Assembly (NCBI GenBank): GCA_965649765.1
Contig: OZ287756.1
Coordinates: forward strand, 35,216,001 to 35,280,000
Direction: 5' to 3'
From: Bispira polyomma
Taxonomy: Eukaryota
Length of the DNA stretch: 64,000 nucleotides
The notes under the pieces were generated by a model. It worked only from the letters and a program-made list of their open reading frames with translations, searched no databases and had not been told where the DNA came from. Positions 1-64,000 of this stretch are shown here, in pieces. Position numbers and translations under genes: made by a program. Position 1 is the stretch's first letter; each line of letters begins with the position of its first letter.

Positions 1-150
1 ATTCATTTTCACTAAGGGCTTTCCAATATGTACATACATGTACTTGGATTTCATGTGACGTCAGCCCTCTAAACGACCGACTGATCGGCCACTTTCATTT
101 ATACCATGTTCAACTCCACAAATAGTCACAAATGTATAAGTAAATGAGAC

Positions 151-671
151 CAGGGGGGGCAATATTCACAAATATTCTTAGAATTTTCTTAGTTTCAGCC
201 AATTGGATTTCTTGAAGGAAAAAATTTCAGTCAATCAAACAGGTTTGGACTAGTGGGTAAATCGCTTGGGTTTGTGGAGATTGATATTGAAAGTAAAATA
301 AATTCAATATCGGCCGATATCGGGAGGTAGCAAAAAACCTGTGAAGAAACTGAAACGTATCTCAAAAAAAAAACTGCCCGAAATAAAACTGAAAGTGAGA
401 ACCGCTAAATATGTTTACAAGTAAAAATGGATATAAAATGGTGATTATGCATTGTTTAAAAGGTATTATCCTTAAAATATCATCAGATCTATTGTAAAAA
501 TGTTATCCCATGGCGAAATATGTGTCACTCATGATATCGATATGTTAGTGTTGTACATCGATATCGGCACGCAAAAGCCCAAACAATAAATATTGCCGAT
601 ATCGATAAACAATTTAGCCACTAGTTTGGACCATGTTTTAAAAATAAAAATCTTTGTGACTACCAGCCCTG
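151..671. mobile_element. Older CWG-flanked GGGC-terminus MITE hosting the hAT MITE
   Basis: Ends cagggggggcaatattcacaaa / tttgtgactaccagccctg resemble the element at 32763-32869. Confidence 0.5.
251..623. mobile_element. hAT-type MITE nested in an older MITE
   Basis: TIRs TAGTGG(G/C)TAAAT; exact 8-bp TSD GTTTGGAC at 243-250 and 624-631. Confidence 0.8.
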
Positions 672-1017
672 GGCAGAAAATACTGTTGAATAGATCAAGA
701 TTACTCACATAAGTCAGTTTTTCCAGTCTCTCTCATAACTTATTGGTGTGTGAATACCAACATGTGTATGTTCTATTATCTATTAGTGAATCAGCAGTGA
801 TATTGCCTGGAGTGTCTTACACTTGTTAAACTTCAAAACAACAAGGTGGCCCTAAACACTACATCCTCCCCAAATATGGCCTTAAATGAACACTAGTTTC
901 TGAGATATATCGCTGTTTGACACAATTTTGGAAACTGCCATAGTCAAGTACTGCCTAGTTCTGATTCCCCTATTCGTGATATCACTGTCAGGTTGACTTT
1001 ATTATGACATCTTCTAA

Positions 1018-1308
1018 TACCTCTGTTCCAGTGTCAAAATAGATCAGAAGCAGCCGAAATTTTGGGCACCCTAGCCGTAATCCTGTAGCTACCCTGAGTA
1101 ATCATGATGATTCAGGATTGATCCGGACAGTCAGGACTGTAATCCTGGTGATCCGGGGATCAAAAAACGCCATCGAGAAGTTTTTGAACATGTTCAGAAA
1201 ATGGGCCGATTGTGTCACGGCAGGTGGTCCAGAGGATTCAGCAGGATGCCACTAGGATCGTAAAAATCGGGGCTGCTCCCGATCTATCTTGACAGTGGAA
1301 CAGGGGTA
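1018..1308. mobile_element. PIF/Harbinger-type MITE, internal-deletion derivative of the element at 49878-50888 (opposite orientation)
   Basis: TIR TACC(C/T)CTGTTCCA(C/G)TGTCAA, TAA TSD on both sides; both halves align to the ends of the 49.9-50.9 kb element. Confidence 0.8.
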
Positions 1309-3026
1309 TAATGTAAAAATACAAGGTTTGTACCTAGACATGTAAACTGCTGGAAAATATAAATTCTGACACACTCAAGTGTTCACCACATGCTACAAGA
1401 GAGCTAATTTTAAAGTAACTACATATAACTACACAAGAAAAACCCCTTACACTTTTATCATTGCTACAACCATTACCATATTACTTTTTAATTTGCATAA
1501 TAGCTTATATGATGATACACAAAACAGAACACAGACCCATTACCATCTTGTTTTCAGAGATTTTGTTTTTAAATTTAGATTAGTTTTTTTTAAAGGAGTA
1601 AATTTTCCAACTTTTCATTAGTGCAAAAGGACAGATTTCCATTTAATAATTCCTTATTGTAAAACTAGACATATTAACATCACCTCAAAAACTCCCTATT
1701 CAAAAACCTTTACAAAATAAGAAATTTTTTTCCATCAATGCATATAGAGCACTAAAGGACTGCATTAGGCAAGATGAGGTGCCAGAAGTCGCCTTCTATA
1801 TGCTCTTTAAATGGTTGGCTTTGGTCTGGGATTAGCCCTCTATGGTAGAGTGTCTAGACTGATGATTTAGGTCCCATTTCTCCCACCAAACACTGGCAAA
1901 CAGGGCCCTTTGTGTCATAAACTCCCATCTAGTTTTATAGTCATCTGTTCAGATGGTGCCATTTAAGTGTATATCCCCCCTTTTTTATTTATCCCACAAT
2001 TCACTCAGGGAGAAAATTAGGTCCAATGACCAGGGGGGCAATATTTTAGAACCAAATGCGACAAACATTTAGCCCCAGTGCTGCATTCTGAAGCGCTCAG
2101 AACCAAGGCAACGCAAAACTAATACATCACTTTCTAATACAGAAATTGAAGCCTAAAATACTTTTAGGTAAAGCATTCTTGTTGAAAATTTCATAAAGAC
2201 AAACTATAAAATTAGCTCCTTTTAGTTATTTGTTGAACATACATTAAGTCTAAACAAACTATAAATTATGATTCACATCCTTTCTTATTATCATGTGAAC
2301 AAATAAGTATTACTTTTGTAAGAATAAAAGCATCCTAATTTAATATTAAACGATAGGTTGCTAAAACTTTGTTGAAATAAGATGCTATTATTTTTTGAAA
2401 AGTCATGCAAATTATGATCACTAAAAATTATACATTTAAACACCAGTAGGTCAAAAGAATGAAATATCACCCTAGCTATTTTTACAGCCATCACTTTTTT
2501 TAAAGTCATGAAAATTTGATGGCAGGCCCAAATCATAAACTTTATCATTTCTTGAAAATTTCACTAATAAACTCTTTTATACACTGGTGGGTTATTAACC
2601 GGTAAAAAGCTTGTTCAAGATATCCTATTTCCAGATGTCCATGGTGATTTTTACACTGTAAATATGGACAAAAATTGATTGTGTGTGGATATTTACATGC
2701 TAAAATCCTAAAAATAATTTTAAATATAACAGTGAAAGAACTCAATACAAAAATACATAAGGGATTAAGGATTTTGAAAGCAGAATATGTTTGTAGTAAA
2801 GGACTCCCTTCTATTGTGCTAAACCTATTACCTCCACAAGGACACAACATGGCGTAGTTGTCCACTACAAAGAGACAATCAGAGATGTGAGGCTGCAACA
2901 GTCACCCAAGGTCCACATAGCAGTGTCTATATATTGATCTTCTTCTCAAGACCACTGACCACTCAGACTGACCACTCTGGCATTGTTACTGCCCTGAATT
3001 AAGATTAGAAGGCCAGTGGTGTCCTT

Positions 3027-3484
3027 AATAAGGTCAGGTTATTAGATCATTACCAAGGGAGCAATGCTAGGTGGCTAACATAATGGGTAGGTCATGGGTT
3101 AAATAATAAGGTCAGGTTATATCACTGCCAAGGGAGTAATACTAGGTGGCTGAGATAATAGAGAAGTTGATGGGTTAAATAATAAGGTCAGGTTATATCA
3201 TTACCTTGGGAGTAATACTAGGAGGCTAAGATAATAGAGTATGCCATGGGTTAAATAATAAGGTCAGGTTATATCATTAACTTGGATGTAATACTAGGTG
3301 GCTGAGATAATAGAGAAGGTCATGGGTTAAAGAATAAGGTCAGGTTATATCATTACCTAGGAAGTAATACTAGGTGGCTAAGATGATAAAGCAGGTCATG
3401 GGGTAAATAATAAGGTCAGGTTATATCATTACCTTGGAAGTAATACTAGGTGGCTGAGATAATAGAGAAGGTCATGGGTTAAAT
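3027..3484. repeat. 76-bp minisatellite, 6 copies
   Basis: AGGTCAGG recurs at 3031, 3109, 3185, 3261, 3337, 3413. Confidence 0.9.
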
Positions 3485-3519
3485 GCAAGAGTAATTGCAG
3501 TTAATTCATTATTTATTCA

Positions 3520-3758
3520 CTAATTTTGGGGGGTTTAATATTAGTACTTTCAAAAAGTCTGTTGTGATATATCACGAAAGGCAGTTTTGATTGAGAAAAT
3601 CAGAGCAGGGTAGTTGGCCAAGGTGATTACTACACTGCAAACCATCAGTCTTCAGCAAGTCTACTGCCAAATATCTCACATACACGCCAGGGCCGAGATT
3701 TGATCCCACGACTGCAGAGGTGGACACGAGTGTGTTACCACTGCATCACCAAGGCCCC
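3520..3758 (-). mobile_element. tRNA-derived SINE (degenerate)
   Basis: Reverse complement has A-/B-box-like head, and core and tail shared with other copies in the window. Confidence 0.6.
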
Positions 3759-4086
3759 AATGACAGAATTAAGTGCATTCTACTTGATACATTAGCTACG
3801 TCTTCGCATAAGCAAAGTAAATGTATAAAGGATTTTAAAATGTATTTGGAGAACAATATTCTTGTAAATTTTGGCCATATTGTTTAAAATCCATATGGTC
3901 ATGATTCATGCTTTTTGTCCTGAATATAGCCACAAGCTCAGAACAAATATACGCATACCCATTAACCAATATACGCAGCATCGAAACAGGTAAGCGGATC
4001 TTTTATCAACATGTCCAATCGTGTTCTCCTTCAGACTGAAAGGCAACTTATGAAAGAAAACAGCATGGTCCTCTAATTAAACTCAC

Positions 4087-4122
4087 CTTAAAGGTTGGCT
4101 AAAGATTACCAAGTAGCCTTGT
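4087..4122 (-). CDS. Candidate 36-nt micro-exon (phase 2-2, QGYLVIFSQPL)
   Basis: Acceptor cttttacag and donor AG|GTGAGT; only one frame is open. Confidence 0.2.
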
Positions 4123-5875
4123 CTGTAAAAGCTAGAGCATTCTTTTGATGAGGTCATTTCTCTATGAGAGGATTAAGTGGTAGTAGGAAGAATATCCATA
4201 AACTTCCAGCTATGTTTGTCTTTCTTTTTTTGGGGAAAAGCATTTTTACCATTATAAAAGTGAAGGTGATAAAGACGATAGTACTGCACATATTGGGCCA
4301 GCACCCCTCTCTTTTACTGCAACCTCTCCACATTTCCCAAGGCCCGGCTTAATATCGATGGATAAAGATGACAATTGTGCAGAGAGTAATAGCATTTTCG
4401 GCTAATGGCCAATAATGAATAATAAATTCTATATTCAACGCATTGAATAAGATTCACAATAAATAATTTTTATTGGGAGTTAGTGGTAAATATAAAAGAG
4501 AGCAATAAATCATAACATCTGGTCGTTTAATAGAGCGCACCATTTATACAACCAGACAGTTCTATCAATGTTGTGTGGGTTTTTTTAGTGTTGTTTTTCA
4601 ATAACAGTCCTACTTAAAAACAAATTCAGGAAACTCTATCAGAAAAGCGACACTATCATTGGTTTCACAACAGCCCAACTCCTTGTATGTTATGAATAGA
4701 ATTCCAATTTTAAATAGAAAACTACATAGTCCATGGGCTTTACAAAATGAGTTTAGAGTATAACAGTCTCTGTTTTGATCCTATTAAAAGAAAGTTACAA
4801 CAGGGAAAAGCAATTCTATATTGATATCACAATAACCATTGAAAACTTCTTGCGGTATGAGTATAAGTCGTTATTTACAAACATTCACCAGCTCAATGCA
4901 AATACCGTAGTTTCTTTCCTTATTTCCTAATATTTTTAATACATTTTCGCCACCCAAGTGTTGCTTGTGACAATGTCTTACAGATATAGCCTACTCATTT
5001 CTCAACGAAAAAATACATAAATAAACAAATGTTACTATAATACCACACACTTATGTAATGTCAGCAACCCGGAATAACTGTATTGGTAATTCTGCACATA
5101 TCAATCAAAGTACATTACATTATAGCACTCCCCTTTCTTTTCCTTGTTCAAGGTTTCTCAGCCAAGGTCTTACTGACCTTGTACTAAATACTGACACAAA
5201 AAAAAATACTGTCATTTTTTTTTTTTAATCTCTGTTCTATTTTGGGGTGTACCTGCAGTATAATATTGGTCTGTAAACATTTACATTGAACTACTTCTTT
5301 CTGCTGGGCGGGTAAATAGTTCTGCATTTGACTGATTTTACAGTGATGATAAGCGCACTCTTCAGTATATTTTTTTCACTCAATGTTTTATAGTGGTATT
5401 TTTCTGCCTGTCTTTGTTTTTTATGCACCATTTGTGGCTTGTTGTAGAGTAAAAAAATAATTGTTTATTAAAAATGTGCCATCAAGAGATACTACTACAC
5501 TGCATTTTTCCTACTTCAAACACAATATCTTGCTTCAATGAAACCCTTCACCCAGTGTAAGCCTATAAAAAATTTATAGACGTCACAAAGAAGATATGCT
5601 TAATATTTCTATTTAAAAAAAATACATTACAAAATCAAAGTAAAGGATAACACAAAAAGACTGTCACATTGTGTACATAAACAATACAAAATAAACAGAA
5701 TTACTGTTGTCACAATTGTCATACAACTTATATTCACATTATTAAAATTGGCAATGTAATTCTGTATAATTCAGTTTTTCACTGACAAGTGTGTGTTTTT
5801 GAACAGTAGAAGATATGGTCTAATTGCCCTTATACTGCATAGGCATAATACATATGTAAATGTAGAAACACACTA

Positions 5876-6149
5876 GGTCACATCCGGATCAGGATCCATA
5901 TAATTATTCGAAAACAGATATTATCTGTTTCCTATTCACACTGACAGAAAATCCGGCCGAATCATGTGTAATTCTAAGCTACTTTGCAGGTGCTTGGTAG
6001 GGATCCGGATTTGTCTAAAAATTAGAAATAAAATCTGTGTAAATTTTATACAGACCGGACCCGCAAAGCCAGATTGGTCTTCTGTGTGAATCCTATAGTT
6101 TTGTGTTAAAATGAGACGGATCTGTGATCCAGCCTGTGTGAATGGACCT
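5876..6149. mobile_element. Degenerate MITE with GGTCCATTCACAC-type end and CCGGAT subterminal repeats
   Basis: Right end tgtgtgaatggacct; internal attcacac/gtgtgaat inverted motifs; repeated tccgg. Confidence 0.45.
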
Positions 6150-6862
6150 CAAGGTAGAATAAAAACACTAGCAGTAGAATATCAGTGAAATACAAATTTA
6201 ATTAAAACACTCTAGAATTATTGTGGTTCCTTTCAGTCAGTCATGATTTTTGTATAGTGTGGCATTTGAACTGCCCGATATAACTTACTTATTTACTACA
6301 TACTTCATTATACAAAATGTTATTTATAGAAACTGTTGTCAATAAACAAGTGGTAATACACAAACACTCTGTCATTATTTGCCAAATTGATTTTCAACAA
6401 AACAACTTTTGTTACTACTTCTATAGTTTTTGGCAAGGATTACGATTTCTGATCATATTTATTTGGAGTACTTCTAATTGTATTTGACATCAGATGCAGC
6501 GATTATATTTTCTGGTACAATGTACACAGAATGTTAGTGAATCTCATTACATGTAAATAACGCATTCTGTAATCAATACAACACAATACAATGGAGTTAC
6601 TTTAATTGCTTTTTTAATTGACTGTGTTTTCATATAAGACTAGTGAAAGAAACTATTTATGATTTGCGCTTTCCGTCATCAAATGTCACAAAATCATTTG
6701 TCTAAGCTTTAAATTTCTACAACATCTGTCTCTTATTTGGATACCCAAGGTCATTGTACACGCTTCTGTATTCATATTTTGATTGGAATAGACTAGATAG
6801 ATAGTAAATAAACAGTTTATGTGACCAATATAAATCTAGATCAATTATGTCAGGCCTAGTTT

Positions 6863-7012
6863 TACAAAAATAGGCGATATTACAGATACAGGTGATGTTA
6901 CAAAAATAGGTAATCTTACAGATACAGGTGATGTTACAGATACAGGTGATATTACAAAACTAGGTAATCTTGCAGATGCAGGTGATATTACAGATATAAG
7001 TGATATTGTAGA
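6863..7012. repeat. 18-bp minisatellite (TACAGATACAGGTGATRT variants), ~8 copies
   Basis: Direct inspection. Confidence 0.8.
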
Positions 7013-7339
7013 TCAGATTCTAAATTCCCAGGCAGTTGTTTTTGTGATAAACTAAACAGCTGTTGAGTTGTACTTTGTTTGAAATATTAGAGTTTAAACC
7101 TCAAAGAGATACCATCCATATGCATGTATAATAATACTAGCACCAAAATATCGGACTGATATCATAAACAGACACTAGGATCAACCTCTATTATCCAAAT
7201 ATTTGATTTTATGAAATCACTTTCACCTTCCCAGATTTATATTTACATTTGTGTTTTGCTAAAATATCTATTTTAGTTACATTCTATCAGTGATTTTCAG
7301 TCATATTTTTTTATGAGATCCATTTACCTCTTTGTATTA

Positions 7340-7487
7340 ATTTGATTTGAGTTAAACATCACTTTCAACACATATTCTATCATATCACGAGGGCCCAGGT
7401 ACCTCACTGATGGAGGAAATCAGCGTAATGTAGTTGGTTAAGGATTTCTGCTCTGCAAATCACCAGTCTTTAGCAAGTCTACTGCCA
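7340..7487 (-). mobile_element. SINE fragment (core and tail)
   Basis: Shares ...agcaagtctactgcca and the tail with the 3520-3758 copy. Confidence 0.5.
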
Positions 7488-7608
7488 GAGTTGAAGACCT
7501 GTCTTTACCTATTTCTATAGAAACAGCAGAGAATGTTCACAGAAAACCCAAAGCAAGGAGTGAGAAACCTCGTTTAATAATGCTATATGCAAAGCAACAC
7601 ACACATAC

Positions 7609-7657
7609 CTTCTACATCCTTAATGAATGTACATTCCTCTTCAGAAATCTCCCCCAT
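7609..7657 (-). CDS. Candidate alternative first coding exon (MGEISEEECTFIKDVE, phase 1)
   Basis: atcATGG context, open frame, strong AG|GTATGT donor at 7608, same phase as the 25617 exon. Confidence 0.4.
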
Positions 7658-8658
7658 GATCTGTATATCCTTGTGTGTAGCCCAAAACACCCAGTAATTA
7701 CTATCCACTACTCCAAGAACTGGCTACTCCCCAGTAATTCTATGCTCCCTTCCCCCTCTTTAGAAGTGTTGGCACCGATAGCCTTCACCTCACATAATCA
7801 GAGGCTTTTCTGTATACATAAGCTGGCCATTGCCAGCTACCAGTATATATACTGGACAGTGTACATTGTTTTCTCATTTTTCCGTTTAAAAATAATAATC
7901 ACCCCCTCCCCACTATTTCTGCTGTGCAGCAACACTTCTCCTCTAAAATCTCATTATAATTTTTACTTTTTCAATTCTATATCATACAGCATATATTGCT
8001 TCTTCTTTCTGTATATAATATTCCAACAGATACACACAAAAAAAACCAAAAAAACTCAGAGTCCAGTGTGTATGTGTGTGTATATTTTATACACAATGTA
8101 CTGTACACCACTGAAAAAATGGACCTAATATAGCAATGGGCATCACCTGTTCATAATGGTCGGGTTTTACAACCATACAAACAGATTTTTATACAACACA
8201 TCACACAGCATATAGTATCTTTACACTTTAGAACACACTACACAGTGCTGGCCCTACATTGGTGATTCCCTGTGCACCCACTACTACAAAGCAATATGGC
8301 CAAACAACAAACGCACAACAACAACAAAAAAATTCAATATTTTTTTTCTCTCCAATTCTTCCCAGTCATGTAAAACTCACCACTGCACTGGAGGTCTACG
8401 CACACTGTTGTGTTACATGTATGGTTCTTTCCTTATAATCCTTACATTACTACTACTGATTTTTTTTTCTCCTATCTTCACTCGGTGTATTGATCCAAAC
8501 CTACCCCGACCTACCCAATGTACTTGAGTTTGTGTGTGTGTTTTTTTTTTCTCTATACAAAATGGATGTGTCCTCAATGGTCCAGTTTTGCAGGAGTTTT
8601 TATACAATAACAATTAAAACTGCACAAGAGAAAAGTCCACTCACCGGGCTAAACTTAC

Positions 8659-8662
8659 CCAT
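8659..8662 (-). CDS. Candidate alternative first exon end encoding only Met (ATG G|GTAAGT)
   Basis: caaaATGG|GTAAGT phase-1 donor at 8658; a second donor GTGAGT lies 14 nt further at 8644. Confidence 0.25.
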
Positions 8663-11600
8663 TTTGGTTGAGTTTTTCTTATATTCATTGATATACTACC
8701 ACTAATGTTAACTTTTAACGGACATACATATATGCTATTTCTTTTTTTAAGAAGCAATATATTTTCTTAATTACTACACGGTCATTATTACTGGGTTGAC
8801 GTTTTTTGGGACTCTTAAAAAGTTGTAATTTTTGGTGCAAACGCTGGTATATTGAATGGCCTCAAGGCACGTTGAGAGTTCAGTGGTATGTAAACAATAT
8901 ATCTGCATAATAAATGAGGGTTCCCCCACATCACCTATAATAATAATATTTCTGCCCATACAAGCCCACCACCACTCAGATAGATATATCTATGCACCAC
9001 TACCCCCCTCTACTTGACTTACAAAACCCAGTCCCATTATTAATTCCCCAAAGAAACTCAAGTTCTAAAAACTCGTACACCCGACTCAAATATAGGAAAT
9101 GTGATTTGTATGTCACTGTATATGGAAATAATCTACAATTGTAACTATCCATTTTATTAGGTTTTCAATGCAGATTTCAAATATGGAGTCAAATTTGACT
9201 TCTCTTCATTCAAGCAAGAGCTATAGAGGCAGAAGCTTGAGTTTGAGTAGAGTCTGAGAATCTAATGAGAAAACGGCCACAGGCCCATAAGAAAAAAGAC
9301 ATTACCATGTAACTCTAACCTAACATGGACATGAAATACATATATAGCATATTCTCTTTGGTGGCAACAACTAGAGCTTCTACAACCAGCATGTCACTTG
9401 TCAAGATCTCTGGGTGGTTAAAAATAGCCTGTTGTTGTGTTGTGCTGTGTTTAGGTAGCCTTTGATTTATTGTACCTGGCTTCTTATTAACAGTAAAACA
9501 CAACAGGAGGTGGATACACACGATTCTCTAGAATCTGTGTGTGTATAATGTGGTGGTCTCTTTAGATTTAATGCTAGAAAGGATTCAGAATAAAGTTAAT
9601 GTCACCAATACTTGATTAAACTCTTAAAATATTCTCCATATATGTACAACTTGTTTACTACATAAAAAGAGTCAAGATTTAATGGTTGTTATACACATTT
9701 TTGTGTTGTAGTATGGTATACAAAAAAAATATAATGTATTTTTACTTACTAAATTGATTTATATTATGTGGCAATTCCATGTACTGAATAATATTTATCA
9801 TTTGTAAAAACAACCAACATCTAAAGAGGTTATATAGCACAATGTTCAGGTTGTTCAATCGATTTGTTTACCGTTACTATTTTTAGAACTGTGCGCGTGA
9901 CGAAAATACTTCAACACGGACAGAAAAAAAAAGGTACCAAAAAACCCTGCACATTGTTTGTGCACCGATAATACAACAAAATCTCGCTACAATCTGAACT
10001 TGGTGAACGCAAAAAAATCAACAGAGAAGCTAACTCAACCAATATTCATTGCCCTCAAAGAAAAAAAATTCACCCAATAAACAACCAAGGGGAAAAAATT
10101 GCAAAATATTGAACAAAGTCCTTTTACCACCTCGCGTTATAAGCTCTCTTTTTTTTTATCCGCCGGGAAGGTTCATTTTGAAAATGTGGTACACCCACTA
10201 AAGGGATAAATGTTTTAACGAGCAAATCATTGAGAAATACTGATACAAATTCAAAGTAAATCTTATTTCATCCTCAAGAAGTTAAGTACATAATATAATG
10301 TGGGTGCAGATAATACACAGAACAAACTGAATGTAGTTTACAGAACGTTTTTAAAAAACGTTAGTTTGTGAGAGCCATTTCTTAAGGTCGAGGAAACACT
10401 GGTCTCAATGGTACACAATCGATCTGTGTGTCATGTCCTGATAGAAGTCCTATTTCAGCTCTCAACACATGCATTTTTCATGACCCAGTTTTCAGGCAGT
10501 CACTCTTGTTTACAAAATAAAAACATCTATACATATTTCTCTCCTAGTACCATTTAGAACACCGAATATAAATCATGTATTTACAAAATGGACATCCGTG
10601 ACAATTAAAGAAAAGAAGACATCTATTTAAAAGCCCCTGAAAACTAGTAGTATTTTGTGGAATAAAATACACACTATAAAATGTGTTTATCCACGGGTGA
10701 CAGGCAAACATGTTTGTAACATTTGGAAAGTTTTGCTGTTGCCCGGGTTGAATTATTCTATTTCTCGTGTCGTAAACAAAGTGTTCTTTTTTTGTAAAAC
10801 ATTTTTTTTTGTAAAACCTTAGCTCTGTATTCTACATTGGTTGCCAAAAAAATTAAAGATTTTTTTTAATGAGAACTTCTTTGACAAGTGTCACGATCGT
10901 ATTTAGTATTCAGCTGAATGAATATAGTACTACAGGAGAGAATTAACATTGATTGTACAGAGTCAGGCTCACAAATGTTTTATTTATTCATTCATTTAAC
11001 TAGTTTTTGTATCGAATACCACAGTGAAAAATCAAATATAAGGCCAGAGTATGATGTTTCACATATATGCCACCAAATTTATATTTGTTAAAATATGAAC
11101 TACCTTTGCCATGCTGCTCTGGACACATTTGTACATAAAATGTTTTTGAGGTCTAGGTCAAAATGAGGTCAAATTTTGCACACCTACACTCCTAATGGAC
11201 CGTTGTATCAAATGTATAAACTTTTTCTGACATCTAGTTTTGAGATACAGTCTGGGACATCATTTTTATGACGGACAAGGTCATTTCTCTAAGGTCAAAC
11301 TTCAAGTGAAGCCAGACATTGTACTCTCTAATGAATATACAGTGGAACTCTTTTAAGTGGAACCTCAAGGGTCCAGGGGAAATACCTCTACTTAAGCAGA
11401 ATTTCCACTTAACAGGGTAGATTTTACAGGAAAATGTCTGAGTGACAACATATATTTTTCCAATTGCAAGATAATTTAACTTAACAGAGTTCTACTTAAA
11501 GAGGTTAGATTGTATGTGCCACTCATAAATTTTCTGTGATAAGTATTTTCCTGAGAATCTAATCTTAACCAGGGTAAAAACGAGAATTGTATATTTTTTC

Positions 11601-12498
11601 TCAAATTTTTTTTTGTGAATATTGGAATTTTTCGTGGCTTCTAGTTCTTGCCTAGTCTTACCAGAACATGAGAAATACAAATATTACCCAGACAGACATT
11701 AACGGCTGTGTGGGTGAGAGCTCAGTGGCTTGACACAAATGTTAATATTACTCTTAACGCTTGTCACAAAGGTTTTAAATTCATAGAATGTCATGTTGAC
11801 ATCAGAATCTAGTCACAGGCTTTTACCTACTCAGAAAGCCAAAGCCATGTTGTAGAGACCCCCACACAACGCTCTTTCAAATGAAGGAAATGAGAGTAAC
11901 TTATTTACCAAAAAATCTGCTCTCGAACAGTCTGGAAAATTACTCAGGGGCTGTATTTATCAAAAAACTTAAATACAAACTCAGGCTTACACTTAAATAT
12001 TACATACACCCATATATAGGTTTCATTAAATCAATGGGAATACAACCTGGACAAGGTATCAACCATTTTAATAGAGTTTTCAGCAAAATATTGCATATGT
12101 AGTCGGATCAAGCATACCTTTCTTACTTGCAAAGATACAGCAGGAGATATTTTAAGGTTAATGTTAGTGTATGTTTTAACACCTGCGATAGTTTTTTTAA
12201 AAATTAACTTGGATAAACATGTTTACCTGTATATATCATCCCAAAACTCCGGGAAATTATTTTTTATAAATTAATTCCACCAGAGATGCAATCATCCCAT
12301 GGTGAGTTGGTGACTGCCACATGTCACACTTACTAATACATTTGTATATATATGTATAGACAGGTAAACTGAGTTGAAACCACAGAACCACAGAAAAAAG
12401 GCATACCCATCCAAAGTTTAAATAGACAACATAAATAATCTTCACTAAAAGAGAACGCTTCCTCTGGGCACGAAGCCAGCTGCTGGAGATTTTTACTA

Positions 12499-13080
12499 AT
12501 GTCAATGATGAATAAGGTGATAAATGTCAAGATTTTATACTGTCAATGATAAACTATGTGATAAATACTGTCAAGATGTTAAACCATGCGATAAATGATA
12601 AATCATGTGATAAATAATAAACCATGTGATAAATACTGTCCATTTGTTATACAACTGTCAATGATTAACCATGTGATAAATACTGTCAAGATTATATACT
12701 ATCGTCAATGATAGACCATGAAAGAACTACTGTCAATATTTTATACCACTATCAATGATAAAATAGGTGATAAATAATGTCAAGATTTTGTAGCATACTG
12801 TCAAAGTGTCAATGTTAAACCATGTGATAAATACTGTCAAGTTATTGTACAACTGTCACTATTTTAAACAAGTATCAAAGATAAACCATGTGATAACTAC
12901 TGTCAATATTTTATACTATCAACAATAACAAACACTGTGATTACTACTGTCAAGATTTTGTAGTATACTGTCAAAGTGTCAATGTTAAACCATGTAATAA
13001 TACTGTGAAGATTTTACACTGCTGTCAATGATTAACCAGGTGATAATGCTGTCACATGATCTCATATCTTTACAAGACCG
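12499..13080. repeat. Degenerate tandem repeat built from TGTCAATGATAAACCATGTGATAAATACTGTCAAG units
   Basis: Motif recurs about 10 times with indels. Confidence 0.75.
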
Positions 13081-13248
13081 TCAATGATCAACATGTGATG
13101 AATGCCAATGACAATGCTGTCACTCAGTTTTATAAAGTAAAGCTCCACTCTTGAAATTTTAAAAACAAAACCATCTTCAGATAATCAGTCAATGATCAAC
13201 ATATAATGAATGCTAATGACAATGCTGTCACCCAGTTTTATAAAGTAA

Positions 13249-13693
13249 GTGAGCGTTTCCATGCAGGCAACTTTCTGAGGCGACCAGCCGACGTTTAACA
13301 GGCAATTTTCAATTTTTATGTTTCTATACAATTATTTGAGAAAAATAGATACCTGTATTTAAACCTGAATATCTTGGCCATTTCTCAACCGATTTTGATG
13401 CAACAAAAAGCACAATATACCCGATAAAATAAGCCTTCTCAACATATTTTCATGAAATTTATACCTTAAGTAATTTTTGAGTTATTACAAAAAAATCGGC
13501 AATGTTTACAAGGCGACGGCAATGCCAGACGATTTTTTTCGCTCCTAGTAGCGAAAAAAATCGCCTGGCATTGCCTGTCGCCTATCGGCGTTGCTCACAT
13601 GGAAACACTTGGTTTTAAATCAATGAAACTGATAGAATCGCCGTCGGCCCTCGCCTGATCGCCTTAAAAAGTTGCCTGCATGGAGACGCTCAC
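13249..13693 (+). mobile_element. PIF/Harbinger-type MITE (445 bp), copy 1
   Basis: TIR GTGAGCGTTTCCATGCAGGCAACTT; TAA TSD; empty site preserved in the adjacent duplication. Confidence 0.88.
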
Positions 13694-14502
13694 TAATGCT
13701 CCACTCTTGAAATCTTCAAAACAAAACCATCTTCAGTAGTCAAAGTATTTCTGTTTAAAAAGAAAATCTAACACTGTAAACACACCAATCACTCAGTGAG
13801 AAGGGCTCTCAGGCTGAAAACTGAAAAACTGTGACATAAGTGAAACCCAAATTTAGGTTTTATTTCATTTCTATGTACTGCTTGGGTAAGAGTGCAAGAA
13901 AAACATCTTTTCAAAATGTGCAAGGTAAAGTAATGACGTGTAATATTACTTGTCTACAACAAAAAATGCAGCAAAGCTTGAAGAAATCCGAAAGGCCCAC
14001 TGAACCTTTGCAAATCAGGTCATCTCAGGTAAATGGACCAAACAATGGCTCTCCTTGTCCATCAGCATAACTGACCCAGGGGGCAGATTCAAGATAAATG
14101 CTCCAATTACACTCACCCCAGGCATTACACTAACCCCCCCTCTGTCCTTGCTGGTTGTCATGTTGTATATGTGTGGACAAGTCCATTTCACCAGTGACAC
14201 GCCAATGGTTGTAGGGACTGAACACCATGCACAGGTTACAACAACCAAATGGACACTCTAAAGAAGTTTCTTAAACTAAAACTTAAGACTCAAAGCCTTA
14301 AAATAAGGTTCCCCAAAATATCTACTCAGTGAATAAAGATTAATCTGATTAATTAGTTGAATACATTCAAAGACCTTTCAATAATGATAAATAAATGACA
14401 TGAAAAATTACGAGTATTATAGATTGTTCTAGTGACACAGACAGTCTGTGTGTTACACCCTTAATGTGGATTGACTTTGAGTTAGAACTTAATGTCACTT
14501 AC

Positions 14503-14602
14503 GAAGGAGGAGGGTACAAGTGTGTGTACGAGGGGTTGTAGGAAGTTGTGGAGGGTGCACACCAGTTGTGCTTGAGAATATCTACAGGTACACTACTGTA
14601 TA
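14503..14602 (-). CDS. Candidate internal exon of the minus-strand gene ((V)YSSVPVDILKHNWCAPSTTSYNPSYTHLYPPP)
   Basis: GC-richer island ending in donor GTAAGT at 14502; two in-frame acceptors (exon start 14602 or 14581) are phase-1 compatible with the 25617 donor; no stop codons. Confidence 0.35.
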
Positions 14603-15934
14603 CTACATAGTAACAGCTAGCTTTCCTTGGGATAAGATACTAGGGCATAATTGACAAGCATAACAGAAATTGGAAATATAAAATTCACTAATAATGAATG
14701 TATAATAACAAATGTGGTTATAATTTGTGTCTACATTATCTCAAACATGTTTTTTGAAATGTTAACTAAAACAAAAAATATTTTTTTCAAAACTGTCGCA
14801 TCTTGGCATATATCAGCATTTTTTTTTTTTTTTTTGTAAATATTTAATGTGTCTTTAAAGACCACGACTACCATATTTATGAGAATAAACACCACTTCCT
14901 ATAGAAAACCCCTTCTACCACTTTTTGGGGGGAATCACTTTGTAGATCCTCTATCATATTGTTTTGGACAGATTTCAGGTGTTTGCATTTTGGCATCTAC
15001 CATGTGGAAACAAATCACATGTACATATAAAACAAGTTTAATATATCACAAACTGTAGAGGATTTACAACAAAGAAACCAGAGGAAAGGATTCAAAGCTT
15101 TCTTTATAGTTTATGTTGGCTCTAGTATTCAAACACACATTACCTATCACCCTTATCCATCATATAATTTTTTCCTATTTTTTCTTTTCTATTGTATTTA
15201 TATATTTGATGTATTTATCTTTTTCCTTACTTTTAAATAATAAATAATTCTTCCTGCAAGAAGGCTTAATATAATCTTTCTTCAGTTTACCTTATTGCTA
15301 CTGAAATATTATTTAGCATGTGTATGTGGAGAAGACAGGTGAGGGTAGAGTTTATTTGCTTTGAAATGCAATTTAACTTAAATTATTGTTCACCAGATTC
15401 AACTTCCCATCTTTGGTGTCAAATAGCGTACCTCTCACTATTTATCGCCCCTAAGGTAAATTATTCAGAGAGCTACGTTACTACATCATTGCATATTACA
15501 CATTTACAATATCATGCACAAGGTTCACATATATCTGGTTTTCTTTCCCAATGACACCGACTGACATTGGAGTTGTTCCCACTAACCTAGTGGTCAAACT
15601 CTACCTCATCATAAAGAAGCTTTGTCAAGGTTCTTTAGCTTTAAATACTAGTGTCTTTCTCCCACTAAAACTAGTGTACCTGATTAACCCATGCAATCTT
15701 TTTCTCCAAATGAATGGAGTGTTTGTACAATAAATATGCCCTCACCTCTTTGTAGGAATTCCTTCAGTTGATATTACTACTGTGCAGAGAAGAACATAAG
15801 CCTTTATATCTGGCAAATGACCACAAGATTAAAATGCACCAGATTGTACAGAACTACCTTTGTATAGTTCTACTCAAGTGGTACAGGGTTCAACTGGTCT
15901 TGTCTAAGGCTCCAATTGCTTATGATGTACATTT

Positions 15935-16158
15935 TAATTCAGTTTACGATTTAACATGCCTTTTAGTAACATGTATTGTATCATTACAGGCAGTTTACTG
16001 ATAAAGAAAATTTGTTCGTAAAGGTTTTCTGTCTAGTAAACCACCGTCCTTTAGCAAGTCTACTGTCAACTTTCCCACATTCATACAAGGGCTGAGGTTC
16101 AAACCCACGACAGCAGAGGTGAGAGGGGAGATTGTTACCATTAGACCACCGAAGCCCC
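15935..16158 (-). mobile_element. tRNA-derived SINE
   Basis: Reverse complement starts ggggcttcggtggtctaatggt (A box) with gggtttgaacc (B box), then the shared core. Confidence 0.65.
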
Positions 16159-16447
16159 GCTTAATATCCTATAAAAGAATAACTCCAGTTATTTGAATGC
16201 ATAACCAGAAAACAAGGTACTAAGGTACTTTTACTCTACAGAAATCTCTTCTGAAACAGTTCAAACAGTTGCGGTTACAATACACTTTCAATCAACTTCT
16301 TTGAAACGATATCTTCAGCCAATCAAATTTGATGAAACAACAATTTAAGAATCTTTTCGTAAATAACAGCCTAGGGTTAATTTCCGTCAAAAGTCTCAAG
16401 CTAATACTGAGATTAAACACAAATATTGTATAAATGGAAATAATTTA

Positions 16448-16891
16448 GTGAGCGTTTCCATGCAGGCAACTTTCTGAGGCGATCAGGTGACGGCCGACGA
16501 CGATTCTATCAGTTTCATTGATTTATAACCAAGTGTTTCCATGTGAGCAACGCTGATAGGCGACAGGCAATGCCAGGCGATTTTTTCGCTACTAGGAGTG
16601 AAAAAAACCGCCTGGCATTGCCGTCGCCTTGTAAACATTGCCGATTTTTTTTAAATAACTCAAAAATTACTGAAGGTATAAATTTTATGAAAATATGGTG
16701 AGGAAGCTTATTTTATCGGGTATATTGTGCTTTTTGTTTCATCAAAATCGGTTGAGAAATGGCTAAGATATTCAGGTTTAAATACAGGTATCTATTTTTC
16801 TCAAATAATTGTATAGAAACATAAAAATTGAAAATTGCCTGTTATACGTCGGCTGGTCGCCTCACGAAGTTGCCTGCATGGAAACGCTCAC
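16448..16891 (-). mobile_element. PIF/Harbinger-type MITE (444 bp), copy 2, inverted relative to copy 1
   Basis: Same TIRs, TTA TSD, near-identical reverse complement of 13249-13693. Confidence 0.88.
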
Positions 16892-19800
16892 TTACTCAAG
16901 TTTTACGTAATTCACTCTTGCAGAGATGTAGGGACCTAGAAGTTAAACTTGTGTCTGAACTGAACTAATAAATTTTTGAAAATCTCGCCACAGGGATAAA
17001 CTTTGGGTGAGAAAAGTATTCCTTATTATTGATTAGAGTACTTTATGCTGATCTTTTTAAGTTGTCGTAACTTAAACAAGAAATTATGACACACGCGAGC
17101 CTACAACAAAGCTAGGGTTCAAGAAACCAGGCATGTGGGGAGATTCTAAGAAAAGATGATTTATGGAAGATCATAAAGGGTCAAAGAAAGCAGACACACA
17201 TAATATACAAAGCAAGACAGTGTGAAGATATATGATTTACAGGGGCACACCTGATTCTGTTTGACATAGAATTTCAGAAATAATGTAAAACAAGTGATAC
17301 TTTTATTATCAAAAATAGATTTTGGATTTAACAATATAAAAACTGAGAAGGAAAGAAAGTAAATTTATTTTAAAGATCATCCTATTTTATGCATCTTTAT
17401 TCTACATAATGCAGCAAACACTGTTTAATTGATCAGGAAACCAAGTTCTTGATCTCCGAGCTAGCAGATTCTAAGGCGCACCAACCAAATCAGAAATCAT
17501 ACTTTAATATTCTAACCAACAAAACAAGTGTTTGCCAAACAAATAAGTTTTAAGTCAGCATTTAAAAGCTATTATGACCTAAACATATGTATATGTAAGT
17601 TGTCTCTGATAATATCCTACTTAAATTCCGCACATACACCAATGTTTCTGTGCAGCTGACCACCAACAGCCAATATGTGACGACATACAGGGATGCCTTA
17701 TTTTGTTTGCATGTATCTGATGCTGATTTGCAGCACCAACTAATCCTACCATGGATAATACTTAACAAAATTGGTCAGTAGCAGACATCTAATCAGTCCA
17801 GTGACTGGACTCTAATGACCAACATCCTTTTATCAGAATACTGTTGTTGTATCTTGATAGGGATGTGCACCACGGAGGCACCATAAAAGTTAAGCATTAC
17901 CATATTCACTGAAAATACAATCATCTGCTTCTAAAATCAGCTGCATCAAATAACTACTTTTGGCTAAAGACTTCGGCTGACTGATAATCTACAATCGGCT
18001 TCCAGCTACATGGAAATCAAAGGGAAAAATTGGCTAACTGTTGCTGTATTATTGACGGCACAGAAATTCAATATGTACAATATATTGGGTGAGCTCAGAA
18101 ACATTCCAGCAAATATTCATACAAACAAACAAGCTGTTATTGTTTGGTAAGGCAAACAGGTTTCTGTGGAAAAATGTATCTTTCTGACCACTGCAAGTGA
18201 TAAATCCAAACACCATCTGTATTTGATCACAAAGGTGGCCCAAGCCCAATAGTCTTGGTAAATTAAGGGGTTATCTTTCTTCCAAGCATCCAGTCATAGA
18301 AAATGAGTAAAAATTTAAGTATAGATGAATAAAAATCATTTACAGTATAAGTCATTCATTTATATAAAAGCTCATTTGTGACAAATCCTTATAATAATTA
18401 CATCAGGAACTCACAAATCATTTACTGGTATATATAGAAGACAGGTTCTGAACAGACACTGATCCAATCTGACAAAAGAATTGCAATTACTTCTTGAACA
18501 ACAAAAACTTGCCAGTTCTTTGTTCCAAAAGCCTTATGTAGTGGCCATGCCCTCTTACTTTTTGGCTACTTTATATTGGTGATTGGAACAAAGGCAGTGT
18601 ACCTCTATTATCCAAACACAATGGGACAGGGAGATTTTAGTCAGATAATAGAAATTCATTAAAACAGAACAATCATTTTTGTTTGAAACAACAAGAAACT
18701 TAGTTCATAAAATTGAATGTTATGGATAACAGAAGTTCAGATAATAGAGTTTTTACTGTATTAGATGAATGTACTAACTGATTTCATCTCTTTGGATATA
18801 TCAACATCTGGTAATAGTTTACCACAGGTGAATGGACATCGGCATACAGTCTAATACACAAGAGTTGCTGTCAAACCTGATAACAAATCTTCATTTCCTG
18901 TGCCTTTACAACCAGTGGACACACCCCACAAGCAGACATAAAGCCACATTTCCTTTCTTATCCATCTTGATGTTAAATATCATCTGACCCAAATTGAAAT
19001 ACCTTAGAAAATTTTATCAACTCAACATTATACTATAAAAGTGCATTGATAAGTCTGTGATTGCAGAATGCTGGTCACTGCAACCCAGAGTGGCTGATTT
19101 TAGGGTTTACAAATAGCTGATTACATTATTTATTATTTGTGGCTCCTTAATTTATTTTTTTTTAAGATTTCAACATTTATTTAGCATAATTACAGGTATT
19201 CATGGATTTCCAAATTATTGGCCACACCTATGGTAATACGAGATGGGTTCTCAGATGGGTGATGGCAGATGGGTGATGACATTGGTGTGTTTTGGAACAA
19301 TATTTTGGGTGTTTCAGGTTTTTAGTAGATATATTACTAGATAACTAGCCATATTTCCATTTTCTCCATTTATTATAAAATGGGCATTGCTACATTGGCA
19401 AGAGTTTTCAATATATTGCAATGTGAGAACTATTATTGAAATGCAATATATTTCAGTTGGTCACAGTTTTATCTGTTAATTGCACAGAGACCTAATTGTG
19501 GTATAGGAATCAGTTGACTGCTTTTTACCGGTACTATGGCGGTTAAAAATCAAATTTGTACACAATATTTCATCACCTACAGCTAAATCTATACTACAGA
19601 AAACATGGATAATTTAGAACACACACAAGGGGAAAAACAAGAGCTCTCATTAAGAAAAACAATATTTTCCAATATTGATGTTGAAATCTTTACTTACTTT
19701 GCCATGTATCAATATTATTGACTAAACAACAATGACCAAAGGTCAATAACTCTATATCAACCTCTGTTTTCTCACTTTCTAACCTCTCTGTAAACGTATA

Positions 19801-21085
19801 TACAGCACAATGTTACTCCAGAAAGCCAGTTCAAAGCCTATATATTTTCTTGATGAGTGTTAAACTCTCCAATTTTGTATCTCTAAAATCATAATGTAAG
19901 CCGCATGCCAAGTTTAAGTTGCCAGAATGGATTCAATTGGACTTCCTGTCAGTGGAATTTCCAATTTTACTAAAAATAAACTATGTCAAACTGTCAATAA
20001 GAATTACTTGGGCTATAGTCTTAAGGACTTCAAGATTACTTTACCCTTAAACATACACAACATTATTATTTATTTATATTATTAGTACAGAGTAAATACA
20101 TATTTAGAAACTGAAATAATTAATTTAGTCTGTAATGACAAGATCCCTGGTCAAGAAAAGACATTTATAGATTAAATGAATAAAAAGATAGTTTCTTCAT
20201 ATCTAAAATATTCTTAAATGCTGTAAATACCAATAATTTATTTATATCAAAGGAGAGGTATATTTGTGATCAGTGCTAAATAACTCAAACCTATTTTGAA
20301 GAGTACAATTAAATTTTAAAATAAGTGGACAAACTGGTATATTGCATGGTCGACCTTATTTTACTCAAAATGCATATCTCGCATCGTAGTGATACAAATT
20401 TACAAGAAACCTTATTTTAAACATGCAAATCTTATCTCAAGTTCTGGAATTCGTTTTTAAGTAAGTCAAAGCCATATTTCAAGAAATAGCCAAAAAAAGG
20501 TCATGTTTTTGAGACTGTTTTTCTGGATTTGTCATTTAATGAGGACATGGAGAAAGAAAGCCAATGTAATCACTACAAACAGAAGGGGTTCAGCTGTATC
20601 ACAGACTAAACAAGGGGAGCAAGTTGATTAGCTTTTGTTGTGTGCAAACTTAGAAAGGACAAGATTCTACTTACACAGTCCTACCCACAAGGTACAGCCC
20701 AAAATCCCATCTTCACAGGCAGGCACAAATCTTGTTTTATCAGCCTTAACTTAACCCTTGAAAATCTACAACTACTCTGTTTAAGCTGAAAGTCCAATTT
20801 TATGCCATACTTGTTGAGGCTAGGAACACAGCAGACAAAACCCTTTCTTGTGTTCAAACTGAGAAACTACAAAATTCTATTTCCTTTACATTTACAATAG
20901 ACTCTGTATAAGTAGAACCAGTGTTGGTCGAATTTAGGTATAAGTGGAACCAGATTTGAGGTCCTGACATCAGAAATTCTATATTTTTGTAGGTATAAGT
21001 GAAACTTGGCTATAACTAGAACCAAATGCTGTAATTTTTGGAGGTTAGTTATACAGGGTCTACTGTAGTCTTGTTCAAGGCTCTA

Positions 21086-21321
21086 CTGCCTCTGGTTATA
21101 ATTCGGCCGCCAGTTGTAAATCGGCCGTCACATTTTAAATTGTAATTAATATTAATCTAGGTACAAAATAGACCATAGGATTCAAGTAAAACAATTACAA
21201 TACTAATATTCAAGGAAGTAAAGTATTGTTTAGCCAATAAATGTACTTAATTTGAAGTTGTCACACATTTATTCTATGGTGGCCGATTTATAACAGGCGG
21301 CCGAGTTATGACCACAAGCAG
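21086..21321. mobile_element. TA-flanked Tc1/mariner-like MITE
   Basis: ~45-bp imperfect TIRs (CTGC..TGGTTATAATTCGGCCGCC), TA on both sides. Confidence 0.7.
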
Positions 21322-22945
21322 TAAAAGGACAATATTCTATTTCTATTATTTTATGGTGAAACAGGTAGGTCTTTTAAAATTCGCTGAATAGGTGTCAAGA
21401 AAGCAACAAAATTAGAATGATTTCAGCAAATAATTTAACTTAAGAGAAAGATATAAACTACAGTTTATTTTTTATCATTTATTTTGTCTGTTTTTGTGCA
21501 CTGAGTGTGTCATAACAAAAGTTTACACGTTTCCAATAGCCTCATATTGTGAAGACGTTTTGTATTGAGCCTTTTCAGTACCGCTAAATCTACATGTTTA
21601 TGGTAAGTCCAACAACAAGCAAGATATAATACCTAACTGTGGAATATAACAACCCAAAATTCATATGTATACTGTCAAAGTTTAATGCAGGCCATAATTT
21701 GCATATAAGCCTCTTTTGGGGGGAAATCTAAAAAGGCGTCCTTTTTTGGTCAAGAGCCACTTGAGGTCATGCCTGTTGCCATGTTGGAATGGCTAAAATC
21801 AATACACACAACACCTGACCGTTTGACTCCTTGTTAAACAAATAGGCCGAGGTAATGAATCAATATAGAGAGATAACTTGCCTGGCATACTCCTCCCCCT
21901 TGATCACTAAAATGTTGATTTCTCTCTTCTCAACTCAAGCTATCTATCCAATATAGTCCTTAATATTATTATTATTAATATCAGAAGAACTACATTTAAT
22001 AACTTTAAGCCAGGACATCATCCAACCAGTGTTGGTTTTGTTCGTCTTCGTTGGTCAGAATATAACACAAACACTAGCGCCGAATCCACCATTTTACTGT
22101 GACCAGATAGAGCTATATAGAAATGAACACTCCTACTTTTTTTAAACATGAATAAATAGTTTCTATATAATTGTCTTGTTCAGTGTAATAAACTTTACAA
22201 CATGGCTGTCTCTGCTTTCATAAACACACACTGGCCCTCACTGACTTGCTGACAAGTGCCCTTATACTGCTAGAATGTCAACTTTATACCAATGGTAAGT
22301 TTATAGAGATCCAGTAATAACTAGCAAGCAGAGAGACATTATCAGAGACCACACAACAAACTGGCCAGTGAACTAACTGGGTCTACACATACAAACACAG
22401 TCTGCCCGTTTCATTACGTCCATTGTGTGATTCACACACGACAGTAGTAAAGTCTATGATAAAATGGTGTTCCACAAGCAAGCATAACTGAACTTGTGTG
22501 CAAATTTCAGATCGATTACAGTGATCAATTCCGTCTATCACTGTCGATCATTCACAAACTAGTATCATCTTTATTACTGTATTCAATGCATTGTTGTTAA
22601 GATATCCATGTATATGGATATGTATATAGCCATAATATTTATTTATAGAAAAGTGAGGGTGGGCTATAATAAGTGTTAAAAAGAAAATGGCTTTAACTGT
22701 TTCTATAATGTCCATTTAACATAGAATCTACTATTGATACACATCTGCAGTCGCTATAAAGTTTATTGAATTACAACAGACTTCAATTTTATTTTATGAT
22801 TTTGATGTGTTTGAATTTCATTTTTTTTAACACAATTATCTATACATAGAGAATGATTTAATGGCTGCTCTTTTGATGTCCTTGGAACAATTTTTTTTTT
22901 TAATTATCTACACAGTAAATTCTAGAACAGGTGCCCTTTGAAATA

Positions 22946-23715
22946 TAGAAGCGTTTATCAAATGATGATCCTAATTTAGGCATATTTTGAACTTTGAACC
23001 TCTATAACTCCACCAGTTTTCAACATTTTTTAAATGTTAGTGGCTCAACTAATAGGTATGGCATTTATTTATGATTCCACCAAATATTATGGCCATTGTG
23101 TGTATAAAAATATTGAATATGTTTATTTTTCAAGGATTGTCTAGTAAGATTGGCTAGTAAGATGGGCTGGTGGTCCATCTTAAGATAGGCTGGCAAGCTT
23201 ATAATCCTAAGTTGGGCTATAGCTCATCTTAAGGTTGGCCAAATTGTAAGTTGGGCTACAACATTTACAATGACAAAAATAAATCAGCCATTAAATACAA
23301 TATCCTAGAACGTATAAATAGTAAAATTATTTAGAATACATGTGTTTTTTTCATTTTTGCCTTCTTCCCTTACCTTTATGTACACACAATATTACGTATA
23401 ATACTGAATTGGCAATATTGTCCCATATTTGGCATGATATTTAAAATGCAAGCAGTACATAGTTCACACTGTCACTTGACCACAAATAGGATCATAGTTT
23501 GATCGCTGGGTTTAGCCCAATGACAGAAGGAAAAATAAACACATTAAATATTTCTATACATACAATGGCCATAATATTTGGTGGAATCATAACCAAATGC
23601 CATATATATTACTTGAACCACTAACATTTAAAAAATGTTGAAAACTGGTGAAGTTATAGAGGTTCAAAGTCCAAAATATGCCTAAATTAGGATCATCATT
23701 TGATAAATACTTCTA
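22946..23715. mobile_element. Long-TIR foldback non-autonomous DNA element
   Basis: ~170-bp inverted repeats (22946-23114 vs ~23548-23715) beginning TAGAAG; internal TAAG(A/T)TGGGCT repeats; no clear TSD. Confidence 0.8.
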
Positions 23716-23807
23716 CATGGCTCTTAGCAACATCTCTTGTACATGTATGGAGGACACACTCTACACAATATCCATATATAAACAGATTTTCCACCCAGTG
23801 TATTTAA

Positions 23808-24015
23808 GTGGATGTTTCCATGCAGGCAAATTTCTGAGCCAATCAGCAGACGGCCAACAGCAATTTTATCAGTTTCATTGATTTAATTAATATCTGTTTC
23901 CATGTGAACAACGCCGATGGGCACCGGGAAATGCAAGGCAATTTTTTCGCTCTTGATGGCGAAAACATATAATTGCTGTCGGTCGTCGCCCGATCGCTGA
24001 CATAGAAACATAGAC
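23808..24015. mobile_element. Diverged short relative of the 13249/16448 MITE family
   Basis: gtttccatgcaggcaa...ttatcagtttcattgattt...gtttccatgtga shared with copy 2. Confidence 0.6.
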
Positions 24016-24305
24016 TCATATTAAAACAACACATTTATGTTTTTATTCAATTTTCTAGTACAGTATTAAATTAATTACATTACTATTTTTGTCACTCTGA
24101 TCAGACACTGACACTTGAGTATTTACATTATACAGTGAACCCCTTTAAGGCCAATCTGAAATTATGTTTCATTCTCAGCAGACTCATGGGCTCATGCATT
24201 TTCACGAGTCATGAACTCATAAATAAGACTTCTGAGTTTCCGAGAATGCAGTATTAATCTGTATTATAGAAATCCACATAATCAGTGATGTGTTAACACT
24301 TTTAA

Positions 24306-24551
24306 CCCTAGGTTGTCAGCTAGCAGTCGACACCCCAAAAATATCTGTTTTTATTTTCCTTCAGTTCCTCACAATAAGACATTGTCAGTACTAGAGCAAA
24401 ATCTCTGTTTAAAAAGTTATACAAGGCTGTGATTGAATACAGTATTCTGTGGTGTGTGTTCCTAATCCTAATTCCAGCTATCTGTAATATTATCAAACAA
24501 TTCTTTTTCAATCTGTTCCTGTTGAGAGTTTACTCTTGAGGTTAAAAAGGG
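24306..24551. mobile_element. piggyBac-like non-autonomous element
   Basis: TTAA|CCCT...AGGG|TTAA termini; internal TIR match is weak. Confidence 0.45.
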
Positions 24552-25616
24552 TTAAACATACACTACTCTAGTAGAACAAGAATAATGTCACAATATACAG
24601 GAGGATGCTGGCCGTTTATCACAACCAGGCTTTATATAGGTTACAGTAATTATTAATAAAGGGAACAGCACCAAAATGACACATGATAATATCAGTTAAA
24701 TGTTGCCCAGGCAGGAAGAGTTATACTGCATGCAGTAAAACTATTTGATATTTTAAGGTATAGTATGCAAAGTATAGTATTTTATTAAAGTATCAGTTAT
24801 AAATAGCAACTCCAACCACATAAAAGTATCCATATTCAGTGTTATAGTGTTGTCAGTTTTATAAGTAATTCATTTTTAAATCATAGGTATTTCAACAAAC
24901 TGCTTGTAGTTTCGAAAACACGACAGATAAATGCAAGCTATTGCCCTGAAAATACCAAAGTACAATGTCAACAAATACAAACATGTTCTGTCCAACTATT
25001 TATCATTGTCCGTTCATTAAGTATGACTGTACAGAATCAGTAGAAGTCAAATTCTCTCTATAACTAGAACTAATATTCTGGTCCCAACATTCAAAACTAC
25101 TAAAGGTATAAGCAGAGATTGACTATCAGTAGACCCAAATCCTGTAGATATATTGGACATTTAATTTATGTGGTCTACTATTGTACACTATGTAAACTAA
25201 CTATTGATACTGCCAGAATTATCAAAGCTGCAATTAGTATAACTGTTGAAAGTTCAATCAACATTGAAATTCTATGTCCAATCTGAAACAGATTTATGTC
25301 CCTCAATAAGCATGCTGCAGCAGCTTGCAACATGCCAACCAGTTCCAGGACAAAAACACTCGCACTCCAACTACATATATGTTACATTGTATATTAAAAG
25401 TCATTCATTAAAAGTATGACTGTACACTGTTTTTTATAAACTGGTTGTTGATATTGGGAAAATCTCACAGCTGTAATCAGTGCAAATATTGAGTCAATCA
25501 TTGTAAGTTTTACGTCCAACCTTAAAGAGATATCAGTCGCACGATAAGCAGCTAAAAGCAGCCAACAACATGCTTAGAACCCATTTTAGGACATATACAC
25601 ACACTCTCACACTTAC

Positions 25617-26040
25617 CAGAAGGTGAGGTCCCCATGAAATAATCATATCCATAGTTCCCTGTATATTGTCCTGTAATGCCCATACTAGCCGCAATCTCAT
25701 CTACACGGTAGTGCCTGAGAAACTCCTCATCCACCAACGAGTTGACCGTATTACTTTGGATTTCTTTCACATTGTAATGTTTCATGAAGTCTTCATCCAC
25801 CAAAGAACTGGGAGTGTCGGAGGAGTTCGAATGCGTGTCTATACTCTGGTGGTTTCCATTATTGTTGCGGGCACCTCCGTCCGCCCCGCCTGAACCAGGC
25901 AGGCAAGATGAGGAGGTGGACACCAGATCAGGCGGTGAGCCGGCCGTTGATGGCATGGGAGGCGAAAGACTCGTGAGATCAATGGAGTCGACCACATGTT
26001 GACCCGCAGTAGAGTCGATAAAGTTTGTACTAATATTCAT
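25617..26040 (-). CDS. Probable first coding exon of an unidentified large minus-strand gene (141 codons, Ser/Pro/Gly/Asn-rich N-terminus)
   Basis: GC-richer open frame MNISTNF...YGYDYFMGTSPS; upstream in-frame TGA; strong phase-1 donor G|GTAAGT at 25616; duplicated motif SLVDE(D/E)F(M/L)(K/R)HY. A possible 5'UTR acceptor lies near 26575. Confidence 0.6.
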
Positions 26041-29000
26041 CTTCAATACCAGGGATCACAGACTTCTTTGAAGGCCTTCATCATGACTGGAGATCTTAAT
26101 ATTTTCTCAAGATAAATACTGTATTCCATAAATACAGCTCCGTTATTGTTGTAACTGCATCTCATAATTACAGGTATTATTACCTTGTTATATTTGTTAT
26201 TTGTACAAACACTTCTATGATAATCTGTGAAGGAGTGACTTTTATAAGTTCTGTTTTTTCCCCCAATTTCTTCCTTGCCCTGGTGCCAACAGAAATCTAA
26301 GAGATGCTGATGGTCCTATGTTGTCACAATAATAACTTCTGTCAAATTATTACATCTCTCTTGCAGGAATAGATTTTGAGTCTTATTAAATTAACACTTG
26401 TTTGAATCTTGTACAGAATTTACCCTGTTTTGAAGTACTATCACAGATAAGCCTACTGTATTATACTGCACATGTTAAGTCATCTTGAGAGCAGATTATC
26501 TTCAGTCTGTGTCAACTAAAAGGACATTATTTTATGAAAGTTACTCAGAAGTACAGGTGCAAACGTATGAACCTCTGAAACCTAAAATAGATTTCAGTAA
26601 TATATATATGCAAGTTAATTTTCAAACTGTTTACACTAATTAACAATTTGCAGAAGGGCTTCTTAAATTTTTCCATTTTACTCAGGGTGTAAAGAGGGAA
26701 ATGAGTCCACGAAACTCATGTCTTTTTATAATATTTACAATGTGTGATAAAGAAGCCTCTTGTTGAGACAAATACCATCTGTTTACAGAATCTTTCATGT
26801 GGTTTTTTTTGGTAAAAGAGTGCCTTCAGTAATCTGAATTACTAACACCACCAGTCAGAAACTTTATGAAAATTGGGGGTCATTAGGAACATTACCATGA
26901 AAAAGACTGTAAAAAATATGTTATGAAATATATTCTACTTGAAGCCTAGCATACTAATTGAAATTATGATTTTAGTTTAATCTGACACCAAAAATTATTA
27001 GTTTAAAATATGCTATTGTCTGTTCAAACGTTCTTTTGTTCATGTTGAATTATGGCTGTTCACTACATAGATATCATCACAAAATATATAACAAAGTGTC
27101 TATTGGTCCACAAGACATACACCACAGTAACAAATAATATTATATAGTCGTTTTATTTCGAATTTACCACTACAATTTATGATTGCATCAAGTATCTTTT
27201 AAGTCTTTTTATTTTCAGAGATTTTATGAATAATATCTAAAGTTACTTGTACTTGTTTAATATATAAAAGTTAATTAATTCAAAGAGTTTCTCAGCAAAC
27301 CTACCTTAAAGCTGCTATATTATTATTACTCTGAGCTGTCCAATAAAATGTAATCTTCTGAATATCAAAGTAAAGTTGTTAATTTAATTAAAATTAACAT
27401 TACAAAGTGAAACAGCATGAGGCAGAAGAAAATTTTATATACAAAAGTGACATCCATGCCTGGTGTGTTATACGGATGAATGTATCAAACCGTTATCTTA
27501 ATATGCATGTATCAATGTTTGAAAAACTTAAGATAAAGTTCTTGTCGCTTCTTATTCAGGTCAGAGCAAGTTTGCCTTTTGTTTATATTTCCTTCTTTTT
27601 TCAATTTAATTCCCAATTTTTCAGTTATATTACTATCTAAGTTCTTAGTTTATGCAATTATTTTGTGTTTCAGCAATTCAACCAACAGCCTTTTCAATGA
27701 ATTTTCTCTGCTATTTAAGCATATATAGTCCAATTTTAAAATTCAAAGTTGCACAGTTAAATTTCCCTCAACAACAACAACTTTGCATCCCACACAGTAC
27801 AATATTGTACATATAGTTGTTTTTCCAACAATTCACACACCACTTAAAAACAATGTCACTGCTATTTTCGACTGAAAACTTGGACGGTTCTTGGCAAAAC
27901 CCAAGGCTAGTGTCCTAACCTCCTGTGCTGGCTGGCTAGTATTTATATCCTTCCTGTATTACAATACATAATTATGGTGCACTGTGCATCTTAATCTGTA
28001 TTTACAACGAAAATTTACAGCCCCGGATGATTAGCAGAATAAGGTAGGGGGGGGAGGCACATGTGCACCACGGTAAAAAAAACCGTTCCAAACTGTTAAG
28101 CACAAAAACAAGGTAAATTCCCCCAACCCTGATTAACTCTAGTTTAAGGGATCATTTGGCTTTTCTTCTAATTACAAATCGACAAGCAATAATTAGCTAT
28201 GCCTGATTAAAACCCAAGCAACGGCAGCTATTTTTCAGACTCAAAAAAAAAGAACTGGGGGAGACAAAAATTTTATTTGGCCAGTTAGATTCATCACATG
28301 ATGCTCATTTAAGCTGGATTATGGGGCAAATTTAATCACACATCAAACATGTTTTATATATATCTTTCCATGCTGTACCAGTGGACAAATTACTGGCACA
28401 ACAATTAGTCTGATGCAGCATTGACTTATAGGATTGGAATGGGTGATTAAACCCCCACGGCTTTAATGAGAGATGCTATTATGAAATGGGATGACATCCT
28501 TTGAAACAAAAGAGGCTGCCGACAAACAGGTGGAAAATTATTAAATCTCTCTTTATCCCCAATTGATCAAAATCCCTAATTGGCACACATCTCATTACGC
28601 AGAATTGATGAGGTCTTTCTTTTGATGAACCTACATTTGTGGAAATTGTCCTGTATTACTTATACCTACGTTTAGTACCGGGGACATGTTTTAAAGCATT
28701 TGTATTTTAAACTTGTATTACCAAATGTTGGGAGGATTTAAATCTATAAACTAAATATCACATTTGTTTTTTAAGTCTTCAATATGACTATGTAAACTGT
28801 TTAGTAAGTTGTAACATTTTTATACAGTTTCTAAACATACATGTTGGTATTTGAAACAAATGTAATAAAGGAATACTTCCATATAATATAAAATATTTCA
28901 ACTTAAAAATTTAACACAAAAAATAGAGAATAAGGAAAAACATTTTAAGTCTATTTTAGACAGATTTATGGTAATATCCGTATACAACTTATAAAGTTGA

Positions 29001-31746
29001 CATTACAGAAATCTATTTCAGTAAAATGTAGGTATGTATAGTTAAATTTTGTTTATTAATTGTATATTAATATAAAATAAATTTTGTTAAAACTTATCAT
29101 GGCTGTACAACAACCACCCACTCTTGTTTTGTGTTTGAATTAATATAGAATTCTTTTGTGGCTGGTTGCAATAATTTGTATTTACTTGGAAGTCATTATA
29201 TATTTTGCAAGTCACTACAATTAATAAATACCAATACATATAATATTGTTAGAACACGAGTGTTGCTCTCAGGATATACAGGATATGACTGACTTTTAAA
29301 GAATTTGTATTTTTAAAATCTTAAATAAGAAAAGTAATAGATAAAAAATTCCCAAACTGCAGAAGAATAATTTTGACTTGCTGAAATATTTGGTGACCTA
29401 CTTAGTTCAGAAAATGCAATAAATACAACATGGTGTCTGATACCTGGTACTTTATGTCATGTCACAAAGATAGACTGTTATAATTTATTTAGTGATCATC
29501 ACTAGGTTTCATTTGCTCCTCCAAATTAACGAGTCTCAAACAACAGAAACCATTTAAATTGTTAGTTAGCATAAATTGCAAACAGCTCTTTGCATGAAAT
29601 TTTTTTTTTTTTAAATTATCTTATTTTTTAAATAATATTTTAGATTAACAATATTATTTTGTCGGGTGTATCTTGTGCATATCTTGTGGACAACATTATA
29701 GCACCTTGAAATTTTATGTTTTTTAATTTAATTATTTTAAATTTTGAGTTAATTTTAATTTGGAATAATTTGAATTCTCTCTCTGCTTTATATAGTCGAG
29801 CCTCTTTAAGTAGAACTCTGTTTAGTGGAATTTCCTGTTAAGTATGATTTATATTTAATTCGACCTCTTAGGTGGAAATCTTAAGTAGAGGTATTTCTTG
29901 TGGTATTTTGAGGTTCTACTTAACAGGGTTCAACTGAATATTTATTTCAAAAGCGACATAACTCAATATAAACAGCCATAATCCATGAACACATGTTAGA
30001 GGATACATATTGCACCTCATTTGTTTAGTTTTATAGAGAAATGTGTTACTATTTTTAGCCCACAGCTCTCTCTCGCTCTCTGCACATTTATATATCCATG
30101 TTTCTGATTGCAATTTCTATCCAACAGTTCTTCACACCCATGGTGCTGCAGTGAGCTGACCACAACAACATATTGTCAGATCAGTGTTTCTCTTTTTTTT
30201 AAATATCCACAAGATTGTAAACGTAGAGCTTCCACTGATTGGACAATTATTCATTAATGGTATCATTAAAGACAGAGCTATCCATCACATATTGAGTCCT
30301 TCTTGTGTAGAGTGTGTTTTGTTGTGCATATTATAATACCTGGTTGTTTATAGTCTATCAGTTGTTGTTTAGCACTGTGCACACACACACCAACACACAC
30401 ACACACACATCAGTGGCTAGCTGGACTCAACTCATCAATTGCTGTAAGTATTGATGGACTCTGACTACAGTCTCTGATAGTAGTGGCTACTACCACAACT
30501 CGCCACCACACACATACACACACCAAAAGGTATTATAACACCATTGGCCAGCCAAAAGCAGTGACCTTACTTCAACCTCCATATGTGGCTATTGCTGACA
30601 CAAGCCTCCTCTAGTTCTATAGCATACACTCCGGTCAATCAATAAGGCCATTAACCACAGACCAACAGAAACACATTATGTGTTGGTCTATGAGGTCAAG
30701 CCCATGTATTATATATAGGAAATATAGTGTTAATGTCCTCACCACCAGTGAGCTGGTTTTCTTTATTCTCTGTATGTATATATATTTATATAGAACCGAT
30801 ACCATTCACTAATACTATACAAGTCCTATAGCTTGTTTTAAGAAGATCAAACATCTCTACTAACTATAACCAGGTAGGGGCAGCCTATACCCACCTTATA
30901 ATAACATCATTTACTTCAGAGCTCTCTCTAGCTCAGATAACATAGTAATTACTGACCAATAATCAACTCAGTGTCCAGAGTAGATCTACCACAAATCTAC
31001 CAGACTACAAAAAAGAAAATATATACCCAAGCCTCTGTAACCAAGTAACCTTGTCTCGTCATAATACTCTGAAACTTTTTAGGATTCACAAGTTTTATGC
31101 TTCAGAAAATTTCTGACATTTTTTCAAATTATAAGCCATTACAATAATAACTGCTTCACTCAAACTCACTTTTTATGTAAACACAAGAGGGGATATAATG
31201 TAAATAATATATCCCAGTAAAAGTAAATTTGCTGGATGGTAACATTCATGATGTCGTTGTTTTGACAAAATATCATCTTTTTAACACTTTCTTGGATCTA
31301 TAATCAGATAGCATAAATAATATAGTGCCATAATATAATAAAAGTGGATTCCTTTTTAGTGGAATATTACATTTTTGTGGAAAAAAACTATAGTTTCACA
31401 AAAGACCCTTACTTCAATATCTACCCTGTCTCTAAGTAAATATCCTGACGAGGTAGAGGTTATTTCTCCTGGTCCTGCAAGGTTCGACTTGAAGGAATTA
31501 AAAATGCACCAAAAATATATTCTATGGAGTCTTAAATCTAACTGGAGTCTATTCAGAGATTTGCCAGAACAATGAGATATAAAATTTACAAGGTTTAAAA
31601 TATAACAACTCCCTGATGACCTACTATAGCCGTTGGTAGATAATAATGTAACAAATAGAATATCACAAAAGCCTTGGAAAAAAATTAAAAAATTTGTCAA
31701 CTTCTGTTTTTTCTTTGCTTATGAAAACACGTTATTTTTTTACACT

Positions 31747-31970
31747 TGGAGTAAGGAATCTAAAATTCATCACTATATCTGAAATTCGCCACACCTAAAA
31801 TTTAGGCCAAATCAATAAAAACTTGTGAAAAATAACTGTAATTTAGGTAAGGCAAAATAGTCACAAAAATCTCAATTTCATCAAACATTACATACAATTC
31901 TACTGAAAAAATTATATTTTCTATGTAGTGAATTCCAGATACAGTGGCGAATTTTAGATTCCATACTCTA
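31747..31970. mobile_element. MITE (TIR ...GTAAGGAATCTAAAATT); related copy at ~53440-53661 in MMP intron 1
   Basis: Inverted termini, and internal sequence shared with the intron-1 copy. Confidence 0.65.
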
Positions 31971-32525
31971 TTAGGGGTATGTATTGAAATTCAATTTAAG
32001 GCAAGATCAATTTGAGAAGGGGAGTATCTTCCGGCCAGTCAGTGCAGCTCACCATAGATTCCCTGGTGAATGAGTTTGTTGTTCTATATTGTATAGGTGG
32101 GGGGAAAGGAGGTGGGGGGGGGGGCACACCACAATCTAATAAAGCCTAAACATGCTTTACCCCATTTCCTATATTTTCACTGGATTCTGTACTTTGGCCT
32201 ACTACTTACATTATTTGCCCTCAAAATGTTACTGCTGACCACAACAGCCATAAAGTCAGCTTATGAATATTTTTTAATAGAAAAAACCCCCCTTAAGTCT
32301 CCTTCCTTTTTATAATTGTTTTCTGCACCTGTAACAAGACCAATTAGGTCACGACTTGGACAGATGTTATTCCAAACCGAGTTTGTTTACTGGTGAGAAT
32401 AATACAGCAAAAGGAAAGTTTACTGACACATGGTGACTTGAAAGGATGACTTGACAAAATTGGCTCTAATACCCCAAAACCAGCCAAAATCTCCACGTGG
32501 ATTAAAACATGGCTTATAACAGTTA

Positions 32526-32659
32526 GCCTACGCTTCCTTTCAGCATGTATACAATACTACCAAGTGCTTCCTTTCAGCAGATTTGCATCAGATCTGATCA
32601 GGCGTCGGCCGGATTGGACTTACCCAAATCGTCGGAATGTGCTGAAAGGAAGCCTAAGC
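32526..32659. mobile_element. Small MITE (TIR ...GCTTCCTTTCAGCA); relative at ~54200-54381
   Basis: Inverted termini flanked by TTA. Confidence 0.6.
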
Positions 32660-32762
32660 TTAGTCTATGTTCCCATGTCGGCAATTGGCGACGGCAATCA
32701 GCCGACAGACAATCAGCAATTTTTATGTTTCCATAGAATTATTTGAGAAAAATAGATACCTG

Positions 32763-32869
32763 GGGCCGTATTCACGAAAGGACTTAGCCAGGTCTTGGGC
32801 TTAAACCTAGCACAAAAGTATACTGATTTAAGCCAAAGACCTGGCTAAGTCCCTTCGTGAATACGGCCC
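32763..32869. mobile_element. 107-bp hairpin MITE inserted at a CWG site within another MITE (~32663-32950)
   Basis: Near-perfect ~40-bp TIRs GGGCCGTATTCACGAA..; flanks CTG/CAG; the host reads atagatacctgtattt uninterrupted near 13346. Relatives at ~57371-57485 and 63891-64000. Confidence 0.85.
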
Positions 32870-32948
32870 CAGTATTTAAAGTAAAATATGTTAGCCGTAT
32901 CTCTACTGATTTTGATGCAACAAAAAGCACATTATACATTATAAAATA

Positions 32949-33091
32949 AGTTCAGATAATAGAGGTTTTACTGTATTCAGATAACAAAAGTTCAGATAAT
33001 AGAGGTTCAACTGTATTCAGATAACAAAAGTTCAGATAATAGAGGTTCTACTGTATTCAGATAACAAAAGTTCAGATAATAGAGGTTCTAC
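32949..33091. repeat. 40-bp tandem repeat (3.5 copies) made of a Tc1/mariner-like MITE end (..GATAATAGAGGTTCTACTGTA)
   Basis: Period 40; the same terminus is seen at ~18735-18760 and ~53190-53214. Confidence 0.8.
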
Positions 33092-36000
33092 CTTACATGT
33101 GTACACAGAAGGAGACAAAAAAGCCAATTCAAAGCACCGAAATAATTAAAGCATCTGGAAAACACAACAATCTCAGTTGAAGTCGGAAGAAAATTACACC
33201 AAATTACTGATGCCCTCAAAAAGGAGGAATTAAAGTGTCTATTTAGACAATATTTTGAAGGAAAGCCTTGCTTTATAAGTCCTTTTATATATCCATAGAA
33301 AAACACTCAAGGATTAACTCACAGGTAATATATTTTGTCTCCGAAACAATAAATTTTGTACTCAAAAGAGTACGTAATACAACACAACATAAAGGAACTT
33401 TAACAACCTAATTACATTCCAATTGTATCATTTTGTATACAATATTATGGGGGGACAAGTACACGTAAAAACATTTTTGTGAATTAAGTCTTCCTACTCA
33501 AAATTTCCTCTGTGGTAATTTTGCATTAAAATCTTAACAGAGAAGGACAACCAGATACACCAAAAACAGCCATATAAAGTTTTATAACAGCATCTTTAGG
33601 TGTTACATTATTCAGAGGTATTCACTGATCTGTAAATGAATATATATGATGTCCCACTGTTCAGCTGCATCTGAATGTCTAATGGTCAACTGGGTGTCAT
33701 TAATGGTCATCTCGATGTGGTGTAAACATCACTGGGAGTAGTCGGTATGGGTCACACCACTGCCACCCACAAGTTATAGCTAAACGCATTAGTAAAACTC
33801 ACAGGCCTGTGAAGTCAAACTGGGGAGATCACTTTATTGTGTATAAATAATACATGATACACTTGGTCCCCAGTCTACCACTAAACTGCACAGTTTCTCT
33901 CTGATGAAACTGCTCTAACTCAATCACAGGCAAAAGTGTGCTGCAATTTCAGCTACAAATTCTGATACCGCACCTAATGGCAATGTCCCACAGAAAAACA
34001 GCTTCAGCAGGCATGGTTTAAAACAGTTACTATTACTAACTGATATCAGCCATACATTTACATTGCAACTTATGTTTGGGGTTAATCGAGTTAATATCAA
34101 ACAGATTTAAAGGTATCATTTTGTATTACACAACTGAACCTCGACGTTTCAGATTTATAATTAAATGACTTGTACCAGTGACAGCAAATTCATAGTGCTG
34201 CTTGAAATATTTTAACTTTATCAGTAAAGGCCTTTATAGAAGACCAACTGCACGAACAACATGACACTACACAAGCCATATCAAATATAATACATGTACC
34301 TGTACCAAAAAGCCAGAGGCTGCTGTATATAATGATATACGAAATGACACAACGTTTTTCAAAGTTTTCAGAATAGCTGTATCGTGTAGTGTCGTGATTT
34401 TCTTTTTCTAATATTTTTGTCGCAATGTATGTAGGCCTTTAGGAAGCCACTTGAGCTCAAGACTATTGAGGGCATAATACAGTAGACTTTCTAATATCTG
34501 AACATCTGGGGAGGGCAAGATTTTGTTTGGATAATAGAAGCTTCAAACTTTGGGAGAGTGGCAATATATTCATAAAATTGAATATTCAGATAACACAAAT
34601 TTGTATAATAGAATTTGTTTCACTTTAGCTATATATGAAGTTGATAAACTAAATAACATTTGCCTTGGTGGTATAAACCCATTTATTTCTACAAAACTAA
34701 CCAAAGAGAGCCACAAACGTACAACATTTAACCACACGAGTTGAACTTGATGTCACTTCATAGATGTGAATAAACTTCTCCTTTTTGGAAACCAGAAAAG
34801 CTTCAAGCCCCTTTTACACAAAAGCCATCAATATATGTAGTCAGTAAAAGAAAAATATTCCAATCAACGGGCAATTTTTCAAAAGTCTATATAGAATGCA
34901 AGAGCAATGTGTGTGTAAAACTTCAATACACACACATTGATAAAATAAGGCAGTGGGGCCAAGCATGAGGCCAACTCACTGGGAATGACCTTCACCCTAG
35001 CTTGATAGTGTGTGTTGATTATTTGTCCAGTGTCTGTCTCAACCTGTGCTACAGCGCTCCCATTGATTGGTGGGTGTGTTTGAAGTTCTGGACACATAAT
35101 TATTCTCAAAGAACTCAAGATCTCACAATCCGAAAGTCTTTGAGCCTATCTCTGGCTAGAGTAAAAGTATGTAAAATCTGACTGCATATTTAAATTCAGC
35201 ACTAAAAGCTCTATAAAAATGAATGGTCACAAGTATAGGTTTATTCCACCTACAAGAACTTCCACACATAACCTTCCTTTGAGTCTCAGTTTAAGTTTAT
35301 TATGGGAAATGCATAGGCTCTGGTCAGTAGTTCTTCTACACACAAACTCCTTCAGTACACATAGGCCCACTTGTGTATTCTAAAGGACAGCTAAAAGAGA
35401 TATATACCAGTCGTAGTATACACATATATATATATACAGGTATTTATCTTTCAGGTTATAAAAAAAAGGTAATAATAGAACAGATAATTTTTTGAAAAAA
35501 TTTCAGTGGAAAAACTATTTTCCTAAGAACTTATGGCTTTCTTTAAGCTAGTTTTTGTAGGAAACAGGATTAAGATACTATCTCAGTGGTTGTATCTTTA
35601 GTATATAAAACCAACCACACACACTTATTTCTTGAGTTATCTTACAGAATATATAGAACCCAGGTTGTTTTCAACTCTGTAATCTCTGTATGAACACTTC
35701 CAAGACTTTCTAAGGCTCCACTTTTTAACCACCAAATTGCTGACCAATGACCACTATGAGTACATTAAAAACATTCTGATAAGAACTTGTAAACTCAACC
35801 TAGTATTTCTGTGTTATGTAAAGAAAACTAGAATATCTGTAACATTACAACTTGCTTTGCAGCAATGTATGCATTTTGTAATATTATAAAAAATGTTTAG
35901 GTCAGGATTACTGGGGCAATTCATTCTGCTACTTGGCTACTACACAGCATGAATGAATTAAAAAAGTTTACATTTAGGCCACCACAAGGTGGTATAATTA

Positions 36001-36999
36001 GCCTGTATTTCCATACACATGATAGCTAACGGCCAATACCCAGTCGGGTATTGCTCTCATTTTTCATACAAAATGTAACCGATGCCAATCAAAGTAAAAT
36101 TGACAAAACAACCAATACATCATGGAAACAATCAGATTTGCTGTCGGGTGTCGGTTATCTGGTGTCGGCTATCGGCAGTCTGCTACATGAAAACACAGGT
36201 ATGTATGATACAGGTACAATTACTGACTTTCCACCACCATATTAATTATATACGAGGTAACGTAAAGATACACTATAGATTTCACATAGCAAATTACGCT
36301 TGGACACACGTGCCATGTGTTCTAGAACAGAAAGATGTTGAAATCCACATTTAAAATATAATCACTCCAGAATTATTCAGTGTGCTCTTTCACTGCATTC
36401 CATACTAATTCGATTGAAACACACTATTTTGTTCTACTTTTTTTCTTTAAAATTGTTATTGTTATTGCCATTATAAACTTGAATGTGGAAGACAATGTCA
36501 TTATAAACTTTGACTTAAATGTGGTGAAGACTTCTTCAGTAGCTTTGCTTTATAGAGGTGAAAACAGTTTTGAAGACAAGAAAAGTGCGGCCCATGGCCG
36601 GTGACTAGTTTGCTATGCATATGCCTGAGGCCATGCATAATACTCAAAAGTAGCCAAACGAATTTTCAATCCCCAACAATTTATAAAATTGTAATCTTTA
36701 GTAAATCCTCGAACATTTGAGTACCAGACATTTGCTGTCGATTCTGAAAATAGTGACCCAGTCACTAGTTGGCCGGCGAAATGGATTCTGAAAACGATCT
36801 TGATACGTAGCAATTCTGTTATCGTCCATTACTCAAGTTTGCGTCAGCAATACTATAAATAGAAACAATACTTTGCAAACCTCATTTTATATAGTCCATT
36901 GAAGATTGTGGCTTTACAATTCGATGCAATTTCCTTATATAACATTTTACTTCTTTTGTTGTGGTTATTTTGCTGGGAAATCCCCCATGCTTTTTTTTA

Positions 37000-37325
37000 A
37001 TAGGTGACCCGCAGCGCACACACTTGCGCATTTACGCATGCGCACTGAAGACGTCCCTGGTCTCCCCTAAAATAAAATTAGTTGTATCGAACAAAAAAAA
37101 TAATAAAACAGAAATATTCGCGGATTCGTTTTCAGAATCTACCCCAAAAACAAAACCGGAGCACAAGAGCCCAAACTCTAGAATCGATGCAAATTTCAGA
37201 CCATAGCTCCCTACCAGTTTCAAGATTATCCTGTCGACACATTTTGAAACTTTTTCTAGCTTTCCTACCGCTGATATCAACTAGTTTGCACATGCGCAGA
37301 CTTGCACAATGTGCAAACTAGTTAA
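37000..37325. mobile_element. Helentron/HINE-like non-autonomous element with terminal hairpin
   Basis: Ends in stem-loop AACTAGTTTGCACAT...ATGTGCAAACTAGTT; class assignment is by resemblance only. Confidence 0.4.
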
Positions 37326-38792
37326 TAATAGCTATGGTAGCCATCTTGTTTTTCTTAAAATGGTCCAAAAGCAATCCCAAGTGAGCTATTGTCATGATAA
37401 CCCTATGTATAAAATTGGGTAAAAAAGTTGTGGCAGTTTTCTTTGAATGATCAGAAACTATTTTTTAGAGAACAGAGATGCAGGCCATAAATTGGGCCAA
37501 AAGCTCACCATGATAAACATATCTATTAAATTTGGCGAAGACATCTAAAATTATATTTTAATACCATATACTAAATAGTAAATACATCTACAATAAGCTT
37601 TTTTAGATAGCGAAAAGCATACTCAGATGAATGACGCACAACAAAACCATATTAGATAAGTTAACCCATGACATTTCTAGATGTATCATATAATCTCTAT
37701 TAAAAACATCTATTGTTATTATCTATAAAATATTATGACAATATCATTTATCTCTAACGAGTTAGCTTTATAGAAGACATAATATATTTTATACATGTAT
37801 TAAAATCTGGCTATGGTGGCTATCTGTTGATTACTAGATGTGTACCGTACCAAAGATACCGTACAATATATTGGAATTTGGCCCATCATTCTACTGTGAG
37901 CCGCTCAAAACCCTAAAAGCTCAATGAAATTTAGTGTACAGTGTAGAGACTTCCCTAAAGTAAGATACTAAAGTCTTCTGAACTGTCACCAGAGCATAAA
38001 AATAATATGTGCTGCATATCACATTCATACAGATGGCCTCTTTGCATTACATTAAGTTCTGAAATCTGCGTTGGAATTTTGGGGAATTTCTATACAGTGT
38101 AGAAGGAAGTTTGTAACCTTCAGTCACTGGTTACCCCTGGTTACACAGTGACTGGTATTATTGACCTTAAAATATGGAGTCACTATGACTCCGTCATTCC
38201 TAAAAATCAAAACCAAAAAATCCACCTTTTTTTCTGAATCCTATGTTGAAAATCTTAATTTACACTTGATGTTAAATTCTATCAAGCTATAATCAATGTC
38301 CAGACATTGTTTAGGACATATATTCCAACCAAGATCAAAACAGGGAGAGGTTCATGAACAAAGAGTCCAGTTGCAACTAGCTGACGTATGTTACGGCAGA
38401 AAAGCAAGACTGATACAGATAGGATTTTAGTTTTTGCTAAAGTCTACACATTGTGTAATCCTAAACTTCAAATCTATTCTAATAACACATTATAGTGCTT
38501 AATCTTCGGTATAGTGGATTCTAAGGCACATTTATCATTATAATATATCAAGTCTCGTCACGTCTGTAGACTCAAAATATGTTGATATACATACATGTAT
38601 ATATATAAATACTCCTTACACCTACAGACACGCGTTTTTGTATTCCCTTGCTTGTACATTCAAAACACTGAGTATAGATTTTACTCAAAAGTCTTCATTG
38701 CTGGGTATGTTAATGGCAATGTATTAATTAGAAAACAGATTTTTTTTACAAAAACAAAGCGTCCTGAGGTTAAAATAATAGTTGTTTAGTGT

Positions 38793-39084
38793 ACAAGGTT
38801 TAAAGTTGTTTTCAAAGTTGACATAAACAGAATTAACCCTGTGGGTCCAAAATGAGCTTGAAATCGACAAGCACTTTTATTTCCCCAGTCACCTGACAAT
38901 AAGGTAGGCCGAAGTTTAAATCCAAGAATTTGAAAAAAATTTCCCACTCCTCGTTAAGAGAACTGCCAAAAATAATTTTGATGCAGATAATATTGGAGGA
39001 GATATTCAAGGAATACTATGCGGCGGCGGCGGCAGCGAGGAAACTAGGGGTGAAACCAAATAATCGCCCAAGGGACGCTTAATT
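38793..39084 (+). mobile_element. HINE-like element with (GCG)n microsatellite
   Basis: acaagg start, GCGGCG tract at ~39020, short terminal hairpin then ttaatt. Confidence 0.4.
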
Positions 39085-40235
39085 ACACTGATGCAGGAGT
39101 GAAGAAGGGAAGCATCTAGACATTTCAGGAGGACATTCAGGATATATGCCTGGCATGACTCTGAGAGCCAAATGGGCCGTCAGAGCGATTGAAAGTCAGG
39201 AAACAATTTCTGATATCAGTGGTTTTGCATTTCTGAAATAATAGTGAGCATTTTTGTAAAACTCACAAAAATTCTTGATGGCAAATCCTAAAATTTCTTC
39301 CATAAATACTTATTAGCAGATTCTTCATACAATGACAGATTGAAAATGGACTTCAAACAACCCTGTCCTGTTGTCAAGATAACCATATCACACTTTTTGC
39401 AGAAAGTTGGAGTGAATAGGCTCGAGATTCAAGTACCAACCAGGGAGATTCATTCCAAAAGCTTTAGTAGTTCCCGAGAAAATACCCCCCTCGCCCCAAT
39501 CTTTAAGAGGAATGTACACTCTATATACAGCTTCCGCACTCGGAAGCGCCTATGCATTTGTAAGCCCCCCCCCCCCCCCCCACTTTTGGGATGTTATGTA
39601 ACTATAACCCAAAATATATAATAAAGTAACCATATTTTTAAGCTGATGCAATGATTTTTCATTATGAAAACTGTGTTCTACTATTTTAAATTTGTAAATT
39701 TAAAGCACCACCAGTAACCAAGCAATAATCATTTCCTGTCTGAAGTGTACACTAATGCCCAGCGAGAATAATTTTCATTATCGCCCACCCCTACTTTGGA
39801 CATTTTCACGCTAATAGCACCTGGACACTTCTGAGAACGGGAAAAATTCATCAGTAGATGGTCCCTACCTTCTGAGTTGATATTAAGGTTCAAATTGGTC
39901 TGTCTTGCACTATTTATAGACACATCTTATGACTTGGCTATGTCTTTGGGACTATCCCTTGGTTAATGGATTCGGATGCCTAGCACCAATTAATGCACGT
40001 TAAAATAATCTAAAATCCATAACACAAAAATGTAAAATGGCCAAAAAGAATGTGAACTAGCCAGTCCAAACACTATGATGCACACCCAGATGGCCATATG
40101 CTCAACATATGATCCAAATTTGATGTATAAACTCTCAAATCAGAATTGACTCGTGAGATATGAACCACAAAACAATTTAAAGTTTAGGTCTTAAATGAGT
40201 AAGTCTAAGGACAAAGTAAATTGAATTATGTGCGG

Positions 40236-40369
40236 CCCACAGTAAGGAACTACCACCTTTCCTACATATGCATTGACGGGAGTCGAACCTACGCCAGCCG
40301 ATCCCAAAGGTGAGAGACTAGTGATTGTGAAGCACAATGCTTGCTAACCACTAGGCCACCACGGCCCTC
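40236..40369 (-). mobile_element. SINE 5' half (same subfamily as 44184)
   Basis: Reverse complement gtggcctagtggttagcaagcattgtgcttcacaatcact matches the 44184 head. Confidence 0.7.
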
Positions 40370-53069: not shown

Positions 53070-56000
53070 GTAAGTGGAAGAACAAAATAGAACTATATTG
53101 GAACCTCTATCAGACTATTTTATACAGGAGGTTCATCGTGAAAGACAAGATGCATTTTAATATTAAATTTAATGTTTGGAAAATAGAAGTTTGGATAGTA
53201 GAGGTTCTACTGTAGTTTATTATAAATTGACTGGTAAAGTTGTATTGATAGCTTAACCAAAAATAGCCAATAGTTAAGAATAATAGTATTGACATTCTCA
53301 AAATCAGTGACATTTTTTATTAGCTAAAAATTTCTACTAAATTTTCTCTGTTGGAAGCTACTGTATTTTGGTTTTTTTTTCATATAGTTACAAATTCTTT
53401 TAAATTGAGCATAAATGTAGTGGGGCACACAAATCTAGTAAACAAATGTAATATAACACCTTATATTGATACTTCACACCCCTAAAAATAAGCCAAATAA
53501 AAAAAAAATTGGCAAAAAATAACTGGAAAAATAGAAAAGTAAGGCAAAATAGTCACTAAAATTTCAATTACAGCAAATATCAGACACTATTCTATCACAA
53601 CAGCACATTTTGTAGGTGGCGAATTTTAAATACAGTGGTAGATTTTAGATTCCTTACAGTACAACACTTTTTTTGTTCCGCTGTAGAACTACTTTAAGCA
53701 GTATGGTTACATGGGCGAGTTCATGCCGGATGAAGAAATAGGAGCGTTGGTCGACAGTGACATGGGTATGGCGTATGACTACGCCATTAGGATCTTCCAG
53801 AGGAGATACAGTGAATACGGACTCCAAGAGACTGGTAAGTGAAGGCATGTCTTTAGTACAATGACAGTGCATGGACATTCATAGTACCAGTCCGGGCTGC
53901 TATTCCAAAAAGGTTCTAAGTCTTAAAGTTTTTGTCTCTGTGGATTTGATTGGCTGAAAATATTGTTTCAAAGAATCTGATTGGCTGAGACTAAGAAAAT
54001 TCTTAGGCTGTTTAATGTGTAAATCTACAACATAAGTCATTCTTTTTGTTGTGTGTGTGTGTGGGGGGGGGGGGTTGTTTGACACATGGTTGTGTAATTG
54101 AGACCTGGTAATTGAAAATGTAATTGTTATTAACCGAAGACTTCTTTTTATCCCATATGTATTATGTAAAAAGGTGCGGGAATTTTTTTTTAAAAATCAG
54201 ACAGACCTCCCGGTTTTTTTACTCCCTGACCGATAACATCTGATGGTTGAACAGATGTCTGCCGTCGTTTGATCTGATCTGCAGCAAATATGTTAAAAGG
54301 AAGCACCTGGTAATATTAATTAATGACCGATAAAATCGGCGGTTGTCGACTGAGAAAAACATGCCGAAAGGAAGCCCAGGCATAGTGTATATGGTTGATG
54401 TTATAATATTTCTAGGTAAGCTGGGTGCTGCCATTATCACACTGATGAACACTTGTATATGGTTGATGTTATAATATTTCTAGGTAAGCTGGGTGCTGCC
54501 ATTATCACACTGATGAACACTTGTATATGGTTGATGTTATAATATTTCTAGGTAAGCTGGGTGGCTGACATTATCACACTGATGAACACTTGTATATGGT
54601 TGATGTTATAATATTTCTAGGTAAGCTGGGTGCTGCCATTATCAGACTGATGAACACCTATGTATGGTTGATGTTATAATATTTCTAGGTCAGTTGGATG
54701 CTGCCACTATCAGACTGATGAACACATCTCGCTGTGGTGTGAGGGACATTATCACTATGGAGGACACAGGCATGGATATGCGCAAGAAGAGGTACTTACT
54801 GGCAGGTTAGTGGCTCCATCTATTGAATTTATATATCAGGCACAACCTGTCGTTGTTTTGAATTAGAATAGGGCACCGTCATTGAGAAGGGTGCGGCCAT
54901 CTTTGAAATAATATGCGAGGCCTTTATGGATTGGTTGAAAAAAAAACGACCCGGCGACCGACTAACAGGTGTCAGATTTATATTATCAGGCACAGCCGCC
55001 ATGTTGGCAATATTGTAGAATGTTTCGATGTTTACAATAAAATAAAAATGTTTTTCGCTAATTTTAGTCATTGTTGACACGTAGGTATGGTTTTGTACAT
55101 CAATATCGAAATATTTATCAAACCTTGACTAAAGTTCCGATATCTAAATGGTTGGATGAGACAAGACCTAGGCTATGTTGTAGGACTATTATCCTTTTCA
55201 GAGAACATGCACCTTAGAGGGTGCTCTCCCAATATGTTTGGATACCAGAGATTCTTACTGTATTATTTAAAAACGAAAAAAAGAGACATTCAAGGTCTTT
55301 AGTCTGGACTGAGCTAATCGATATTATACTTCACTTTTATTTATTAAGGTAGTAAATGGGAGAAGTTGGACTTGACCTACCGAGTCACCCAGTATCCCAG
55401 AGATAATGACCTCACACCTGCCCAAGTGGATAGTGAAATAGCCAGGGCCTTTCAGGTGTGGGCGGACGTCACTCCACTACGGTTTTACAGACTGCCCGAC
55501 AACTCTAACCACGAACTGGACATTGAGATCCAGTTTGCCGTGACGGGTCCCGCAGACCACGGAGACGGATATCCATTCGACGGTGAACACAGGACTCTGG
55601 CCCACGCATTTGTCCCCCACTCAACCAAACTGGGAGGGGATGCCCACTTTGATGAAGCCGAGAAATGGACACTTTACAGTGATTCTGGTGAGTGAATGAA
55701 CAACATTAATTTGATTAATTGATTGGGGGTTTAGGTTTTGCTGTCAACACATTGTGGATCTATAGGCTTACACTGGGGGGTTTTTTTTAAAAAAAATACA
55801 ATTTTTTGAAGTTGCACATTAATAAACAATGAGCAGTTTTACTGGTGTTCAAAAGCTGTGTATACTACTAGTTGGGTAAGATTCTGCACTGTCAACCACC
55901 GGGCATCGGCAGGTAACTGTCAACGTTTCCCATATAAATCCAGATATGGGGACTTCATGATAAAGAAAATTATGTATTATTGTTTCTTTACTTAAATACC

Positions 56001-59000
56001 TTGGATCTGTTATTTTACGAACTTTTTGTTATCTGAACAGACTCACTGAGACTTTACCCTTACTAGCTGTTTCGATAATACAGATAATACAGGGTATTTT
56101 ATTCTAATAAGGTAGAACCTCTATTTTCTGAACTTATATTATCCAAATGTTATTTCTCTAAAATTGATAATCTTCCTATTGGTTTATTGTAAAAATACCT
56201 CCTTGATTATCCAAGCTCTCTGAGCCGAATACTAAATCTTATGAACACACCTTCTCTCTTTCAAAGTTACATAATTTTGTTGTTACAACCTATTCCTCTT
56301 ATAAACCAAGTAACCATTTCTATATGTGTCTATCAGGTTACAACTTCTTCCAAGTTGCCGCCCACGAGTTTGGCCATGCCTTGGGCCTGGGTCACAGCCA
56401 GGACCGCACAGCTCTCATGGCTCCATTCTATGGTGGCTATATGGAGAACTTTAGACTCCCTGCCGACGATACCATGGGCATCCAGGCCCTATATGGAAGA
56501 CCAGAGGACCGCCAACCAGTGACCACCCCAAGACCGAGTCGCCCCACTACTGCTTCAACTACTACTACTCCCGTACCTACCATGGTTCCCGAGGGCCGGG
56601 ACGTGTGCTGCGAAGCCACCTTTGACGCCATCACGAAGATTGTGGACGAATACGGAGAGCAGAAGATCTATGGCTTTAAGGGAGAGTACTACTTCCTCAT
56701 TGACGAAAACAGAGGCATAGCCGATGGCTACCCAAGGCGCATCGCAGAGGACTGGCCGGGGGTGGCTGACAACCTGGATGCTGCTCTCTTCTGGGACGGG
56801 AAGTGGGAATGGAATGCTGCAGAGAGTAGATGGGTGTGGCAACATGGCGCCACTTTTCTCTTCAAAGGACGACAGTACTGGAGGGTGGAAGGCACGGGGA
56901 CGGTCATTGGACCCCACCCTATCTCACACTGGGGCTCCGACTTCCCTGCAGATATTGACGCAGCCTTCGTGTGGAAGAAGAACGGCAAGACCTACCTGTT
57001 TAAAGGTGAGCTTCTTTCTAGGTGTAACAGTAGGAGAAACCGCTATTCATCTGAACTTTTATTTATCTCAACTTCTATTTATCTGCATATTTAACTTTTT
57101 ATAATGATCATTAATATTAACACGTCTATATAATGTTCTTGATATGTTGTGCACCCATATTATATACATCCCATTGTAACAAGCAGGACAAAAATAGTGC
57201 CAGACCTTTTATTTTCCTCCACATTTTTCCTCCACATTTATTTTCCCTTTTGTATACTAAACCAGTACATTGTCCTGTTTCTTTATAAGCTAAATGCTGA
57301 CATTCCCTGTGACCTGTTTATATGGCATGTTACATTCTTGTACCTTGTTTATAAGACATCTACCTGTGACCTGGGGCAGTATTCACAAAAAGGTCTGAGC
57401 CAAGGCTTTTGCTTAGATCTAGTGTACTTTTGTGCTAGATTTAGGACAATGTCTAAACTAAGCGCTTTTGTGAATACGGAATCAGTTTAAAAACCATGTG
57501 ACATTCCTAACACCTGTTTATCAACCATATACCATCCTGTGACCTGTTTACAAGCCATATATGACATTTCTATGACCCGTTTATCAGCCTTATACCATCC
57601 TGTGACCTGTTTACTAGCTCTATATGACATTTCAATGACCTATTAATTAGCCTTATATCATCGTTTGACCTGTTTGCAAGCCATATATGACATTCCTATG
57701 ACCATATGATAACGTTCCTGTCTTGTTTGTTTTGTTCAGGAGATGAGTATTACCGCTACACTGAGGGTGAAGGTATTGACTATGGTTATCCCAGACCTCT
57801 CTCTGTATGGGGTGGACTGCCAGACTCACTAGATGCTGCCATGCAGACTCCCAGTGGTGAACAAGTCTTCTTCAAAGGAAACAAACACTACTTCTATGAT
57901 GATTATTATCTTGATGTGAGTAAATATAGAAATATTATATAAAAGTACAGTAGAACCTCTGTAACATTAACTTCTTTCCATTGTTAAAGTTTTTGAATGC
58001 AATTTCAGTTTTATCAAAATTATTATTTTCCTGTTGTTTTGTACTAATAATCTCACCCTATTTTATGAACATTCTATTATCTTACTCTGTCATTGGGTCC
58101 TTCCCAATTGTCACTCAGTGTACTGGACCAAACCACTAGGCAAGTTACTGTAACGGTAACCGGTGCGAGACCAAGTCCCTAACCACTAGGTGATGGTATA
58201 GAGTACCAGACCAACTCCCCCTAACCTCAAGGTGATGGTATAGAGTACCAGACCAACTCCCCCTAACCTCAAGGTGATGGTATAGAGTACCAGACCAACT
58301 CCCCCTAACCTCTAGGTGATGGTATAGAGTACCAGACCAACTCCCCCTAACCTCTAGGTGATGGTATAGAGTACCAGACCAACTCCCCCTAACCTCTAGG
58401 TGATGGTATAGAATACCAGACCAACTCCCCCTAACCTCTAGGTGACAGTATAGTGTACCAGACCAACTCCTCCTAACATCTAGGTGATGGTATAGAGTAC
58501 CAGACCAACTCCCCCTAACCTCTAGGTGATGGTATAGAGTACCAGACCAACTCCCCCTAAGCTCTAGGTGACGGTATAGAGTACCAGACCAACTCCCCCT
58601 AACCTCAAGGTGATGGTATAGAGTACCAGACCAACTCCCCCTAACCTCTAGGTGACAGTATAGTGTACCAGACCAACTCCTCCTAACATCTAGGTGATGG
58701 TATAGAGTACCAGACCAACTCCCCCTAATCTCTAGGTGATGGTATAGAGTACCAAACCAACTCCCCCTAACCTCTAGGTGATGGTATAGAATGTCAGACC
58801 AACTCCCCCTAACCTCTAGGTGACAGTATAGTGTACCAGACCAACTCCCCCTAACCTCTAGGTGACAGTATAGTGTACCAGACCAACTCCTCCTAACATC
58901 TAGGTGATGGTATAGAGTACCAGACCAACTCCCCCTAACCTCTAGGTGACAGCATACAGTACCAGACCAACTCCCCCTAACCTCTAGGTGACAGCATACA

Positions 59001-59996
59001 GTACCAGACCAACTCCCCCTAACCTCTTGGTGACAGTATTAGAGTACCAGACCAACTCTCCCTAACCTCTAGGTGACAGTATAGAGTACCAGACCAACTC
59101 CCCCTAACCTCTAGGAGATGGTATTGAGTACTAGACCAACTCCCCCTAACCTCTAGGAGATGGTATAGAGTACCAGATCAACTCCCCCTAACCTCTAGGT
59201 GATGGTATAGAGTACCAGACCAACTCCCTCTAACCTCTAGGTGATGGTATAAAGTACCAGACCAACTCCCCCTGACATCTTGGTGACAGTATAGAGTCCA
59301 ACTCCCCCTAACCTCTAGGTGATGGTATAGAGTACCAGGCCAACTCCCCCTAACCTCTAGGTGATGGTATAGAGTACCAGACCAACTCCCCCTAAGCTCT
59401 AGGTGACGGTATAGAGTACCAGACCAACTCCCCCTAACCTCAAGGTGATGGTATAGAGTACCAGACCAACTCCCCCTAACCTCTAGGTGACAGTATAGTG
59501 TACCAGACCAACTCCTCCTAACATCTAGGTGATGGTATAGAGTACCAGACCAACTCCTCCTAACCTCTAGGTGACAGCATACAGTACCAGACCAACTCCC
59601 CCTAACCTCTAGGTGACAGCATACAGTACCAGACCAACTCCCCCTAACCTCTAGGAGATGGTATAGAGTACCAGACCAACTCTCCCTAACCTCTAGGTGA
59701 CAGTATAGAGTACCAGACCAACTCCCCCTAACCTCTAGGAGATGGTATTGAGTACTAGACCAACTCCCCCTAACCTCTAGATGATGGTATAGCGTGTTTA
59801 AACAGCAATTATTATTATTTCTGACCTTTTTATTATGTTTGTCTTTGAGGTGATCGATGGCTACCCCAAACACAACCGTAACAAGTGGTTCCAGTGTGAT
59901 ATAAGCTGTAGTCGTGGCAGCAGAAGGCACCACCGCCACAAAAGTCAGAGACACCGAAGCCAAGTAGTTGATGTCAGGAACCGTTCACGCTCATAG
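52959..59996 (+). CDS. MMP: Matrix metalloproteinase (peptidase M10A), secreted, furin-activatable, with hemopexin domain; 7 exons, 568 aa: join(52959-53069,53687-53834,54689-54805,55349-55687,56337-57005,57740-57915,59850-59996)
   Basis: All six introns are GT-AG with compatible phases (0,1,1,1,1,0); total 1707 nt ending in TAG. Motifs: signal peptide, YFKQYGY...AIRIFQ...GLQETG pro-domain, SRCGVRD Cys-switch, RKKR furin site, [14 protein letters not shown]...[22 protein letters not shown] Met-turn, four DA-initiated hemopexin blades, terminal WFQC. Confidence 0.93.
53687..53834 (+). CDS. MMP: MMP exon 2 (pro-domain, peptidoglycan-binding-like fold)
   Basis: Acceptor ttttgttccgctgtag; NYFKQYGYM...[19 protein letters not shown]; donor G|GTAAGT. 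Confidence 0.9.
54386..54725 (+). repeat. 68-bp tandem repeat (5 copies) spanning the intron 2/exon 3 junction
   Basis: The base after TTTCTAG falls at 54416, 54484, 54552, 54621, 54689; the last copy is the real exon start. Confidence 0.95.
54689..54805 (+). CDS. MMP: MMP exon 3 (cysteine switch and furin site)
   Basis: [40 protein letters not shown]; acceptor tttctag, donor G|GTTAGT. Confidence 0.9.
55349..55687 (+). CDS. MMP: MMP exon 4 (N-terminal catalytic domain)
   Basis: [13 protein letters not shown]...[13 protein letters not shown]...[18 protein letters not shown]...[13 protein letters not shown]; donor G|GTGAGT. Confidence 0.95.
56337..57005 (+). CDS. MMP: MMP exon 5 (zinc-binding motif, hinge, hemopexin blades 1 to start of 3)
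   Basis: [22 protein letters not shown], Thr/Pro hinge, [16 protein letters not shown]; donor G|GTGAG at 57006. Confidence 0.96.
57295..57705. repeat. Degenerate ~30-34 bp tandem repeat (TGACATTCCCTGTGACCTGTTTAT..), interrupted by a CWG-type MITE
   Basis: TGACCTGTTT recurs throughout intron 5. Confidence 0.65.
57740..57915 (+). CDS. MMP: MMP exon 6 (hemopexin blades 3-4)
   Basis: GDEYYRY...[21 protein letters not shown]...VFFKGNKHY; acceptor tttgttcag, donor GTGAGT. Confidence 0.93.
58180..59792. repeat. 42-bp minisatellite, ~38 copies, in MMP intron 6
   Basis: Unit CTAGGTGATGGTATAGAGTACCAGACCAACTCCCCCTAACCT; gives the 14-aa periodicity of the minus-strand ORF. Confidence 0.97.
59850..59996 (+). 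CDS. MMP: MMP exon 7 (end of hemopexin domain and basic tail)
   Basis: [16 protein letters not shown] completes blade 4 (GYPK...W..C); pyrimidine tract and CTGAC branch-like motif upstream, but acceptor is GAG; stop TAG 59994-59996. Confidence 0.85.
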   Translation: MIDGYPKHNRNKWFQCDISCSRGSRRHHRHKSQRHRSQVVDVRNRSRS

Positions 59997-61294
59997 AGAG
60001 GCTCTACAGGACTAATTAATGGCCTCTTTCCATACTTGTATAGAAGCCATTTGTAAACATTATGTACAAATGTTAAAAATTTTATGTACGTCCATGCATA
60101 TCCATCAAAATGGCAGTGGCAGATGTTGTGTACACAATTCTGTGCAATAAATTTTTTCGGGCCTAAAATACTGAACAAAATGGTGAAAGAATAATAAAAA
60201 AACAGACCACAAATAAGAAATGGTATACATTTAAAACCGTTTGGTATAAACCAAATGAGTCTTGCCTCATTTGGCAGATGACCTACCTACATGTATGGCA
60301 ACGGTGCTTATTGTATGTCAGATATGTAGTTTATGTCAATGTTTGACACTTGACACCACACTGTTTATCATCTAGACTTTGATTTGTAATTTAACGTTGA
60401 CTTGTATATAGATCAAAGTCAGTTATTGTTAATGGTGATGAAAATGCTGTGAGTGGATTAACACCTTGACGGTCAAAATACATTTATTTTTGTGTAATTT
60501 GTATTAAGTGTTTAATTGCATTATTTGCAAGATTTTTATTACTTCAAAGTAGAGAGACCTTGGTGTTCATTGCATAGTTATGGTATATTACATTAAACAT
60601 CTGATTCTACCCTGTAGAATAGATTTCCTCATTACATCAGGACAGCTCTTACCTTACTTTCTTTCCGCCACTGGTTGTGAAAACATCTTTGTTTAATAAT
60701 ACATTCTCTCTGAAGCTGCCTTCATGTTATCAGTTGATCTTTTGATTTGTTGATTTGACTTTTTTCTGTTTTATTAATCATGATTTTGGGGTTGTGATTA
60801 TCATTTAATCGAATACCTTAGAATTTGATATAATCAAAAATGAGCGTTATTAACGAAGATGACTTGTGTATCTGTGATTGATATTGCCTGTATATTCAGC
60901 ATTTAAAATTAAACAAAAGAAATTATTCCTTTGAAAAGATAAACAATTTTAAAGTTTTTGAATGATTTTGTATATACATGCAGTATGTTTAACAATAAAG
61001 TATATTTTTAGTTTTTATATATTTTTTTTTTCAATTTATAGTTTTTTGTGTGCCAAACATTTATGTAGTTATATTCAATAAAGAATTATATCGTAACAAT
61101 TTTGTTCCTTTTATCAAACTTTTTCTAGCTCTACCTCCAAAAATGAATTAAACTAAAAACTATTAAGACATTGCAGGCCCGGGGGATTTTATTCAATATT
61201 TGTATTATTCAAATACACTTTTTTTAATGTATTTGTATTCAAATTCATTACCAAATAAACCTAAAGTATTTGTATTGTATCCTAATGAAAATTT

Positions 61295-61545
61295 TGTGGT
61301 CTAGTGGTTGAAAGCACCTATCTAACAATCTCTCCTCTATCTCTCACCAATGTGGATTTGAATCCCATTTGTTCGTCTTGTGGGAAAGTTGTCAGGTACA
61401 TCTTAAATATTCAAACTTTTATAGTGCTTAATCTTGTTATAGGGCGTTGGTTTACAGTGTCTTCAGCACTGATTTCTTCTGCCATTGAATGTGGCTATCG
61501 TGATATGACCTAAGCTGTTGAAAGTGACTTAAAACCCACATAACT
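61295..61545 (+). mobile_element. tRNA-derived SINE
   Basis: TGGTCTAGTGG, GATTTGAATCC, tail ctgttgaaagtgacttaaaaccc. Confidence 0.7.
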
Positions 61546-61992
61546 TCAAATTTGATTAAAAATTCCAAAACTAGGCAGCACTTCAGTATTATAATTTTTT
61601 TATTCCATCTCCATGACCATCAAAAAGCTGGACAGGTCCAATGTAACCCATTTTAAGATATTCTCAATAAAGATCTTTGTTGATCAGAACTTTGGTTATC
61701 TGTTCCTATGTAAAAATGTGTATGCATCCTTTTACAACTGGTGGGATCCCCAGTTTGAACAAATATCCAGTTTATTCTGTACCACAAACTATGCTGCACT
61801 ACCAGATGATCAGTTGAAGACGACAGACATCTGCATAAAGAAAAGACAAGAAAGTACAAAAGAAAGTCAGATGACATAAAAAAGCGACTATTTTCTGTTG
61901 TTTTATCAAAGTTTTCATTAAAAAAAACTAAATTTGTAAGGTCAGGTATTATTCTAGACTTTCTTGAAGTGCTTTTGTTTTGGCAATACATC

Positions 61993-62118
61993 AGAACTTT
62001 ATAGCATTTCTTGTATATGTAATACATAAAAACTTTTGGCTTTTCTTGTATATATGTAATACATGACAACTTTATAGCTTTTCTTGTATATGTAATACAT
62101 GAGAACTTTATAGCTTTT
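61993..62118. repeat. ~36-bp tandem repeat (3.5 copies) abutting the duplication breakpoint
   Basis: AACTTTATAGCTTTTCTTGTATATGTAATACATGA units; the MMP copy begins at 62119. Confidence 0.85.
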
Positions 62119-64000
62119 GGTCCCGCAGACCATGGGGACGGATATCCATTCGTCAACCAAACTGGGAGGGGACGCCCACTTTGATGAAGCCAAGAAATGG
62201 ACACTTTACAGTGATTCTGGTGAGTGAATGAACAACATGGATTTGATTAATTGATTGGGGGGTTAGGTTTCGCTGTCAAAACATTGTGGATATATAGGCT
62301 CACACTGGGGAGTTTTTTTTTTAAAAAAAATACAATTTTCTGAAGTTGCACATTGATAAACGATGAGCAGATTTACTGGTGTTCAAAAGCAGTGTATACT
62401 ACTAGTTGGGTAAGATTCTGCACTGTCAACCACCGGGCATTGGCAAGTAACTGTAAACGTTTCCCACATAAAGCCAGACATGGGGACTTTATGATAAAGA
62501 AAATTATGTGTTATTGTTTCTTTACTTAAATACCTTGGATCTGTTATTTTACGAACTTTCTGTTATCTGAACAGACTCACTGAGACTTTACCCTTACTAG
62601 CTGTTTAGATAATACAGAGTATTCTATTTTAATAAGGTAGAACCTCCATTTTCTGAACTTCTGTTATTCAAAGGTTATTTCTCTAAAATTGATAATCTTC
62701 CTATTGGTTTATTGTAAAAATACCACCTTGATTATCCAAGCTCTCTGAGCCGAATATTAAATCTTATGAACACACCTTCTCTCTTCCAAATCTACATAAT
62801 TTTGTTGTTACAACCTATTCCCTTATAAACCAAGTAACCATTTCTATATGTCTCTGTGTCTATCAGGTTGCAACTTCTTCCAAGTTGCCGCCCACGAGTT
62901 TGGCCATGCTTAGGGCCTGGGTCACAGCCAGGACCGCACTGCTCTCATGGCTCCATTCTATGGTGGCTATATGGAGAACTTCAGGCTCCCTGCTGATGAT
63001 ACCATGGGCATCCAGACCCTGTATGGAAGACCAGAGGACCACCGACCAGTGACCACCCCAAGACCGAGACGCCCCACTACTGCCTCAACTACTACTACTC
63101 CCGTACCTACCATGGTTCCCGAGGGCCGGGACGTGTGCTGCGAAGCCACCTTTGACGCCATCACGAAGATTGTGGACGAATACGGAGAGCAGAAGATCTA
63201 TGGCTTTAAGGGAGAGTACTACTTCCTCATCGACGAGAACAGAGGCATAGCCGATGGCTACCCAAGGGGTATTGTAGAGGACTGGCCGGGGGTGGCTGAC
63301 AACCTGGATGCTGCTCTCTTCTGGGACGGGAAGTGGGAATGGAATGCTGCAGAGAGCAGATGGGTGTGGCAACACGGCGCCACTTTTCTCTTCAAAGGAC
63401 GACAGTACTGGAGGGTAGAAGGCACGGGGACGGTCATTGGACCCCACCCTATCTCACACTGGGGCTCCGACTTCCCTGCAGATATTGATGCAGCCTTCGT
63501 GTGGAAGAAGAACGGCAAGACCTACCTGTTTAAAGGTGAGCTTCTTTCTAGGTGTAACAGTAGGAGAAACCGCTATTCATCTGAACTTTTATTTATCTCA
63601 ACTTCTATTTATCCGCATATTTGACTTTTTATAATGATCATTAATATTAACACGTCTATATAATGTTCTTGATATATTGTGCACCCATATTATATACATC
63701 CCATTGTAACAAGCAGGACAAAAATAGTGCCAGACCTTTATATCATAATGTCCACATTTATTTTCTCTTTTGTATACTAAACCAGTACATTGTCCTGTTT
63801 CTTTATAAGCTAAATGCTGACATTCCCTGTGACCTGTTTATATGGCATGTCACATTCTTGTACCTTGTTTATAAGACATCTACCTGTGACCTGGGGCAGT
63901 ATTCACAAAAAGGTCTGAGCCAAGGCTTTTGCTTAGATCTAGTGTACTTTTGTGCTAGATTTAGGACAATGTCTACACTAAGCGCTTTTGTGAATACAGA
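62119..64000 (+). pseudogene. MMP: Partial tandem duplicate of the MMP gene (3' part of exon 4, intron 4, exon 5, intron 5; continues past window end)
   Basis: Aligns to ~55546-57480. Starts mid-exon 4; 41-bp deletion (equivalent to 55580-55620) removes [14 protein letters not shown]; TTG>TAG at 62911-62913 inside the zinc motif (HEFGHA*GLGH); exon-5 copy 62867-63535 differs at 24 of 669 nt. Confidence 0.9.

What the first reader, a model, noticed from the sequence alone, without database searches (positions are those of the whole stretch)
54386..54725. Tandemly amplified splice acceptor forming a four-step AG|GTAAG recursive-splicing ladder in an MMP intron
Seen: the last ~30 nt of intron 2 plus the first ~38 nt of exon 3 occur five times at 68-69 nt spacing. 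The four upstream copies keep an identical pyrimidine tract and TAG acceptor but read AG|GTAAGC, whereas the real exon reads AG|GTCAGT. Reading on from any decoy hits a stop (TAA after ~19 codons; TGA after 5 in copy 3). Splicing exon 2 (..CTG) to a decoy regenerates CTG|GTAAGC, almost the native donor CTG|GTAAGT, and re-splicing from it restores the exact exon 2/3 junction. Established: juxtaposed 3'/5' sites define recursive splice (ratchet) points, and tandem duplication of AGGT-containing segments is a proposed route to intron gain. Inference: the array is tolerated because each decoy acts as a zero-length exon, and copy number could tune MMP output. The C/A difference at +3 may be one mutation predating amplification.
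Basis: partly seen in the sequence, partly recalled or inferred. Interest (0 to 1): 0.8.

Follow-up and report, generated by a model that had tools for sequence, protein, structure and literature searches.

The report
Tandem-copied splice junction ("mirage") in MMP
The end of an intron and the start of the next exon of a working metalloproteinase gene have been copied five times head-to-tail, a known kind of repeat ("mirage") that is common in this genome; the donor-like start of the copies is simply the exon's old first codons, and nothing here shows that the ladder is spliced step by step.

Summary
The array is real: five intron 2/exon 3 junction copies, 68-69 nt apart. At least three are in raw data from two samples. 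The MMP gene is intact and under purifying selection. It is a 'mirage' (exon-intron boundary minisatellite, described in amphioxus; the two-copy human case is CBS 844ins68). This scan noted such repeats before, elsewhere in this genome. New here: a spliced contig from a related species implies that exon 3 ancestrally began AG|GTA (Gly-Lys). So the decoys kept the old start, and the real exon changed A to C at +3. A ratchet is not needed for tolerance. In the same genome a USP34 exon has two intact decoy acceptors with no junction donor, and a nine-copy ladder has lost GT in half of its decoys. The regenerated donor is also weaker than the next copy's donor, the wrong way round for zero-length exons. 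Most likely the last acceptor is used directly, with stray decoy use re-spliced or degraded. No RNA of this species was available, so recursive or nested salvage (about 22%) is untested. Copy-number tuning has no support.

The parts
54386..54725 (+). Tandem array (mirage) of the intron 2/exon 3 junction, 5 copies of a 68-69 nt unit (about 30 nt intron end plus about 38 nt exon start)
54386..54453 (+). Decoy 1: acceptor AG ends 54415, donor-like GTAAGC from 54416
54454..54521 (+). Decoy 2: acceptor AG ends 54483; exon-derived part identical to decoy 1
54522..54590 (+). Decoy 3: acceptor AG ends 54551; 1-nt insertion and one substitution, early TGA
54591..54657 (+). Decoy 4: acceptor AG ends 54620; closest to the real exon (4 of 37 differences)
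   Evidence: present in raw contigs of both samples
54658..54688 (+). Functional acceptor (AG ends 54688); branch-point candidates at -18 (in every copy) and -39 (exon-derived)
54689..54805 (+). Exon 3 (117 nt, phase 1 to 1): end of the propeptide with the cysteine switch (RCG) and furin site (RKKR); starts GTCAGT; donor CAG|GTTAGT
53687..53834 (+). Exon 2 (148 nt) with native donor CTG|GTAAGT
53835..54688 (+). Intron 2 (854 nt, about 580 nt without the four extra units)
52959..59993 (+). Host gene: intact 7-exon matrix metalloproteinase (567 aa; Peptidase_M10 plus hemopexin). Exons 52959-53069, 53687-53834, 54689-54805, 55349-55687, 56337-57005, 57740-57915, 59850-59993

Best explanation
A neutral 'mirage'. 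One short tandem duplication copied the intron 2/exon 3 boundary (inferred). The upstream copy drifted as non-coding DNA: all decoys share D-to-G and T-to-I changes at residues that the orthologue keeps (shown). It was then amplified to four by slippage or unequal crossover (inferred). The decoys start AG|GTAAG only because the intron splits a Gly codon and the next codon was Lys (inferred from the relative's junction). Most transcripts join exon 2 directly to the last acceptor, the one nearest the exon 3 donor and followed by the full exon, as in CBS 844ins68 and amphioxus mirages (inferred by precedent). Transcripts that do use a decoy carry an early stop and are degraded by NMD, or are occasionally re-spliced. 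The array has no selected function.
For: Anatomy matches the mirage definition (PMC3087553), where RT-PCR showed no interference with splicing. CBS 844ins68 uses the distal site (PMC2630376). The ancestral start GTA is inferred from the joint placement 53837/54692 in run X4 record 26, while the other two joints are cut leftmost. GT exon starts are routine at these split-Gly junctions: 5 of 8 paralogue exon 3 starts (one GTAAAG) and 7 of 8 paralogue exon 4 starts. Such repeats are common here: 48 genome hits to a paired TTYYAGGTRAG pattern; of 18 arrays examined, 9 look like donor mirages and 2 are clear acceptor mirages. Donor-free intact decoys precede a USP34 exon (L076) and a probable exon in L086. 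In L065, 4 of 8 decoys lack GT while the real exon keeps GTGAG. The host gene is intact, with 10 synonymous and 2 non-synonymous own-lineage changes among polarisable exon 5 sites.
Against: No RNA from this species, so direct use of the last acceptor is not shown. Unlike donor-free mirages, each unit here is flanked by an acceptor and the strongest donor-like sites inside intron 2 (-9.4), so the decoys may really be engaged. Both changes private to the real exon (+3, and probably +6) fall inside the 6-nt donor window, and all 26 acceptor-side bases are identical in five copies (0/26 against 4/37, Fisher p=0.14). Both are weak hints of constraint.
Confidence: 0.62

Rival explanations
1. Recursive or nested salvage matters. 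Decoys are often recognised, because each 68-nt unit is an acceptor followed by a strong donor. The product is repaired by re-splicing from the regenerated donor (5'-to-3' ratchet), or by cutting the 68-nt units out first as mini-introns (intrasplicing), which rebuilds a single acceptor. Every order gives the same mRNA. The A-to-C change at +3 of the real exon would act as a stop for the ladder and protect exon 3 (cysteine switch, furin site) from in-frame skipping.
For: Sequence logic. The regenerated donor has U1 pairing -8.0 against -5.0 at the real exon. The +3 change is polarised to the real exon and post-dates the first duplication (parsimony). Units have a donor, a branch candidate and an AG. 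Recursive and nested events occur in short human introns, though as a minor route under 1 kb (PMC10156609; 10.1101/159350). L060 shows a similar pattern (decoys GTGAG, real exon GTGAC).
Against: The next copy's donor is stronger than the regenerated one, so donor competition would favour a 68-nt frameshifting exon (PMC8605326). The EJC represses regenerated donors after splicing (PMC8184009). The relative includes exon 3 despite its GTA start. Residue +1 after Gly varies freely among homologues (K, Q, R, E, D, I, T). Donor-free ladders are tolerated. The exact pattern 'GTRAG then GTYAG' has only 4 genome hits, and none of the other three looks like a repeat in the 80 nt shown.
Confidence: 0.22
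2. Mildly harmful leak: a sizeable share of transcripts use a decoy acceptor or include a 68-nt poison exon and are lost to NMD. The gene tolerates the lower output and nothing is regulated.
For: All acceptors are intact and identical. Decoy-started exons would be 185-390 nt, a normal size, and all carry early stops. Donor competition favours inclusion.
Against: Published mirages gave no aberrant mRNA. The host gene stays under purifying selection.
Confidence: 0.12
3. A selected rheostat: copy number tunes MMP output.
For: None beyond plausibility; mirage arrays vary in length in amphioxus.
Against: The array is absent from the distant orthologue, such arrays are scattered over unrelated genes, and no copy-number or expression data exist here.
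Confidence: 0.03
4. Assembly artefact.
For: No listed contig spans the whole array.
Against: Copies carry private differences, and decoy 4 plus exon 3 lie on one exact contig in three runs of two samples.
Confidence: 0.01

Closest known systems
Mirages: minisatellite-like tandem duplications of exon-intron boundaries (amphioxus Adh3, BflGb6/BflGb9, TnC, PGBD5; PMC3087553, PMC3902484)
   Same: Tandem units made of intron 3' end plus exon 5' start; several copies (3-6 in BflGb6, 5 here); unit size in range (10-160 nt); splice signals kept in many copies; near-identical inner copies with a diverged terminal real exon; host gene intact.
   Different: A different animal (not identified by me; earlier notes call it an annelid). 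Every decoy here also carries a near-consensus donor at the junction. Length polymorphism and normal splicing were not tested.
Human CBS c.844_845ins68 (PMC2630376)
   Same: 68-bp duplication of an intron/exon junction giving two nearby 3' junctions; the distal one is strongly favoured and the mRNA is normal.
   Different: Two copies rather than five; no ratchet role reported in the passage read; the primary mechanistic paper (PMID 12228232) was not available.
Recursive splicing ratchet points / RS-exons (Drosophila Ubx, kuz, Bx; PMC8605326)
   Same: Juxtaposed acceptor and donor, followed by a short out-of-frame cryptic exon with a downstream donor (68 nt here, about 50 nt in flies).
   Different: Ratchet points lie mostly in long introns, are ultraconserved, and usually have the stronger donor. 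Here the intron is 854 nt, the sites are recent and unconserved, the regenerated donor is weaker, and no intermediates are shown.
[quoted passage not shown]
   Same: Duplication of an AGGT-containing or intron/exon segment that activates a GTAAG donor.
   Different: No new intron or exon is gained here: the copies are zero-length or poison segments inside an existing intron.

Membership tests
Mirage (exon-intron boundary minisatellite) | Tandem repeat whose unit spans an exon-intron boundary | tested here: met
   boundary confirmed by the relative's spliced contig and the orthologue
Mirage (exon-intron boundary minisatellite) | Copies keep splice signals while the authentic exon is the terminal unit | tested here: met
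   five intact AGs; only copy 5 is open
Mirage (exon-intron boundary minisatellite) | Recurs at other genes of the genome | tested here: met
   L060, L065, L076, L086 (acceptor type), L036 and about 9 donor-type arrays
Mirage (exon-intron boundary minisatellite) | Length instability between haplotypes | tested here: inconclusive
   contigs collapse the repeat; copy number per sample cannot be read
Mirage (exon-intron boundary minisatellite) | Normal mRNA despite the repeats | not testable with these tools
   no RNA run of this species; indirect support from purifying selection
Recursive splice site (ratchet point) | Juxtaposed 3' acceptor and 5' donor motif | tested here: met
   four TAG|GTAAGC sites
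Recursive splice site (ratchet point) | Short cryptic RS-exon with downstream donor | tested here: met
   the next copy supplies a donor 68-69 nt downstream for decoys 1-3
Recursive splice site (ratchet point) | Regenerated donor stronger than the RS-exon donor | tested here: not met
   U1 duplex -8.0 against -9.4 kcal/mol; a crude proxy, not a trained splice model
Recursive splice site (ratchet point) | Conserved site, typically in a long intron | tested here: not met
   854-nt intron; single acceptor and no echo in orthologue L089; intron of the close relative not available
Recursive splice site (ratchet point) | Splicing intermediates or lariats at the site | not testable with these tools
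   no RNA of this species; contigs drop rare forms
Matrix metalloproteinase (M10A) | Peptidase_M10 domain with HExxHxxGxxH, hemopexin repeats, propeptide cysteine switch | tested here: met
   PF00413 E=1.9e-29 and 4.1e-18, PF00045 E=1.1e-19; motifs read

The most novel reading that the evidence does not exclude
A recently born, self-clearing splice ladder. The decoys are regularly used and removed by recursive or nested splicing in a sub-kilobase intron, and after the duplication the real exon lost its own donor (Lys to Gln at +3) so that re-splicing stops there and does not delete the cysteine-switch exon. If the same asymmetry (decoys with a donor, real exon without) were enriched across this genome's mirages, it would show ratchet points arising from junction duplications.
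Probability: 0.12. Interest if true: 0.65.

Novelty: new member of a known kind. Interest (0 to 1): 0.27.

Why it matters
As a neutral mirage it is one more example of a described repeat class, useful mainly as a warning that AG|GT ladders arise from split Gly codons. It is still a clean test case for an open question: how the spliceosome gets past intact duplicated acceptors, and whether recursive splice sites can be born by tandem duplication. The intron is short, there are four decoys with predicted junction coordinates, and the +3 change in the real exon is polarised.

Tried and rejected
RNA test in the same species: no RNA run holds the stretch; the one RNA-like run (X4) is a related species and contigs only. 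X4 shows no depth on 54417-54563, which says nothing about this species. Genome-wide test of donor loss at real exons: exact patterns gave 4 hits in one order and 1 in the other, too few and confounded by donor mirages. The raw excess of paired GTRAG hits (48, against 12 reversed, 16 for CT and 15 for GA controls) was rejected as evidence of ratchets, because half of the 18 arrays inspected look like donor mirages. Copy number from contig depth: not usable. An apparent donor echo at L038 did not hold. An in-frame tandem-exon reading was rejected: units are 68-69 nt and every decoy frame stops. The spliced model was searched exon by exon, by reference; the joined protein was only translated in a script to check the frame and was not sent to any search. 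The large representative-protein search was not used, as the protein family is settled. One paper search and one findings search failed on syntax; PMID 12228232 is not held.

Full report
Observation. Five acceptors end at 54415, 54483, 54551, 54620 and 54688, inside one array of period 68 with 5.0 copies and 95% matches. The last 26 intronic bases are identical in all five. Copies 1-4 continue GTAAGC and run into a stop (18 codons after the split Gly, or 4 in copy 3); copy 5 continues GTCAGT into the 117-nt exon 3. In three runs from two samples, one exact 325-nt contig (54615-54939) holds decoy 4 and exon 3. It starts where a 31-letter word first becomes unique to copy 4, which implies further copies in the reads (inference). 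The array is therefore real, although the exact count of five rests on the assembly.

Host gene. A seven-exon MMP with an open 567-codon frame, with Peptidase_M10 and hemopexin domains by Pfam, searched exon by exon. The joined model was not searched. Intron 2 is 854 nt. Against a disabled 3'-half duplicate just downstream and the related species, the exon 5 changes that can be assigned to this gene's own lineage are 10 synonymous and 2 non-synonymous (only sites listed could be polarised). The gene is functional, so the array is tolerated somehow.

Where the donor-like start comes from. The intron sits in phase 1 of the Gly of the TG-x-LD motif in all eight paralogues found and in four homologues from another assembly. 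Exon starts there are often GT: 5 of 8 paralogue exon 3 starts, one of them GTAAAG, and 7 of 8 paralogue exon 4 starts. Run X4, from a related species, has a 1809-nt spliced contig laid as 53668-53837, 54692-54803, 55347-55686 and 56336-57006. The second and third joints are cut at the leftmost possible place. By the same rule a GTC start would have been cut at 53833/54688; the observed 53837/54692 is what a GTA start gives. So exon 3 of the relative begins GTA, almost certainly GTAAG (Gly-Lys), and the exon is included in its mRNA. I could not read that contig's letters directly, so this is an inference from the alignment. It means the decoys keep the ancestral start, and the real exon changed A to C at +3 after the first duplication. 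The more distant orthologue L089 has a single acceptor and no echo. It agrees with the decoys at +6 and with the real exon at +10 and +19. The decoy lineage thus took two changes at conserved residues (D to G, T to I) before it was amplified, and the real exon took one or two, both in the first six bases.

Is a ratchet needed? A genome search for two TTYYAGGTRAG motifs 45-75 nt apart gave 48 hits. Of 18 arrays inspected, nine have exon-like sequence upstream and look like duplicated donors, and two are clear duplicated acceptors. In L065 (nine 76-nt copies before a Pfam Lips exon) every AG is intact, four of eight decoys have lost GT, and the real exon keeps GTGAG. That is the opposite of selection for a ratchet. 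In L060 the decoys read GTGAG and the probable real exon GTGAC, like this locus. The control search with GA found L076, two intact decoy acceptors with no junction donor in front of an exon of USP34 (PDB match E=6e-18), and L086, with four such decoys. Intact decoy acceptors are therefore tolerated here without re-splicing.

Would it work as a ratchet? The geometry fits: each unit is an acceptor, 68 nt and a donor, like a fly RS-exon (PMC8605326). Any order of recursive or nested cuts ends in the correct mRNA. Three things argue against it being the main route. First, U1 pairing is -9.9 for the native donor, -8.0 for the regenerated decoy donor, -9.4 for the next copy's donor in its unspliced context, and -5.0 for the regenerated donor at the real exon (crude). 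Donor competition would then favour including a frameshifting 68-nt exon. Second, the exon junction complex suppresses regenerated donors (PMC8184009). Third, introns under 1 kb prefer conventional splicing even where recursive lariats exist (PMC10156609). In favour: the decoy donors are the strongest donor-like sites inside the intron, and the real exon lost its own. One substitution at a freely varying residue cannot be told from drift.

What is known. The structure meets the definition of a mirage; BflGb6 has the same intron-end-plus-exon-start units in 3-6 copies, and RT-PCR suggested no interference with splicing (PMC3087553; PMC3902484). Human CBS 844ins68 is a two-copy, 68-bp case in which the distal site is strongly favoured (PMC2630376). 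The term 'mirage' came to me from earlier scan notes on this genome; I checked it in the papers and confirmed recurrence on loci fetched here. I did not test their figure of one exon edge in six. Notes of other ladders with GT decoys and a GC real exon are unchecked leads for the asymmetry test.

Verdict. A real feature and a new member of a known repeat class. Direct use of the last acceptor is the most likely route (0.62). Recursive or nested salvage is possible and untested (0.22), a leak to NMD less likely (0.12), and tuning by copy number unsupported (0.03). Interest 0.27. 

Noticed in passing
window 62119-64000, continuing beyond the window (L041 654-5214): Tandem duplicate of the 3' half of the MMP gene (from mid exon 4 to the 3' UTR, about 95% identical). 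Disabled: deletion in exon 4 and a stop in the zinc-binding motif; the hemopexin part is still open.
   Followed up: partly
window 54689-54805: The cysteine-switch motif reads SRCG instead of PRCG; the orthologue L089 and most paralogues have Pro.
   Followed up: no
L076 1304-1600 (minus strand): Three-copy acceptor mirage (84-88 nt) before a USP34 catalytic-domain exon; decoys intact, no donor at the junction.
   Followed up: partly
L065 1202-1945: Nine-copy, 76-nt acceptor mirage before a Pfam Lips (PF25228) exon; all AGs intact, GT lost in half of the decoys, real exon starts GTGAGG.
   Followed up: partly
L060 1506-1810: Four-copy, 40-nt acceptor ladder: decoys read CAG|GTGAG, the probable real exon CAG|GTGAC; similar to this finding, gene not identified.
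   Followed up: partly
L036, downstream of the exon 3 donor: About 13 copies (roughly 40-nt period) of the exon 3 donor in an MMP paralogue: a donor mirage.
   Followed up: partly
L004, 431 nt upstream of the exon 4 acceptor: Short degenerate echo of the exon 4 acceptor (TTTCAG|GTGGT) in an MMP paralogue.
   Followed up: no
window 58177-59792: 42-bp minisatellite (38.6 copies) fills most of intron 6 and is also present in the duplicate; it does not span a splice site.
   Followed up: no
L002-L031: The genome holds at least 30 MMP catalytic-domain matches, some multi-exon with shared intron positions and some in long uninterrupted frames (330-640 aa).
   Followed up: no
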